Part shown: positions 1 through 59,846 of the stretch, in pieces
Position numbering within the stretch: the stretch's first letter is position 1
Layout of the letters: the number at the start of each line of letters is the position of its first letter
Assembly: GCA_011982905.1 (NCBI GenBank)
Contig: GCA_011982905.1_4767.1
Reading direction: 5' to 3' (one strand)
Source of the DNA: a phage
Length of the DNA: 59,846 nucleotides
Notes under the pieces: generated by a model
What the model was told of the DNA's origin: nothing
The model's database searches: none
What the model saw: only the letters and a program-made list of their open reading frames with translations
Made by a program: the position numbers and the translations under genes

Positions 1-321
1 AAAAAAATCGGTGACGCTTCCAGCTTAACCGATGAAGAACTGAAAGCGAAGAGCGAAAAGCTTAGCGATGTGGTTAAAGAGATTGCCCACACTAAGCACG
101 CGCTGGAGCTTGCTATTGCAGACGTTCAAGCGGATCTGGATAAGATTATCGTTGAGCAAGAAAGTCGTCGTCCTAAGTCCGGTCTTACTGCAACTCAGAT
201 GTATCTTGAAGCGCAGAAAAAACGTAAACCTGAAGACATGCTTTCTGACCATCTCTTCCAGAACCCTATTGACGATCCGGTCGCCCGTATGGTTGCGCGT
301 AATATGATGCGTCGAGGTTAA
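1..321 (+). CDS. hypothetical protein, 3' portion (ORF open to the window start)
   Basis: Frame 1 is open from base 1 to TAA at 319-321; it is in phase with the ORF that runs off the window end (59514..59846), so the two may be one gene if the genome is circularly permuted. Confidence 0.5.
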   Translation, partial: KKIGDASSLTDEELKAKSEKLSDVVKEIAHTKHALELAIADVQADLDKIIVEQESRRPKSGLTATQMYLEAQKKRKPEDMLSDHLFQNPIDDPVARMVARNMMRRG

Positions 322-374
322 CCATGGAAATGAGCCATAGACAATATGTGTTGTGGCTCCTCCGACGTAATAGA

Positions 375-404
375 AAACGGCGTCAAGAAGACGCCGTTTC
401 TGTT
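375..404 (+). terminator. intrinsic terminator-like hairpin
   Basis: Perfect 10-bp stem AAACGGCGTC / GACGCCGTTT with 5-nt loop, followed by a TTTCTGTT tract; lies between two plus-strand genes. Confidence 0.5.
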
Positions 405-459
405 CCTGAAGAAGAGCTCCCGCCGCTTATCCCTACAACCATCGCAATGAGGAAGAAAG

Positions 460-966
460 ATGGAGATTCCACTGATAGTTGAAGATGGTACTGGTGTATC
501 GGACGCCAACAGTTATGTGACCATTGAACAAGTCCGCATGTATGCTGCAATGCGAGGTATTGTACTTCCAAGTGAAGATGAAGATCTAAAGACAAAGATC
601 TTCGACGCTATGGATTTTGTGGAAGGATACGGTCAACGGTTTAAGGGTTACAAAATGGACCCACAGCAACCGCTAAATTGGCCACGCTACGGTGTGTTTG
701 TGGATGGGTTCGAGCTACCCCAAAGCCCCTTACCAAAGGCGCTTATAAACGCTGTTTGCCAGCTTACAGCGGACTCAGCTACTGGCGGTCCTCTTAATGG
801 GAAAACTACTGCATATGCAGTCAAAAGAACTAAAGTAGAAGGTCTTGAGATTGAATACGCAACTGGTAGCACAGCACAGTCAGGTCCAGCAAAAACATAT
901 GATAAAGCTATGACGTTTTTATCACCTTTGCTGGGTTATCAAATGGGTAATAGATTGATACGGTGA
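460..966 (+). CDS. head-tail connector/adaptor-like protein
   Basis: 168-aa ORF with GAGGAAG RBS; first of four small genes between the head genes and the tail tube gene; call is by position and size only. Confidence 0.4.
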   Translation: MEIPLIVEDGTGVSDANSYVTIEQVRMYAAMRGIVLPSEDEDLKTKIFDAMDFVEGYGQRFKGYKMDPQQPLNWPRYGVFVDGFELPQSPLPKALINAVCQLTADSATGGPLNGKTTAYAVKRTKVEGLEIEYATGSTAQSGPAKTYDKAMTFLSPLLGYQMGNRLIR

Positions 967-969
967 TTT

Positions 970-1350
970 ATGAGCTTTCCTTACGAGCAGCTAGTTGAAG
1001 CTGCAAAGCAAATGATCAACGATGCTGGTGTTAACTGTACCCTTGTTGTTATGGAGCAAGGGGAAGGTCAAGATGAATGGGACGATCCGAGAGTTGAAAA
1101 ACGATACCCATTCATTGGAGCTTTCCTTTCACCGAGGGAAAAGATGATCGGTGGAAGCCTTGTTGCGGCTGGTGAACTGAAAGTCTTAACATATCCAATG
1201 ACGCCACCATTGACACGCGATAAAGCAATGACTGCACGCATTGAGCGTATGTCTCCTGATGGTGAGTTGGAAGTATGGACCATCAACGAGTTCGTTGATA
1301 CAAGACCTGCTAATGTTTCTGTTCTTTATACTTTCAAGGTGACGCGATAA
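970..1350 (+). CDS. head-tail joining protein, hypothetical
   Basis: 126-aa ORF packed tightly in the head-tail joining module. Confidence 0.35.
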   Translation: MSFPYEQLVEAAKQMINDAGVNCTLVVMEQGEGQDEWDDPRVEKRYPFIGAFLSPREKMIGGSLVAAGELKVLTYPMTPPLTRDKAMTARIERMSPDGELEVWTINEFVDTRPANVSVLYTFKVTR

Positions 1351-1757
1351 TGGGATTTGGGGCGGATATACGGCGTGCAAGTCAAAAGGTGCTTGTCCAG
1401 ACTGGGGAGCAAGCCAAAAAGGTTGTTGTCAAGTTCACGGAGAATGTAATTCAGGATACTCCTGTTAAGACCGGACGTACAAAAGGCGGTTGGCGTTCAT
1501 CCATTGGTGCACCATATGCGACGGAAACTATCCGCCTCGATCCTACTGGGGAATTAGCTAAAGCGGAAGCTAGGGTTATTGTAAGACAGTTGCCAGATGA
1601 TAAAGACTGGACTTTCTACTTTAGCAACTTAACCCCGTATGCTCCGAAACTTGAATATCTTGGTTGGTCGCAGCAAGCGCCAAATGGCATGGTGCGTATT
1701 AACGTAGCGAAGCTTCCAATGTTGATACGCCAAGCTATTGTAGAAGGAAAACTATAA
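1350..1757 (+). CDS. neck/tail completion protein, HK97 gp10-like
   Basis: 135 aa; TGRTKGGWRSSIG ... YAPKLEYLGW pattern recalled from the HK97 gp10 family; TAATG overlap with upstream gene. Confidence 0.5.
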   Translation: MGFGADIRRASQKVLVQTGEQAKKVVVKFTENVIQDTPVKTGRTKGGWRSSIGAPYATETIRLDPTGELAKAEARVIVRQLPDDKDWTFYFSNLTPYAPKLEYLGWSQQAPNGMVRINVAKLPMLIRQAIVEGKL

Positions 1758-2206
1758 TGCTGGGATACGATTTTATCAATGACGCATTTAATAAGATGCT
1801 ACGCGAAGCCGTTGGACCGGATATCGGTATAGCTTGGAAGAACAAGAAGTTCACACCTAAAGCCAACCAGATGTGGTTAAGGGCAATTAATGCTCCCGCT
1901 TCCACTTACTCTGCAACGCTAGGTGATAACGGTCTGAATGAAATTCCTGGTTTCTACCAAATTACAGTATATAGCCCTTTAAACACTGGAACGTCTAAGC
2001 AGAATCAAATCTTGGATTCTATTCGGAAAAAGTTTAAACTGGGCTTGCGTATCCCGTGCCCGGATGACCACACGTTACGGATTGTCAGTTTAGACTTTTC
2101 GCAAGGTGGACAAACTTCGCTGAACGATTTTACCAAAGGCGGGGTTGAAGATAACTGGGACGTTAACTTTATCACAATCTATTGGTCGGCTCGTGAGCCG
2201 AGGTAA
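1757..2206 (+). CDS. tail terminator-like protein
   Basis: 149-aa ORF directly upstream of the tail tube gene; TAATG coupling; call by position. Confidence 0.35.
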   Translation: MLGYDFINDAFNKMLREAVGPDIGIAWKNKKFTPKANQMWLRAINAPASTYSATLGDNGLNEIPGFYQITVYSPLNTGTSKQNQILDSIRKKFKLGLRIPCPDDHTLRIVSLDFSQGGQTSLNDFTKGGVEDNWDVNFITIYWSAREPR

Positions 2207-2220
2207 GAGAGGATCTAAAT

Positions 2221-3144
2221 ATGGCTACAGGTTCACGTTATTCGTGTTACTACGTCAAAGAAGATGTAAGCAACACTACGCCAGCGAGCGCGAAGTTTAC
2301 CCCGTTCCGTGTGACCAGCTCCGGTCTGGACATTAATATTGCAACGCTGGAATCTGAAGAACTGCGCGATGATGCCGAAACTGCGGATTTCCGCCTCGGT
2401 GCCCGCAGTGTTGAAGGCACAGTAACGGGCGAAATGTCCTTCGGCACCTTCGATGATCTTATTGCTGCTGCACTTCGTGGGGAGTGGCAAGACAACGTCC
2501 TTAAAGGCGGTATTGTCCGTCAGTCGTTTACTTTCGTAGACTATAACGCAGATCTGCCGTCAGGTAAATATACAATTTATCGCGGTTGCGAAGTTAATAG
2601 CATGACTTTCTCATTGTCTGCGGAAAACATGACCACAGTGGAATTTGGCATTGTTGGCCGCTCGATGGAGATTGCGGAATCGCTCCCATCTGGTGCAACT
2701 ATCAAAGACCGTACGACTACTTCACCGATGGATGGTTTCTCCGGTCGCTTGCTGGAAAACGACGAAGAAATCAGCGTTATTACGGAAATCGGTCTTACCG
2801 TGGAAAACGATATTGCGCCACGCTTTGTTGTTGGTTCTAAGTTCTCCATTGAACCGTCCGCTGGTCGTCGTGCGGTAACTGGTACAGCTAATGTGTACTT
2901 CCTGGATAACAAGCTGCGTATGAAGTATCTGGATGAAGTGGAAACTTCAATCAAGTTTGATCTGATTGACCCAAGCAATCCGGAACAAAAATACACTGTG
3001 GAAATCCCTCGCGTGAAATTCACTGAAGCTCCGCGTCCTATTGACGGTGAAGGGGATATCATGCTTAATATGGGCTACCGCGGATTGCTGGACCCAACAA
3101 CCGCAAGTTCCATCAAAATTACCCGCGTTGTAGCGGGAGCCTAA
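2221..3144 (+). CDS. major tail (tube) protein
   Basis: 307-aa ORF with strong RBS immediately upstream of the chaperone and tape measure genes; Ser/Thr/Gly-rich beta-type composition. Confidence 0.6.
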   Translation: MATGSRYSCYYVKEDVSNTTPASAKFTPFRVTSSGLDINIATLESEELRDDAETADFRLGARSVEGTVTGEMSFGTFDDLIAAALRGEWQDNVLKGGIVRQSFTFVDYNADLPSGKYTIYRGCEVNSMTFSLSAENMTTVEFGIVGRSMEIAESLPSGATIKDRTTTSPMDGFSGRLLENDEEISVITEIGLTVENDIAPRFVVGSKFSIEPSAGRRAVTGTANVYFLDNKLRMKYLDEVETSIKFDLIDPSNPEQKYTVEIPRVKFTEAPRPIDGEGDIMLNMGYRGLLDPTTASSIKITRVVAGA

Positions 3145-3153
3145 GGATAAGAA

Positions 3154-3561
3154 ATGACCGACACCAAAAAAGCCAAAGTTGCAGTAGCTAAAAGCTTCCG
3201 TGATTTTAAAACTGTGAGCCGGGCTAACGACCCGGCAAACACTAAGCCAATGAATGTGGTTATTCCTGGTGTAGGCGACACCGGCGAAAAACTCTACATT
3301 CGTAGCCGCTACTGCACAGAGTACCGTGATGCCGAACTGAAAGCACAGCGTCAACTGTTGGCGCTTATGCAGGGTAAAGATGGTGAAGTAACGGATGCTA
3401 TGAAGGAAGATATCCTTACCCGTTCACTGTGTAACCTTGTAGCAGGTTGGACTTTTGACGAGCCACCAACTGTTGACAACGTGTTTGAGTTCTTGACGGA
3501 GAACCCAACTGTCCGAGAAGACCTTAACGTATTTGCCGCTAAAGATAGTAATTTTTTCTAA
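3154..3561 (+). CDS. tail assembly chaperone (lambda G-like)
   Basis: 135-aa acidic ORF between tail tube and tape measure genes; ends ...DSNFF* within a T6 run. Confidence 0.65.
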   Translation: MTDTKKAKVAVAKSFRDFKTVSRANDPANTKPMNVVIPGVGDTGEKLYIRSRYCTEYRDAELKAQRQLLALMQGKDGEVTDAMKEDILTRSLCNLVAGWTFDEPPTVDNVFEFLTENPTVREDLNVFAAKDSNFF

Positions 3562-3959
3562 AAGCGCGCAGACAGTTAATTGATAAGAAGATCCTCCAAT
3601 GGGAACTAAATAGTAAAGTCCCCGGCGGGGGATCTTCTTTATTATCGCAACTGCAAAAGGTTGAGGAACAGTCTGGTAAGACGCCACCTAAGCTTAAAGA
3701 ATATCGGGAAAAGGAAATACCGCTTTGCTTCGAATATCTATCTACTTTATTTGATGATATCTACACTGGAGGAGATTTTAGTTATACAGAATTGCACAGC
3801 TATCAAGTGACAATGGGCTTACATCTTCAACCGTACGAATGCGAAATACTGCGGCAGCTATGGCTTGAAAAGCGCGTGTCTGAAGCTGAACAAAATGCTA
3901 AACTCATGGAAAGTCAAATGCAAAATCAGAATAAAGGTAGAAGGAAAAGGAGAAGGTAA
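3154..3959 (+). CDS. tail assembly chaperone -1 frameshift fusion product (G-T-like)
   Basis: Slippery heptamer T_TTT_TTC at 3552-3558; the -1 frame is open for 133 codons from 3558 and ends in TAA at 3957-3959, overlapping the tape measure ATG (TAATG); no in-frame start codon near its 5' end. Confidence 0.55.
3552..3558 (+). promoter_or_regulatory. candidate -1 ribosomal slippery site (T_TTT_TTC)
   Basis: XXXYYYZ heptamer at the 3' end of the chaperone ORF, in the position conserved for G/GT frameshifting in tailed phages. Confidence 0.5.
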
Positions 3960-6900
3960 TGGCCGAAACTGCTTCGCTAGTAATCAGGGTTGACGCGAAA
4001 GGGATTAGCACAGCGGACTCCATGCTGCGTAACCTTGCGCGTACAGGTGACACAGCGGAGCGTTCCGCTCAACGTGTCACATCCAGCTATAAAACATTGT
4101 CTAACACATCTAACGAACTTGCAACTGTCACAAGTCGTTTAGATGCTGCAATTGTAGGAATGATCAGCGTTGACACCATTAACCGTGTTATTTCGCTATC
4201 GGACTCCTGGACTATCCTCACCAACAAACTTGAACTGGCTCGTACTGGTAATGAAACCGTTGCGGATGCACAGCAACGCGTGTTTGATATTGCCCAGCGG
4301 TCACGTACAAGCTTGGAAGCAACTGCAACTCTATATTCCCGTCTCCAGCGTGCAATGAAGAATACTGGTATGACTGGTATGGAGCTTGGACGTATCACTG
4401 AAACAATTAACAAAGCGATGATTGTTTCCGGTGCAACGTCACATGAAGCAAGCGCTGCTCTTATTCAGTTTTCGCAAGCAATGGCATCCGGTGTTTTGCG
4501 CGGGGATGAATTCCGTTCTGTTGCAGAACAAGCCCCGCGCTTAACTCAAATCATGTCCGATGCGTTAGGTGTTACCATTGGACAATTGCGTGAAATGGCT
4601 TACAGCGGCAAGTTGAGCGCCGATGTGGTTATCAAATCGTTGTCTGGTGCTGCGGATACAATTGATAAAGAATTTAACCGCACTATGCCAACGTTCAACC
4701 AACAATGGACGATTGCAACAAACAACCTGACTAAATTTATGGGTGAGTCCCAAAAGACTCAAGGTGCGGTCGCTGCATTGGGACAGACGTTTGTTGCATT
4801 ATCCGAAAACTTAGGAACGGTTGTAACGGTTGGTTCAGCTTTAGCCACAGTGATTACCGCCCGTATCATTACGGCAATGCTTGCTAAGACTAAAGCGTCT
4901 ATAGCTGCTGCAAAAGCATCACAGATGGAAGCTGCACAAACGGCGGCAACTACTGCGGTGATGCAAAGCTCTATTGGCGTTACTGCACAGAAAGCGGCTG
5001 CGGATCGTGCTGCTTCTCTTGCAGCGTTACAGGTTGCTCGCGGGTCATTAGCGGTTGCTAAAGGTACGGCAGCGGAAGCAGGCGCACGTCTTGCGCTTAT
5101 TAATGCTACCCGTGCGCATTCTGCTGCAATTATGGCGGACGTACAAGCGCGGCAAGCGCTCAATGCTGCGCTTAATGCAACTGTACCAGCCGCAAGTCGA
5201 GCCGCTACAGCAATGAGCGTGCTGCGCGGTGCTATGGGGTTAATTGGCGGTCCTGTTGGTGTAGCAATGCTGGCAGCGGGTGCAATTTACTCCTATAAAG
5301 CGTCGCTGGAAGCTGGTCGTGCGGAAAACAATCAGTTTGCGGATAGTGTTGATGCTGTACGCGAAAAACTGATGCAGATGACAGAAGCTCAGTTGGCAGC
5401 CAACGCAGTTAAAGCTAGAGCAATTCTCCCCGAACTTGAAGAGCAAATGAAGCGAGAGCAAACTGCTCTTAAATCTGCAACGGAAACGCAGAAGTTCTAT
5501 GAAGCACAGTTAAAACGTCGTGCTGCGTCCGGTCGTGATACAGCCAGTGCTGAAAAGAACTTACAAGTTGCAACGGATAACGTCAAGCTTGCTGCCGAGC
5601 GTGCTGAAGAAGCTCAACGTCGTTACAACAATGTCTTAGAAATGACAAGCCCTGCTATCGAGAAAATAATTCCGTTAGCTCGTCAGCTTGCTGCTGATAT
5701 GAAGGCTGTTCTTAGCATCAAATCCGGTCCGCTTATTGACGAGAAAGTGCTTGATCGTTTTAAAGGTCAGTTAGGTGACGTTAACCGTGAGATCGACGTT
5801 AACACGGTTAAAGGAGCTGGTAACGCTCGCCAGGCTGCAATCCTTAGTGGGCTGTATCAAACTCTGGGCAAAGATGCAGACACCTACGGAAGTCTAATTC
5901 GCAAAGTAGCTATGGGGCAGGATGTTAGCTCTGAAGCGACAAGCGAGTCCTCAAAAGAACTTGTTAAATATGCACAAGAGTTAGCAGAAGCCTACGGCAA
6001 GAATTATGATCTCGAGGAAGCGGAGAGGAACCGAACTAAAGCGACAAAAGATGCTATTAAGGCAGATCAGCAAAATGCTAAGGTTATTGACGATTTACGC
6101 AACAAGCTTAACGAAGTAACCACAGGGGTTAAGGAAAACGCTAAAGCTAAAGCGCAAGCTGTAGCACTCAATAAGTTAAATGCGTCCGCAACAGCTGCGG
6201 AAAAAGCAGAAGTTGTTAGTCTTGCTGCTGCAATTTACGATGCAGAAGAAGCTCAAAAGAAACTGGACGAGCGTAAGAAGAATCGTAAGTTTGCTCAGGG
6301 TCTGTTAGATGAAGGTATGACAGACTATGAAAAAATCGCGTACGAGCAAAATACAAAGATTGCAGAGCTTAACGCAAAACAGCGAGCCGATGATTTAGCT
6401 TACTATCAGCTTTACGAAGATGCTAAAACCCAAGTGCTGAAAAAAGCAAGCATGGAAAGGGAAAACCTGGATAAAGTTCTTATGAACCGAATGATATCCT
6501 TTTCTCAGGAATCGTTGGGTATTATACTGTCAGGGCTGGAAGAAGGTGTTAGTAAGCAGAACTTTATTTATAAGGCAATGTTTGCCGCACAGAAAGCAAT
6601 GCAAATCCCATCAATCCTTGCTAACACGGAAACCGCGGCATCTGCGGCGCTTGCGTGGGGTACACAGCAAGGCGGTGCTACAATGGGCGCAGCTATGGCT
6701 GGAATTGTTAAAGCTATGGGTTATGCGTCCGCTGCTACTGTGGGTGGCTTAGCAATCGCTGGCATGGCACACGATGGTATTGATAATGTTCCACGCGAAG
6801 GTACATGGTTATTGGATAAAGGTGAACGCGTACTTAATGCTCCGTCTAATGACAAGTTAAACCGCTTCCTGGATAGCCAAGCTTCACAACAAGGTGGCGT

Positions 6901-7075
6901 GAATATGTCTGGTGGTGTTAGCATTGTCCAGTATATCACGGTGCAAGGGAATGGCGATGCTGCACTCACGCAAGCCATGCAGCAAGCGGCTCGTGATGGT
7001 GCGGAGCAGGGATATAATAAAGTTCTTACAGACTTTGCATCCCGAGGAACAATTCGTAGAACTGCAATGGGGTAA
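3959..7075 (+). CDS. tail tape measure protein
   Basis: 1038-aa ORF with Ala/Gln/Lys-rich coiled-coil-like composition, placed between the frameshifted chaperone and the distal tail genes. Confidence 0.85.
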   Translation: MAETASLVIRVDAKGISTADSMLRNLARTGDTAERSAQRVTSSYKTLSNTSNELATVTSRLDAAIVGMISVDTINRVISLSDSWTILTNKLELARTGNETVADAQQRVFDIAQRSRTSLEATATLYSRLQRAMKNTGMTGMELGRITETINKAMIVSGATSHEASAALIQFSQAMASGVLRGDEFRSVAEQAPRLTQIMSDALGVTIGQLREMAYSGKLSADVVIKSLSGAADTIDKEFNRTMPTFNQQWTIATNNLTKFMGESQKTQGAVAALGQTFVALSENLGTVVTVGSALATVITARIITAMLAKTKASIAAAKASQMEAAQTAATTAVMQSSIGVTAQKAAADRAASLAALQVARGSLAVAKGTAAEAGARLALINATRAHSAAIMADVQARQALNAALNATVPAASRAATAMSVLRGAMGLIGGPVGVAMLAAGAIYSYKASLEAGRAENNQFADSVDAVREKLMQMTEAQLAANAVKARAILPELEEQMKREQTALKSATETQKFYEAQLKRRAASGRDTASAEKNLQVATDNVKLAAERAEEAQRRYNNVLEMTSPAIEKIIPLARQLAADMKAVLSIKSGPLIDEKVLDRFKGQLGDVNREIDVNTVKGAGNARQAAILSGLYQTLGKDADTYGSLIRKVAMGQDVSSEATSESSKELVKYAQELAEAYGKNYDLEEAERNRTKATKDAIKADQQNAKVIDDLRNKLNEVTTGVKENAKAKAQAVALNKLNASATAAEKAEVVSLAAAIYDAEEAQKKLDERKKNRKFAQGLLDEGMTDYEKIAYEQNTKIAELNAKQRADDLAYYQLYEDAKTQVLKKASMERENLDKVLMNRMISFSQESLGIILSGLEEGVSKQNFIYKAMFAAQKAMQIPSILANTETAASAALAWGTQQGGATMGAAMAGIVKAMGYASAATVGGLAIAGMAHDGIDNVPREGTWLLDKGERVLNAPSNDKLNRFLDSQASQQGGVNMSGGVSIVQYITVQGNGDAALTQAMQQAARDGAEQGYNKVLTDFASRGTIRRTAMG

Positions 7076-7078
7076 TAT

Positions 7079-7663
7079 ATGCTCACTTGGCCTGAAGAGC
7101 TTAGACCATCGGAAATGGAATGGTATCTAGTTTCAAACGCTGTAGAATTTACAAGCCCCTTCAATGGGGCTTCCCAAACTGTGTCATATCCCGGATCTCG
7201 TTGGGAAGCGACACTGACATTTAGCAACTTAAATGACTGGCAATCCAGAAAGCTTGAATCAACGTTAGCTAAACTTGATGGCAAAGCTGGTCGCATTATG
7301 CTTCAGGATTTTGGTCGCTGGGGTAGGGCTCCAATGGGATTACCTGTGGTTAATGGCGCAAATAACACTGGGACAACTTTATCAACTAAGGGGTGGACTC
7401 CTGACCGTAAGGTACTATGGGAAGGGGACTATATCGCAGTAAACAATGAATTAAAATTGATAACAGAAGATGCTTGGAGTGATTCTTCTGGTAACGTGAT
7501 TTTAAACATTGCCCCAATGTTAAGAAGCATCCCTCCAAACGGTGCGAAGATTGAAACTCAGAAACCACAAGGATCTTTCCGTTTAGCTGAAAACACAAAT
7601 GGAGTTAAACGTCAACCTGCATTTAATAACTCCTTTACTCTAAAATTCTCGGAGGCATTCTAA
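7079..7663 (+). CDS. distal/minor tail protein (lambda M-like)
   Basis: 194-aa ORF directly after the tape measure gene; weak recalled resemblance to lambda gpM. Confidence 0.5.
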   Translation: MLTWPEELRPSEMEWYLVSNAVEFTSPFNGASQTVSYPGSRWEATLTFSNLNDWQSRKLESTLAKLDGKAGRIMLQDFGRWGRAPMGLPVVNGANNTGTTLSTKGWTPDRKVLWEGDYIAVNNELKLITEDAWSDSSGNVILNIAPMLRSIPPNGAKIETQKPQGSFRLAENTNGVKRQPAFNNSFTLKFSEAF

Positions 7664-8247
7664 TGTTATTCAGTCCGTTTAGCGATAGCCTTCTTAGCGC
7701 AATGGAGCAACCAAACGTCGCGCTAGTGTTGGCAGCGGAAATAGACTTCCCTTCCGGTATCACCCGCGTGCATACCGGAACAGGAACTGTTATTATCAAT
7801 GGTCAGACTTTTCTTGGTGTAGGTACTCTAGGGGATGTTGGATCGGTTACAGAAGAAAACAGCACAAGCTCAAGCACTATGTCCATGGCACTTAGCGGTC
7901 TGGATATGAGTCTTGTAGGGGAGACGTTAAACGAAGAAGTTATTGGCCGCAATGTTATTTGCTATCTTGCGGTTATGAACGATCAAGGCGTTGTCACTGG
8001 TGCAAACGTATTATTTGAAGGGTTTATTACAGATACAGCTTTACAAGCAGGACAACAAAATGCTTTGAGCTATGTTATTGCCAATGTCTTTGAGCGTTGG
8101 TCACAAGGTTTACCGGATCGATATACGGATGAAAGTCAACAGCGTTTACATCCAGGCGATCGGTTCTTTAGATATGTCGCACAAATGGCTGAACGTTCGA
8201 TCTTTTGGGGGAGTAAAAAAGATGCGCCAGGATTCACGTATGAGTAA
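7663..8247 (+). CDS. minor tail protein (lambda L-like)
   Basis: 194 aa; GGAGG RBS and TAATG overlap; position between M-like and K-like genes. Confidence 0.5.
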   Translation: MLFSPFSDSLLSAMEQPNVALVLAAEIDFPSGITRVHTGTGTVIINGQTFLGVGTLGDVGSVTEENSTSSSTMSMALSGLDMSLVGETLNEEVIGRNVICYLAVMNDQGVVTGANVLFEGFITDTALQAGQQNALSYVIANVFERWSQGLPDRYTDESQQRLHPGDRFFRYVAQMAERSIFWGSKKDAPGFTYE

Positions 8248-8656
8248 AATGCCAGGATGGCAGACACGTTTATTAACCACAGTAAAGGAGTTGGCATCGA
8301 CTCCTTTTTCTTGGGGCGAAAACGATTGCTGTACGTTTGCCGCTAAATGTGTTGATGCACAATACAACACAAATATTTATAATCAGATAGCAGGTAAATA
8401 TAGCACAGAGCTTGGAAGCAAGAGATTCTCAATTGAAAAAGTCGGGACAGCTTATCTTCCAACCTTGCTTGACGCTTACCTGAGTGAGCGTGTTGATAAG
8501 AACTTTGCACAAAGAGGAGATGTGGTTACATTTGAGGGAGCATTGGGCTTAACTGCTGGCATATTATGGACGGGATATGTATGGGCTATGGGTCCGAACG
8601 GTGTGGAAACATTCCCGCTTAATAAGATCAAAATTACGGATATTTGGAGGGTCTAA
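8222..8656 (+). CDS. tail tip assembly protein (lambda K-like, papain/NlpC-like motif)
   Basis: ATG at 8222 preceded by GGGGGAG; the tracked ORF from 8072 is probably an upstream extension; ENDCCTF motif suggests an NlpC/P60-type fold. Confidence 0.45.
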   Translation: MRQDSRMSKMPGWQTRLLTTVKELASTPFSWGENDCCTFAAKCVDAQYNTNIYNQIAGKYSTELGSKRFSIEKVGTAYLPTLLDAYLSERVDKNFAQRGDVVTFEGALGLTAGILWTGYVWAMGPNGVETFPLNKIKITDIWRV

Positions 8657-11295
8657 TGCCACCAGCAATAATTGGAGCAGCAATAGCTTTAGGTGCTTCC
8701 GCTGCCGCTGCGGCGGGGTGGATTGCTACGGGCGTAGCTTTAGCTATTGGTATGGCTGCAACTGCGGCGGGTGCTCTTTTAACTAAGACACCTAATATGA
8801 ACTTTAATGCTTATAAAGGTCAACAAGATCGTAAACAGGTTTTACGAGCAGCCGCAGCGTCTCGAACAGTAGTGTATGGCACAACGGTCGCTTCCGGAGT
8901 TATGACGTTTGCCGAGGAGCAGCCTGGAGATCAGGACGAAGACGAACTCCTGCATATGGCTCTTGTTGTAGCTTCACATCCATTGGAGGGAATTGGTGAT
9001 ATTTGGCTTGGGGATGACCTTGTACAGACTTTCGAACAGTATGTCACTTGGGAATTCCATAACGACCGTCAGACTGTAGATCCATTCATGTTAAGCAATT
9101 GCCCTTCCTGGAAAGAGGATATGATCGGGAAAGGGATTGCATGGCTTCGTATTAGCTTTAAATTTAATGCGGAAAAATTCCCGTCTGGTTTGCCAAACAT
9201 TAAGCTTCTTAAAAGAGGTCGCCGTGTATATGATCCTCGTTCTGGTTATACCATATTTAGCGATAATGCAGCGTTAGTAATACTTGATTACTTCCGCACG
9301 TATTTAAAGCGCAAAGATGAAGATATTAACTGGGACCAATTCAAAGAAGCCGCTAACATCTGTGATGAATACGTCAATAACGCTGATGGTTCTACAGAGC
9401 GCCGTTATAAAATCAACGGTGAATTTGAAGTAGATGAAGCCCCATCCAAAATTCTGGATGCTATGTTGCAAGCTTGTGGCGGCGAGCTAACGTATGTAGC
9501 GGGTAAACACGGTCTTCTGGTTGGCGCATATTACGGTCCAGCAACAATGACGCTGGACGAAAGTTGTATTGCTGGGGATATTAAAATTGTTCCAGAAACT
9601 TCTTATAAGGAGCGCACCAACACCATCACAGGGACATTTATTGATCCAAAGCAAAACTATGTTGAAGCGGACTTTCCTCCAGTTGTGGTTAAGGAATGGG
9701 TGGAAAAGGACGGCGGTGAAATAACGCAAGACATGGATTTCCGATTTGTAACAAGCGAATATCAAGCCCAACGTTTGTCTAATATTATTCTACGTCGTAA
9801 ACGTGTTGGCCGCACAATTGAAATTCCTTGTAACATGAAGGGTTATAAATTTCGTCCAGGAATGTATGTAAAAGTTACCATCACGCAGATTGGCATGAAG
9901 AATGTTGAAATGCGCGTTACCAAATGGTCTTTTAACCCTAAAGGTGGGGTTAACCTTACCTTACGTCAAGATTTCCTGGAAATGTGGGACGATGCAATTG
10001 GTAAACCTATGGACCGACCGGATCTTGTAGACTTGCCAAGTGGTGGTGTTGCTCAACCTCAAAATCTCCAATACCAGATATTGCAGATTAGCGATGTGGT
10101 ACAGGGGGTATTATCCTGGACCAACATGGGGCAAGTTGCATACAACCGCGTAGCTGTGCGACAGGGAGGCGTTACTATTTGGACCGCACAAGTCCCTGGC
10201 CAAAGCGTTCGTGTCACTGGGTTGCTGCGTGGGGCGTATACTGCGCACGTTCAAGCTGTATCGCACAGTGGAGCAATATCACCGGAAGCTTATTTGGAGT
10301 TTAATATTCAAGCACCACCGCCACCTTCATCTGTTGAGATACAGAACGGTTATTTTTCTTTAACTCTTATACCAAAGATTGCAGAGCTCACTAGTGTTAG
10401 CACACAATTTGATTTCTGGACGTCTGGTGAAACAAAACTGCCGTCTGCTAATACAGATGTTGTTGAGCGCGATGCAACCCGTGAAGGTATGGGAACTATA
10501 TGGCAGAAAAATAACTTACTCAATGACCACACTTATTACTGGTATGTAAGAACTATCAATGCTTTTGGGTCGTCCGCGTTTGTGGAAGTTGAAGCTCGTG
10601 TATGGGCAGAAACTGCACAGATCATAGAAATTATGGATAAAGAGTTTCAAGAAACTGAAACTTTCAAAAACCTCATGGAGACTGTGCAAAAGGTTGATGA
10701 CGGTGTAACGGAATTGTCCAAAGTAGTTGAAGGACAAGCTACAAAAATTGAATCGGTTCAGAGTAGTGTGGGTGATGTTGTTGTTACCGTGCAAGAGCAA
10801 TCGCAAGCACTAGCAGATCTTAATGGCAAACTTTCTGCTCAATGGGGACAAAAGGTTCAAATAGACAATAATGGCAACAAATACGTTGCAGGTATGCAGT
10901 TAGGTATTGAAGGTAGCGGAGGACAATTCCAGTCTTACTTTATGGTGAGCGCTGATAACTTTGCTATTTATAATCCTGTAGCGGGAGCAGCACAGCTTGC
11001 TTTTGCTATTAAAAACGGTCAAAGTTTCTTACAAGAAGCTTTTATTGAAAACGGATCGATTACCAACGCTAAGATTGGTAATGTTATCCAGTCCAATAAC
11101 TGGAATGGTAACGATCAAGGTTGGGCAATTACAAAAGACGGTTATTGCGTATTTAATAACGTAACCGTCAGAGGGACAGTTGTTGCTAACGCTGGTCAAT
11201 TTGGTTTCAATGGAAATGGAGGTATTACAATTGATAGTAATGGTATTCGCGTTCCGTTATCCGGTGGGGGTGTTGTCATAGTAGGACGCTGGTGA
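8644..11295 (+). CDS. tail tip / host specificity protein (lambda J-like, with gpI-like N-terminal segment)
   Basis: 883 aa; Gly/Ala-rich hydrophobic N-terminus like the lambda I C-terminus; C-terminal half carries J-like motifs (YYWYVRTINAFGSSAFVE, KYVAGMQLG, FLQEAFIENGSITNAKI). Confidence 0.8.
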   Translation: MEGLMPPAIIGAAIALGASAAAAAGWIATGVALAIGMAATAAGALLTKTPNMNFNAYKGQQDRKQVLRAAAASRTVVYGTTVASGVMTFAEEQPGDQDEDELLHMALVVASHPLEGIGDIWLGDDLVQTFEQYVTWEFHNDRQTVDPFMLSNCPSWKEDMIGKGIAWLRISFKFNAEKFPSGLPNIKLLKRGRRVYDPRSGYTIFSDNAALVILDYFRTYLKRKDEDINWDQFKEAANICDEYVNNADGSTERRYKINGEFEVDEAPSKILDAMLQACGGELTYVAGKHGLLVGAYYGPATMTLDESCIAGDIKIVPETSYKERTNTITGTFIDPKQNYVEADFPPVVVKEWVEKDGGEITQDMDFRFVTSEYQAQRLSNIILRRKRVGRTIEIPCNMKGYKFRPGMYVKVTITQIGMKNVEMRVTKWSFNPKGGVNLTLRQDFLEMWDDAIGKPMDRPDLVDLPSGGVAQPQNLQYQILQISDVVQGVLSWTNMGQVAYNRVAVRQGGVTIWTAQVPGQSVRVTGLLRGAYTAHVQAVSHSGAISPEAYLEFNIQAPPPPSSVEIQNGYFSLTLIPKIAELTSVSTQFDFWTSGETKLPSANTDVVERDATREGMGTIWQKNNLLNDHTYYWYVRTINAFGSSAFVEVEARVWAETAQIIEIMDKEFQETETFKNLMETVQKVDDGVTELSKVVEGQATKIESVQSSVGDVVVTVQEQSQALADLNGKLSAQWGQKVQIDNNGNKYVAGMQLGIEGSGGQFQSYFMVSADNFAIYNPVAGAAQLAFAIKNGQSFLQEAFIENGSITNAKIGNVIQSNNWNGNDQGWAITKDGYCVFNNVTVRGTVVANAGQFGFNGNGGITIDSNGIRVPLSGGGVVIVGRW

Positions 11296-11304
11296 TCAAA
11301 TAAT

Positions 11305-11326
11305 AAACGGGGCGCATGCCCCGTTT
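11305..11326. terminator. bidirectional intrinsic terminator
   Basis: 9-bp stem AAACGGGGC / GCCCCGTTT with GCAT loop, AT/T-rich on both sides; sits between convergent genes ending at 11295 (+) and 11328 (-). Confidence 0.65.
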
Positions 11327-11327
11327 A

Positions 11328-12293
11328 TTAATACATATTTGGTATAGCTATGAGCGGTGTTGAGATCACCACGTTACGACCGGGCATTTGGAATTGTTGT
11401 CGCGAGTAGTTGCCTACCACGCGGTTTCTTGCAGCACCTACCACGTTATCTGCCATGCGAATCCCGTTCATGCGAATATGATTATAACCTCCGTTGTTCT
11501 CAATAAGCGTACCTGTGTATGCAAGTTGTATTAAGCTGTTACCAATATTTTGCCAGCCTGCGCTAAGATCTACTGTTCCGTTGAATACAAAAGGCTTCTT
11601 AACCGTGGAGAACGTAACCTGTCCCGCGCTGTTTGTCATGGTAATACCATCACCAGGCTGTGGGGGAGTGTTATTAAATATTACTAATTCCATTCCAACA
11701 GAAGCCGCTACGTCATCAATTCCACCATATGCTGCGTTGCGAACAATAATATTCGAACCATCAAAACCTACTGATACGTTAGGGTCGTTCCAGCGAGCAA
11801 ACGGAACACCACCGACAGGTAATGGCATACTGCCGTTAACCCATACGTACTGGGAATACTGACAAGTCATGAGAAAGGCTGCGTTGGATATTGCTGTGAA
11901 GTCCGTGGAGTTAGCCACAAATAGACCCTCGTTTCGCGTTCCTACCGGTAGCAGTTCCATAATCACCCCTGCCCATTGCGGCAGTCCGCTATAGGCACCC
12001 AGTCCGTCCGCACCTCGCAACGTCACCCCACCGTTACCGTTTCGAGTTACAGACGTTACATACATTGGATCAGGGATAACTAGCGTCTGATCAAATACTT
12101 CCAGTACTTCAACTGGGTTAGTCATAATAACGACATGCTGCGATCCTGGCGTCAGAGGTGTATTGATGGTTAGTGTTTTGTCAGATTGACATCGCTGATT
12201 GAAGTTAGCGCAAAAAGACGGGGCTCTCAATCCTGCTGTTATTTGCATTGCAGGTCTACCGTCATTGTAGTTTATATAAATACCCTCTGGCAT
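11328..12293 (-). CDS. hypothetical beta-rich protein encoded antisense within the tail module
   Basis: ATG at 12293 preceded by GGAG; 321 aa, Gly/Asn/Thr/Val-rich; own divergent promoter region and convergent terminator. Confidence 0.5.
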   Translation of the reverse strand: MPEGIYINYNDGRPAMQITAGLRAPSFCANFNQRCQSDKTLTINTPLTPGSQHVVIMTNPVEVLEVFDQTLVIPDPMYVTSVTRNGNGGVTLRGADGLGAYSGLPQWAGVIMELLPVGTRNEGLFVANSTDFTAISNAAFLMTCQYSQYVWVNGSMPLPVGGVPFARWNDPNVSVGFDGSNIIVRNAAYGGIDDVAASVGMELVIFNNTPPQPGDGITMTNSAGQVTFSTVKKPFVFNGTVDLSAGWQNIGNSLIQLAYTGTLIENNGGYNHIRMNGIRMADNVVGAARNRVVGNYSRQQFQMPGRNVVISTPLIAIPNMY

Positions 12294-12417
12294 AATTACT
12301 CCAACAATGTGGTTAAAGATGATAGACAATATTGTTTTATATTCTAATTTAATTTACCATATTTATATGCCATAGTGCATCCATTAATTGATCAACTCTG
12401 CGAAACAAGAGGTAAAA

Positions 12418-14526
12418 ATGGCAACTCGTTTATATGGTATTCTGAAGGATGGTTTAAATAAACCGATTGTTAACGCTACCGTCGCCCTTTTAGCAAAAGG
12501 GAACACAATTACCGTTCTTAATGGTAGTGAGGCTGTATTTCGTACAGACGGAGAAGGTTCCTATAATGTAACTGTGCAAGCAGGGCATTACAAAGTGATC
12601 ATTGGACCACAGGGTCTTGAGCCTTATAAAGCTGGTGAGATAGTTATTTATTCCGACAGCCCTGAAGGTTCGCTAAACGGATATTTAATCAACTGGGCTC
12701 CGGAAGAATTAACTCCGGACGTTATCAAACAAGTCCAGCAACTTGTGGCTAACTCTGAAGAATATGCTCTGCAAGCTGGTCGCTCTGCTGCCGCAGCAAA
12801 CGCAGATGCTACGGACGCTCGCAATAGTAAGGCTTCCGCTGCTCAATCTGCTTCGGATGCACTTGTCTATAAAAATGATGCCAAAGCTAGCGAAGACGCT
12901 GCTAAACAAGCACAAGCTGGAGCTGCTGGTTCTGCTAACACTGCGACCCAAGCTGTAACCACAATTCAAGGTCTTAAATCTGACGTTGAGCAGTTAAAAA
13001 CAGATACACAGGGTATTAAGAATAGCGCAGTAACGGAAACTACCGCGCTAAAAGACGCTGCTGCTGCTTCAGCTACGCAAGCAAGTAATAGTGCTACCGA
13101 AGCAGGACAACAAGCTGGTAACGCGGCTGGTAGCGCAAATAGCGCTAAGGGCGACGCGGACCGTGCAAAGGCAGAAGCAGACCGTGCGGAAGTTGCAGCT
13201 AACAGGGCCCCGGATCTTCAACCTTTCCCTGACGTATGGATTCCATTTAATGACTCGCTTGATATGCTTGCAGGTTACTCGCCAGGGTATAAGAAAATAA
13301 CAGTTGGTGAAGATGTTATTACAATGCCTTCTGATAAGGTTGTTAGTTTCTCGCGTGCGTCAAATGCAACATACATAAATAAGCATGGTGAATTTTGCAT
13401 TGCTAATATCGATGAACCTAGATTTGAAAAGCAAGGACTCTTGATTGAAGGCCAGAGGACAAACCACATAACTTACAGCAATGACCCAGCGTCATTGAAT
13501 AGTGATAAGCATCGTAGCGACGTTACCTACGGTATCGATAAATATGGATTTACCTATAGTACCGCAACCGCAAATGAAAACGGTCAAGGTGATACACCTT
13601 CACTATTTTATTGCGAATACAATAACAACATATATTGTGAACAGAACGAATACGCAACCTTATCTATTAGAGTAAAAGCGAGTAATATTTCCATAATTCC
13701 TCAATTCTATGCGTTAGGAGAAGATAATGCCCTTATTCTTGTTGTAAGATCTATAGTGTCGTGCGACACAGGGGAGGTGACATCTACACTCGAAGCTAGA
13801 GGAACCGTAACACACAGAATTATCAAAGAAGATAACGGATGGCTGAAGGTTGAAATAATATGTAAATTTTCCGATATTGCAGGTGCTATGATTGGGAGTA
13901 TTAACTATGCCCGCGGCTCTAACGGGGATAACGTGCAAGTTGGGGATACAATATCATTTTGTACTCCGCAATTTGAAAAGGGTTTTTGTGCATCCTCCTT
14001 CATTATTACGGGAAGCACGCCTGCAACAAGGGCTCTGGATTATGTTACTATACCTGCAAGAAATAATTTCTCAGGAACGAATATTTCATTCCTTGCTGAG
14101 GTAAGTATTAACTGGGATAGCTTTGAATTAGTTAATACATACCCGATGATAATGGATAACAGTAAATATAATATAGCAGGGGAATCTTTTGTATCGGAGA
14201 TGTTTATGGCTACAAGAGTGCCTAGCGTTTACTTTTTAAATAAGGAAACTGGACGTTCTACAGGCTCAAACGGAGCTTCATTTAGTGGTGTTGGCATCCC
14301 CTCCGTATGGGGTTTTATACATACAAAAAACGGGGATGTAACATCGTTTTTGAATGGTTTTAAGAATATAACATCCTCCGGTTCAACGTGGGAAGGACTA
14401 TCTCCGGATTCCTTGCTGGAGATAGGCGGTAGACCTTCCGATTCAACTAAATTATATGGACACATACGAAACCTTAGAATATGGAATCGAGTATTAACGG
14501 ATAGTCAAATGAGGGAGAAAGTTTAA
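12418..14526 (+). CDS. side tail fibre (lambda Stf-like N-terminus, LamG-like C-terminal domain)
   Basis: ATG at 12418 with AAGAGG RBS; N-terminal ~90 aa resemble the lambda Stf N-terminus (GILKDG..KP..N.T); Ala/Ser-rich collar; C-terminus ends LRIWNRVLTDSQM, typical of a concanavalin/LamG-like jelly roll. Confidence 0.8.
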   Translation: MATRLYGILKDGLNKPIVNATVALLAKGNTITVLNGSEAVFRTDGEGSYNVTVQAGHYKVIIGPQGLEPYKAGEIVIYSDSPEGSLNGYLINWAPEELTPDVIKQVQQLVANSEEYALQAGRSAAAANADATDARNSKASAAQSASDALVYKNDAKASEDAAKQAQAGAAGSANTATQAVTTIQGLKSDVEQLKTDTQGIKNSAVTETTALKDAAAASATQASNSATEAGQQAGNAAGSANSAKGDADRAKAEADRAEVAANRAPDLQPFPDVWIPFNDSLDMLAGYSPGYKKITVGEDVITMPSDKVVSFSRASNATYINKHGEFCIANIDEPRFEKQGLLIEGQRTNHITYSNDPASLNSDKHRSDVTYGIDKYGFTYSTATANENGQGDTPSLFYCEYNNNIYCEQNEYATLSIRVKASNISIIPQFYALGEDNALILVVRSIVSCDTGEVTSTLEARGTVTHRIIKEDNGWLKVEIICKFSDIAGAMIGSINYARGSNGDNVQVGDTISFCTPQFEKGFCASSFIITGSTPATRALDYVTIPARNNFSGTNISFLAEVSINWDSFELVNTYPMIMDNSKYNIAGESFVSEMFMATRVPSVYFLNKETGRSTGSNGASFSGVGIPSVWGFIHTKNGDVTSFLNGFKNITSSGSTWEGLSPDSLLEIGGRPSDSTKLYGHIRNLRIWNRVLTDSQMREKV

Positions 14527-14527
14527 A

Positions 14528-14794
14528 ATGAAAGATATTAATTTGCAATTTAAAGACGAAAAACATTATCGGGATGTTGTCATTAATAGTAACTGGCTTA
14601 AGACAAACTACGGTAAAGTGTTTGTAGATGAAATTGGTTTTGTCCTCATAGTAGATGACCCGAAAAGCAAGACGCCAGTTGTTATTGGTAAAGAAGGTTA
14701 TTATATAGATATAAGAATAATAGGAGACAATGTAGACTTGTCGGAACTTGAACAATTTATTATTAAGAATCCCTGTGTACGTAAATGGGCATAA
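14528..14794 (+). CDS. hypothetical protein (possible fibre accessory protein)
   Basis: 88-aa ORF with GAGGGAG RBS between two fibre genes. Confidence 0.4.
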   Translation: MKDINLQFKDEKHYRDVVINSNWLKTNYGKVFVDEIGFVLIVDDPKSKTPVVIGKEGYYIDIRIIGDNVDLSELEQFIIKNPCVRKWA

Positions 14795-14804
14795 GAGGTG
14801 ATCA

Positions 14805-16565
14805 ATGACTACTTATACTAATATTCCTCAGGACATTACAAAGCTTAAATTCGAAAAGATGGATAAAAGTAATAACTTATCTGATCTTGCGGACCGTGCC
14901 GCTGCGTGGTTAAACGTTCGACCAATTGGGTCTACACCCTTAGCTGGGGACCCCGTTAGCGATTATGATGCAACAACTAAACGTTGGGTAGAGAACCTGA
15001 TTAACACAGGTACAGTTGGTCCAACAATGAACGGGGTGATGAATTACGGGGTAGGGGATTTCCATCTTCGGGATAGTCGTGCATATATACAACCGTATGA
15101 AGTGGTCGCTGACGGTCAATTGCTTAATCGCGCTGACTGGCCTGAATTATGGAATTACGCTCAAATGGTGGGCGCTATAGATGATTCTGAATGGCTAGCT
15201 GATAAATTCCAGCGCGGCAAATATTCTAAGGGTGACGGAGCAACAACTTTTCGTGTCCCCGATAAAAACGGTGTTCAAGAAGGATCAGTCAGAGCGCTTT
15301 ATGGTCGTGGTGATGGCGGCGCTAGTAGTGCAAACGGACAAATATTCGAATCCGCTGCGCCTAATATTACAGGTTTTTTCACCACATATTCAGCTCAAAC
15401 CTATGGCCAGGTATTAGGTCAAACTGGTGGTTGTTTTAACGCAAACAATAATGCTTTCCCTGAAGGAAAAGGCGATGGAATCCCTCCAGGGACTACAGCT
15501 CTTGCTGGACGTTACAACACCTGTGACTTCAATGCTTCAATTTCAAGTCCAATTTACGGCGCATCCACTGATGAAATCCTTACGCGCAACTTTGTCGGTG
15601 TGTGGGTAATCCGTGCGTCAGGTGGGTTTGTTGCGGCAAATACATCATGGAGTGTAATAAACGCTGATGCTGTCAAACCTTCTTCTGGAACAATTGTAAG
15701 AGGGGGTAGTGTAAAATCAGAATACAAGATAGGTACGACTACCACACATCAAGCGTATTTGCAATCTTACGGAAAGATTGATGGATTGAGCAGCGAATCA
15801 GGGGCGGTGTTATCAAATGGTGTTCAGGAATGGGCGTTCAGTCAAGATGGTACATTACGCCTTCCAAACGCAGAATTTCAGATCGGGACATTGAGAACTG
15901 ATGGAGCGCTACAGGTTGACGCATACATACGAGCAAAAGACTTCGTTGCACAGCCGTTAAACTCTGTCGGCGTTTCTGCTATAGAAAGAAACGCCATGAG
16001 GATGATAAACTATGCAAATGTTGGTGAAGGGTATTTTATAAACTCTATAAGTGGCGATTGGTACGATGGAAGCTGGATTCTTGGTGGGATTCGCTCTGGT
16101 AGCACGTTGTTAGATAGGGCACAGCTTAATGTCTACGGAGGAAATGGATCAGCTGGGTCTTATCTTTTTGGGTCGGACGGTATAGCAAAATGTCAAGAAT
16201 GGAGAAGCTTATCTGATAAACGAATTAAAAGCAATATTGAGCGTATAGATAACCCACTATCTAAGATGAGAAACATCAAAGGCGTTAAATGGACATTGGA
16301 AACAAATGGGTCAGTTGGGTATGGATTTATTGCTCAGGATGTAGAGAAGGATTTCCCTGAAGCAGTATCCGAAACAAAGTCCTCTCCTGTTACCTTACGC
16401 AATGGTTCATCCGTGACTGATGTAAAGTCTGTAAACACTTCCGGTATAGCCGCAGCGCTACATCATGAAGCAATTCTTGCTTTGATGCAAAAAGTGGAGA
16501 ACCTAGAAGCGGAATTAGCTGCACTAAAAGAAGCGAATGGTTCACAGCAAACTAACCTTCCATAA
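14805..16565 (+). CDS. tail fibre with C-terminal intramolecular chaperone (peptidase S74-like) domain
   Basis: 586 aa; C-terminal SDKRIKSNIERIDNPL...VKWTL...GFIAQDVE motif typical of the autoproteolytic chaperone domain of phage fibres, followed by a coiled coil. Confidence 0.75.
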   Translation: MTTYTNIPQDITKLKFEKMDKSNNLSDLADRAAAWLNVRPIGSTPLAGDPVSDYDATTKRWVENLINTGTVGPTMNGVMNYGVGDFHLRDSRAYIQPYEVVADGQLLNRADWPELWNYAQMVGAIDDSEWLADKFQRGKYSKGDGATTFRVPDKNGVQEGSVRALYGRGDGGASSANGQIFESAAPNITGFFTTYSAQTYGQVLGQTGGCFNANNNAFPEGKGDGIPPGTTALAGRYNTCDFNASISSPIYGASTDEILTRNFVGVWVIRASGGFVAANTSWSVINADAVKPSSGTIVRGGSVKSEYKIGTTTTHQAYLQSYGKIDGLSSESGAVLSNGVQEWAFSQDGTLRLPNAEFQIGTLRTDGALQVDAYIRAKDFVAQPLNSVGVSAIERNAMRMINYANVGEGYFINSISGDWYDGSWILGGIRSGSTLLDRAQLNVYGGNGSAGSYLFGSDGIAKCQEWRSLSDKRIKSNIERIDNPLSKMRNIKGVKWTLETNGSVGYGFIAQDVEKDFPEAVSETKSSPVTLRNGSSVTDVKSVNTSGIAAALHHEAILALMQKVENLEAELAALKEANGSQQTNLP

Positions 16566-16581
16566 CCACATCTAACTTCTC

Positions 16582-16606
16582 AGCGCGTCTTCGGGCGCGC
16601 TTTTTA
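16582..16606 (+). terminator. intrinsic terminator
   Basis: GC-rich stem AGCGCGTC / GGCGCGCT closed by a TTCG tetraloop, followed by T5. Confidence 0.7.
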
Positions 16607-16684
16607 TTGACTGTCAATCCCAATTTACAAAATCTTTACATTTGGATCATTGTAAAAAGCATGTTAAGGGGTATGCTTTACTTC

Positions 16685-16700
16685 GTAACCAGTTGGTTAC
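16685..16700 (+). promoter_or_regulatory. operator-like palindrome GTAACCA-GT-TGGTTAC
   Basis: Perfect 7-bp inverted repeat with 2-bp spacer, 35 bp upstream of the ATG at 16735, in an AT-rich promoter-like gap. Confidence 0.35.
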
Positions 16701-16734
16701 ATCCGCTTAACAATCCATATATGGAGATCTTCCT

Positions 16735-16998
16735 ATGTCTGACATGACTCTTTTACCTACTAATCTCGGTGGCGACGGTTTCGGCGGTGAAGCTGGTGCG
16801 GCTGGTATCGGTGGCGCGATCGGTGGCTTAATTGGTTCCTGGATCGGTAATGGTTGGGGTGGCAATGGTGGTTGGGGTGGTCGCGGTAACTTCGCCGGTC
16901 CGGTGGAAGTGCAAGCTTCTATTGACACCAACGCAATTCTGCAAGCTATCAACAACGGTACTCTTCAGACCATTCAGGGCAGAACGGTACTAACCTGA
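16735..16998 (+). CDS. glycine-rich small protein with possible double-glycine leader (MSDMTLLPTNLGG)
   Basis: 87-aa ORF with GGAGA RBS; residues 12-52 are Gly/Ala/Trp-rich (GGDGFGGEAGAAGIGGAIGGLIGSWIGNGWGGNGGWGG); flanked by promoter-like region and terminator-like hairpin. Confidence 0.45.
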   Translation: MSDMTLLPTNLGGDGFGGEAGAAGIGGAIGGLIGSWIGNGWGGNGGWGGRGNFAGPVEVQASIDTNAILQAINNGTLQTIQGRTVLT

Positions 16999-17120
16999 CT
17001 GTTGAGCGCTCCGCTGCTTCTACCTATAACGGTATTACTCAGCAGAACACTCAAAACCTACTGGCTTCCGTTCAGGGCTTTGCTGGTCTGAACACGCAGA
17101 TCCAGGGTGGCACCAGCCAA

Positions 17121-17441
17121 GTGCTCGCGGCTCTGTGTAACAACGAAGCAGCTAACATTACCCGTTCCTTCCAGGCGCAGCTAGAAGCTCAGAAGTGTTG
17201 CTGCGAAACCAACCTGAACATCGAGCGTCAAGCAGAAGCTACTCGTGCGCTCCTGCGCGATCAGCACGCACAGGCGCAAGCAGTTCTGATCTGTGACCTG
17301 AAATCTCAGTTGCAGGAAGCTCGCTTTGCAAACTCTCAGTTGGCACAAACGGCTGGTCTTACTTGTAAGATCAATCAGGTTGAGCAGTTAGTTAACTTTA
17401 AACTGCCAACTCCTCCGACTCCTCCGACTGGCTGCTGCTAA
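17121..17441 (+). CDS. Cys-containing Gln-rich ORF (GTG start; possibly continuous with upstream ORF)
   Basis: This frame is open from 16926, overlapping the 3' end of the 16735 ORF in the -1 frame, with no ATG before the GTG at 17121; contains CCC and C-terminal PTPPTPPTGCC. Confidence 0.35.
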   Translation: MLAALCNNEAANITRSFQAQLEAQKCCCETNLNIERQAEATRALLRDQHAQAQAVLICDLKSQLQEARFANSQLAQTAGLTCKINQVEQLVNFKLPTPPTPPTGCC

Positions 17442-17463
17442 TCGTTGAAGTGTGGTTAAACTA

Positions 17464-17498
17464 AAGCGCCTTTCGCTCCTCCGCTTGGGGCGCTTTTA
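17464..17498 (+). terminator. terminator-like hairpin
   Basis: AAAGCGCC ... GGCGCTTTT with an 18-nt loop, followed by T-tract, then the RBS of the next gene. Confidence 0.4.
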
Positions 17499-17512
17499 AC
17501 AGAGGTACTATC

Positions 17513-17881
17513 ATGAGCCACATTAAAATTGCAACGATGGGAATGCCACGGGTCAAATTGCCTAAGGTTGCTTTACCTTGCATTAGCGTAGGTGAGCACC
17601 ACCATGAACATAAGAAAGAGGAATATAAACATGCTCACTCTTATGCTCGAGATCATGAACATATGGCAGCTATGTCAAATGTTCTTGACCGGATGGAAGA
17701 ACCTCCGCATACGTGGGCGGCGTACCACGACAAGCCCGGTGGTATGATGTCCATTGTTGAAATGGAATACCGCGAATTAATGGAGTGTAAGAAAGAAGGC
17801 GACCGCGCAGGGATCATGAAAGAGTTGACTGATCTTGCCGCAGCTTGTACTTGTGCTCTTCAAAAAATGAAAGATATGTAA
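17513..17881 (+). CDS. hypothetical protein, His-rich N-terminus, MazG-like NTP pyrophosphohydrolase motifs
   Basis: 122 aa; EMEYRE ... KELTDL spacing resembles the EExxE...ExxD pattern of all-alpha NTP pyrophosphatases; N-terminal HHHEH..H cluster. Confidence 0.3.
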   Translation: MSHIKIATMGMPRVKLPKVALPCISVGEHHHEHKKEEYKHAHSYARDHEHMAAMSNVLDRMEEPPHTWAAYHDKPGGMMSIVEMEYRELMECKKEGDRAGIMKELTDLAAACTCALQKMKDM

Positions 17882-17896
17882 GAATAGGAAGCCGAC

Positions 17897-18427
17897 ATGC
17901 AAAACGTAAACGCAGGAATGGGCGTAACCCAGTTCAACGGGATGAAACCGAAAAACTCCATCAACATGGGCGGTGTTGATTGGACGTTACGTCGGGACGC
18001 TACCGATTCAACTACCATGTTCCCACACCAGAAGGTAAGCTGGCTTAATGCTGGCTGTGAACCTATGGGTGATGGAAGGGTTCATTACTGTTGGATTATG
18101 GGAGTGATACCGCCTACGCCGGGCACTATCGAACGACCCGTGAATGTGATGTATGTCGGCTTCCACCAGTTCAAGATCACAATTGCTCCAAACTCCATTA
18201 GTCAGTCAGATCTTGATCGTATGCATGTTTACGTCAGCGATGGTACAGACTTCGCAGGGGATTTTATTAGTAAGTTTCTTGGTATGCAACCAGAGCAGCC
18301 TGTAGAAGCACGCGAGCATATTAGCCCGTGGCCACCCATGATTGATCAGGAAGTGCTGCAACCAAAGACCGCTCAAACGGTCCCTCAGAAACCGGAGCAG
18401 AAGGTGAAACCAAATGACGAAGAATGA
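17897..18427 (+). CDS. hypothetical protein
   Basis: 176-aa ORF with AGGAAG RBS. Confidence 0.45.
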   Translation: MQNVNAGMGVTQFNGMKPKNSINMGGVDWTLRRDATDSTTMFPHQKVSWLNAGCEPMGDGRVHYCWIMGVIPPTPGTIERPVNVMYVGFHQFKITIAPNSISQSDLDRMHVYVSDGTDFAGDFISKFLGMQPEQPVEAREHISPWPPMIDQEVLQPKTAQTVPQKPEQKVKPNDEE

Positions 18428-18698
18428 AGGTATTGATAAAGTCGTTGAAGGGCTTTCTATTCGTGCCCATGTTATAGCAGACGAAGGTCATGATCAACTT
18501 ACAATTATGAAATCTGCATTCAGCGATTTTAAGTCTCTTGGAAACTTAAGCGGGTTAATGACTGTGGTGTCGACCGGAAAATTAACCCAGCAGCAAATCA
18601 GTCTAGCTCAGCGTATTGCTGTTAAAGTTATTGCGGTACTTGGGATGATTGAAGCTGAAAAGCCCAGTTCCAAGCAGGATAACGAAAGCGACCTTTAA
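18414..18698 (+). CDS. hypothetical protein
   Basis: 94-aa ORF overlapping the upstream stop. Confidence 0.4.
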   Translation: MTKNEGIDKVVEGLSIRAHVIADEGHDQLTIMKSAFSDFKSLGNLSGLMTVVSTGKLTQQQISLAQRIAVKVIAVLGMIEAEKPSSKQDNESDL

Positions 18699-18709
18699 GG
18701 AGGTCTACT

Positions 18710-18913
18710 ATGTGTGGTAATACTAACCGTTGCTGTCTAGGCAGTCCTGCAACACAAGTAGGTATACTTCAGGGGCAATTGGCTCAAGCAGCGTGTAATT
18801 GCAAAACTTTTCAACCAGTAGCGCCAACTCCTGTGTTTGTGAATGCTTTTGCACCGCCTGTTTTCAATACTTTTGGCGTATACCCATACGGTGCTTTCTT
18901 TCGTATATTCTAA
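18710..18913 (+). CDS. small Cys-rich protein with aromatic C-terminus
   Basis: 67 aa; strong TAAGGAGGT RBS; shares a QLAQ.A..CK...PTP segment with the 17121 ORF. Confidence 0.45.
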   Translation: MCGNTNRCCLGSPATQVGILQGQLAQAACNCKTFQPVAPTPVFVNAFAPPVFNTFGVYPYGAFFRIF

Positions 18914-18920
18914 GAAGAGA

Positions 18921-18942
18921 AAAAGGGGCGTTTGCCCCTTTC
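18921..18942. terminator. bidirectional intrinsic terminator at strand switch
   Basis: Stem AAGGGGC / GCCCCTT with GTTT loop, A/T tracts on both sides; between convergent blocks. Confidence 0.65.
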
Positions 18943-18943
18943 T

Positions 18944-19225
18944 TTAACGCTTATGAAAAGCTGACAGGATTGCAAGTGTTACAGCACCCAATCCAACGAC
19001 GGTAGCATAAGTGAGTTGGTGTTGAACTTTAACAAAGCCATAATAGGTGCTAGGGATGTCTACAATCCCAAACGCCATAGCAAAGCTGGTCCCAAGTAGT
19101 GCTACAGCAAGGGCGCGTAATAACGCCCTGCTCATTGCTGTAAAGCCCTTCTCATTACTATCTCCGGTCATTATAACAACAATGATTAGAAATAGCGAAA
19201 CGACAACTAATAGATATTCCATCAT
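18944..19225 (-). CDS. small membrane protein (about 3 TM segments)
   Basis: 93 aa; AGGAG RBS; hydrophobic stretches LLVVVSLFLIIVVIM, ALAVALLGTSFAMAFGIV, VVGLGAVTLAIL. Confidence 0.5.
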   Translation of the reverse strand: MMEYLLVVVSLFLIIVVIMTGDSNEKGFTAMSRALLRALAVALLGTSFAMAFGIVDIPSTYYGFVKVQHQLTYATVVGLGAVTLAILSAFHKR

Positions 19226-19428
19226 TTGCGTCTCCTGTACATGTATTGATCATACGCGGTCGCAATAATAGTGACTGGCCAGCAAGCGAGTATACATAGA
19301 AGACTTACAATCTTCTCCCAACGTTTCTTATGGGCTAGCGCATAATCATAGTTATTCCAACAAAAGAAATAAGTCATTGCTGCAATAACTGCACCAATTA
19401 CAAAATACATAACCACATATTCATGCAT
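19222..19428 (-). CDS. small membrane protein (2 TM segments)
   Basis: 68 aa; GGGAG RBS; two hydrophobic helices; basic C-terminus. Confidence 0.5.
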   Translation of the reverse strand: MHEYVVMYFVIGAVIAAMTYFFCWNNYDYALAHKKRWEKIVSLLCILACWPVTIIATAYDQYMYRRRK

Positions 19429-19609
19429 CGGTAAACTCCCAAATCAGATTATAATTATTTCCCGCTGGTACATATCGCCCTGGACGTGGATCGAAGCTTT
19501 TCACTGAAAACTCCAGCGTTCCGGCGCTATATAGTTGCACCTTTTGTCCGTCCCACGGTCCACCTATCAATTTAAAAGTCTGTCGATAACCTTTTGCAGC
19601 TTTAGCCAT
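19421..19609 (-). CDS. hypothetical small protein
   Basis: 62 aa; AAGGAG RBS. Confidence 0.45.
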   Translation of the reverse strand: MAKAAKGYRQTFKLIGGPWDGQKVQLYSAGTLEFSVKSFDPRPGRYVPAGNNYNLIWEFTDA

Positions 19610-19651
19610 GCTCGCTCCTTAAATACCCGCGCGAACGCGGGTATTATTTTA

Positions 19652-19858
19652 TTACGCTTCCGGTGTTTCCGGTGATGGTTCATCAGGAACAACAATAACA
19701 TCGGCTAAAACTTTCAACGCTTCTTGTTGCTCCGCTGTCATATTATTCCAGTAATAGACGTGAATGTAAACTACTGGTTTGTCACCATGTTGCCACGGTT
19801 CGCGACTTACTACATCCGCAGCTAAATCGCTTGCTACGCTCTTTTCTTTACCAGCCAT
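19652..19858 (-). CDS. hypothetical small acidic protein
   Basis: 68 aa; AAGGGG RBS. Confidence 0.45.
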   Translation of the reverse strand: MAGKEKSVASDLAADVVSREPWQHGDKPVVYIHVYYWNNMTAEQQEALKVLADVIVVPDEPSPETPEA

Positions 19859-20036
19859 GCTAATGTACCCCTTTAAGGTTTTACACGCGGCTAACCCCCA
19901 AAAGTACCCATATGATCAAGGGTTCTAATGCGCTGCTCCAGCCAACGTGCGTTCTTTTCAAAATGTTTATTGGTACGCGCTGCTTTGCACGCATCAATAA
20001 TACCTAACTCACATCCAAGCTGCGTTTGTCCCATCA

Positions 20037-20183
20037 CTAAGAATGGGTTAACATGCTGGATACAAGCTCTTCACATTGTAACTTAATAGGATGGTCTTGG
20101 CATAGTTTCTTTGCTGCATCTTTTAAATCCACAGCTTGGACACCAGGCGCTATCAGCAAAGTTACGAGTAATAAACGTTTCAT
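20037..20183 (-). CDS. small secreted protein (signal peptide, two Cys)
   Basis: 48-codon ORF not in the supplied track (below its size cut-off); MKRLLLVTLLIAPGVQA signal-like N-terminus; AAGGGA RBS; TAATG overlap with the upstream gene. Confidence 0.35.
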   Translation of the reverse strand: MKRLLLVTLLIAPGVQAVDLKDAAKKLCQDHPIKLQCEELVSSMLTHS

Positions 20184-20467
20184 TATGCTTTCCCTTTACG
20201 ACATAAGGCTTGAAGTTCCAGAAGCGCATCAATGTCTTCCTGTGGAGTTACACCAACGTGAATTGGATATTTAGCGCGGCATTCGTTGCCAACTTCAACA
20301 GTGTGGTTAATGTAGCCGTAAACACATCCACCAATAACAGTGAAGATAAGCGCAACAATCATTGTAAGGTACTTACCTTGTTTGCGTTCTTCATTTTGTT
20401 TATTAAGCTGACGGTTAAGTTCCACCGCGTCAATTTTACCTTTATTGTAATCGTCTACTAAGCTCAT
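20183..20467 (-). CDS. membrane-anchored protein (single TM)
   Basis: ATG at 20467 preceded by GAGGAG; 94 aa; central TM segment YLTMIVALIFTVIGGCVYGYI. Confidence 0.45.
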   Translation of the reverse strand: MSLVDDYNKGKIDAVELNRQLNKQNEERKQGKYLTMIVALIFTVIGGCVYGYINHTVEVGNECRAKYPIHVGVTPQEDIDALLELQALCRKGKA

Positions 20468-20531
20468 TTTGTATCTCCTCTTGTTGTATGTATATATTAA
20501 AACAGACCCGCGAAGGGTCTGCAAGTAGAAT

Positions 20532-22517
20532 TTAGGCGTATCCCATGTCTTCGAGATACTTCTCTGCTTTAGCTATATAAGCATCATAATCTATGTCGTC
20601 CGGTACTTTATCCGGTAGCGTCATGATCGGGACACCTCCCGCGCTACCAGCTACACGGTTGCCCGAGTTAGCATAGATTATTTCAGGTGTTTCTTCATTA
20701 GTGCTTAAGTACCAGCGTACAACCTTACCCAAAAATTCGCCATTCCATACCGCGCCGCCTTTTACCGCACGTAGGATAATGAATTTTCTAATATCGTTGC
20801 AATTGCGTATAGTACGAGAAACAGGCGTACCGTGGGCCAAACATTCACATACAGCTTCCATAATAATCTCACCAGTACAGTTCTTTTGAAGACCTGTCTT
20901 TGCGAACCACCCTTTACGCTTAATTTCAACATTTCCTTCCTCGTCAGGTTCTTTTACTGCAACATAGTTATTGACGTTAGCACTGTACAGCTTGTCATAG
21001 TAGTTGGATTCCATTTCAAAACCTGTTACGGATTCCCACCACTTGATCATATTATCAACGAAGTCCTGCATATGGTCCGGATACTTAACCACAATACCAT
21101 CCGTGTTAGCTGAAATTACTTTAACTCCGTTCAGCTCAAACGCTTCAATAAGCATTAACAGCGATAACTGTCCAGTTAATGTAACTTGTATCAATAATTG
21201 CGGAGCGTACAGTACGGACCACATAGACCCCAGCTTACCGAACGATCCGTTGATTACGATCTTCAGAGTATTGGCTGTGTTCTTGTCCCCTGAGTGTTTA
21301 GCTGCAATACGGCGGTCTACAATGCTTTTATAAACACGAAGAAACGCTGGTCCCAACTGCTCAGGGTATAAACCCTGATTAAGAATAATTGAAGGGTAAT
21401 AAGACGTTACGTCAATGTCCCGCTTCTTAATACCCGGCTCTTTACCGTGCCCAGCACACTCTTCTGAGCTATGCAAACCACCAATACCCATACGGTAGAC
21501 ACCGTCCGCAATCTTGATTTCAAGACCTGTTAACGCTGGGGGTAAGCTAACGCCACCGTTATCGCTAACAACAAAACGGCAGTCCCGAACAATATCCAAA
21601 ACACTATTCATCAGAGGTGTTTGAAAACGAATAAAGTCCGGTATGTTATATGCATACTTTGTTCCAGGATAAACTTGTGGGCGCTGCGGACGCACACCAG
21701 TTAACGCTTGAATTTCGTGTTTAATTACGTCTTCTGCAATCTGCGCATCAGAACGTGAACGCAGATCCACACCGTATTCTTGCGACATAATTTCACGAAG
21801 GTGCAAAGGTTCTTGTAATGCAATAAAACATTCTTCTGTCTGTACAAGGTCGTTAATACAGTACCAGCGTACAATTAACATCTGGTCCTGCGTCAACATG
21901 GTATTTGGTTTGAACGGTAAATCCTGCATACGACGAGTATGTACTCGTCCGCCGTATTGTTTCAAACCGCCGGACCCAGGCAGCACTTCCATAATATCGA
22001 TGTGGTTAACGTTCTGCATACGCTTGAGACGGTAACTCTTCAATACATCCGAAGGACGCCAGTCTTCAACGATTATTTTATCGGTCGCGTCTTTAAGCTG
22101 TGCATTAGAACAGCCGTTAAGCGCTAGCGTAGCAATGGGCATATCGTACCCGTTACCGTTAAAGCTCACGATAAGGAAGTTTGTCATTACCCAGTTAAGT
22201 AGCAAACAATTCAAACTACAACCATGATACATTTCGAAGTAGACAACTTTCTTAGTCCTTACTCCGCGGAATGCGATCAAGAAGTAGTTTGGATAACATT
22301 CGATATCGTATACAAGCGGTTCGCGGTTAATCCATGCTTGAATAAGTTCGTCCTGTGTGTACAGGTTGTATTGGAAGTTCCGCGCTTCCTCAAGGTTAGG
22401 CAAATAATCCGGGCGCTCCCAAGTGCGCTCCGGCGGTAAACGTTTAACCTTTTCTTTCTTTGCTTTTGGCTCAGGCGGTAAGTCCTGCCAAAAGAAACCA
22501 ATAGCATCTGTCCGCAT
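20532..22517 (-). CDS. DNA polymerase, family B
   Basis: ATG at 22517 overlaps the upstream stop (TAATG); exonuclease motif YDIECY; polymerase motifs DVTSYYPSII (motif A), KIVINGSFGKLG (motif B) and NTDG (motif C). Confidence 0.85.
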   Translation of the reverse strand: MRTDAIGFFWQDLPPEPKAKKEKVKRLPPERTWERPDYLPNLEEARNFQYNLYTQDELIQAWINREPLVYDIECYPNYFLIAFRGVRTKKVVYFEMYHGCSLNCLLLNWVMTNFLIVSFNGNGYDMPIATLALNGCSNAQLKDATDKIIVEDWRPSDVLKSYRLKRMQNVNHIDIMEVLPGSGGLKQYGGRVHTRRMQDLPFKPNTMLTQDQMLIVRWYCINDLVQTEECFIALQEPLHLREIMSQEYGVDLRSRSDAQIAEDVIKHEIQALTGVRPQRPQVYPGTKYAYNIPDFIRFQTPLMNSVLDIVRDCRFVVSDNGGVSLPPALTGLEIKIADGVYRMGIGGLHSSEECAGHGKEPGIKKRDIDVTSYYPSIILNQGLYPEQLGPAFLRVYKSIVDRRIAAKHSGDKNTANTLKIVINGSFGKLGSMWSVLYAPQLLIQVTLTGQLSLLMLIEAFELNGVKVISANTDGIVVKYPDHMQDFVDNMIKWWESVTGFEMESNYYDKLYSANVNNYVAVKEPDEEGNVEIKRKGWFAKTGLQKNCTGEIIMEAVCECLAHGTPVSRTIRNCNDIRKFIILRAVKGGAVWNGEFLGKVVRWYLSTNEETPEIIYANSGNRVAGSAGGVPIMTLPDKVPDDIDYDAYIAKAEKYLEDMGYA

Positions 22518-23470
22518 TAGACACGTTCTCCAATTAATACACCGCGAAGATTTTCCCCAAAGAATGCGCAAGGTTGCGGATATAAACTAAAGTCCGCAGT
22601 CTTAACCACATTCTCGAGTAATAACAGGATGTCGATATTGTAAACTCCCGTTATTGATCTGTCCTGCAATACGAAGCTTGCACCTTCTGCATCATCGTAA
22701 TGAGTACGCGCTAGACCGTTTTCAATATATACGCGAGGACGATCTTCCGCAAAAGGTTTGATTTTATGCAAGCCCTCAAAAAGACCTGGATCAACAGGAT
22801 GTGCATTGCATTGAACATTTAAAATACGACGTATATCGGGCCACTCCGCATCAATAAGCTGTGTCCGCAACCAGCGACCTTCCGGATAATGAAACGTTAC
22901 ATTATTCTTACTAACCTGAATATGTGTCGGGTTAGCCTTAATGCGCAATATTTCTTTAATTGCAACGGAAGGTATTATGCAGTCTATAGGGAACTGATTG
23001 CCGAACCAGTATTCCGCAATGGTGACGTTATTTGTAGCAAACAGGCTACCGTTATTAATTAGGATGCCACAAGCCCACGCACGAGATGCATCCGAGCCTA
23101 CAAACGGAGCAACGGACTTCACACCATGAACGAAGCGAGCACCGTCTATTTCGTACAAATCGCCTTCAGGGAATACATGCGGAGTTTCTTTATCGATGCA
23201 GCGTATAGCAACACGAAACGGGCCTGACTTAATATTCAGCTTACCGTTAGCCATCATTGTTAGCTGCACTGTTTCATCGCAGTTTGAAATAGCCTTGATC
23301 ATTGGACCCGCTTCGGGCTTACAATCAATATCCAGCTCAATAGGGCTACCCAGTGCAATAACACCGTTAAAGCCTTGTACCTGCCCGTCACGAATAAGAA
23401 AACTGGTAAGCCCTTCTACCAGTTCTTTCTTTGCTACTGAGCCTTGAACAAATTTAAGAGCGTCTAACAT
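22517..23470 (-). CDS. DnaN-like sliding clamp homologue (putative processivity factor)
   Basis: 317 aa; LIDAEWPDIRRIL matches the conserved VDGRFPDYRRVLP segment of bacterial beta clamps as recalled; lies immediately upstream of the polymerase. Confidence 0.5.
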   Translation of the reverse strand: MLDALKFVQGSVAKKELVEGLTSFLIRDGQVQGFNGVIALGSPIELDIDCKPEAGPMIKAISNCDETVQLTMMANGKLNIKSGPFRVAIRCIDKETPHVFPEGDLYEIDGARFVHGVKSVAPFVGSDASRAWACGILINNGSLFATNNVTIAEYWFGNQFPIDCIIPSVAIKEILRIKANPTHIQVSKNNVTFHYPEGRWLRTQLIDAEWPDIRRILNVQCNAHPVDPGLFEGLHKIKPFAEDRPRVYIENGLARTHYDDAEGASFVLQDRSITGVYNIDILLLLENVVKTADFSLYPQPCAFFGENLRGVLIGERV

Positions 23471-23697
23471 TAGCGATCCTCGATTGCTCTAATTGTGGTT
23501 AAGTCTAATTCACAGGTTGGAGGTGATCCATAAAGCCCTATTTGTCTTCCTTGCGCATTAAACCATGTACCGGACTGATCTTTCCATTGCTTAGGGGTCT
23601 TGTGGAGGAATACAACTCTGTTTTCACCGTAGTAATTAATTCTCACTCCTTTGTGAGTGTATTTACGTTTACCTTTTGGTCTTCTTAAGTTAGCCAT
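23470..23697 (-). CDS. hypothetical small basic protein
   Basis: 75 aa, between clamp-like gene and dpdA. Confidence 0.4.
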   Translation of the reverse strand: MANLRRPKGKRKYTHKGVRINYYGENRVVFLHKTPKQWKDQSGTWFNAQGRQIGLYGSPPTCELDLTTIRAIEDR

Positions 23698-24617
23698 CAG
23701 AACAACTCCATTACACGATCACGGAACGTGCCGTCATGGGTAGCATTAATATTTGCAGCAATTACACCATACGCCCATAAATTGAAGGCAGCACGTGATT
23801 CATAGATTGTTGATAACCGTTCGTAAGTAAAACCGTTTTGCTCAAGGTATTTAAGGACAGCATCCTGTTCAATTTCAGTTAGCGTTGAAACATGCTTACC
23901 AAAATGATGGCGGTCTGGTGACTTATCGGACACGCGCATTGGGCCCCACGGAGGAGTAACCACACTTCCAAACGCTGCCGCTTGAATCCAGGAGGATGAG
24001 TCACAGCTATACCACGGATAACGCTCCATGATGGTAGTGGACGTAATACCAAATGCATGAAGCTTAATCTTAGGACGACCGCTACCGTCGCAAATGTATT
24101 TGTCCCACATGCGGTCCAGCCAAGTTTTAAGCGTGCCCGTTGAACGCCCTACCATGCCCCCGATCGTGATATATTCGTAGTTCTTCATGTAATATTCAAG
24201 ATAGCGGAAGTCCTCACCAAAGTGAAAGCACGGTAACGGTTTAGCACCGCGTGCTTCCATTTCAAGCTGATTACGGTATGTTTGCAGCGGATCACCAATA
24301 CCGTCGAGCACCGACGCCATTACAGCACCATCTTCTACCCGCAAAATGTCTTTATTACGCTTGATGTACTCGCAGTATTCAACAATATCAATGTGAGCAC
24401 CCAAAGAGTGCGCAGAGAATGCACCGGAGTCGAGAAACACTTTAGCGCCATCTGCACGCATTTGATCAACATACTTCTGACGCCCAACGTAGTGGTATGA
24501 TTCCAAAATATTTGGAAGGCTATTAACAATGTCTTTTTCCCGATCGTTTAACTTTTCATATCGTTGTTGACCAGCTTTATAGCCGTTGGTATATACTGCC
24601 GCTACATATAACTTCAT
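23697..24617 (-). CDS. dpdA: DpdA, tRNA-guanine transglycosylase-like DNA 7-deazaguanine transglycosylase
   Basis: 306 aa; TGT-like fold motifs (FLDSGAF, ITIGGMVG); clustered with folE-queD-queC-queE. Confidence 0.7.
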   Translation of the reverse strand: MKLYVAAVYTNGYKAGQQRYEKLNDREKDIVNSLPNILESYHYVGRQKYVDQMRADGAKVFLDSGAFSAHSLGAHIDIVEYCEYIKRNKDILRVEDGAVMASVLDGIGDPLQTYRNQLEMEARGAKPLPCFHFGEDFRYLEYYMKNYEYITIGGMVGRSTGTLKTWLDRMWDKYICDGSGRPKIKLHAFGITSTTIMERYPWYSCDSSSWIQAAAFGSVVTPPWGPMRVSDKSPDRHHFGKHVSTLTEIEQDAVLKYLEQNGFTYERLSTIYESRAAFNLWAYGVIAANINATHDGTFRDRVMELF

Positions 24618-24696
24618 ATCTTAAATAAACCTCCAATGACTAAAAAGCCCATACCAGTATTATGACCGATATGGGCTTGATCTGTAAAGCTATCTA

Positions 24697-25335
24697 TTAT
24701 TTACAAGCTTCAAGGAACTCACGGCGCCATTCTTTACCAATATCGCTACCATGCTCCAGTTCTGTAGCGCCCCGGAATGCTTTGGTAATAGTACTCGAGC
24801 CACAAACCTGCTTGATTCCTCTTGACTCCATGCACATATGTTTGGCGTCAATATAAACACATACAGCTTTCGGATTTAAATGCTCTTCAATAGCGTCAGC
24901 AATCTGGTTAGTTAGACGCTCTTGCACTTGCAAGCGACGGCTAAAAGCATCCACAACGCGAGACAGCTTACTGAGCCCCACGATGCGACCGTTAGGAACA
25001 TACCCCACGACAGCGCGACCGATAATAGGGGCCATATGGTGTTCACAATGACTGTAAACAGGAATATCACGGACAATGACCATTTCATTGGTGTTTTCCG
25101 CCCCGTCTTCAAAGGTCTTAAATAACCCAGCAATATCTACATTGTAACCGCCGAACCATGTAGCATAGGCTTTAGCGACACGGTCTGGAGTCTCTGCTAA
25201 TCCTGGACGTAATTTAGTGCAATCTTCAATCTGAGTTAGTAAACTATGCACCGCGCGAGCAATACGAAATTGAGTACCTTCGTTATCAATAGTAAATTTT
25301 GACATGGTTTGCAGTTTCCTTGTTAATGTGGTCAT
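24697..25335 (-). CDS. folE: GTP cyclohydrolase I
   Basis: 212 aa; SHCEHHMAPI and surrounding segment match the FolE active-site region. Confidence 0.85.
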   Translation of the reverse strand: MTTLTRKLQTMSKFTIDNEGTQFRIARAVHSLLTQIEDCTKLRPGLAETPDRVAKAYATWFGGYNVDIAGLFKTFEDGAENTNEMVIVRDIPVYSHCEHHMAPIIGRAVVGYVPNGRIVGLSKLSRVVDAFSRRLQVQERLTNQIADAIEEHLNPKAVCVYIDAKHMCMESRGIKQVCGSSTITKAFRGATELEHGSDIGKEWRREFLEACK

Positions 25336-25336
25336 A

Positions 25337-25840
25337 TTACAGGCTATAGTTTACGTGACATTTCGAAGTTTCTTCGATGGTGCATTCTACAAGTTGAACA
25401 CCATGTTCGTCAAGCAGTTGCGGACCAATTACGTTTACCATGTATGCAGCCAGGTTTTCCGCGGTTGGGTTGAATGGTAAAGATACCATAGAATCCAGAA
25501 AATTTATTTGTTCTTTAGCTGAAATAAACTCCCCACAATCGTCCGCAAAACCAACAACGGACTTTAAACCTTCTATTAAAACATCCTTTTCCCAGTGCAA
25601 AAACTTATGATCCCAATTATTTTCCAACCACTGACAGAGCGTAGTTTTAACCACACTGAAGTCGATAACCCGTCCAACGTCGTCCAGCAAAATACTATTC
25701 ATTTCTTGCGACCCTTTTTTCGGTGCAACCTTAAAGTGAAACTTATAGTTGTGACCATGAAGGTGACGACACTTGCTTTCATGCCCTACAACACGATGTC
25801 CAGCGCAAATTTCATGTGAACGAATTACTGTATAGCTCAT
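25337..25840 (-). CDS. queD: 6-carboxy-5,6,7,8-tetrahydropterin synthase
   Basis: 167 aa; CxxHGHxY motif (CRHLHGHNYKF) typical of QueD/PTPS. Confidence 0.8.
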   Translation of the reverse strand: MSYTVIRSHEICAGHRVVGHESKCRHLHGHNYKFHFKVAPKKGSQEMNSILLDDVGRVIDFSVVKTTLCQWLENNWDHKFLHWEKDVLIEGLKSVVGFADDCGEFISAKEQINFLDSMVSLPFNPTAENLAAYMVNVIGPQLLDEHGVQLVECTIEETSKCHVNYSL

Positions 25841-26382
25841 TTTAATACCTCTTTAGACTGTTCGATTTCTAACGCACGCTGTGCGGATGCAATAATATCT
25901 TTCAAGTCTTCTACCAGACTTTTATGACCGCGTTCGCCAGGCTGCAACGCCTTTTTAATCAAATGTTGTAAAGCTGGGTTAGTTGTCTTCCAAGCTTCCA
26001 AGACATCATACACGTCCACGATGCATTTTACAACATTGCCTTTTTGATCTTTACCATAAATAACTTTCTGATATTTATTCATGGGAATTTTAGATGGTTC
26101 GCATTTCATAAAAATTGCGGTTTTGTCGGTTCGCCAATTGGGCAAACTCCCTTCAATAGCTTGGTTGACGTAATCTTCCGCAACAATATAACGCCAGGCT
26201 ATGATATCCCGAGAACGCACTTCTTCAGGATGTCCTGGGTTTATATCCCAATCCCATCCGTTAAATTGATTCTTAACGTGTGTGCCGTCGCGCAAACGAA
26301 CTTCAAACTTTTCATTGCGAAGAAAGATAGGCATTCCTTTCCCATCGTGCAGGTGCCAGATTTTATTAAGATTATCTTTCAT
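25837..26382 (-). CDS. hypothetical protein inside the 7-deazaguanine cluster
   Basis: ATG at 26382 immediately after the upstream stop; the tracked start at 26427 is TTG; no family recognised. Confidence 0.45.
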   Translation of the reverse strand: MKDNLNKIWHLHDGKGMPIFLRNEKFEVRLRDGTHVKNQFNGWDWDINPGHPEEVRSRDIIAWRYIVAEDYVNQAIEGSLPNWRTDKTAIFMKCEPSKIPMNKYQKVIYGKDQKGNVVKCIVDVYDVLEAWKTTNPALQHLIKKALQPGERGHKSLVEDLKDIIASAQRALEIEQSKEVLK

Positions 26383-26384
26383 TT

Positions 26385-26864
26385 TTACGCTCTCGCTGTA
26401 CGTGAATGAACTTCGTAAACAATCCAAAGGATAGCGGACGCTGTGAACTTACTTAAGCTCATTGCTACCATAGATCCCGGATTAACAATACCTATAATAC
26501 TTAAGAACACAATGGAGTCAATCGGTACAGCTACCAAAGAGCTAATAAATACACGTTGATGAAACGGCTTCTTAGTAATCGTGTATACTACATAGTCCGC
26601 AAACTCACTAAGCGCAAAAGACGCAACGGATGCAACTACAACCGCAGGATTACCGAACACCCAGCTAAGGATGCAACCAACAATCATTGCAGGGATGACG
26701 CCTTTGCCAGCGTTACGCTGTGCGTAATCACGCAGAACAAAGATAAGGCCTACAAAGAAAGCCATCATGGGGACTACGCCAAGTGGCGTATTAAGCATCG
26801 GAAGGTAGGAAAAGCCCAGGTTTACGAATGTAATTGCAGCCAGATAAGCAACGATAAATTTCAT
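26385..26864 (-). CDS. polytopic membrane protein (possible 7-deazapurine precursor transporter)
   Basis: 159 aa with 4-5 hydrophobic segments; sits between queD and queC; transporter role inferred from context only. Confidence 0.45.
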   Translation of the reverse strand: MKFIVAYLAAITFVNLGFSYLPMLNTPLGVVPMMAFFVGLIFVLRDYAQRNAGKGVIPAMIVGCILSWVFGNPAVVVASVASFALSEFADYVVYTITKKPFHQRVFISSLVAVPIDSIVFLSIIGIVNPGSMVAMSLSKFTASAILWIVYEVHSRTARA

Positions 26865-26984
26865 ACTTTTGTTCTCCAGTTTTAACAGCGTTATTCGCTG
26901 GTTGTTGGGTTTAAAAGCTTTAGTAGTATAGTTGGGTTACCGCACCCTAAACAATGCGCTAGCGGTGCGGTTTTCGCGGTAAGA

Positions 26985-27692
26985 TCAAGCTTTGCTAATA
27001 AATTCGCTGTACCCTTTAGCACGAAGTTTACACGCTGGACATTCCCCGCAACCGTATCCCCAGTCATGCAGAGTACGACGGACGCCATTATAGCACGTAT
27101 GGGACTGCTCAATTACTGTGGTTAAGAAACCAACCTTATCCGCCAGCTCAAACGTTTCCGCTTTGTTTAAACGCATAAGCGGAGTAACAAAATGGATATC
27201 TGTTTCATATCCAACGTTTAACGTAGCTTCAAGCAAATCTACAAACTGCTGGCGGCAATCCGGATAACCGCTATAGTCCGTTTCACAGACGCCCGTAACC
27301 ACATATCGCGCGCCAACCTTCTGCGCGTAGGCGTGCGCGGTAGTCAGGAAAAGAGCATTACGGTTGGGCACAAAGCTTGCCGGAAGGTTGTTGTGCTGTT
27401 CGTGATGTTCGTTAACATCACCTTCGTTCCCGATTAAAGCGCTATTGCCAATTTGTTTCAAAGCAGGTAATTCAAAGACAACAAACGGGACATCGTGCTC
27501 TTTACAAATTTGATTAGCACAAGCCAGCTCAATGTTATGACGTTGACCGTATGCAAAACCAATAGCGTAGACCTTATCATAGTTATTAAGTGCAAGACCT
27601 AGGCATGTTACGCTGTCCTGGCCGCCAGACAGGACCACAACGGCGGAGTTGTGATTTTTTACAGGGAATACCAGTTTATCTAGTTTGTTCAT
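26985..27692 (-). CDS. queC: 7-cyano-7-deazaguanine synthase
   Basis: 235 aa; PP-loop VVLSGGQDS; C-terminal Cys cluster CYNG...CGECPAC. Confidence 0.85.
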   Translation of the reverse strand: MNKLDKLVFPVKNHNSAVVVLSGGQDSVTCLGLALNNYDKVYAIGFAYGQRHNIELACANQICKEHDVPFVVFELPALKQIGNSALIGNEGDVNEHHEQHNNLPASFVPNRNALFLTTAHAYAQKVGARYVVTGVCETDYSGYPDCRQQFVDLLEATLNVGYETDIHFVTPLMRLNKAETFELADKVGFLTTVIEQSHTCYNGVRRTLHDWGYGCGECPACKLRAKGYSEFISKA

Positions 27693-27693
27693 T

Positions 27694-27882
27694 TTAGAAA
27701 CCTTTAAGACTAATATTGAGGTTAATGACTACTTGTTCAACTACATCTTCAGAGGTCATCTGACGCTTATGAATTTCAAGCTCCGAGTGTATTTTCTTAG
27801 ATGCAGCACGGCAAATAGCGTCATTCAACTCGTCCTGTAAACGTTGAATCTTCTGCATAAGGATTACAGTCTCTTCATTCAT
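27694..27882 (-). CDS. hypothetical small protein
   Basis: 62 aa between queC and queE; helical charged composition. Confidence 0.4.
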   Translation of the reverse strand: MNEETVILMQKIQRLQDELNDAICRAASKKIHSELEIHKRQMTSEDVVEQVVINLNISLKGF

Positions 27883-28087
27883 CTTCTACACCTTTAATAT
27901 AGCAAGGGTTGATTGTTACGTTTGACATCACAATTGGATGATTGCGCGCCCCGATTGTACTAACATGATTAATATCTAATTCAACATGCACGCCCTGCAT
28001 AGTAGCGTGAGCAATTGCAGAATTAAGTTTTTCTACCAGCTCAGTGATCATTTCCTGATGCTGTTTCGCTTCTTCCAAAGTGATCAT
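27875..28087 (-). CDS. hypothetical small protein
   Basis: 70 aa between queC and queE. Confidence 0.4.
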   Translation of the reverse strand: MITLEEAKQHQEMITELVEKLNSAIAHATMQGVHVELDINHVSTIGARNHPIVMSNVTINPCYIKGVEDE

Positions 28088-28794
28088 TATTCCACCCCAA
28101 TATATTTGTGAACCTGAAGCTGTAACGTGTACCCATGTTTCATACAGCTTTGGACAACTGCTTGGATGTTACTGTGGTTAAGGTCTTTATCCTGCTCGTC
28201 CATTGGCTGTAAATATATCTTACCCTTGAACCCCTTCGGAGGTCTAGCAATAAATGGGGTAGCCTGATGATCTAATGCCTGAAGCGGTAAACCGTCTTCC
28301 ACGTTTACACAGCACGCTTTAAGCACATATTTAAATGCGTTTGCGCGGTACAGCACAGTAGGATGAATTTTTGTAGTCTTAGGACTGCATACAATGACAG
28401 GTAGCTGGGAAAAGTTTTTAGGTAAAGGCATAGACCCATTCGTTTCAATTTGTACAACATACCCGCGCGATAACAGTTGTTCGACAAATGGGTTAATTTG
28501 CTGGCGGAATGGTTCACCCCCAGTAATAACCACAAGTGAGGTGCTATTGCCAGACTCTAGTTTACGGCTTTCAATCAAGCGCATGATATCAACAATGTGA
28601 TAAAGAGAACGACCAACAGTATAATCCGTATCACATCCTGGGCATTGCAGGTTACACCCAGCAAGACGCACAAATACAGCAGGCTGGCCGCAGAATGGAC
28701 CTTCACCCTGAATGGTAGAGAATACCGAATGCACGTCTAAATACATATCATTTTCTTTAGAACGAGACTCGGGAGCTTGTTGATTAATATTCAT
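28087..28794 (-). CDS. queE: 7-carboxy-7-deazaguanine synthase (radical SAM)
   Basis: 235 aa; QGEGPFCGQPAVFVRLAGCNLQCPGCDT contains the CxxxCxxC radical-SAM motif; AGAGGA RBS. Confidence 0.85.
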   Translation of the reverse strand: MNINQQAPESRSKENDMYLDVHSVFSTIQGEGPFCGQPAVFVRLAGCNLQCPGCDTDYTVGRSLYHIVDIMRLIESRKLESGNSTSLVVITGGEPFRQQINPFVEQLLSRGYVVQIETNGSMPLPKNFSQLPVIVCSPKTTKIHPTVLYRANAFKYVLKACCVNVEDGLPLQALDHQATPFIARPPKGFKGKIYLQPMDEQDKDLNHSNIQAVVQSCMKHGYTLQLQVHKYIGVE

Positions 28795-28816
28795 CTTAAA
28801 TCCTCTAGTGAAAAAG

Positions 28817-28838
28817 AAAGCGCCTCATTGGGCGCTTT
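28817..28838 (-). terminator. intrinsic terminator (minus strand)
   Basis: Stem AAAGCGCC / GGCGCTTT with 6-nt loop, followed on the minus strand by CTTTTT; located just upstream of the queE RBS. Confidence 0.55.
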
Positions 28839-28863
28839 CATTATAACGTGGTATGTTTTGATA

Positions 28864-29664
28864 TTACAAGCCGTTCAGGGCTTCCGGTACTGGTACAGGT
28901 ACGCGACCAGTCACACCATTAAATTTCTTCCAGCGTGCATACTGGGTTTTAACGGTATCTTCGTTCAGCTCGTGACGAGCAGCGAGGTTCAGAACATAAG
29001 AGATCGGAGCAGGCTGACCCAGCGTAGCACTAATCTGATCCATCAGAGCCCATGCGTGACCGCAGGAAGTTTCCGGCTGAGGACGACGAACACCATTCTG
29101 TTCCGGCATACGGTTAGCTTCTTTTTCCTTCTCGCGAAGCTCTTTAGCGCGGGCTTTTTCTGCTTCTTTTTCTGCCTGTTTTGCAGCGCGGATCTTATCT
29201 TTGAAGCCTTTAATAGTAGCTTCCAGACCATCGATCAGGGCTTGAGCAGAAGTTACAGCACCGGACAGGTCTTCACCTTTAGACTTCTTAACGACAGCTT
29301 TCAGCTCTTTTAGAGCTTCTTTAATGGTCTTCAGGTTTGCAGATCCCTGAGTTTCCGCTGCGGTAAGCTGTTCAACAGTGCTTTCGTCGGTAATGGTAGC
29401 CAAAGCGTTTTTCAGACCTTCAGCAGCATTAGCAATCGCATTAAATTTGTTTTCCGCTTCTGTGCGAATCTCAGCTTGTTTCTTTTCAGCGGCAGCTTTT
29501 TTCTCTGCTTCTTTTTTCTCTTTTGCTACGCGTGCAGCTTCAGCAGCAGCGGCTTTCTTAGCTTCTGCATCATTCACAGTAGCTTCTTTCTTTGCAGGTT
29601 TAGCGGATTTTGCAGCGGCAGCGGCGGCTGCGGCAGCGGCTTTTTTATCTTCAATGTTGCTCAT
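28864..29664 (-). CDS. Lys/Ala-rich low-complexity protein (histone H1-like N-terminus)
   Basis: ATG at 29664 with GGAG RBS (the tracked start at 29673 is GTG); N-terminal KAAAAAAAAAAKSAKPAKKE repeats; globular C-terminal ~80 aa. Confidence 0.5.
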   Translation of the reverse strand: MSNIEDKKAAAAAAAAAAKSAKPAKKEATVNDAEAKKAAAAEAARVAKEKKEAEKKAAAEKKQAEIRTEAENKFNAIANAAEGLKNALATITDESTVEQLTAAETQGSANLKTIKEALKELKAVVKKSKGEDLSGAVTSAQALIDGLEATIKGFKDKIRAAKQAEKEAEKARAKELREKEKEANRMPEQNGVRRPQPETSCGHAWALMDQISATLGQPAPISYVLNLAARHELNEDTVKTQYARWKKFNGVTGRVPVPVPEALNGL

Positions 29665-29792
29665 TCTCTTCACTCCGAATTGTTATGGGGTTCGTTTGTT
29701 ACCAACGGGGTTAAATGTACCAAAGGATTTTGTGACACGCAACCCCTTATCTGAATATTTTTAAAAATATTTTTGATCAAGCTTAGAACTTA

Positions 29793-30287
29793 CTAGCTCT
29801 TTGCCCCTCTGCCCGGCGCCCATGCGGCTTGCAATGCGGGTTGCTCACAAACGACCCTGGCACCGGAAATAATACCACCCTCCCGTTCAGCATCGTATTT
29901 AACACGGGCAGGTTTCCAAAGTCCTTCATCCATTGACGGAACGTATTGCCCAAGTTGAGGTGAGCAATAGCCTTGGATATCGTATTCCACACAGAATTCG
30001 GCTTGTGCGCTGATTTGGGCGTGATCCAGGATTGTTTCTGGAAGTTGCGTAAAGTAATCAAACAAAATGCGCTCAACGATTTCCCGTTCATAAGGTGCAG
30101 CTCCTAAATTTTCTGTCAAGTTAATATAAAGCATTTGAAGATCAACATCTTCAAGATCGTGTAAATCGTCTACTGGTGTTACCAGTGTTGACTCAGGGCA
30201 ACAAATAATTCCAAGTTGGTGTAGTGTCAGCCAATTGGGATGCTTTGCCAAGAGTTCAAATTTATCTGTATCAATTAGGACGTACAT
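29793..30287 (-). CDS. hypothetical protein
   Basis: 164-aa acidic ORF. Confidence 0.45.
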   Translation of the reverse strand: MYVLIDTDKFELLAKHPNWLTLHQLGIICCPESTLVTPVDDLHDLEDVDLQMLYINLTENLGAAPYEREIVERILFDYFTQLPETILDHAQISAQAEFCVEYDIQGYCSPQLGQYVPSMDEGLWKPARVKYDAEREGGIISGARVVCEQPALQAAWAPGRGAKS

Positions 30288-30346
30288 TGCAATCCCCTAT
30301 AAATAAGTAATGCCCCAATAGTAGGGGCATTAGATGTTGAAGTCAA

Positions 30347-32329
30347 TTAGAACGGAACGTAATCCGGATCATCTACTTGCACAGGATTAACCACATTGTT
30401 CACCGTTATACCTTGCGTATTCTGCGAAACAATATCGTCCCAGCTCACATCATCGTTATAGCTCGGACCTTCGGTTGTTCCATCCTGCCCGTATACTTTA
30501 ACCTGAACAGCTTCATCCTCCTGTGGTGCTTCAAACTTACCGAAACACGTACCATCATAATCATAGTTCAATATCTCAGGCCATTTCTTATTGGTATGAA
30601 CTTTGATGTACTTTGGTGTTTTGAGCATTGAAGCAACTTCAAGAGCTTCTTCAATAGTTTGTGGTAAAGGAAGATGCGTCCTTTTCTTCCACCATGCAAC
30701 CGCTTTACGACCTGCCCAGTCGCCATGAAGCAGAGCTACCCATTCGCTGAATATTTTACTACCGCAATAATAAGTCACCTTCATTGTTGGAGGTTTGGAG
30801 CTGTCATTGCGTTTAGTGTGCTTCGCATAAGTAACATGCGTAACTTTAAAGTCTTCAACTACCGGAATGTCCTGCTTGATCAATGCTTCGGTACTTGCTG
30901 CCTTTTTAAGTTTGGTCTGGAACTTAAACTCATGACCGCAAAATCCTTCTTTAACATAATCCCTTCCACGTAGTCTGAAGCCCTTCAAATATAATTGTTG
31001 AACTTGTTCCTGTGTAACGCTGTCCATTGGGATTGGTGCAAAGCCGCCGCAATAGCGAGCAGATGCATGATTATACGACCCGCACACATCGCATTCTTTA
31101 ACCGGAGCAGTGCCAGCACCTTTTTCACCCGGGCGCTTGGGTTTAACAGGGTCGTTAATAGGGCCCAAACGGCGCGTATTACCGCTGAAATCCAGTACAA
31201 GGCAGTTTTGCTTGGGGCTTGCTGCAATAGCTTGCAAACGGCCTTCCTGCGTAGAAAGATCAAAGCCCTCCGCGTACACCGGACGCGTACCGCGACCCAG
31301 CATCTGAACCCATAGCATCGCCGACGCAGTGGGGCGAAGCATAATAATCAGATCGAGCATTGGATGGTCGAAACCTGTGGTTAAGACGTTGTTGTTCGTC
31401 AGCGCTCGAAACTCTCCACGCTTGAACTTTTCAATAATTTCATCACGCTCTTTTGCATCGAGCTTTGAGTGAATACATCCACAACTAATACCCATATCGT
31501 TCAGCATATCACACGCATCTTTAGCGTGTTCAATACCAGAACAAAATATAAGCCAGCTTTGACGGTCTTCACCACATTCAATGGCTTCCTCAAGTGCGCG
31601 GAGTGTTGCGTCGTCGCGGTTCACCGCACTTTGCAGCTCGCTCTGGATAAACTCACCGCCACGTTTTCCTACCCCATTGAGGTCCAGTTCCATCTTTGTA
31701 CGTTTTGGCACAACCGGAAGCAGATACCCTTGCTCCAGGAACCAGTTAAAAGCTTCAGGAGTGGTTGCATCAAACGTTACTTTATCAAATAAAGCGTCAT
31801 CGTCTTCGTTTTCCTTGACAATTGAACCATAGCCCAGTCGATAAGGTGTAGCGGTAAGACCGATGATTTTTAAATACGGGTTAACTTCACGCAATGCTGC
31901 AAAGAACTTCTTATACATTGTTGCATCACGTGGACTAATAAGGTGCGCTTCATCCACAAAGATTAGATCAACCTTACCGAACTTTTTGGGATGTTTGGCA
32001 ACGGAAGCAATCCCTGCGAAGGTGATAAGATTGTAAACTTCTTTACGCTTCAAACCTGCGCTGTAAATACCCGCTGGCGCTTCAGGCCAGACTTTCATTA
32101 ATTTATCATAGTTTTGCGCGATCAACTCTTTGACGTGAGTTAACATCATTACGCGCTGGTTTGGATACCATTTATAGAGCAGATCGAGGAACCCCGCGAT
32201 AACGAGCGATTTTCCTGTCCCTGTTGGTAACAGGATCAAAGGGTTCCCCGCGTTACCCTTTTCAGCATCAAAATAGCGAAATACGCTATAAACTGCTTCC
32301 TGTTGATAATCGCGGAGATGCATAATCAA
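30347..32329 (-). CDS. superfamily-2 DNA helicase (DEAH-type)
   Basis: 660 aa; Walker A LPTGTGKS; DEAH box FVDEAH; motif III TATP; C-terminal Cys pair CDVCG. Confidence 0.75.
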   Translation of the reverse strand: MIMHLRDYQQEAVYSVFRYFDAEKGNAGNPLILLPTGTGKSLVIAGFLDLLYKWYPNQRVMMLTHVKELIAQNYDKLMKVWPEAPAGIYSAGLKRKEVYNLITFAGIASVAKHPKKFGKVDLIFVDEAHLISPRDATMYKKFFAALREVNPYLKIIGLTATPYRLGYGSIVKENEDDDALFDKVTFDATTPEAFNWFLEQGYLLPVVPKRTKMELDLNGVGKRGGEFIQSELQSAVNRDDATLRALEEAIECGEDRQSWLIFCSGIEHAKDACDMLNDMGISCGCIHSKLDAKERDEIIEKFKRGEFRALTNNNVLTTGFDHPMLDLIIMLRPTASAMLWVQMLGRGTRPVYAEGFDLSTQEGRLQAIAASPKQNCLVLDFSGNTRRLGPINDPVKPKRPGEKGAGTAPVKECDVCGSYNHASARYCGGFAPIPMDSVTQEQVQQLYLKGFRLRGRDYVKEGFCGHEFKFQTKLKKAASTEALIKQDIPVVEDFKVTHVTYAKHTKRNDSSKPPTMKVTYYCGSKIFSEWVALLHGDWAGRKAVAWWKKRTHLPLPQTIEEALEVASMLKTPKYIKVHTNKKWPEILNYDYDGTCFGKFEAPQEDEAVQVKVYGQDGTTEGPSYNDDVSWDDIVSQNTQGITVNNVVNPVQVDDPDYVPF

Positions 32330-33234
32330 TCTTTCCCGTAATAGTTAGCTACTTGATAGTTTTGACAACCAACTTTTTGACCCTGCGTATCTACTGCAAC
32401 GGAATGAAAATTGCAATACCATGTTCCATCATCTTTTGGCTCAAGAAATTGACATGTGCGACAGTTTACTTCCGGCATAGTTTTACGCCAGCACAATGAG
32501 GAGTGATCGCACCATTTGCATTCGAAGAATGTAGAGTCTTTAAAAGCACGGTCAGGAATATCCGTAGCAATAGCAATCTGCACACCACGATCAATATACA
32601 TGTCCGCAGTGACAGGATCAAATGGAATAATTTCTGCGTAAACTTCATCATCGTTCTTGTTTACAGCAAGATATAACGCTGCACCAAGTCCAAGCTTTCG
32701 CATGTACACGTTCATCTGCACATAGTGCTCAGGTTTAGCTTCTTTGACACCTTTAGCTTTCAGCTTCTTGAAAGACTTATCGTTGTGTGTCTTCATTTCA
32801 GTAAGCACAGGCATTCCAGGCTGAACGTCCGGACAACCTATAACCACACCATCGCAGGAACCGCCAAAGTGTCCGCCAGCTTCGCTGATACGGAACTGGT
32901 GTCCGTTTTCATCCTGCTGGTAGACCTGCATACCTGCCGCAAGAAGCATAGCAATGAAACGCGCTTCTTCCAGATGTCCGCGATTAAATAAGCGGAGCTG
33001 GCGTCCATCGAACTCTTTGTGCGTAGCCCAGCGATACCCGTAGAACAGCTTGCGAGCACATTGCTGTCCAATAAGGGAAGCGCCTAAGTGACTGCGGTTT
33101 CCGCTTTCAGGGCGGTACGCGTCTTCAATTGTGGGAATAACTACGCCAAGATATTTACGGTAAGTCCCACCCTGATCTTTTTGCACACCGTCATTGATCG
33201 CTTGAAGTGTTTTTTCTGCAATATAAATAGCCAT
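32326..33234 (-). CDS. PD-(D/E)xK nuclease (Cas4/RecB-like exonuclease with C-terminal Cys cluster)
   Basis: 302 aa; CDGVV...LTEMKTH fits the D...E.K core; C-terminal CKWC..C...C..C. Confidence 0.55.
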   Translation of the reverse strand: MAIYIAEKTLQAINDGVQKDQGGTYRKYLGVVIPTIEDAYRPESGNRSHLGASLIGQQCARKLFYGYRWATHKEFDGRQLRLFNRGHLEEARFIAMLLAAGMQVYQQDENGHQFRISEAGGHFGGSCDGVVIGCPDVQPGMPVLTEMKTHNDKSFKKLKAKGVKEAKPEHYVQMNVYMRKLGLGAALYLAVNKNDDEVYAEIIPFDPVTADMYIDRGVQIAIATDIPDRAFKDSTFFECKWCDHSSLCWRKTMPEVNCRTCQFLEPKDDGTWYCNFHSVAVDTQGQKVGCQNYQVANYYGKD

Positions 33235-33299
33235 TGGAATACCTTAGAAAAATAAGCCGTCTTTCGACGGCTTAGGGACACTACGGAGGGATGGTTAAC

Positions 33300-34181
33300 T
33301 TACTGCTGCCACGGCGGGACTGCTGCTTGTGCCGGATGCGGTTCAGCTTGCTGCTGTGGCTGCGCTTGCTGCTGCGGTGCTGCTGCCTGGCCCGGCTGTG
33401 CTACCTGCTGCGCCCACGGCTGCTGAGCTGCTTCCTGTGCTACTGGCTGTTGTACCGGAGCTTGCTGAACTGGCTGCTGCGGCGCTGCGTTTTGAGCAGG
33501 ATTATCCCACGGCTGCGGTGCGGCGTTCTGCCACGGTTGAGCTGCTGCGCCCTGCTGTGGTGCTGGTTGCTGTACAGGCTGCTGAACTGGCTGCTGTTGC
33601 TGTACCGGAGCTTGCTGCTGTACAGGTGCTTGCTGTTGCTGAGCAAACGGGTTAGCTGCTGGTTGCTGTGGTGCTGCACCCGGGAAAGTCGGCTGCTGTG
33701 CTGGAGCACCTGCACCGAACGGGTTAGCTACTGCTGGAGCACCCATTGATGGAGCCTCTGCTGCTTTTTCTGCATACTTAACCGGATCGTTGATGTTAGC
33801 GTAACCGTTAGGCTCGTTGCTGTCTTCATAACCTTCCTGAGAACGAACTTTCAGACGCAGGTTTAGCGGAATGTTATGCAGTTGAGCAGGAGTATCCCAG
33901 CGAATTACCCCTACTGCGTGGGAAAGCGCGCCCAGTTGCTCGTAAGCGATACGCACAGTATCTTCATTGTCGTTGATGACATTGTAACGAGCAAAGATTT
34001 TGCGACCTTTAGCAAAACCGTCAATAATGCTAAACGTTACCTGGATCGCCATACCGCCATTTTTGGTCGGTTTAAATTCAGATACTTCAATTACCGCTTT
34101 ATACCAACCTTTCGGCAATGCGCCGTAAGAAGGTGCTTGATAGCTGCTCGCGTCAAAGTGGAAATTAGTTGGCATAGTCAT
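33300..34181 (-). CDS. SSB-like protein (DUF669-type N-terminal domain) with Gln/Pro/Ala-rich C-terminal tail
   Basis: 293 aa; N-terminal ~130 aa globular; C-terminal ~150 aa low complexity (QQPVQQQAPVQQ...); adjacent to Sak4-like ATPase. Confidence 0.5.
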   Translation of the reverse strand: MTMPTNFHFDASSYQAPSYGALPKGWYKAVIEVSEFKPTKNGGMAIQVTFSIIDGFAKGRKIFARYNVINDNEDTVRIAYEQLGALSHAVGVIRWDTPAQLHNIPLNLRLKVRSQEGYEDSNEPNGYANINDPVKYAEKAAEAPSMGAPAVANPFGAGAPAQQPTFPGAAPQQPAANPFAQQQQAPVQQQAPVQQQQPVQQPVQQPAPQQGAAAQPWQNAAPQPWDNPAQNAAPQQPVQQAPVQQPVAQEAAQQPWAQQVAQPGQAAAPQQQAQPQQQAEPHPAQAAVPPWQQ

Positions 34182-34909
34182 TAGTTGATACCTTTCATTT
34201 TGTTGATAACAGAACCTAAGTGTGGGACTTCAACCGCATCTAAACGTCCCGAACGATCCTTAGCGATTGTATTAAAGTCCGGTTGAGTTTGCAAGTAACG
34301 ATATGAGTTACCTTGTTGATCCTTATTTACATTCAAACGAAATACTTCGTCGAAGAAATAGGGGAGCATTTGCCCCAATTTGGACCCAGGCATAGATGGA
34401 GCATACGCGGTAACACCGGAGACTTCATCTTTGTCTTTACCCATTTTAGCAGACATATAAACATGTTTGCCAGGAATATCGCGAAATTTACGGATCAGAT
34501 CTTGCATCTTTTCAAGCAAAGTACTATAAGCTTGACGAGGATCTTTCGTTCCCTTTTTCGCGTTGTTTAAACATTGTTCAGCAATTTCGCTCAAGCTGTC
34601 AAGCGCAATAGAATCGAAATACTGCTGGTTAGCTGGAGTTACGCACCACTGATAAGCCGCTTCAACGTCTTCCAGACATTTCACTTCAATTACCGGAATA
34701 TCGTAAACGATGGGCAAACCCATGTTACCATAAACACGGTTAAGGTTTTCCGCTGCAATAGACAACAGACCGGATTCTGCGCTGATTAAAATTGGTTTAG
34801 GTAGTGTGGCTACAAGGCTGGTTTTACCCATACCTGCTTCACCGTAAACCAGAATTTTAACACCTGTGTCCTGCACAACTTGTGAAGACATTTTAATTTC
34901 AATGGCCAT
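34181..34909 (-). CDS. RecA-like ATPase (Sak4/AAA_24-type recombination protein)
   Basis: 242 aa; Walker A GEAGMGKTS near the N-terminus; size and context typical of phage Sak4-like proteins. Confidence 0.65.
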   Translation of the reverse strand: MAIEIKMSSQVVQDTGVKILVYGEAGMGKTSLVATLPKPILISAESGLLSIAAENLNRVYGNMGLPIVYDIPVIEVKCLEDVEAAYQWCVTPANQQYFDSIALDSLSEIAEQCLNNAKKGTKDPRQAYSTLLEKMQDLIRKFRDIPGKHVYMSAKMGKDKDEVSGVTAYAPSMPGSKLGQMLPYFFDEVFRLNVNKDQQGNSYRYLQTQPDFNTIAKDRSGRLDAVEVPHLGSVINKMKGIN

Positions 34910-34974
34910 TTAACGCCTCTCTTTTAAGTTCGCGCTCATTGTAACGTAATATACTTTGAACCCTCAATTACTTT

Positions 34975-35889
34975 TTAATCTAAAGCCTGATCACTTTCAT
35001 CGCGGAAATGCATAAAGTTTGCAAAACGCGGTTTATCTTTCACGCCATGAGGGAAGTGTTTATATGAAATAGTCCGACCTTTAATTTTGTCAGGGTTATT
35101 CCAATAATAAATCTTATCCTCTTGCGTTAGTTTACCAGGACTAACGTTGATTGTATTGCCCGTCTTAACGTCTTTACAAACCAACGTCCCGATCATACCG
35201 TTAGGAACTTTATTTTCCTGATGCGAAGATCGTGTAGTCCTGCCCAGCTCGTTAACAGTAGCTTCATTAAGGTTAGTTTCGCCCTCAATAATATCAAGGA
35301 CAATAGCGTCTTCCTGAATAAAGCGTTTAATACGAAGATATCCACCTTCACGAACTGTGCCGCGCCCATGTTTATAAGGCTTGTCAGGATCACGGATAAT
35401 AATACCTTCATAACCCATATCAAGCCAGATATTTTCCCAGTAGAGCAGCTCTTGTAAAGACTTAACCACATACATTGGCACAACTTGCAGGTCGAGCAAT
35501 TCACCTTTCGCGTGCTGTGTGGTTATAAAATCTTTCATCATGTTGTAGCGGGCTTCATAGCCCAGCTCTGCAACACTCTCAGCGCACAGATCAAAGATGT
35601 GCCATTTCAGGAACGGTTCACCTTCAATTGTGTTTACCGCACTGGTTGTTTTACGACACAGGTCTGGATCTGTTTCCACCCCTGCCGCAAGCTCACCGTC
35701 ATAGCCCATGTATTGAGAACCGCTGAAAATTGCGCTGGTATGGCGGTTTTTAAACAGCTTTAAGCTTCGCCCTACTATCTGCCCGTCCGGATTTAAACCG
35801 CGTACACCGTCGATTTTAGGCAGTATACAGCACGGAAACTTAATCTTTTCTTCAACCGCGTCAGTCGCTAAATGTGGTTTAAATGCCAT
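34975..35889 (-). CDS. ATP-dependent DNA ligase
   Basis: ATG at 35889 with GAGG RBS; adenylation motif PKIDGVRG (KxDG). Confidence 0.7.
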   Translation of the reverse strand: MAFKPHLATDAVEEKIKFPCCILPKIDGVRGLNPDGQIVGRSLKLFKNRHTSAIFSGSQYMGYDGELAAGVETDPDLCRKTTSAVNTIEGEPFLKWHIFDLCAESVAELGYEARYNMMKDFITTQHAKGELLDLQVVPMYVVKSLQELLYWENIWLDMGYEGIIIRDPDKPYKHGRGTVREGGYLRIKRFIQEDAIVLDIIEGETNLNEATVNELGRTTRSSHQENKVPNGMIGTLVCKDVKTGNTINVSPGKLTQEDKIYYWNNPDKIKGRTISYKHFPHGVKDKPRFANFMHFRDESDQALD

Positions 35890-35897
35890 TGTTAACC

Positions 35898-36521
35898 TCA
35901 TTCATAATAATCATGTTGATGAGAACTGCCACGTATACCGCAACGTTCTAAAAGTATTGCAGCTTTTTGAGCTTTCTCTTTCATACGGGTATTACGGCGT
36001 AAATGTCCGCTACCCTTTTTAGGTCTATTTTCCTTTTTCTTTGCTTCGGAAATAAGCTCTTTGCATTCCTGCAAACGGATTTTGCTTCTTTCCAATCGCA
36101 TAGCAGAACGCGCACGTTCATCGCAAAATCTTTGTGCTTTACTACGCTTGTCTTGCGTACTTGTATGACCTTTAACGTGGCGGAACTCAATAGTTAGATT
36201 ATATTTACGCAATTGATCGTTCAACCATTTGAAAGCTACACCTTCCTGTTCGCTTTTCCAGCTTGCTTCTTTATACACTTTAATAGCAGTTGAACAATCT
36301 GTTTGCACAATTAAATGATCGCCTGGATGGATTAATTTAGCCTTCATTCCCTCCCAAATAACATTACAGATTGCCATTGTTTCAGCTGCATTATTATCAG
36401 GAGCTCCACGTAACGGTCCACCGTTAGCGTTATTTCCACGGTTACACACTACCCATCCACCGTATCCCGCGGCTTTTGTATTTGGACAAAAACTTGCATC
36501 GGATATAATTGTTACTCGCAT
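35898..36521 (-). CDS. ribonuclease H
   Basis: ATG at 36521 with AGGAG RBS (the tracked ORF extends upstream); motifs ISDASF, NNAAETMAI, VQTDCSTAI, HVKGHTS typical of RNase HI. Confidence 0.7.
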   Translation of the reverse strand: MRVTIISDASFCPNTKAAGYGGWVVCNRGNNANGGPLRGAPDNNAAETMAICNVIWEGMKAKLIHPGDHLIVQTDCSTAIKVYKEASWKSEQEGVAFKWLNDQLRKYNLTIEFRHVKGHTSTQDKRSKAQRFCDERARSAMRLERSKIRLQECKELISEAKKKENRPKKGSGHLRRNTRMKEKAQKAAILLERCGIRGSSHQHDYYE

Positions 36522-36535
36522 AATAACTCCTGTTA

Positions 36536-36559
36536 AAAAGGGGTCTACTAACCCCTTTA
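36536..36559 (-). terminator. intrinsic terminator-like hairpin (minus strand)
   Basis: Stem AAAGGGGT / ACCCCTTT with 6-nt loop, followed by T-run; between the 263-aa gene and the RNase H gene. Confidence 0.5.
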
Positions 36560-36564
36560 GTTTA

Positions 36565-37356
36565 TTACAGTTTGTCTTTGAACTCTTCGATATATTGCTC
36601 GATCGGATACTGCTTACGCTTGAAACGATCAAACAAGATTTTAGCTGCGGTTACGTCTTCTTTATTCTCCTTATTTGCGCCAGGAGCCATAAAATCACGC
36701 CACGTGAAACCGTTCAAAGTATTCATGTTTGCAATGTGTTTATTGTAACGACTTTCCCAGTCCACACGCGGACCTTCCATCTTGCGCAAACCGCGTCCAA
36801 GAACTTGTACATATAAATCTTTCTGATGTTGTACAGCTTCGCTATTATAAGGTCCGGTTTTAAACTCAACAACACTACCGTTAAGATCTACACCATCCGC
36901 AAAGTTGTGTAGCATAGTTTCAATAACGTCATTCAATGTTGGAACCATCACTTTGCCCTGGGCAATACCTGCCAAATAACAGACATTTTCTTCACCGTAC
37001 AACTCGATCAGTTCTTTCTTGGTTGTTTCTGCTTCTTTGTTTGCGGACAAAGCCAACATCTGTTGTTCGAACATGTGTTCCTGTTCCAGGAAGTGAGCAT
37101 AGCGCTCTTCGTCTACTTTGCACACAATCCATTTATATTCAACATCCTTGCTGAAGTCCGGATACTGATCTACTTCTACTACTTCCGTAGTAAAGAACTT
37201 GCCGTTATATTGAATAACAACTGTATCGCCCGGCTGCAATTCGTCACTTTCCAGAGCACGGTAGGTATAAAGACGGCCACCCGCTTCAAACTTAACTTTG
37301 ACAGTTACAACGCCTTTTAACAGAGCATGATAAGCTTTCTGAAATTCTTTACGCAT
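36565..37356 (-). CDS. hypothetical protein
   Basis: 263-aa ORF; no family recognised. Confidence 0.5.
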   Translation of the reverse strand: MRKEFQKAYHALLKGVVTVKVKFEAGGRLYTYRALESDELQPGDTVVIQYNGKFFTTEVVEVDQYPDFSKDVEYKWIVCKVDEERYAHFLEQEHMFEQQMLALSANKEAETTKKELIELYGEENVCYLAGIAQGKVMVPTLNDVIETMLHNFADGVDLNGSVVEFKTGPYNSEAVQHQKDLYVQVLGRGLRKMEGPRVDWESRYNKHIANMNTLNGFTWRDFMAPGANKENKEDVTAAKILFDRFKRKQYPIEQYIEEFKDKL

Positions 37357-37398
37357 TTTTAGTTTCCTCTTGGGCGGATTGACCGCCCGTTAATGTGG

Positions 37399-37809
37399 TT
37401 AGGCTTTATTCGGCACAATTTCCAGAGACGCGGAACCAACTTTCGATTCAACGCACTGGTTAAAGACTGCGGCTTGCTCCGCTGTAAGTTTACGCCAAGC
37501 CGCAACTTTCAACACAGGTTTATTTTCCACAAGCTGATCAACGTTAACACCAACTTTAATCAGATCGCCCAGGATTCCGTTAAGGCTTGGAAGATCAATC
37601 TTGCGATCAATCTTGTGGGTCATTTTCATAACTCCGCCAGTAATTTCAACTTTATTAGTCCCCTCAGATGGCGCTGGGAAATATGACTTAATAATCTTTT
37701 CGCGTAGTGCTCGCTCGCGAGCTTGAAGCTTTTGTAATTCTGCTTTGGTTTTATACCACTCAATAACATCTGCTTCGGTTGCTTGTACTGCTTTATCTGC
37801 GTCGAACAT
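37399..37809 (-). CDS. hypothetical protein
   Basis: ATG at 37809 with AGAGGA RBS; 136 aa. Confidence 0.45.
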   Translation of the reverse strand: MFDADKAVQATEADVIEWYKTKAELQKLQARERALREKIIKSYFPAPSEGTNKVEITGGVMKMTHKIDRKIDLPSLNGILGDLIKVGVNVDQLVENKPVLKVAAWRKLTAEQAAVFNQCVESKVGSASLEIVPNKA

Positions 37810-38051
37810 TTTTTCTATCCTCTGTTGTGTTTCGATGTATGTATAATAGCACATCCATGTGACAGGGCAAGACTCAATTCGTATCAATTAATCTTTTTAA
37901 ACGGATTAGTAATCTAGCAACCTTCCTCCATTCCGCATCCTCCATTAATGGTGAAGGCTTATACGCTTCAGGTATCGGACAAGGTATATATGGCTCCATG
38001 TCAGATATTACTTGCTTTGATAACTTTTTCTTCCGTTTACCCATAAATGGC

Positions 38052-38639
38052 CTATTTCAAATAGCGGGAAGTCATAATTGGATGCAAAGACACTTCTTCC
38101 TCAGATGTAACCACATTAGCAGACGTACCAGTGGACCCAAATCCATTGGCACCGCGCTCAGTGGTCTTAAGCTCGTCCACTTCTACCAGTTGCACGCAAG
38201 GCACCTTAATAAGCATAGCTTGCGCAATACGATCACCATGACTAACGGTGAAACTACCATCATGATCAATAGTAAGCTTAACTTTAACTTCGCCAGTGTA
38301 GTCGCTATCAATGACACCTACGCAGTTAGCCAAACGAACGTCATTTTTGAATCCATGTCCACTCCGGGAATAGACCATAAGCGCATATCCTTTAGGGATA
38401 TCAAATGCTAACCCTGTACGGAATACGTGTTCGTAGGAGAAAATGATTTGTTCACAACCGTCTTCACTTTTGAGATCCGCGTGCAGGTCAAAGCAAGCTG
38501 CCCCGGCAGTGGCGAACGCTGGTAGAATTGCGGTGTCGGTTAAGCGCTTCACACCGACCGGAATTGTGCTTAATGATGCAGCAAATTTTTCAACATCAAT
38601 TGCAAAAGAATTTTTTGTGATATTTAATACGTCAGTCAT
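38052..38639 (-). CDS. dut: dUTP pyrophosphatase
   Basis: 195 aa; all five dUTPase motifs visible (AGAACFDL, RSGHG, GVIDSDYTGE, GDRIAQ, RGANGFGSTG). Confidence 0.85.
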   Translation of the reverse strand: MTDVLNITKNSFAIDVEKFAASLSTIPVGVKRLTDTAILPAFATAGAACFDLHADLKSEDGCEQIIFSYEHVFRTGLAFDIPKGYALMVYSRSGHGFKNDVRLANCVGVIDSDYTGEVKVKLTIDHDGSFTVSHGDRIAQAMLIKVPCVQLVEVDELKTTERGANGFGSTGTSANVVTSEEEVSLHPIMTSRYLK

Positions 38640-38648
38640 AATTTCACC

Positions 38649-39116
38649 TTATTGGATTGAGCCGCGATCAATTAACCATTGTTTCGCGTGCGCTTTAAAA
38701 ATAATGCGGTAATCATCAAGACTAATTTCCGCGCGGATGGAATCTTTAACTTCATACCACTGCCATTCGCCATTACTGAAGACAACTGGATTGAGCGGTA
38801 GAACAACCTTCCATCCTTTACGTTCTATTTTATACATCAGAACTGGATATCTGCCAAGCTCTTTAGCAGATTGAACAGTCTGCTTCCACCATGTGTTCAC
38901 CTGTGGCGTAGCATGGTTTTTTACTTCAACCGCATGGTGGCATGTATTGCTAATGTCGCAACCACCGACCGCACTTTGATTCTGGTTGCGCTGAGCAATA
39001 GGTTTTTCCGGTAACTGCATCCCCAGCTCTGCGTAAATTTCCGCATAAATTGCATTAAAGAAATCACATACTTCCCGCTCACCGCGTTGACCTTTAGCGC
39101 GAATATTTACTGCCAT
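38649..39116 (-). CDS. Hjc-like PD-(D/E)xK nuclease (putative Holliday junction resolvase)
   Basis: ATG at 39116 with GGAGA RBS; AKGQRGEREV ... D ... EVK pattern recalled from archaeal-type Hjc resolvases. Confidence 0.45.
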   Translation of the reverse strand: MAVNIRAKGQRGEREVCDFFNAIYAEIYAELGMQLPEKPIAQRNQNQSAVGGCDISNTCHHAVEVKNHATPQVNTWWKQTVQSAKELGRYPVLMYKIERKGWKVVLPLNPVVFSNGEWQWYEVKDSIRAEISLDDYRIIFKAHAKQWLIDRGSIQ

Positions 39117-39190
39117 GTTTGTCTCCATAACTTTAATGTAAAACACTTCATAAAGAATTTTATATTGAAGTTATGTTGATCGCAAGGAAC

Positions 39191-39222
39191 AAAAAAAGCC
39201 CAGGTATAAGGATTCCTGGGCT
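39191..39222 (-). terminator. intrinsic terminator (minus strand)
   Basis: 8-bp stem AGCCCAGG / CCTGGGCT with 10-nt loop, followed on the minus strand by T6-7. Confidence 0.65.
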
Positions 39223-39333
39223 CTCTTGATTGTCGGATAGCTTACTTTGACTGCCGTCTTCGTCTATCCTGGCCTACTTGTACAGCCTCGCCAAAGGCTG
39301 GTGACGGTTTGGTACATCTGGCGCCGTCGCGTT

Positions 39334-39472
39334 AAACATCGTTCACATCGTTCAGTAAGTTGCGGGTTTACCCTGTCCGCTCCAGGAAGCCCAGCGAAAG
39401 TAGTTGCTGTAAGGAGGTACAGCTACCGCTTTCAAGGGCTTGAGTTAAGCATCGTTCACTAAGTTAATGTTG
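39334..39472. repeat. direct repeats ATCGTTCA(C/G)TAAGTT in a noncoding gap
   Basis: ATCGTTCA occurs at about 39339, 39346 and 39451, twice followed by (C/G)TAAGTT; lies in a ~385-bp gap with no convincing ORF. Confidence 0.4.
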
Positions 39473-39534
39473 TTAAATTGTTAAACCTCGTTAACTGTGA
39501 TTATCTTAAAGGATGCAGTCTTGAATGGCAAGCT

Positions 39535-39882
39535 TCAATTTTGCGCGGTTTCCTTTGCCGCTTTTGGTGCTAAAGTACCATCATTTAACATCAACTCAAA
39601 ACCTGTTACTTGATCGGTTGGAACAATAGGGTAATTCATAATAGCCATGTGGATACGATGTCCTCCGTCACATTCATCGATGTATTCATTACCCCAATAG
39701 TATAAATGTCCATCTCTTCGAATATTCATTGCTGTTGGGAAATCTACAAGAATTCTTTTAATTTCTTTTCGTCCTTCTTTATGAAGATTAGTTTCAATAC
39801 GGATAAGCTCCGCATAAATTGCTTCACAGATAGTGTTTACAATTCCCATCACCAGTCCGCCTTTTCTGTTTCGTTGATACAT
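39535..39882 (-). CDS. hypothetical protein
   Basis: 115-aa ORF. Confidence 0.45.
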   Translation of the reverse strand: MYQRNRKGGLVMGIVNTICEAIYAELIRIETNLHKEGRKEIKRILVDFPTAMNIRRDGHLYYWGNEYIDECDGGHRIHMAIMNYPIVPTDQVTGFELMLNDGTLAPKAAKETAQN

Positions 39883-39901
39883 TGTATAAGTTGATCAATA
39901 C

Positions 39902-40156
39902 TTACAGCTTAAACTTGACTACTCTTCTATATCTAAAAAGCTGTCCAATACATTTATCCAATTCACTTATACGACGTTTAATCCTGAGCCTTTTGCTCAA
40001 TTGTCCAATATTATTAATTTTCAGTTTTTCTAACTCTTTTGTTAAACGGTCACGAAGATTTAATTGGTAATCTAAGATAAACCCTATGATAAAATATGTG
40101 CTAGCAGTCTTAGGTGGCATCACTCTAGGCAACACAGGAAAATCTTTAATGTTCAT
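39902..40156 (-). CDS. hypothetical small basic protein
   Basis: Internal ATG (residue 59 of the tracked ORF) taken as start; the upstream part of the tracked ORF looks non-coding. Confidence 0.35.
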   Translation of the reverse strand: MNIKDFPVLPRVMPPKTASTYFIIGFILDYQLNLRDRLTKELEKLKINNIGQLSKRLRIKRRISELDKCIGQLFRYRRVVKFKL

Positions 40157-40397
40157 CTTACACCTCACAGAATATACATAAACCAGAAATAACCAGCTAC
40201 GAAAATAGCACCTGCAAATAATTTTAAAAGCTCGAACATTGTTCCCTCCGTTAACTTTATGCTGTAAGTATAGCAGGACTTGCGATGTACGCAACAACTT
40301 TAGACTTGAAATACATCTATAAAATAGCACGATTTGCCTTTACCTCTAATCCGTCTAGCTGTACTATTAACTCATAAACAGAGCGGAGGATTACAAA

Positions 40398-40622
40398 ATG
40401 GTCATGCTGAATAAAGTATATAGCACAATGGGCGCGGATTATAAAGTTGTACGTCACCCGCGTACTGGTAAATTTGAAGCATATATCCGTCCAATGGGTG
40501 AAGGTTGGATGTATTACGGTACTTATGATGACGCTGAGCAAGCTTATAAAGAAGCGGAAAGTGCGGCGGAAGCATCCGAAATTATGGCAACGTACGACGT
40601 CGATGATTACTACCTTAACTAA
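40398..40622 (+). CDS. hypothetical small protein encoded on the plus strand inside the minus-strand block
   Basis: 74 aa; strong GGAGGA RBS 8 nt before the ATG; followed by a convergent terminator. Confidence 0.5.
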   Translation: MVMLNKVYSTMGADYKVVRHPRTGKFEAYIRPMGEGWMYYGTYDDAEQAYKEAESAAEASEIMATYDVDDYYLN

Positions 40623-40626
40623 CAAT

Positions 40627-40646
40627 AAAGGGCCAAATGGCCCTTT
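40627..40646. terminator. bidirectional intrinsic terminator
   Basis: Stem AAAGGGCC / GGCCCTTT with AAAT loop, T/A-rich on both sides; sits between convergent genes. Confidence 0.65.
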
Positions 40647-40648
40647 AT

Positions 40649-42991
40649 TTATTCCTCTTCTCCTAAGTTTGCCATAATACCTTCAACATCTTGCGTAATG
40701 TGCCAAGCTGCGCCAGTGAATCCCAGTTTGATAGTCTCCTCCCGTGTTACCGGAACAAGAGCACCCATAGCAACCATCTCTTTGATCGTAGACTCAATTG
40801 CTGCGGACAATCCGTGGTGATAGTTTTTAAACGCGGACTTACTTGCAAGACGAGTAGTAATATCGCCCCGCGTGATAATACCTTCTTTACGCAGATCTAC
40901 ACGTTTAACTTTCACCCAATCTTTAGTTAGATAATTCACACAAACCTGGCACATAGTACGGATACGAGCTTCGTCATTAGTACCGATACCCCCACTATGC
41001 CATTCCTTCATAATGATATCCTGTCCATGACGCACAAAGTCTAAGGCCCATTGTACATGATAGGTCTGCACAACCGGATTGATCCAGTTTTCTCCCACAG
41101 CTAGCAGGGCGGATAGACGTAATACCTTCAGGTGCGCACGGTTCCAGGGCTGACGGATTGCTTCGTCTTTGGTTGCGTTAATATTACGGTCACATTCGTC
41201 GTTAAACTGATCACATAATGCTTCCGCTTCCGGACTAAACTGCACTTCAATACTTTGATGCTTTGCCATTGCGACTAAGGTGTGGTTAACAAGATGGCAC
41301 ACCATATCCCGCAAATGCTGATCCATTGTAGTCTGCTGGTTCTTGTTTAAAGGTGGTCGATCCCCTTCATAGCGGACAACATGGAAACGGGATAAGAAAC
41401 CATCCTCCATCATTTCACGGGTTAACGCTTCAAAGAAAGTGTCCGGTGTCGTTTCGCCCATGATGCTATAGGCCACACCTTGTTGAGCTTCCGTATTATT
41501 AGCCTTATCAGAATAAGACATACCACCAACAATAGACATCTGACCGGACTTTTGATAAACATCGGTAAGGTCATTCTTGAAGCTTTGCATTGGTGAACCT
41601 GCTGGCGCCGTTGCCATTGCTTTAATAATCTTACCAAACTCACCGTTCAAGTTGATAAAAGATTGTTTGTCCGCAAAAGATTTACGCAGTGCGGAGCCGG
41701 AAGCGCATCGGTCAAAAGATACAAAGCTATGAATCTGCGGAAACGGTTCCTGAAGCTGGCTAACTATATTAGATAGCCCACTGTTCAACGTTTCTTTACC
41801 AACACCAGAACGAGCAATAAGGACGAAATATCCATTAAGACCCGATTGCGGAATCTGCCAGACCTTCCCGCATACCCCAGCCATAAAGCCTAGCGCTGTC
41901 ACAATAGAAATTTCTTTCACTGGTCGGACGGATGCTTTATAGATGTATTTCGCAAGCTCCCCAGCAAGCCCCGGCGGCCAGTCAATAGCGGTTGCATCAA
42001 TAGATGTACTTTCTGCAACTACGGTCTGCCCCTGTGTTGTTTCAACAGTTACGGGCATTTCCGCTACCTGTTGCATTGCACTGTGTGCCGCTTGCATACG
42101 GGCAGCATAATCCCGCGCCAGCGCCGCTACGTTTTCCTGGGCGATGCGCTCACGCTCCATGCGACCGCGACACATACGCAAGCAACGGTCAATATGAACA
42201 TTGTTCTTATTAGCCTTCTCACGTTTGCCCAGCGCACTATAACGGAACAGACGGCGACATTGCTCATTACTTTCCGTGTAGAATGCATACATAGAAATAA
42301 GGGCAAGGTCTGCTTCAGACTGGGAAGGGAATCCCATTTCAACCCATTCACCGTTAAATAACCGTGCATACTTATCGCCGTTATCTGCTTCAAGCGCACG
42401 CTGATGAATAGTTGCATCATCTTCTACCGGATCTTTTTCTACCAGTTCAATTTCATATGTCTTGCGCTGAAGATCTATTTCATTCACAAGCATAGTAAGG
42501 TAATGATCACGTTCTGCAACTGGTTTGTTATATACAGGATTGCCCGTGCAGATAATAAAACGCTCCTGACTATAAACCTCGACACCATCACGTCGACGAC
42601 CTTTACCGATGTTACCTCTTAACCACAGGTGAACACCCAAGCCTGAGCGGCTCACTTCGGTGTAAGTATCGAACGCAGTCATGATCTGTTCGAAGCGGCG
42701 CAACTGCTCCGGCGTCGTGTGCTTCTTGGGATCTGTTTCATTGGTTGCATTCTTCACATCCAGGTCGATGCAGGTGAACGGGTCTTGTGCAGTAAGCACG
42801 AAGCCAATATAAGGTTTATTGAAATGAGCGGCGCAACCTTTGGCAGATTCAAACGTCATAAGCATATCCGGATCAGTAACGTCCGCCGCCATCAAACGTC
42901 CAATATCGTTATCCCATACGAGCGGCTTTTTATCCGCATCGGCGACCGCCCATTGTGGGAAAGCTTTAATTTCAGCGGGAAACAGTTCCAT
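40649..42991 (-). CDS. primase-helicase (AEP-type primase domain plus P-loop helicase domain)
   Basis: 780 aa; N-terminal CIDLD and SRSGLGVHLWL motifs typical of archaeo-eukaryotic primase-like domains; central Walker A ARSGVGKET. Confidence 0.7.
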   Translation of the reverse strand: MELFPAEIKAFPQWAVADADKKPLVWDNDIGRLMAADVTDPDMLMTFESAKGCAAHFNKPYIGFVLTAQDPFTCIDLDVKNATNETDPKKHTTPEQLRRFEQIMTAFDTYTEVSRSGLGVHLWLRGNIGKGRRRDGVEVYSQERFIICTGNPVYNKPVAERDHYLTMLVNEIDLQRKTYEIELVEKDPVEDDATIHQRALEADNGDKYARLFNGEWVEMGFPSQSEADLALISMYAFYTESNEQCRRLFRYSALGKREKANKNNVHIDRCLRMCRGRMERERIAQENVAALARDYAARMQAAHSAMQQVAEMPVTVETTQGQTVVAESTSIDATAIDWPPGLAGELAKYIYKASVRPVKEISIVTALGFMAGVCGKVWQIPQSGLNGYFVLIARSGVGKETLNSGLSNIVSQLQEPFPQIHSFVSFDRCASGSALRKSFADKQSFINLNGEFGKIIKAMATAPAGSPMQSFKNDLTDVYQKSGQMSIVGGMSYSDKANNTEAQQGVAYSIMGETTPDTFFEALTREMMEDGFLSRFHVVRYEGDRPPLNKNQQTTMDQHLRDMVCHLVNHTLVAMAKHQSIEVQFSPEAEALCDQFNDECDRNINATKDEAIRQPWNRAHLKVLRLSALLAVGENWINPVVQTYHVQWALDFVRHGQDIIMKEWHSGGIGTNDEARIRTMCQVCVNYLTKDWVKVKRVDLRKEGIITRGDITTRLASKSAFKNYHHGLSAAIESTIKEMVAMGALVPVTREETIKLGFTGAAWHITQDVEGIMANLGEEE

Positions 42992-42997
42992 ATTAAA

Positions 42998-43201
42998 TTA
43001 AGACCTCCGACGCTTATCGCCTTGCATTGCTATAAGTGCTGGCTCAGCAATTTCGCGCACGTATACAAATACGTTAGCGATACGAACAGCTCCAGGAAGT
43101 ATATCTCGATTGCGGCACAACTTATAACGACTAACCCCGAACCGGGCTTCAATCTCTGATGTGGTTATATATTTAGCATCAAACTCGTCTTGTGCAGTCA
43201 T
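42998..43201 (-). CDS. small helix-turn-helix DNA-binding protein (AlpA/excisionase-like)
   Basis: 67 aa; ITTSEIEARFGVSRYKL resembles an HTH_17-type motif. Confidence 0.45.
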   Translation of the reverse strand: MTAQDEFDAKYITTSEIEARFGVSRYKLCRNRDILPGAVRIANVFVYVREIAEPALIAMQGDKRRRS

Positions 43202-43262
43202 AGCTCCTCCTTTGTCCGCACACTATACACAGATAAGAGGAGCGATTGCAACCAAATTTGCA

Positions 43263-44045
43263 TTATTGCGCAGCAAAGTTCGCATATCCCATAACGCATT
43301 CATATACCTCTTCAGGAGTGCGACCTTCCCGTAGATTTATCATCCATTCGTCCAATTGTCCAAGGCGTTGCTGAGCTTTCGTGATGTCATGAAACGCTTG
43401 CCATGGAAAAAAGTTTCCACCAGCTAGTGCAACCTCTATGCCCGTAGCGGCGTTGCCATATGCCTTGAGCTTGCAAACAGGCCAACGTCCACGATTATCC
43501 CAAATTGCGGGTTCCACGTTTTTATCCGGTCGCGAATACCATCTATTTTTAAGCGATGTGATTTCTTTTTCTGTTAACTGCTCACCCTTCGCACGCTCAT
43601 TCTTGGCAAGCCAAACTTTAAACGCGGACTCATTATTTTTATCCTTTGTTTGGCAAACCTTAAAAGCATTCTCATATGGTGCTTGCGGCCCAAACCGTTT
43701 GTAGTAGTCAAACTTGCCGCGGAACTTTGCAACTTCTTTAGTTGTAAGTTCACGATTTTCTTTTTCCTTTATTTGTTCGCGCACCCATGCCATAAACTTA
43801 TCACGCTCAGGGTTTTCTTTTTTTGCAGCAGCTTTTCCATGTTTAACTTTAGGCGTCACATCTTGTTCGCTATCAAAATAATCCTCAACCATCTTAAGAG
43901 CCTGCTCTTTAGTTACCTTTCCGCGGATACGGGAGCACGCTTGCACGACCCAGGCCGCGAAGCACAAATCCTTAACCACATTGGGGTGAGTGCTGGTCGG
44001 CTGTTCTTCCGCCACCGCGTTATTGTTAGTCAGCTCTGTATTCAT
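43263..44045 (-). CDS. hypothetical protein adjacent to the iteron array
   Basis: ATG at 44045 with GGAGG RBS (the tracked ORF extends into the repeat region); 260 aa; no family recognised. Confidence 0.45.
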   Translation of the reverse strand: MNTELTNNNAVAEEQPTSTHPNVVKDLCFAAWVVQACSRIRGKVTKEQALKMVEDYFDSEQDVTPKVKHGKAAAKKENPERDKFMAWVREQIKEKENRELTTKEVAKFRGKFDYYKRFGPQAPYENAFKVCQTKDKNNESAFKVWLAKNERAKGEQLTEKEITSLKNRWYSRPDKNVEPAIWDNRGRWPVCKLKAYGNAATGIEVALAGGNFFPWQAFHDITKAQQRLGQLDEWMINLREGRTPEEVYECVMGYANFAAQ

Positions 44046-44049
44046 ATAG

Positions 44050-44340
44050 CCTCCGATAGGGTATTGTCTTAACCCTATGGTAAGACCCTCCCTATTAAAT
44101 TGCAAGAGTTATTGTAAAACAATAGGTATAGGGTGCAATACAGGGTTCATATAGGGTAACCCTATAAACACCCTATAAAATACCCTCCCTATGCAGCTTT
44201 CTAAATTTATAGTTTTAGTTTACCCCTTGCGCTCCCGCAGAAAAACTAAAGATAGGGGTACTAGGGTATAACAATGGCAAATACCCTATACCCTACTCCC
44301 TATACTATGATTCTAAAAAATTTGGTGTATACCCCTATAA
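44050..44340. repeat. iteron-like array of CCCTATA / TATAGGG motifs, including a 17-bp perfect palindrome
   Basis: About 14 copies of the CCTAT core in both orientations within ~300 bp; perfect palindrome TATAGGGTAACCCTATA at 44150-44166. Confidence 0.6.
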
Positions 44341-44480
44341 ACTTATAAACTTTCAGTCAACTAACTAAAATAAAACTAATTAAACTAATATTAATAATAA
44401 CTATAAATATATATAAAATAAGGATTTATTATTATTGTATATAGTACCTATTGGTATTATGTGATGAGTTTATAGTCACT
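44341..44480. other. AT-rich tract adjacent to the iterons (candidate DNA unwinding element)
   Basis: Roughly 140 bp of very AT-rich sequence (TAAAATAAAACTAATTAAACTAATATTAATAATAACTATAAATATATATAAAATAAGG...). Confidence 0.45.
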
Positions 44481-44682
44481 AAATAAACTCTATAAATTTT
44501 AATAAACCTGAACGGATGCAGATCAAAAACGAGAAGTCAAGTGCTTTTGAGGGAAATTTATTGAACTATTGTGATCGGATGGTATATCAAGCTATAATGC
44601 GCTTAATCGCGGGATATTGGAGGAGGACTTTATTACGCGGTTAACCGGACCAGTAGGAGGGCTGGCCCGGAGAAGTTAGAAT

Positions 44683-44868
44683 TTATTTGCGGACGAATAC
44701 AGAGCCGACAAATAATGTTGATTGAGTAGCAGCTTGCTCGATTAATTCGCCAACAAGCTGGGACTGCGTTAGAGGTTTAAGGCCTTCTTTGGCCCGTGCT
44801 TCATTTACACGGCGCTGAAGGTCTTTTAGGTATTGAGTTGAGAAGCTATCTAATTGCATTTTCGTCAC
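44683..44868 (-). CDS. hypothetical small protein (possible DNA-binding regulator)
   Basis: 61 aa; AGGAG RBS; helical charged composition. Confidence 0.45.
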   Translation of the reverse strand: MTKMQLDSFSTQYLKDLQRRVNEARAKEGLKPLTQSQLVGELIEQAATQSTLFVGSVFVRK

Positions 44869-45030
44869 TCCTAGGGCTCCCGCAGAAGCCCGTTGGTTGA
44901 TGTGGTTATAGATTATACCAGTGAGTACCTTGCTTTTAATTTTTGGTTTGCTGCGATAATTTTACATACAGGTATAACAACCAAAAGATCATTATAGTCC
45001 AGCCAGAATTGAATAAGCGCCTGCATTTAA

Positions 45031-45645
45031 TTAACCCTCCAGTCCGTTGTATTTGCGCCAGGCGTAGAACTGAATAGCAACCGTCGTCCCGTTGTAAGAA
45101 GGCATTGCAGCTTTCATTTCTTTCAGCTCCGGCGTGCGACCCAGTTTGGATAAAAGTTTGTCGCCCATTGTCCACACTTCGGCAGTTTTTCCTTTCAGAG
45201 GCTTGCGAGCGCCATTTTTGAAATCACAGCGAGCGGCTTTTGCATTCTGTTTTGGCGCGGCAGCTTTTGGCTCTTCAATTTTGATTTCAGAAACCTGCGT
45301 GGCAGCTTTTGCATGTTTCATATCTTTCTCTTCCTCCTGCTCCAGAGCTTCAAGGCAGCTTTTGACGATTTCCGGATTTACCATCGGGCGCAGTACCAAG
45401 ACGCTGGCAGCTGGCGCGGCGGTCGGTGCCGGGACTTTCTGCTCCGGTTGTTGCGCTTTTTTATGGTCGCGCAGTAACTGAAGCACTTCCTTTTCGACGA
45501 TGTAAAAACCAATCTCGTCCTGATGGATAAGCTGTTCGTGTGCATCGCGTGCAACCTGGCCCCAGCGGGTCTTCAGGGCGCGGCGTGCATTCGTTTTCAT
45601 GGTGTAACGCATTTTGTCCTGTTCGCGGTGAGTTACTTTAGTCAT
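45031..45645 (-). CDS. hypothetical protein
   Basis: ATG at 45645 with AGGAG RBS; 204 aa, Lys/Ala/Glu-rich. Confidence 0.5.
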   Translation of the reverse strand: MTKVTHREQDKMRYTMKTNARRALKTRWGQVARDAHEQLIHQDEIGFYIVEKEVLQLLRDHKKAQQPEQKVPAPTAAPAASVLVLRPMVNPEIVKSCLEALEQEEEKDMKHAKAATQVSEIKIEEPKAAAPKQNAKAARCDFKNGARKPLKGKTAEVWTMGDKLLSKLGRTPELKEMKAAMPSYNGTTVAIQFYAWRKYNGLEG

Positions 45646-45718
45646 GGTATAGCTCCTTTCGTTAATATTAGTTTGCTTATTACTGCCCACCGTAATGATG
45701 AGCAGTGTATAAGAAAAC

Positions 45719-45967
45719 TTATTGCACGATTGCTACGAAATCGGCGGTTGCGATATCCATGCTTGCGAAAGCAACAATGCTATAGTCGGTGTCGTTGTCC
45801 GCGTTAAAAGCTTTGAGGAACTGCTGCACCGCTGCTTTATGGTTAAGAGTTACGTCGATAGCATAGTCCCAGCTATAGACTTTGCGCTTGCCAAAACCTT
45901 TAACTGCAATGCGAGTGCTTTTAGTGTTGGTTGGTGCCAAAAATTTGGTGACGATAGAAGTAGCCAT
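45719..45967 (-). CDS. hypothetical small protein
   Basis: 82-aa ORF. Confidence 0.45.
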   Translation of the reverse strand: MATSIVTKFLAPTNTKSTRIAVKGFGKRKVYSWDYAIDVTLNHKAAVQQFLKAFNADNDTDYSIVAFASMDIATADFVAIVQ

Positions 45968-46035
45968 AATGTAATCCTCGTTTTGTTTAAGTTGACTTAT
46001 TATTGCCCAGTCGGATCAACTAGGCAAGATATAAA

Positions 46036-46188
46036 TCACTTGATTTGTACTAAATCGTATTCCTTGTAAATGTCGCTAATGTACATATCGAACTGTCCCA
46101 TTAAGAAGATTTCAGCCTCCTCCCAGCTTGGGGCAGATACATAACCAGCTATTTTACCGGACGCGAGTTCCACTAATTTGAATTCCAT
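46036..46188 (-). CDS. hypothetical small protein
   Basis: ATG at 46188 (weak AAGGG RBS); first gene of the minus-strand block next to the divergent promoter region. Confidence 0.35.
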   Translation of the reverse strand: MEFKLVELASGKIAGYVSAPSWEEAEIFLMGQFDMYISDIYKEYDLVQIK

Positions 46189-46433
46189 GATGCAACCCTT
46201 AATGTGGTTAAGCAGTATTGCTTTGTTGAAGTAATAATAGCGATGCATCGTGATATTGAATAGGCCAAAAGTGCTCTTTTAGAATTGTTTTGCATCTAGT
46301 GAAAATTATGCTTGCCTTGCATGTTTAGCACAAATGGCCTAACTAACATCACATGAATTGCACTATACGCGCGGGCACGCACACATACATATAAAGCTGC
46401 CAAAATATTTTTATAAAAAGATGCAAAAAGGTG

Positions 46434-46462
46434 TAGACATATGATCAGTCTAGCGCTACTAT
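46434..46462 (+). promoter_or_regulatory. sigma70-like promoter candidate (TAGACA-17-TACTAT)
   Basis: Near-consensus -35 and -10 hexamers with 17-bp spacer in the AT-rich divergent intergenic region, ~50 bp upstream of the 46512 gene. Confidence 0.4.
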
Positions 46463-46511
46463 ATACACATACCGCAAGGGTACTACAAATTAACTTAAAG
46501 GGGTTTACATC

Positions 46512-46913
46512 ATGTCCAGCACATTACTTACTTGCATTCTGGTAGCACGCGAAGGTCACGGTTTCGTACAGGGTAACGAATACACCTTGGACCATAAATC
46601 ATTCACAATTACCAACGAAAAAGGTCGTCGTTGGCTCGCAACGGTCCATCCTACTGGTCTGGTATATGTGTACGATGGGTCGAGGACGATTGCATCGCCA
46701 TTTTCGAAGGTAAATAAGCTAACTTATACAATGGGCATTAATACAGTGCCCATTAATAAGCTAACTAATTATATTGAGGTATTAACATGTCACGCAAATA
46801 CACGCTTACACGCGCACAGCACGCGCTATTATTGCAGGTTATGCGCATGGAATGGGAAGAAACCAACTGGTCCCAAGCCATGCAAACTGGGCGCGAGTTC
46901 TACGCGCAACTAA
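46512..46913 (+). CDS. hypothetical protein (3' end uncertain)
   Basis: AAGGGG RBS; the N-terminal ~75 aa look protein-like; a second small ORF with its own GAGGT RBS (about 46788-46931) overlaps the 3' part in another frame. Confidence 0.4.
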   Translation: MSSTLLTCILVAREGHGFVQGNEYTLDHKSFTITNEKGRRWLATVHPTGLVYVYDGSRTIASPFSKVNKLTYTMGINTVPINKLTNYIEVLTCHANTRLHAHSTRYYCRLCAWNGKKPTGPKPCKLGASSTRN

Positions 46914-46992
46914 TAGCACAAAATGCCTAGACAACATGATCGGTCTGGTGGATACTACACACATCAACCAAACAACAACGGAGTAAAACAAA

Positions 46993-47207
46993 TGAAACTA
47001 ACTAAACAAGAGATTGTCAAACGCATCCAGGAATCTACTGGCAGATATGTTGGCAATGGTTTAATTGTTAAAGTTGTGGATTACTCCAATAACCCTTTGG
47101 CTCCGGAGCCAATAGCCTATAAACTGTCTTGGATATGCATGTTTTCAGGTAAACGCGAACGCTGTATGTACTATCCAAACACCGTTGGACTTCAGTCCTG
47201 CAAATAA
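46993..47207 (+). CDS. hypothetical small protein
   Basis: Internal ATG of the tracked ORF preceded by GGAGT. Confidence 0.4.
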
Positions 47208-47287
47208 CTACAATATAACGCACACAGCGCCACGCTAGCGAGCTAATGCACAAAGGTAATGGTAATGCATTAGATCGGGCGAAACAG

Positions 47288-47334
47288 GCGCACAGCGTCG
47301 CGCACAGCTCGCACAGCTCGCACAGCGCACACAG
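47288..47334. repeat. GC-rich short tandem repeat (GCACAGC x4 plus one degenerate copy)
   Basis: Copies at about 47290, 47302, 47311, 47320 and a GCACACAG variant; local GC content far above the window average. Confidence 0.6.
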
Positions 47335-47683
47335 ACCCACGCAGGCCCAGCCGCGCGACCCAACCCATCCTTTTCCAGGTACTTGGATCGCCGGGGCGTG
47401 CCCTGTCCATCCTGATAGTATCCTTGTTTGAAAATCTAACTCGTCAACTATGTTGTTGCCGACATACACACCCATCACTTTACTATCCACCACATCCATG
47501 ACCCCACCTACCTTCTTTTTGAATATATTGCGCTCATCCTTTCTAAATATATGGATTTTGGTAGTAAATTCTGAGTCGTCAACGTATAATTCGTCTTGTA
47601 GCTGCTCCATAGCTATCATCTTTAAGCGGATGCAACCAATTTCTATGAATTCACACCCGTTTTAGAGCATCAAGGAGGTATTT

Positions 47684-47935
47684 ATGTGCGACACCAGTGC
47701 AAGCGCTACACCCAGCACCTCCAGCAATGTGGTTACAGAGGTAAATGCAATGCGATTAGGTCCATATCGCGGCTATTACGGTCGTGCTGCATGGAATGAC
47801 GCTACTCAACGTTTTGAAGGCTGGATTATCTGCCCGGAACGTGTTAAATTTCACTCCGTAAAAGAGAAAAATATCGTTCTTAATTTTCAAAAATGTGTCA
47901 CTAAATATGTAGAGGAGCAAGAAGAATGCGTGTAA
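47684..47935 (+). CDS. hypothetical small protein
   Basis: 83 aa; strong AAGGAGG RBS. Confidence 0.5.
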   Translation: MCDTSASATPSTSSNVVTEVNAMRLGPYRGYYGRAAWNDATQRFEGWIICPERVKFHSVKEKNIVLNFQKCVTKYVEEQEECV

Positions 47936-48147
47936 AAGACGAGCAAAAGACAGTCGAATACTTCGGAATGCAAATTGTTGTTCCGGAATGGGTTAAATGG
48001 CTTGCTGTCGATGGTGACGGCAGATGGCCACATGCAGTTATTGTTACCTTCGGTAAAGATGGATATGTGGATCTTGACGGCGAAGATGACGCTTACGAAG
48101 TTGCTTATACAGGTCTTGTAAGCCCAATTTTCCTGGAAGAAGTATAA
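47926..48147 (+). CDS. hypothetical small acidic protein (paralogue of 48199..48501)
   Basis: 73 aa; VPEWVKWLAVDGDGRW segment parallels VPVEPWANFIAVDADGKV in the next gene. Confidence 0.45.
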   Translation: MRVKDEQKTVEYFGMQIVVPEWVKWLAVDGDGRWPHAVIVTFGKDGYVDLDGEDDAYEVAYTGLVSPIFLEEV

Positions 48148-48198
48148 TTATCAATCTATAATGGGCTCTACGGAGCCCTTAATTATCTGGAGGTTGTT

Positions 48199-48501
48199 AT
48201 GCTGTATTTAGGAATGGACGAAACTGGACACGCAATTCCTTCTGTTAACAAAGAGACGCAAGTATTTACAGACTATTACGGGTCTGATGTTCCTGTTGAG
48301 CCCTGGGCAAACTTTATCGCTGTAGACGCAGACGGTAAAGTTCATTGCTATGACGCCAAACCTTCTTGCTATGAATCTGGTAAGCAATGGATGATTGGCG
48401 TATACGGATTACATGTGCGCTACTGCGGTGAAGTTGACATTGAAGGTGCGGACTGGCGCGATACGCTAATGGAGATTAAAGAATATCGGCTTAACCCATG
48501 A
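48199..48501 (+). CDS. hypothetical small acidic protein (paralogue of 47926..48147)
   Basis: 100 aa; shared P.W...AVD.DG motif with the preceding gene. Confidence 0.45.
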   Translation: MLYLGMDETGHAIPSVNKETQVFTDYYGSDVPVEPWANFIAVDADGKVHCYDAKPSCYESGKQWMIGVYGLHVRYCGEVDIEGADWRDTLMEIKEYRLNP

Positions 48502-48722
48502 AAATATTCATGATACTAGGCGTTATACTTGCCGCTTTCGTTGTATTTGCAATTGTAGACTCCAAAGAAATGGAGCGGCAAAACTGCCAACGTACTGGTA
48601 ACAGCCGGGATGATATCATTTGGCAATATATCTACGATGCAAAAGGTAACGTTATGTCAATGTATCCTCAGGTTATTACTGAGTATGAATATAAATGTGA
48701 TGACCGTAACAGGTGGAGATAA
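48498..48722 (+). CDS. small membrane-anchored protein
   Basis: 74 aa; N-terminal hydrophobic helix IFMILGVILAAFVVFAIV. Confidence 0.45.
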   Translation: MKIFMILGVILAAFVVFAIVDSKEMERQNCQRTGNSRDDIIWQYIYDAKGNVMSMYPQVITEYEYKCDDRNRWR

Positions 48723-48997
48723 TAATGGAAGTTACTGAAGCTGCTAAACGCATGGTGAAATTCTATGTTAGTTCTGATTCACCTTTAATTCGCGCTTTTG
48801 GTCAGGAGCTTTATGTTTTCCAGGGTGATCGAGAGGAGGCTGAAGAGGTTGCTCAGAAGATTCTTGATTTACAAGAAAAAGCTAAACGGGCGGATGCCCT
48901 GGAAGCTGTAGCAAAGGACTTCCTGCGTCGTAACGCTAACGGTCCTTTGTTCTATCGTGATTTGTATAACCGTTTTAAGGAGGTTATTGGTGATTGA
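48713..48997 (+). CDS. hypothetical protein
   Basis: 94-aa ORF. Confidence 0.45.
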   Translation: MEIIMEVTEAAKRMVKFYVSSDSPLIRAFGQELYVFQGDREEAEEVAQKILDLQEKAKRADALEAVAKDFLRRNANGPLFYRDLYNRFKEVIGD

Positions 48998-49060
48998 AGA
49001 AAACATCAAGTATTGGAAAGAATTCATTGACGAAATGTTGAAACCATTGGAGAAGAAATA

Positions 49061-49453
49061 ATGCTATTAGTCGTCACCGGAGGTCGAGATTTTAAGCATG
49101 TGGGGTATATTTACTCTCAACTGGATAAGCTACATATGCAAAGAAGGATAACCACACTTCGCCACGGTGACGCTGACGGTGTTGACCGGATTTGCGCACA
49201 TTGGGCGGAGCGCAACGGTATTAAGACAGAAGCTTTCCCTGCCCCGTGGGGCAATCTTTCCTTACCGAATACCAAGATACGGTATAACGCCAAAGGTGCT
49301 TATAATGCACAAGCTGGCGCTTACCGCAACCAATTAATGCTGGATACTGATCCTAAACCAGATCACGCTATCGTGTTTCCTGGCGGAGCTGGTACTATGG
49401 ATATGTACAGACGGATTAAAGCATCCGGTATCCCTTACACATTAGCGGAGTAA
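49061..49453 (+). CDS. DprA/SLOG-like Rossmann-fold protein (DUF2493-type)
   Basis: 130 aa; LLVVTGGRDF ... RHGDADGVDR ... YRNQ ... FPGGAGT pattern recalled from the DUF2493/SLOG family. Confidence 0.4.
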   Translation: MLLVVTGGRDFKHVGYIYSQLDKLHMQRRITTLRHGDADGVDRICAHWAERNGIKTEAFPAPWGNLSLPNTKIRYNAKGAYNAQAGAYRNQLMLDTDPKPDHAIVFPGGAGTMDMYRRIKASGIPYTLAE

Positions 49454-49456
49454 ATA

Positions 49457-49927
49457 ATGACTGACGTTAAAACTATTGTTGATGCAATGGACGAATCCAA
49501 AGACTGCCAACTGAAGAAGTCGTTTGAAGTAAAACAGGTTACAGAGACTCAGTTGGTCTGTAATTTTGCGCGTTATTGTGGACTGGGGCGCGGGAAAGAC
49601 TGGAACGGGCTTATTATTATGCCCACATCACAGATTCTTGTCTATGTCCGTAATGTTGTAGAAGATCTTTTGCGTCTTCAAATTGATATTGGCGACGTAG
49701 AAATTAACATGACCGCGAGCTCTACCATTGTGGTTAAATGGCAGTCGGGCGAGACACTGCGTTTGGAGGCGTGCCATTGTGCTAAGAGCTTGCACCACCT
49801 GCGCGGCTGTCATTATCAGTTCGTTGGGTTTGTACATCCGCAAGGGTTAAGCGAGCGTACGGCGCTGGTAGCGCGTTTGCTGCTGCGTCCTTATAATAAC
49901 GAGCCGGAAGTCATATACGAGGCATAA
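49457..49927 (+). CDS. hypothetical protein with Cys/His cluster
   Basis: 156 aa; CHCAKSLHHLRGCH near the C-terminus. Confidence 0.45.
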   Translation: MTDVKTIVDAMDESKDCQLKKSFEVKQVTETQLVCNFARYCGLGRGKDWNGLIIMPTSQILVYVRNVVEDLLRLQIDIGDVEINMTASSTIVVKWQSGETLRLEACHCAKSLHHLRGCHYQFVGFVHPQGLSERTALVARLLLRPYNNEPEVIYEA

Positions 49928-49928
49928 A

Positions 49929-50354
49929 ATGTCAGTAAATTTTGTCAAACAGCCAACTTTAAATACATGCGTTTCTGCGTGTTTGGCAATGATCCTTAAT
50001 AAACCTGTTGAGAAGGTCATTGAGGAATTTCATAGTCGTTATTATAACAACTGGGAAATCACTATCAGCGAATATTTGACTAAGAACGGCGTCCAGCATC
50101 ATTGTTCAGAAGGTGGGGGGCGTGAAACTTTGCATATGGGAGGTTTGTTCCTGTGCACGGTGCCAAGTCTTAATATTCCGGGCGCATTGCACCAGATTGT
50201 GATTGATATGACAGATCACAAGTTTATTGTGCATGATCCAATTAAAGGATGGGAAGGTAAGAAGTTCTATGTTGGTCCGGATCAAGATCCTGAAGAGCCT
50301 GGAGCTTTTATCATTCACACTTGGGTCAAAGACGTTGAAATCCTGCCTTATTAA
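49929..50354 (+). CDS. papain-like cysteine peptidase, C39-like
   Basis: 141 aa; N-terminal QPTLNTCVSACLAMIL matches the Q-x5-C-x2-A-x-L-A-M-I-L signature of bacteriocin-processing C39 peptidases; downstream His (IVHDP) and Asp (GPDQD) at the expected spacing. Confidence 0.55.
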   Translation: MSVNFVKQPTLNTCVSACLAMILNKPVEKVIEEFHSRYYNNWEITISEYLTKNGVQHHCSEGGGRETLHMGGLFLCTVPSLNIPGALHQIVIDMTDHKFIVHDPIKGWEGKKFYVGPDQDPEEPGAFIIHTWVKDVEILPY

Positions 50355-50416
50355 TTTTCTTGCTATCACATAACCCTTCATTGTATTGTGTACCCATCGA
50401 ATAAGAGGGGTACACA

Positions 50417-50602
50417 ATGACCAAACTATACGCCGGATTGTTTTTATTTGCGACGTTAATGTTCGCTGGGCTTTATACCTATACAGTAGTCGAACAACCT
50501 TCCACGGTTATCCGAATCTTTGCAAGTACAGGGCTTTGCATCTGTCTTATTCTATTTGTTTTATGTATTGTTATTATCCAAGACCAAAGGAAAGTTAAAT
50601 GA
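50417..50602 (+). CDS. small membrane protein (2 TM)
   Basis: 61 aa, two hydrophobic helices. Confidence 0.4.
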   Translation: MTKLYAGLFLFATLMFAGLYTYTVVEQPSTVIRIFASTGLCICLILFVLCIVIIQDQRKVK

Positions 50603-51069
50603 CTGAAGAATGGAAAACAATACCTTTATTTCCAAAGTATGAGGTTTCCACTTTAGGTAGAGTTAGGAGGGCTAACAACCACAAAATATTGACCGGATGC
50701 ATATTAGATGGTCGTAGACGTTATACTTTGCGTCACAATGGTAAGAAATACGGTGTTGATGCTGCAAGATTGATGTGTTACGCATTTCGTGGTCTTGTCG
50801 ACGGTTATGAGAAACTAGATGCACGACATCTTGATGGCAATCCTTTGAATAATGTATTATCTAACGTAGATTGGGGTACACGTAAGGATAACATGGTGGA
50901 CATGGTCCATCATGGTAACGCTTGTCATTCGTTTACAAAGGAAGAAGTTCTAAGTATCCAGCAAAGAGCAGATGCTGGGGAAAGTCAACACGCTATAGCA
51001 AGAAGTATTGGCAGAAGCGTATCCGTTGTTAACTGTATTGTATTAAGAAAGACTTATAACGAATATTAA
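50599..51069 (+). CDS. HNH homing endonuclease
   Basis: 156 aa; N-terminal EWKTIPLFPKYEVSTLGRVRR (NUMOD4-like) and HNH core ARHLDGNPLNNVLSNVDWGTRKDN. Confidence 0.7.
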   Translation: MTEEWKTIPLFPKYEVSTLGRVRRANNHKILTGCILDGRRRYTLRHNGKKYGVDAARLMCYAFRGLVDGYEKLDARHLDGNPLNNVLSNVDWGTRKDNMVDMVHHGNACHSFTKEEVLSIQQRADAGESQHAIARSIGRSVSVVNCIVLRKTYNEY

Positions 51070-51085
51070 TGGGGGGTGGGTTATC

Positions 51086-51547
51086 ACTACTATTGCGTTT
51101 GATGGAAAAGTATTAGCTGCGGACCGTGGCGTTATGCGCGGGGAAGCTGTGACTGCTTATAAGAAAGTTCATAGCGTGAATGGACATCGTGGACGGTTTT
51201 TACTGGGCTTGTGCGGCCTTACAGCATTTACCGATCAGGTGTTGCGTTACTTTAATAGCGCGGAACCTGTTAAGTTCCCAGATATTAAACTTTACAGCAA
51301 AGATGATAATTACGGGCAAACTTGCGGTCTTGCGGTTACTCCGGAAGGTACTTGCCATTTTATTTATAATGATGGTACTTTGAGCGAGCCCATGCTGGAT
51401 GGATGGGGGTCTGAGGGTAGCGGTTGTGTGTTTGCTGCTGGCGCGTTAGCTGCTGGTGCAAGTGCGAGCGAAGCTATTGAGTTGGCAATTAAACACACCA
51501 CATGCGCATTCCTGGGAGTTGATACAATATCATTTGAGGGTTTTTAA
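51086..51547 (+). CDS. HslV/proteasome-like Ntn-hydrolase homologue (translation start unresolved)
   Basis: The frame open from 51047 encodes TTIAFDGKVLAADRG...KKV...GSEGSGCVFAAGALAA, paralleling the HslV N-terminus (TTIV...GDGQ...KKV...GSGG); the first in-frame ATG is at 51134, after the catalytic-type Thr; an ATG at 51069 is out of frame by one base across a G6 run. Confidence 0.45.
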   Translation, partial: TTIAFDGKVLAADRGVMRGEAVTAYKKVHSVNGHRGRFLLGLCGLTAFTDQVLRYFNSAEPVKFPDIKLYSKDDNYGQTCGLAVTPEGTCHFIYNDGTLSEPMLDGWGSEGSGCVFAAGALAAGASASEAIELAIKHTTCAFLGVDTISFEGF

Positions 51548-51808
51548 ATGACTACATTCAGTCACCTGATCCCACCTGCTTATCATAGTAAGGTAGTTGA
51601 CCACGGGACGCATGTTGTAATTGGTGGCGAAATCTTTATCACAGATAACGAGGAAATCGCCATTGCAATTATTGACAGCACTCAGCATGACTTTATGGTT
51701 ATCCTGCAACACGAACCAGATAACTTCACTTTTTACTCCAGCTACGGGGTCGATAAAGGTGGAAAAAGTCTTGTTGCTTTCTACATTAACGACTGGTTTG
51801 ACGGGTAA
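51548..51808 (+). CDS. hypothetical protein
   Basis: 86 aa; GAGGG RBS; immediately after the HslV-like ORF stop. Confidence 0.45.
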   Translation: MTTFSHLIPPAYHSKVVDHGTHVVIGGEIFITDNEEIAIAIIDSTQHDFMVILQHEPDNFTFYSSYGVDKGGKSLVAFYINDWFDG

Positions 51809-51890
51809 TCTCCTTAGATCAATTCTCCTTGTGCCGTATCAAGTTTCTCTGTTACCCTTGAGTGGTTCATGTCAAGCGGAGGAACTCGAT

Positions 51891-52328
51891 ATGGCACTTC
51901 AACCTCGTGGTATTCGTAATAACAATCCAGGCAATATTCGCTGGGGTGACAATTGGCAGGGCTTAGTTCCTGCTGATAAGCGAACCGATAAATCTTTTGC
52001 GCAATTCACGCAACCGATTTACGGCATTCGTGCACTAGCGAAAATCCTCACAAACTACACCAAACGTGAAGGCTTACCCAATGTGGGTAAGAAAAACATC
52101 GACACTGTACGTGAAATTATCGCTCGCTGGGCACCGCCTAACGAAAACGATACGGAAGCGTATATTCGCTCTGTTGCCAAAGCAATTGGTGTTCAACCTA
52201 ACGATCCAATTAATGTCTTCGACAAGGCAATTATGTCAGGATTGGTGAAAGCAATCATTCGTCATGAAAATGGCATGATGCCCTATACCGACGACGTAAT
52301 TAACCGCGCTATTGCAATGGTACTTTGA
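51891..52328 (+). CDS. putative endolysin (catalytic family not assigned)
   Basis: ATG at 51891 with GGAGG RBS (the tracked ORF extends upstream); 145 aa with RGIRNNNPGNIRW motif; sits directly upstream of holin and spanin genes. Confidence 0.45.
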   Translation: MALQPRGIRNNNPGNIRWGDNWQGLVPADKRTDKSFAQFTQPIYGIRALAKILTNYTKREGLPNVGKKNIDTVREIIARWAPPNENDTEAYIRSVAKAIGVQPNDPINVFDKAIMSGLVKAIIRHENGMMPYTDDVINRAIAMVL

Positions 52329-52364
52329 CTGACGGGGCGTTAGCCCCTTTTATTTGGAGGGAAC

Positions 52365-52709
52365 ATGTTCAATTCACCCAACGAACATTGGGCAGTTCTA
52401 GCGGGGTTTGCGTTTATCTCCCTCATTGGGGGAGCTCTCGGTTATGTCATGCGTACAATAGACGCTGGTAAGAAAGTACGGGCAAGCATTGCATTTCTTG
52501 AAGGCTTATCCGCCGCTTTCTTTGGCGTTATAATGTATGCAATCTACAGGGAGTTTAACATCAGCCTTTGGTTCGCTTTTGGCCTTGCTGGCCTATTTGC
52601 TTGGGCAGGTTCACGTGCTACGCTAAAAGCCCTAACGTCGCTTATAGCTTCACGGACAGGGATCAAACTCGATTCAGGGGACTGCAAACATGAAAACGAT
52701 TCTAAATAA
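52365..52709 (+). CDS. holin-like membrane protein (3 TM)
   Basis: 114 aa; three hydrophobic segments and a charged C-terminus; located between the putative endolysin and the spanins. Confidence 0.55.
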   Translation: MFNSPNEHWAVLAGFAFISLIGGALGYVMRTIDAGKKVRASIAFLEGLSAAFFGVIMYAIYREFNISLWFAFGLAGLFAWAGSRATLKALTSLIASRTGIKLDSGDCKHENDSK

Positions 52710-53166
52710 CTTCTTCGGTTTTATAAAAACTAAACCGCGTCTGTTTATCGAGTATTTGATGATCGGCGCGGTTGTGTTTTTATGCGGGGTGGCTGCATAC
52801 TTGTGGTCACAGAACGAGCTCAGCAAAACTAATTTAAATCATGCTGAGCAAAGACTAACCGTTGTAGAACGGGACAATGCAAAGCTGGGCGAAGCTGTTG
52901 TATTTCTTGCATCCCAACGGGAGAAGGATACTGAATCCTATCGAAAATTGGCTTCAGCAATTGAAAGTGAGCAACATAACCACAGGTTGCTTCAGGACAA
53001 ATTAAAAGCACTGGAGAAAAGCAATGCCGACGTCAAAGCTTATCTTAATGAGCGTGTTCCTGATGATTTGCGCAGGCTGCTCGACGGAGATACAACCTCC
53101 ACCACCGCCGCAGATAGTGAAGATAAAACTTCCGGCCCATCTGTTGGTAGAATGTCGGGAAGTTGA
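52690..53166 (+). CDS. i-spanin (Rz-like)
   Basis: 158 aa; N-terminal TM helix then a coiled-coil-like periplasmic region; contains the o-spanin start in another frame. Confidence 0.6.
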   Translation: MKTILNNFFGFIKTKPRLFIEYLMIGAVVFLCGVAAYLWSQNELSKTNLNHAEQRLTVVERDNAKLGEAVVFLASQREKDTESYRKLASAIESEQHNHRLLQDKLKALEKSNADVKAYLNERVPDDLRRLLDGDTTSTTAADSEDKTSGPSVGRMSGS

Positions 53167-53329
53167 TAAATATCCTTTGGTTTATACAAGGGACATTATC
53201 CAACGTTTGCAGGATACAGAAACAGCTCTGACTGAATGTAAACTGAGGGTTAAGGAAATCATACGCTATGAAGCTGAAAATGTTTCGCTTGATTTTGTAG
53301 GATCAAGCAATTATATTCAGCCTAAATAG
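53024..53329 (+). CDS. o-spanin (Rz1-like lipoprotein), overlapped with the i-spanin
   Basis: 101 aa; signal sequence ending LMICAGCS (lipobox-like) followed by a PPPPP tract; starts inside the i-spanin in a different frame and extends beyond it. Confidence 0.6.
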   Translation: MPTSKLILMSVFLMICAGCSTEIQPPPPPQIVKIKLPAHLLVECREVDKYPLVYTRDIIQRLQDTETALTECKLRVKEIIRYEAENVSLDFVGSSNYIQPK

Positions 53330-53349
53330 CAATAAGAAAGGGGGCTTCC

Positions 53350-53907
53350 ATGAACGGGGCAAGTCAAGAGCAATATGATCGTGACTGGACGAATTACATC
53401 CAGTATGCAAATAGCTTGTCCGCTGAAGAGATGGCAATACGTGACAAAGTTGTTGCTGAGTACATGTTCGACTACAATTGGACTAACGCTTGCATGAGAT
53501 GCGGGTTCAATGCTATGTTTGCACAGGAGCTTGGCCAACGCTTTGCCACGGACTGTTATGTTCGATGGAAGCTCAAGGAGATTGAAAGATCCCGTGTTCA
53601 ACGTACTTCTGAGCAAGCTAACATTGAAGCAGACCTTGAGCGTCAGCATATCATTGAAGCATTAAAACGTGAAGCTCATTATACAGGACCGGGATCTTCT
53701 CAAGCTGCTAGAGTCGCCGCATTGGGCAAGCTTGCACAAATTTATGATTTGGATGCTCCCAAGAAGGCTAAGATTGATGTTACTAACAGAGGCGGCGTAA
53801 TGATAGTCCCTGCTGTAGCAAATATTGACGAATGGGAAAAAACTGCATCCGAGTCTCAACAACGACTAGTTAAAGAGACTGAAGATGGAGCTAAACCAAC
53901 AACCTGA
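53350..53907 (+). CDS. terminase small subunit (putative)
   Basis: 185-aa ORF with AAGGGGG RBS immediately upstream of the large terminase gene; call by position. Confidence 0.5.
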   Translation: MNGASQEQYDRDWTNYIQYANSLSAEEMAIRDKVVAEYMFDYNWTNACMRCGFNAMFAQELGQRFATDCYVRWKLKEIERSRVQRTSEQANIEADLERQHIIEALKREAHYTGPGSSQAARVAALGKLAQIYDLDAPKKAKIDVTNRGGVMIVPAVANIDEWEKTASESQQRLVKETEDGAKPTT

Positions 53908-55444
53908 TAACATGCCGCGAGTCGTCTGGAAACCACATCCAGGTTCACAGACACTCGCTCTATCCTGCCCCGCTGATATCATCCTATACCACGGAACTCG
54001 CGGTCCTGGAAAAACGGACTGCCAGCTTATGCGTTTCCGTAAGAATGTTGGTGTAGGGTACGGTAAATTTTGGAAGGGTATTATATTCGACCGTGAATAT
54101 AAAAACCTTGATGACCTTGTAACTAAATCCCAGCGTTGGTTTCCTGAATTTAAAGACGGGGCTAAATTCCTTAGCTCTAAGTCTGATTATAAATGGGTTT
54201 GGCCTACTGGTGAAGAGCTACTGTTCCGTGTTGCTTGTAAAGAAAAGGATTACTGGTCTTATCACGGTCACGAATACCCATTTATCGGATGGAACGAATT
54301 AACAAAATATCCGGACGGGCGTTTGTTTGAAGCTATGATGTCCTGTAACCGTTCATCTTTCTTACCAGAAGATAACCCAATTATTAATCCAGATGGTACG
54401 GTCACATATTTACCGGATATCCCTCTTGAAGTGTTTGCTACCAGTAACCCGTTTGGTGCGGGGCATAACTGGGTTAAGAAACGCTTCATTGATGCTGCAC
54501 CGATGGGTAAAATACTCAGGAAGACTACGCGAGTGTTTAACCCGCGGACGCAGAAAGAGGAAGATGTGGTTACGACGCAATGTCATATCTTCGGATCTTA
54601 CCGCGAGAACAAAAACCTGAGCCCGAAATATATTGCAGAGCTTATGTCCATCACAGACCCGAACAAACGAGCTGCATGGTTAGGCGGTAGCTGGGATATC
54701 ACCTCCGGCGGTATGTTCGATGATCTGTGGCGTAGCACTGTTCATAAAATACGCCCATTCCCAATCCCATCAAGCTGGAAAATTACACGTTCTTTCGACT
54801 GGGGTTCTTCAAAACCTTTCTCTGTCGGTTGGTGGGCTATTAGTGATGGTTCGGATGTTGTGCGTGAAGACGGAACTACATTCTCTACTGTACGCGGCGA
54901 CTTGTTCCGTATTAACGAATGGTACGGCACTAACGGTAAAACAAACGAAGGTTTACATTTGCTGGACTCAGAGATTGCAAGCGGTATACTGGAGCGGGAA
55001 TTGGCCTGGGGTATACACGACCGTGTAGTTCCTGGACCTGCGGATAACTCTATTTGGGATCTGGAGAACAATAACTCTACCGCTGCAACAATGGCGAAGA
55101 AAATCCGTCTTAACGGCAAGCTGTATAACGGTATCCATTGGAAGAGAAGTGATAAATCTGCTGGGTCGCGTAAACGCGGATGGCAGAAAATGCGTGAGTT
55201 TCTTAAAGCTGCATTGCGGGAAGATGCAAACGGTAAACCTTTGCCGGGACCACGTGAAAATCCAGCAATGTATGTTTTCGATAACTGCAATTATTTCTTT
55301 GAACTGGTTCCAAGTCTCCCGCGCGATGAAGTAGATCAGGACGACGTTGATACGGAATGTGAAGACCATATGGGCGATGAAGTACGTTATATGGTTCTGG
55401 ATCAAGCTGTTTATACAGGTGTTGGTAAAACTATCGGTATTTAA
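53885..55444 (+). CDS. terL: terminase large subunit
   Basis: 519 aa; Walker A-like HGTRGPGKT near the N-terminus; acidic nuclease-type C-terminal half; directly upstream of the portal gene. The start could instead be the ATG at 53912. Confidence 0.8.
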   Translation: MELNQQPDNMPRVVWKPHPGSQTLALSCPADIILYHGTRGPGKTDCQLMRFRKNVGVGYGKFWKGIIFDREYKNLDDLVTKSQRWFPEFKDGAKFLSSKSDYKWVWPTGEELLFRVACKEKDYWSYHGHEYPFIGWNELTKYPDGRLFEAMMSCNRSSFLPEDNPIINPDGTVTYLPDIPLEVFATSNPFGAGHNWVKKRFIDAAPMGKILRKTTRVFNPRTQKEEDVVTTQCHIFGSYRENKNLSPKYIAELMSITDPNKRAAWLGGSWDITSGGMFDDLWRSTVHKIRPFPIPSSWKITRSFDWGSSKPFSVGWWAISDGSDVVREDGTTFSTVRGDLFRINEWYGTNGKTNEGLHLLDSEIASGILERELAWGIHDRVVPGPADNSIWDLENNNSTAATMAKKIRLNGKLYNGIHWKRSDKSAGSRKRGWQKMREFLKAALREDANGKPLPGPRENPAMYVFDNCNYFFELVPSLPRDEVDQDDVDTECEDHMGDEVRYMVLDQAVYTGVGKTIGI

Positions 55445-55455
55445 CTGGAGGGTAT

Positions 55456-56952
55456 ATGGGTATTGATGCAACTCACCCGCTATATGACAAGTGGAAGGAT
55501 GCATGGGTTAAGTGCAACGACTGCTATGAGGGTGAAGATAAAATTAAGGAAGAAGGTGTTAAATATCTACCACCTTTAGCTTCCATGATTATTGATGGGA
55601 TGAATAACCCTAATGATTTGGGCTTTCAACGTTGGCTCGCTTATCGTTTGCGTGCTAACTTCCCTGACGATTATTCAAGTGCTGTCACAAACAATTTAGG
55701 TCTGTTGCACCAGAAGCCACCTACAATCCAGCTTCCTCCTGAAATGGAGTACATGAGGGAGCTGTGTACTGCGGATGGTGAAGACATTATTGCTCTGCTA
55801 CGTCGCATCAACGAAATGCAGTTAAAAAATGGACGTTTGGGTCTGCTGCTAGACTTGCCGAAAGGTGAGGATGTAAATAACAGACCTTATATTAGCGTTT
55901 ATGATGCTTTATCCATCATCAACTGGGATGATGGTAAAGATGAACTGGGTAATATCAACTTGAACATGGTTGTACTGGATGAAAGCGGTCCTGTACGTGT
56001 CAATCAGTTTGACTGGAAAGAAGAGAAGCGTTATCGCGTTCTGCAATTAGGTCCGATGGACACAGATGAAGTTGCAGGTGGGGCGGTCTACTCCCAGCAT
56101 TTATTCATCAACAATACCAATTATGATGAAGGGCAAATGATTGCTCCTTATTATAAAGGTAACAAACTGGACGAAATACCTTTCCAGTTTGTTAATACAA
56201 CAGATATCACCCCAGCACCGGAAGCGCCTCCATTGTTGGGGTTAGCTAACATCTGTTTAAGCATGTACCGAAGTGACGCTGATTACCGTCAAAGTCTGCA
56301 TATGCAGGGTCAGGACACGTTAGTTGTTGTTGGTGGTTCGGGTGAGAATGGAGATAAAGCCCCTCAACGTATTGGTCCTGGAGCGGTCATTAACGTTGCT
56401 CTTGGGGGTGACGCTAAATATGTAGGCGTTAGCGGTGATGGTTTGTCCGAACAACGCCTTGCATTGGCAGCGGATAAGCAGGAAGCTCAGATTAAAGCTG
56501 GGCAGATGGTAAACAACACCAAGAGCACGCAGGAATCAGGCGAAGCTATGAAAACGCGTATTGCTGCGCGTACCGCTAGCCTGATTCGAATTGCGTATAC
56601 TGGTGCGGCAGGTTTGGAAAACTTGCTGAAGGTCTGCGCTAAATGGATGGGTGCTGATCCAGAGAAAGTTGTGGTTAAGCCTAATCTTGAATTTACCAAG
56701 AGCATGTTTAACGGTCAGGACTTTGTTCAAATTATTACTGCACGCAACCTTAAAGCTCCGATCAGCTTGCAGTCTATTCATGGCTGGCTCGTTGATCAAG
56801 GCTTAACCACACTAAGCTTTGAAGAAGAAATGGCAATTCTTGAAGAAGAGCTTAAGAAGTGGCCTCTGCCCGATGATGCTAAAGCTGATTTAAACGCAGA
56901 GCAGCAAGTAAACAAAGATCCTAAGGAAGACGACGCTTCCAATAAAGAATAG
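55456..56952 (+). CDS. portal protein
   Basis: 498-aa ORF with GGAGGG RBS between terminase and scaffold/capsid genes. Confidence 0.7.
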   Translation: MGIDATHPLYDKWKDAWVKCNDCYEGEDKIKEEGVKYLPPLASMIIDGMNNPNDLGFQRWLAYRLRANFPDDYSSAVTNNLGLLHQKPPTIQLPPEMEYMRELCTADGEDIIALLRRINEMQLKNGRLGLLLDLPKGEDVNNRPYISVYDALSIINWDDGKDELGNINLNMVVLDESGPVRVNQFDWKEEKRYRVLQLGPMDTDEVAGGAVYSQHLFINNTNYDEGQMIAPYYKGNKLDEIPFQFVNTTDITPAPEAPPLLGLANICLSMYRSDADYRQSLHMQGQDTLVVVGGSGENGDKAPQRIGPGAVINVALGGDAKYVGVSGDGLSEQRLALAADKQEAQIKAGQMVNNTKSTQESGEAMKTRIAARTASLIRIAYTGAAGLENLLKVCAKWMGADPEKVVVKPNLEFTKSMFNGQDFVQIITARNLKAPISLQSIHGWLVDQGLTTLSFEEEMAILEEELKKWPLPDDAKADLNAEQQVNKDPKEDDASNKE

Positions 56953-56955
56953 TTG

Positions 56956-56969
56956 CAACTTGCAAGTTG
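56956..56969. promoter_or_regulatory. perfect 14-bp palindrome CAACTTGCAAGTTG
   Basis: Located in the short gap between portal and scaffold genes. Confidence 0.35.
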
Positions 56970-57047
56970 ATCGGTTTATATTAACGAACACGGGGCTGGG
57001 ACGGCTCAGCTCCAAAAACGTCACACGGGTGACAACGGAGATAAGAA

Positions 57048-57920
57048 ATGAAAAAGAGTTCTGTAGCTATTAATGTTGGTATGGCTTTAATTAATCCACG
57101 CGCTCGCGGTGAAGGTGATGTGGAACTGGAATATGAATATGCATCTGCGGAAGAAATCCCGGCAGAGTTTGCTGCTCTTTACGCAGAGCAGGGCGGTAAA
57201 TACGTTCTTGCAAAAGTTAAAGGTGTAGCCCCTGCTGATAGTGTTCGTCGTCTGGAAAGTGCGTTAGCTAAAGAACGTAACGACCATCGTCAGGTGAAGC
57301 AACAGATTAGCGCACTTGGGCGTCCGGTTGAAGAAGTCCTTGCGGACCTTGATCGTATCCCTCAACTGGAAGCTGCCGCTAACGGTAAAGGTACTCCGGA
57401 AGACATCGAAAAGATGGTTAAAGCCCGTCTTGCTCCGCTCGAGCGTCAATTGCAAACTGTAGCAGCTGAACGCGATTCCGTTAAACAGGAAATTGAAGGC
57501 TACCGCACTCGCGAAACTAAAGCGAAGATTAAAGATGCAGTTATTGCCGCTGCTTCTGGTGCTAAATTGCGTCCATCTGCTATCGAAGACGCTGTAACTT
57601 ATGCACAGTTGCAGATGACCGTCGACGAGAACGGCAATGTGGTTACGAAAGATGGTGCTGGTGTTACCCCGTATCTAACTCCGGCGGATTGGCTTAACGA
57701 AATCCTTCCGAAGCGTCCGCACTGGGTTGAAGGATCTGCTGGTGGCGGTGCATCTGGTCCTGGCGCTGGCGGCCATCACGGTGAAGACCCATACAGTCAC
57801 GACGGCTGGAACATTTCTAAGCAGATGAATCTCTGGAAAACTAATCAATCTTTAGCTAAACGCTTAGCTGAAAAGAATGGCGTAGACCCGCTGAAGCCTG
57901 TACGTCCTGCTAAGAAATAA
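57048..57920 (+). CDS. scaffolding protein (putative)
   Basis: 290 aa; Ala/Glu/Lys-rich coiled-coil-like composition; between portal and major capsid genes. Confidence 0.55.
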   Translation: MKKSSVAINVGMALINPRARGEGDVELEYEYASAEEIPAEFAALYAEQGGKYVLAKVKGVAPADSVRRLESALAKERNDHRQVKQQISALGRPVEEVLADLDRIPQLEAAANGKGTPEDIEKMVKARLAPLERQLQTVAAERDSVKQEIEGYRTRETKAKIKDAVIAAASGAKLRPSAIEDAVTYAQLQMTVDENGNVVTKDGAGVTPYLTPADWLNEILPKRPHWVEGSAGGGASGPGAGGHHGEDPYSHDGWNISKQMNLWKTNQSLAKRLAEKNGVDPLKPVRPAKK

Positions 57921-57921
57921 G

Positions 57922-57967
57922 TTGACATCCCGACGTCCCTGATGTTAAGTTTCAACACATCAGGGAC
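57922..57967 (+). promoter_or_regulatory. promoter-like TTGACA-17-TTAAGT overlapped by a 10-bp inverted repeat
   Basis: Consensus -35 hexamer at 57922-57927; inverted repeat GTCCCTGATG / CATCAGGGAC at 57935-57967, upstream of the major capsid gene. Confidence 0.35.
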
Positions 57968-58042
57968 ACGGGTTCCTAAACAGCCTTCCACGGGGAAAGG
58001 CTACCAACAGTAAACAAATCAATCCTTTTCCTGGAGACAAGT

Positions 58043-59104
58043 ATGTCTAAATCTAAAATTATTCTACCCTTTGGTCGTGGTGAAACTGACCTGACTCGTT
58101 TGAAGGATGTCATTGTCCCTGAGATCTTCACTGGTTATGTGCAGACGCAGACCGCCGAACTTTCTGCTCTGATCCAATCCGGTGCGGTTGTAATGGACGA
58201 GCGTTTATCTGCTAACCTTGCTGGTGCAGGTCTGACTTTTAACGAGCCGTTCTATAACGACCTGAAAGATGAAGACGAAGATATCGCTGTTGATAAAGGC
58301 GATCCGTCCAAACCTTCTAACATCACTACCGGATCTGAAGTTCAGGTTCGTATGAGTCGTTCAAAATCCTGGGGTTCTGCGGATCTGGTATCTGCTTTGA
58401 TTGGTAACGACCCAATGACCGCTATCGGTAATCGCGTGTCTGCGTGGTGGGTTCGCCGTCTGCAAGCTGCATACATTGCAACCTGGAAAGGTGTATTTGC
58501 TAATGCGAAGAAATCCCATAACGACGATTTGACTTTCGATATTTCTGGCGAGTCCTTTACGAATAACCAGACCAACTTTACCGCGTCTAACTTCATCAAC
58601 GCAACGGCAACGATGGGTGATGCTGCTCGCGGTCTGACCATGATTATGGTACACTCTACCGTTCGTAACCGTATGCGTCAGTTGAACCTGATCGACTTCA
58701 TTCCAGATGCTCGCGGTGAAACTCAGTTTGAGTATTATCAGGGTCTGCGTATTATTGAAGACGACTCCATGCCGCACGATCCGCGTACTGGTATCTTTGA
58801 AAGCTGGCTGTTCGGCCCGGGCGCGACTGCAATGGGTGCTGGTTCACCGAAAGTGCCGACTGCGGTTGTTCGTGACGAAGCTGCTAACCAAGGCGCTGGT
58901 GAAGAAGTTCTTCACAACCGTGTTGAATGGATTCTTCATCCTGTTGGCCATGCTTGGGCTGCTGCTCAAACTGCTAAAGGTGGTCCGTCTAACGCTGCAA
59001 CTACTAACAACCTGGCCCATGCAGATTCCTGGCGTCGTGCGTTCCCTGAGCGCAAGCAGCTTAAAGTTGCTCGCCTGATCACTCGTGAGTATCAGGGTTC
59101 CTAA
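58043..59104 (+). CDS. major capsid protein
   Basis: 353-aa ORF with GGAG RBS after the scaffold gene, followed by a strong terminator. Confidence 0.75.
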   Translation: MSKSKIILPFGRGETDLTRLKDVIVPEIFTGYVQTQTAELSALIQSGAVVMDERLSANLAGAGLTFNEPFYNDLKDEDEDIAVDKGDPSKPSNITTGSEVQVRMSRSKSWGSADLVSALIGNDPMTAIGNRVSAWWVRRLQAAYIATWKGVFANAKKSHNDDLTFDISGESFTNNQTNFTASNFINATATMGDAARGLTMIMVHSTVRNRMRQLNLIDFIPDARGETQFEYYQGLRIIEDDSMPHDPRTGIFESWLFGPGATAMGAGSPKVPTAVVRDEAANQGAGEEVLHNRVEWILHPVGHAWAAAQTAKGGPSNAATTNNLAHADSWRRAFPERKQLKVARLITREYQGS

Positions 59105-59135
59105 GGCTTTACTCAACGCCGCGCTGTAGTATTTT

Positions 59136-59161
59136 GGGGACATTTATGTCCCCTCTTTTTT
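59136..59161 (+). terminator. intrinsic terminator
   Basis: Stem GGGGACA / TGTCCCC with TTTA loop, followed by TCTTTTTT. Confidence 0.7.
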
Positions 59162-59173
59162 AGGAGAACAACC

Positions 59174-59497
59174 ATGCGTTATCAACGTTATGAACGACAT
59201 AACTTGATGGAAAAATCGTTGCAGGTGGAGCCAATTTCGATTACTCTCGATCCTGCTAAGATTGACACCACAACTTCAGAAGTAAAAACGGTTACTGTTA
59301 AAATAAACTTTGTCCCAGGCGGAACTACAAACAAAGCGTATAGTGCGTCAGTTGACGGTTCCTCTGCTACAATTAAAGACAACGGGGACGGTACAATTAC
59401 CGTGACCACAACCGCAAGCAGTGGTACTTCAAACTTGACAGTAACGTCCAAGGCAAAGGATAGTGTTACTGGTACATGTGTTATTAATGTGACCTAA
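59174..59497 (+). CDS. head-associated protein with Ig-like (Big_2-type) domain, possible decoration protein
   Basis: 107 aa; AGGAG RBS; Thr/Ser/Val-rich beta-strand pattern (TVTVKINFVPGG...TITVTTTASSGTSNLTVTSKA). Confidence 0.45.
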   Translation: MRYQRYERHNLMEKSLQVEPISITLDPAKIDTTTSEVKTVTVKINFVPGGTTNKAYSASVDGSSATIKDNGDGTITVTTTASSGTSNLTVTSKAKDSVTGTCVINVT

Positions 59498-59513
59498 AAA
59501 TAAGGATTAAACA

Positions 59514-59846
59514 ATGAAGACATTAATTGAAGCATTGTTAGAACTTGATCCGGATAACCCGAATCATTGGACTAGCGACGGTCTACCTAAAGTGGATGCT
59601 TTGCGTTTCGCTACCGCTAACCCATCTTTAACCCGCGACGATATTACAACTGCTGCTCCACTGTTTACCCGCGATAACCGCGTGCTGGAAGAGCCAGAGC
59701 CAGTGGAACCTGTTAAATCTGCTGATCCAGTTTTACATGAAGCTGTTAAACAGGAGAAAGCTCATGAAGAACAAAAGAAAGTCGCGGTTGCAACGATGCA
59801 AATTGAAGTTAAGATTAGCGAAGCACTGCGTGCTCTTCTGGAGCCG
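59514..59846 (+). CDS. hypothetical protein, 5' portion (ORF runs off the window end)
   Basis: ATG at 59514 with AAGGAT RBS; open through the last complete codon at 59844-59846; in phase with the ORF open at base 1. Confidence 0.5.
   Translation, partial: MKTLIEALLELDPDNPNHWTSDGLPKVDALRFATANPSLTRDDITTAAPLFTRDNRVLEEPEPVEPVKSADPVLHEAVKQEKAHEEQKKVAVATMQIEVKISEALRALLEP

Follow-up and report, generated by a model that had tools for sequence, protein, structure and literature searches.

The window is a 59,846 nucleotide stretch of DNA from a Seuratvirus coliphage (GenBank assembly GCA_011982905.1, contig GCA_011982905.1_4767.1). The locus described here contains a gene for a 61 amino acid membrane protein, a predicted HNH homing endonuclease gene (HEG), an open reading frame with similarity to the HslV/proteasome beta family and an 86 aa gene, which is followed by the genes for endolysin, holin and spanins (Table 1). 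The 61 aa gene is also found in phages CAjan and Seurat, where it displays the identical ATGA overlap.

Table 1. Features of the HslV-like locus and their positions in the window.
Feature	Position	Strand	Remarks
61 aa membrane protein gene, PHROG 22841	50417..50602	+	TGA stop overlaps next start (ATGA)
Predicted HNH homing endonuclease gene, free-standing, 156 aa	50599..51069	+	NUMOD4, HNH_3 and HTH_38
Segment inserted relative to CAjan/Seurat-type genomes	50599..51082	+	direct comparison with L001 and L002
Short out-of-frame ORF from the ATG of TAATG, MGGGLSLLLRLMEKY and stop	51069..51116	+	SD -0.6 kcal/mol
Shine-Dalgarno-like GGGGGGT	51071..51077	+	3′ end 5 nt ahead of ATC
ATC, proposed near-cognate initiation codon	51083..51085	+	alignment to ATG starts of uninterrupted homologs
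HslV/proteasome-beta-like Ntn-hydrolase ORF, 154 codons and TAA	51083..51547	+	
ATG, first canonical in-frame start	51134..51136	+	gives 137 aa; SD -3.3 kcal/mol
AAT (Asn76)	51308..51310	+	GAT (Asp) in every close homolog
86 aa gene, PHROG 23528	51548..51808	+	abuts TAA of the HslV-like ORF

The HslV-like reading frame is closed upstream by a TAA at positions 51044–51046; from 51047 it stays open as far as the TAA at 51545–51547. Its translation is ...NINGGWV-ITTIAFDGKVLAADRG...AYKKV...GSEGSGCVFAAGALAA. The earliest in-frame ATG, GTG or TTG is the ATG at 51134, and this lies downstream of two consecutive threonine codons at 51086–51091. A second ATG at 51069 overlaps the stop codon of the HNH open reading frame (TAATG). 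It is located 14 nt from the ATC at 51083 and in a different frame, across a run of six G residues (G6) at 51071–51076; a run of seven would restore the frame. The initial annotation had described this arrangement, i.e. a long frame without an early start, a first ATG beyond the Thr-Thr and a coupled ATG that is out of frame across the G-run, and re-reading of the sequence confirms all three points. The active site codons are those of Thr2 (51086–51088), Asp14 (51122–51124), Lys28 (51164–51166) and the Gly-Ser-Gly segment (51416–51424). The open reading frame is not a chance frame, as more than 30 Seuratvirus genomes encode 154 aa proteins with 96–99% identity to its product.

In uninvaded relatives, including CAjan and Seurat, the gene has 154 codons, starts with ATG ACC ACA (MTTIAFDGK) and carries the existing annotation “peptidase HslV family”. 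It is found at the same position throughout Seuratvirus. Literature searches gave no publication on this locus or on Seuratvirus HslV-like proteins. The relationship to HslV and other Ntn-hydrolases, which had been suggested from the letters of the sequence with a profile search as the proposed check, is upheld by such searches. The window protein matches PHROG 1040, “peptidase HslV family”, at residues 2–152 (E-value = 1.5e-30), and a profile of 121 family sequences finds HslV, 20S beta and BPH chains in the PDB (best E-value = 3.5e-9). HslV was reached only with the 121-sequence profile; neither the single window sequence nor a 10-sequence profile gave anything meaningful against the PDB. 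Alignment by hhalign to the E. coli HslV sequence has a probability of 97% and places residue 1 on residue 1. It pairs D14, K28 and G112-S113-G114 with D17, K33 and G-S124-G of mature HslV. K28 and G112 are invariant across the 121 sequences, and D14 is conserved in at least 90%.

An AF2 model built from the 121-sequence alignment has a pLDDT of 97.5 (a model from 10 sequences, with a pLDDT of 61, was discarded). The top Foldseek matches of the model in the PDB are all HslV, 20S beta or BPH, with a probability of 1.0 and TM scores of 0.6–0.7, and the predicted structure has the four-layer alpha-beta-beta-alpha Ntn fold. Near the N-terminus the model places strands at residues 3–6, 11–14 and 16–19. 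These results confirm the product of the open reading frame as a proteasome-beta/HslV type Ntn-hydrolase with equivalents of Thr1, Asp and Lys.

The protein is not an HslV orthologue but belongs to a distinct, mostly phage-borne branch. It shares the Ntn fold with HslV (ClpQ), 20S beta and BPH, and has threonine directly after the position of the initiator methionine as in HslV, as well as equivalents of the HslV residues Asp17, Lys33 and Gly-Ser124-Gly; however identity is only 17–20% and the protein is about 20 residues shorter than HslV. It misses the gathering score of Pfam PF00227 (15.4 bits, the cutoff being 22.4; E-value = 0.014), a model that matches 38 of the 121 family members at E < 0.01, and it has no matches to the NCBIfam HslV models even at E ≤ 1. 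No HslU-like or AAA+ gene was identified among the open reading frames around the locus, part of which were searched against family libraries. A proteasome-like peptidase had been thought unusual for a phage. This does not hold, as the gene is annotated and is present Seuratvirus-wide, 38 phage proteins in BFVD display the HslV-like fold at E ≤ 1e-3, and clustering of the sequence family at 50% identity leaves 1445 representatives. Conservation extends to Salmonella and Hafnia phages at 62–69% identity.

The start of the protein is highly conserved in the family. All nine close homologs have chain lengths of 154–155 aa and an M-T start that aligns with Ile1-Thr2 of the window protein; Thr2 is invariant among them. 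Of 158 family proteins fetched, 143 start with MT and 11 with MS, and nearly all profile matches begin at residue 1. In the window the codon before Thr2 is ATC, thus exposure of Thr1 would depend on initiation at AUC. The gene products of CAjan (YP_009196880.1) and Seurat (YP_009152028.1), both PHROG 1040, are encoded by the same gene at the same position with 154 codons, and match the window protein at 152 of 154 residues. The window differs from them in having ATC in place of ATG at codon 1, ACT ACT in place of ACC ACA at codons 2–3, and the substitution D76N, which is the only amino acid change besides codon 1 and is found in the window alone. It differs also in that the HNH gene separates the open reading frame from its original ribosome-binding site.

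The HNH protein displays the Pfam domains NUMOD4 (34.7 bits, cutoff 23.4) and HTH_38 (24.3 bits), while HNH_3 scores 24.4 bits, slightly below its cutoff of 24.8. It also matches PHROG 59, “HNH endonuclease” (E-value = 5e-33). The combination of an HNH nuclease motif with a DNA-binding module suggests that the gene encodes a homing endonuclease. SeppeHuegi is the only phage of the collection with a close homolog of this protein. At 90% identity the HNH cluster comprises 13 protein variants, and the junction was examined for three of these (P0159, P0160, P0161). The dN/dS of the HNH gene is 0.04–0.14.

The HNH cassette is present in one of 35 matching phage records, and the flanking sequences are 97–98% identical in the non-carriers. 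Thus presence and absence occur at one precise site among nearly identical genomes. The uninvaded genomes of CAjan, Seurat, slur01, CSP1C and OddieOddie have ...GGAAAGTTAA ATG ACC ACA ATT GCG, whereas the window and SeppeHuegi have ...GGAAAGTTAA ATG ACT GAA...(HNH)...TAATGGGGG(G)TGGGTT ATC ACT ACT ATT GCG. The inserted segment is 484 nt in the window and 483 nt in genomes with a run of five G residues (G5). Its ends can be placed only to within about 5 nt, since ATGAC at the left resembles ATCAC at the right. The HNH gene starts on the same ATG(A) that uninvaded relatives use as the start of the HslV-like gene. A homing endonuclease gene has therefore invaded a conserved peptidase gene at its start codon and has left the open reading frame intact. 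Pattern and protein-guided scans of a viral contig collection and a genome contig scan revealed no more invaded genomes, and a metagenome scan gave only PPYE01311188.1, which was known already.

Three substitutions are found at the junction, ATG ACC ACA having become ATC ACT ACT. These set the two alleles apart, ATGACCACAATTGCG versus ATCACTACTATTGCG, and may shield the HEG-carrying allele from the nuclease that it encodes. The initial annotation overlooked the homology of the ATC at 51083 to the ATG of relatives, and also the cassette on the start codon, which is the cause of the anomaly.

The junction is represented in four independent samples. The run is G5 in SeppeHuegi, PPYE01311188.1 and ERR14033104, and G6 in the window. 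In all four the ATG of TAATG is out of frame with the HslV-like ORF and ATC ACT ACT is invariant. The short ORF that starts at this ATG is in a different frame in the G5 genomes, thus its length and sequence are not conserved. The GGGGGGT sequence can pair with ACCUCCU at the 3′ end of 16S rRNA by four G-C, two G-U and one U-A pairs. The predicted duplex has an energy of -10.6 kcal/mol for G6 and -9.7 for G5, compared with -5.6 for the native site. Within the window, this Shine-Dalgarno (SD) sequence is stronger than those of 97.5% of 40 gene starts and than 99.8% of random positions. The spacer left by the cassette is 13–14 nt, TAATG(G5-6)TGGGTT. In alignments, the ATC at 51083 takes the place of the ATG with which all uninterrupted homologs start. 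An AUN or CUG codon at the homologous position, with an SD at functional spacing, is the arrangement expected of a near-cognate start, and the ATC is accordingly a candidate for one. Neither a promoter-like nor a terminator-like site was found between the HNH gene and the HslV-like ORF. If the G-run is a strong SD within non-coding sequence, the G5/G6 difference would be a harmless length polymorphism.

The explanation considered the best, and a reasonably probable one, is that the HEG invaded the start codon, that the G-run serves as the ribosome-binding site and not as a frameshift site or sequencing error, and that weak initiation at AUC yields the native protein. The HEG has taken over the ATG of the host gene together with the ATGA stop/start coupling to the 61 aa gene. 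Ribosomes would bind at the G-run, possibly aided by termination at the UAA of the HNH gene 14 nt upstream, and fMet-tRNA would initiate with low efficiency on the near-cognate AUC at 51083. The product would then begin Met-Thr-Thr-Ile-Ala-Phe and be the same protein as that of uninvaded phages, from which methionine aminopeptidase could expose the catalytic Thr1 of what may be an active peptidase. In E. coli reporters AUC gives 1–2% of the initiation of AUG, and the presence of an N-terminal Met was shown by mass spectrometry (Hecht et al., bioRxiv 10.1101/063800). With so inefficient a start codon, the peptidase output could be negligible. In addition, the AUG in UAAUG may capture terminating ribosomes, which would then cross the SD/AUC region out of frame.

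The main rival to AUC initiation is that loss of the ATG inactivated the gene and that the open reading frame is intact merely through recency or recombination, the peptidase being dispensable. This is possible, but appears doubtful. A canonical start is indeed absent, the efficiency of AUC is low, SeppeHuegi is a viable laboratory phage, and the D76N unique to the window could be a first sign of decay. However all four samples have a very strong SD that is ideally spaced from the homologous codon, and chance or decay is an unlikely source of it, as only 0.2% of random window positions pair so well. In addition, the HslV-like ORF is free of stop codons and indels in all three HEG-carrying genomes in which its full length is covered, despite a divergence of 1.5–1.7% in their HNH genes; the single indel seen is in the spacer. 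Between the window and genome L010 the ORF has four synonymous changes and one non-synonymous change, with a dN/dS of 0.07 (P = 0.012 for one or fewer non-synonymous changes of five under neutrality), and the dS of the ORF, 0.039, is comparable to that of the HNH gene, 0.062. In SeppeHuegi, the dS of the ORF (0.17–0.22) is far above that of the HNH gene (0.02–0.06). This mismatch indicates that much of the ORF variation was imported, by recombination or by homing into backgrounds where the gene had its ATG, and such recombination is able to mask decay. The low dN/dS is therefore weak evidence for selection since the insertion. The conservation of the gene in Salmonella and Hafnia phages also speaks against silencing.

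The existing annotations imply a truncated protein, either 137 aa from the ATG at 51134 (the SeppeHuegi GenBank and Logan calls) or 132 aa from the GTG at 51149 (PGAP), these being the first canonical in-frame starts. That such a protein is made is quite improbable. Both products are without Thr1 and Asp14, although the 132 aa form retains Lys28. They also lack the first beta-strands, thus neither could be a folded or active Ntn-hydrolase. The SD at 51134 is weak, and no homolog starts there. Of the three possibilities that the initial annotation had put forward, an indel, a -1 slip or a non-canonical start, the last is favored. The occurrence of G5 in three samples and G6 in one, with the ATG always out of frame, speaks against a homopolymer error as well as against a conserved frameshift. 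A frameshift from the ATG of TAATG would give MGGWVITT..., with a propeptide removed autocatalytically in the manner of 20S beta; proteasome beta subunits do remove propeptides, and G GGG GGU, when read in the ATG frame, formally fits the heptamer pattern X XXY YYZ. The presence of G5 in three of four samples destroys this heptamer and demands a +1 rather than a -1 shift, so that a conserved slippery site with a single direction of shift is lacking. Furthermore the ATG at 51069 is without an SD, no stable stimulatory RNA structure is predicted 3′ of the G-run (z = 0.55), and the family has no propeptide (154 of 158 start with M-T or M-S). Frameshifting is thus very improbable. It is hardly credible that the G-run is a sequencing or assembly error for a true G7 (or G4) with a start at 51069. 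Such runs are error-prone, and G6 rests on one read set (SRR5886101), shared by the window and the Logan re-assembly. However three independent samples have G5, which is also out of frame, so that errors of differing sizes would be required, and the in-frame product would gain an extension of 4–5 residues that blocks Thr1 and is absent in all homologs.

In the G5 genomes the HNH and HslV-like ORFs are in the same frame with only the HNH TAA between them. An HNH-peptidase fusion by readthrough was rejected on account of the UAAU stop context and the different frames in the window. ATT at 51065 and ATA at 51056 were also rejected as starts, having SD energies of -0.9 and -1.4 kcal/mol and lying in another frame in the G5 genomes.

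The cassette resembles the free-standing HNH genes mobA-E of T-even phages, which carry out intronless homing (review PMC2988022), in being a small HNH open reading frame with a DNA-binding tail. Further similarities are the presence/absence pattern among nearly identical genomes, insertion at a gene boundary, co-transcription and changes in the flanks, homing being predicted in the present case. Unlike the T4 seg and mob genes, which are intergenic, the window HEG occupies the start codon itself, where it takes over the ATG and the coupling of its target and leaves a substitute SD and a near-cognate codon. With respect to initiation, the E. coli genes infC and pcnB (both AUU) likewise have an AUN near-cognate codon at a genuine start with a recognizable SD upstream. 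The codon of the window differs in being AUC, in its putative use and in having arisen by insertion of a mobile element, and it is not known to serve autoregulation.

A bolder proposal, and a rather unlikely one, is that the cassette is a portable initiation region whose strong SD and deliberately weak AUC throttle the peptidase via HNH translation and termination-reinitiation, and that the junction substitutions make the invaded allele immune to the nuclease it encodes. If true, a selfish element would have rewritten the start codon of a host gene, with loss of canonical initiation, and the peptidase would be a natural AUC-initiated enzyme.

For annotation, three pipelines call a 132 or 137 aa “hypothetical protein” without the catalytic Thr. 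The correct model is either a 154 codon gene with a non-canonical ATC start or a start-codon pseudogene, and the G-run should be left uncorrected. The phage proteasome-like family to which the protein belongs is large and functionally uncharacterized, and is not specific to the window. Free-standing HEGs are usually thought to be intergenic and to spare their neighbors. The locus provides a clear case from nature in which a HEG landed on the start codon of a neighbor. If initiation at AUC by the G-run SD is true, an E. coli phage would provide a rare natural case of an AUC start, and the G5/G6 and ATC/ATG differences would provide a simple system for the compensation of weak starts by the SD.

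The HslV-like open reading frame of the window encodes a predicted chain of 154 codons without a conventional start, since the first in-frame ATG, GTG or TTG lies 3′ of its Thr-Thr codons. The initial annotation described the open frame, the late first ATG, the G6 run and the out-of-frame ATG at 51069, and all were found accurate on rechecking the window. GenBank (SeppeHuegi QXV84551.1) and Logan gene calls give 137 aa from ATG 51134, and the PGAP call on the window contig (HAG6100147.1) gives 132 aa from a GTG. Both calls are without the nucleophile Thr1 (codon 2) and Asp14. HAG6100146.1 is also a protein of the window contig, which appears to be a phage contig in a third-party-annotated E. 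coli assembly.

By megablast the window belongs to Seuratvirus (Queuovirinae). The nearest record is Escherichia phage SeppeHuegi (97.4% identity across 2 kb), and 34 other records align with a gap at the position of the HNH gene. In CAjan, Seurat, slur01, CSP1C and OddieOddie the HslV-like gene is 465 nt, and its RefSeq label in uninvaded relatives is "peptidase HslV family". It starts ...GGAAAGTTAA ATG ACC ACA ATT GCG TTT GAT GG, i.e. MTTIAFDGK, and the ATG overlaps the TGA stop of an upstream 61-aa gene as ATGA. All nine close homologs from a search of 5.8 billion proteins are 154-155 aa with an M-T N-terminus, and their Met1 aligns with the ATC-encoded Ile of the window.

Comparison of these sequences indicates that the anomaly is due to insertion of a homing-endonuclease gene (HEG) on the start codon. 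The left junction in the window and SeppeHuegi reads ...GGAAAGTTAA ATG ACT GAA GAA TGG, thus the HNH open reading frame takes the ATG, the Shine-Dalgarno (SD) sequence and the ATGA overlap of the host gene. The right junction in both is ...AAT ATT AAT GGGGG(G) T GGG TT ATC ACT ACT ATT GCG TTT GAT GG. Relative to CAjan, the inserted length is 484 nt in the window and 483 in SeppeHuegi. Codons 1-3 are changed from ATG ACC ACA to ATC ACT ACT; each substitution falls on a third codon position, two of them without altering the amino acid. The remainder of the open reading frame differs from slur01 at 6 of 151 codons, and a rough binomial estimate at this background rate gives p ~2e-4 for three changes within nine bases. 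The cluster would fit either substitutions that confer immunity to the element's own nuclease or a donor-derived flank. Among 50,697 phage records the sole close homolog of the HNH protein is in SeppeHuegi, and its 90% protein cluster has 13 variants, drawn from assemblies in NCBI, Logan and ENA. The presence/absence pattern and domain content are those of the free-standing HNH homing endonucleases of T4-like phages, which are described as intergenic and not on a start codon (PMC2988022).

Features of the HslV-like locus and pairing of candidate start sites with the anti-SD sequence
Feature	Position	Details	Anti-SD duplex (kcal/mol)
HNH gene (+)	50599-51069	156 aa; NUMOD4, HNH_3, HTH_38 matches; PHROG 59 "HNH endonuclease" 5e-33; ends TAA
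In-frame TAA	51044-46	closes frame upstream
Open frame	51047-51547	ERLITNINGGWVITTIAFDGKVLAADRGVMRGEAVTAYKKV...GSEGSGCVFAAGALAAGAS...*, to TAA 51545-47
ATA / ATT	51056 / 51065		-1.4 / -0.9
ATG	51069	overlaps HNH TAA; 15-codon ORF only, stop TAG 51114-16	-0.6
G6 run	51071-76
ATC	51083	proposed start of HslV-like ORF (+), 51083-51547	-10.6 (G6, window); -9.7 (G5 genomes)
Thr-Thr codons	51086-91
ATG	51134	first in-frame ATG/GTG/TTG	-3.3
GTG	51149	PGAP start
AAT (Asn76)	51308-51310
Native site before ATG		uninvaded phages	-5.6

Judged from pairing and position, the G-run is an SD element in the untranslated spacer left by the HEG insertion. It is not an error, nor is it a slip site. GGGGGGU (51071-77) forms 4 G-C, 2 G-U and 1 U-A pairs with ACCUCCU at the 3′ end of 16S and ends 5 nt before ATC. 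Of 40 long-ORF starts in the window, 97.5% pair less strongly than this site, as do 99.8% of 3000 random window positions. No promoter-like or terminator-like sites were found between the HNH gene and the HslV-like open reading frame. The next terminator-like hairpin is at 52334, 3′ of the endolysin gene, where Seurat has an annotated terminator.

A homopolymer indel, a -1 slip and a non-canonical start had been offered initially, and the third is favored here. The junction was recovered from four independent samples. The window, identical to Logan assembly SRR5886101_74, has G6 and 14 nt from the TAATG ATG to ATC, which places that ATG out of frame. SeppeHuegi, metagenome contig PPYE01311188.1 (L010/L012) and Logan ERR14033104 have G5 and 13 nt. 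(The 3.5-kb stretch fetched from the 59876-nt Logan SRR5886101 contig is identical to the window.) All four share ATC ACT ACT, and in none of them is the ATG in frame; an indel artifact would thus require differently sized errors across data sets, G5 three times and G6 once. To reach the frame by slippage, ribosomes would need to shift by -1 in the window and by +1 in the G5 samples. The 101-nt region displays no RNA structure beyond shuffled controls (z = 0.55), and a propeptide is absent from the protein family, in which 143 of 158 members start with MT and 11 with MS. In the G5 genomes the HNH TAA is in frame four codons 5′ of ATC, thus ATC is the sole AUN codon upstream of Thr2. The extra G adds to the duplex on the 5′ side alone and leaves the SD-to-start spacing unchanged, so that under an ATC start G5 and G6 are neutral.

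The HslV-like gene probably starts at the near-cognate ATC, to which the homologs' Met aligns and which the strong SD precedes. The SD would recruit ribosomes, possibly those terminating at the HNH UAA 14 nt upstream, and these would initiate on AUC with initiator tRNA. The product, MTTIAFDGK..., would equal that of uninvaded phages apart from D76N. With Thr at position 2, methionine aminopeptidase can remove the Met, and the nucleophile Thr would then be exposed just as it is in HslV. The unusual strength of the SD can be read as making up for a weak codon; in E. coli reporters AUC initiates at 1-2% of AUG, with N-terminal Met seen by mass spectrometry (Hecht et al., bioRxiv 10.1101/063800).

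That the insertion silenced the gene and left a pseudogene is less likely but a serious rival. The open reading frame is intact in all three invaded genomes that cover it, but D76N, the sole amino acid change in the frame of the window apart from codon 1, replaces an Asp (GAT) found in all nine close homologs and in the other invaded genomes. The window and L010 differ by 4 synonymous and 1 non-synonymous changes (dN/dS 0.07; P=0.012 for <=1 non-synonymous of 5 under neutrality), with dS of 0.039 here and 0.062 in the HNH gene. SeppeHuegi and L010 show 16 synonymous codon differences and 0 amino acid differences (sd 16, nd 1 by NG86 path-averaging), and dS is 0.17 against 0.02 in the HNH gene, an eightfold difference. 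Several SeppeHuegi variants are common to Seurat, thus much of the variation was imported from backgrounds with ATG. This weakens the selection signal, and the evidence for purifying selection after insertion is suggestive only. SeppeHuegi compared with the other invaded genomes has dS of 0.17-0.22 in the open reading frame and 0.02-0.06 in the adjacent HNH gene. This mismatch implies that recombination broke some tens of bases or less from the junction, whether through co-conversion over short tracts or through homing that recurred in different backgrounds.

The proposed Ntn-hydrolase relationship is borne out by profiles, hhalign and structural modeling alike. The single sequence scored 15.4 bits against Pfam Proteasome, under the 22.4 cutoff, and had no match in NCBIfam or PDB. 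A 10-sequence profile in an exhaustive HMMER search gave 1445 representatives with E<=1e-3; most of these are 140-170 aa long with a match that begins at residue 1. In a 121-sequence alignment K28, G45 and G112 are invariant, M1, T2 and D14 are >=90% conserved, and 38 members match PF00227. Its profile matches HslV in PDB (4hnz 3.5e-9, 1e94, 1g3i and others) as well as archaeal 20S beta, BPH (5ovs) and beta5. Against E. coli HslV, hhalign gives 97% probability and pairs residue 1 with 1, D14 with D17, K28 with K33 and G-S113-G with G-S124-G. An AF2 model from the deep alignment has pLDDT 97.5, and its top Foldseek matches in PDB are all HslV, 20S beta or BPH (probability 1.0). The predicted protein belongs to the proteasome-beta/HslV Ntn-hydrolase superfamily as a compact member and is not an HslV orthologue. 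It was thought unusual for a phage, but BFVD holds 38 phage proteins of the same fold at E<=1e-3, so it is not. BFVD X2KU94 (rank 48; 83 aa) of Enterobacteria phage 9g (Nonagvirus) aligns over 61 columns of the model with 34% identity and rmsd 1.5, and may represent a truncated remnant of this gene in the sister genus.

Two genes upstream, a 141-aa open reading frame (49929-50354, +; PHROG 4049) has the N-terminus QPTLNTCVSACLAMIL, with a weak Peptidase_C39 match at residues 3-25 (E 0.037), and may encode a papain-like cysteine peptidase. A 130-aa open reading frame (49061-49453, +) carries PF10686 (YAcAr) according to precomputed Pfam hits for its Logan and NCBI copies and is labelled "GTP-binding domain" by RefSeq in CAjan and Seurat. 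In Escherichia phage CSP1C (PQ202980, 318-2117) product names look displaced by one gene, i.e. "ATP-dependent protease subunit HslV" is on an 86-aa open reading frame, "endolysin" on a holin-sized one and "cysteine protease" on the 61-aa membrane one.

Free-standing HEG insertion and non-canonical initiation are both known phenomena, and their combination here is a variant. A second, different HNH gene is located directly 3′ of the HslV-like stop codon in slur01 (NC_028831, 2166-2657), and also in SA126VB, SHIN8, SLUR76 and SLUR26 (Seuratvirus). The annotated start of the next gene is shifted in slur01-type genomes (288 nt vs 261 nt). With one HNH gene at the start and another after the stop, both boundaries of the HslV-like gene are thus HEG landing sites.
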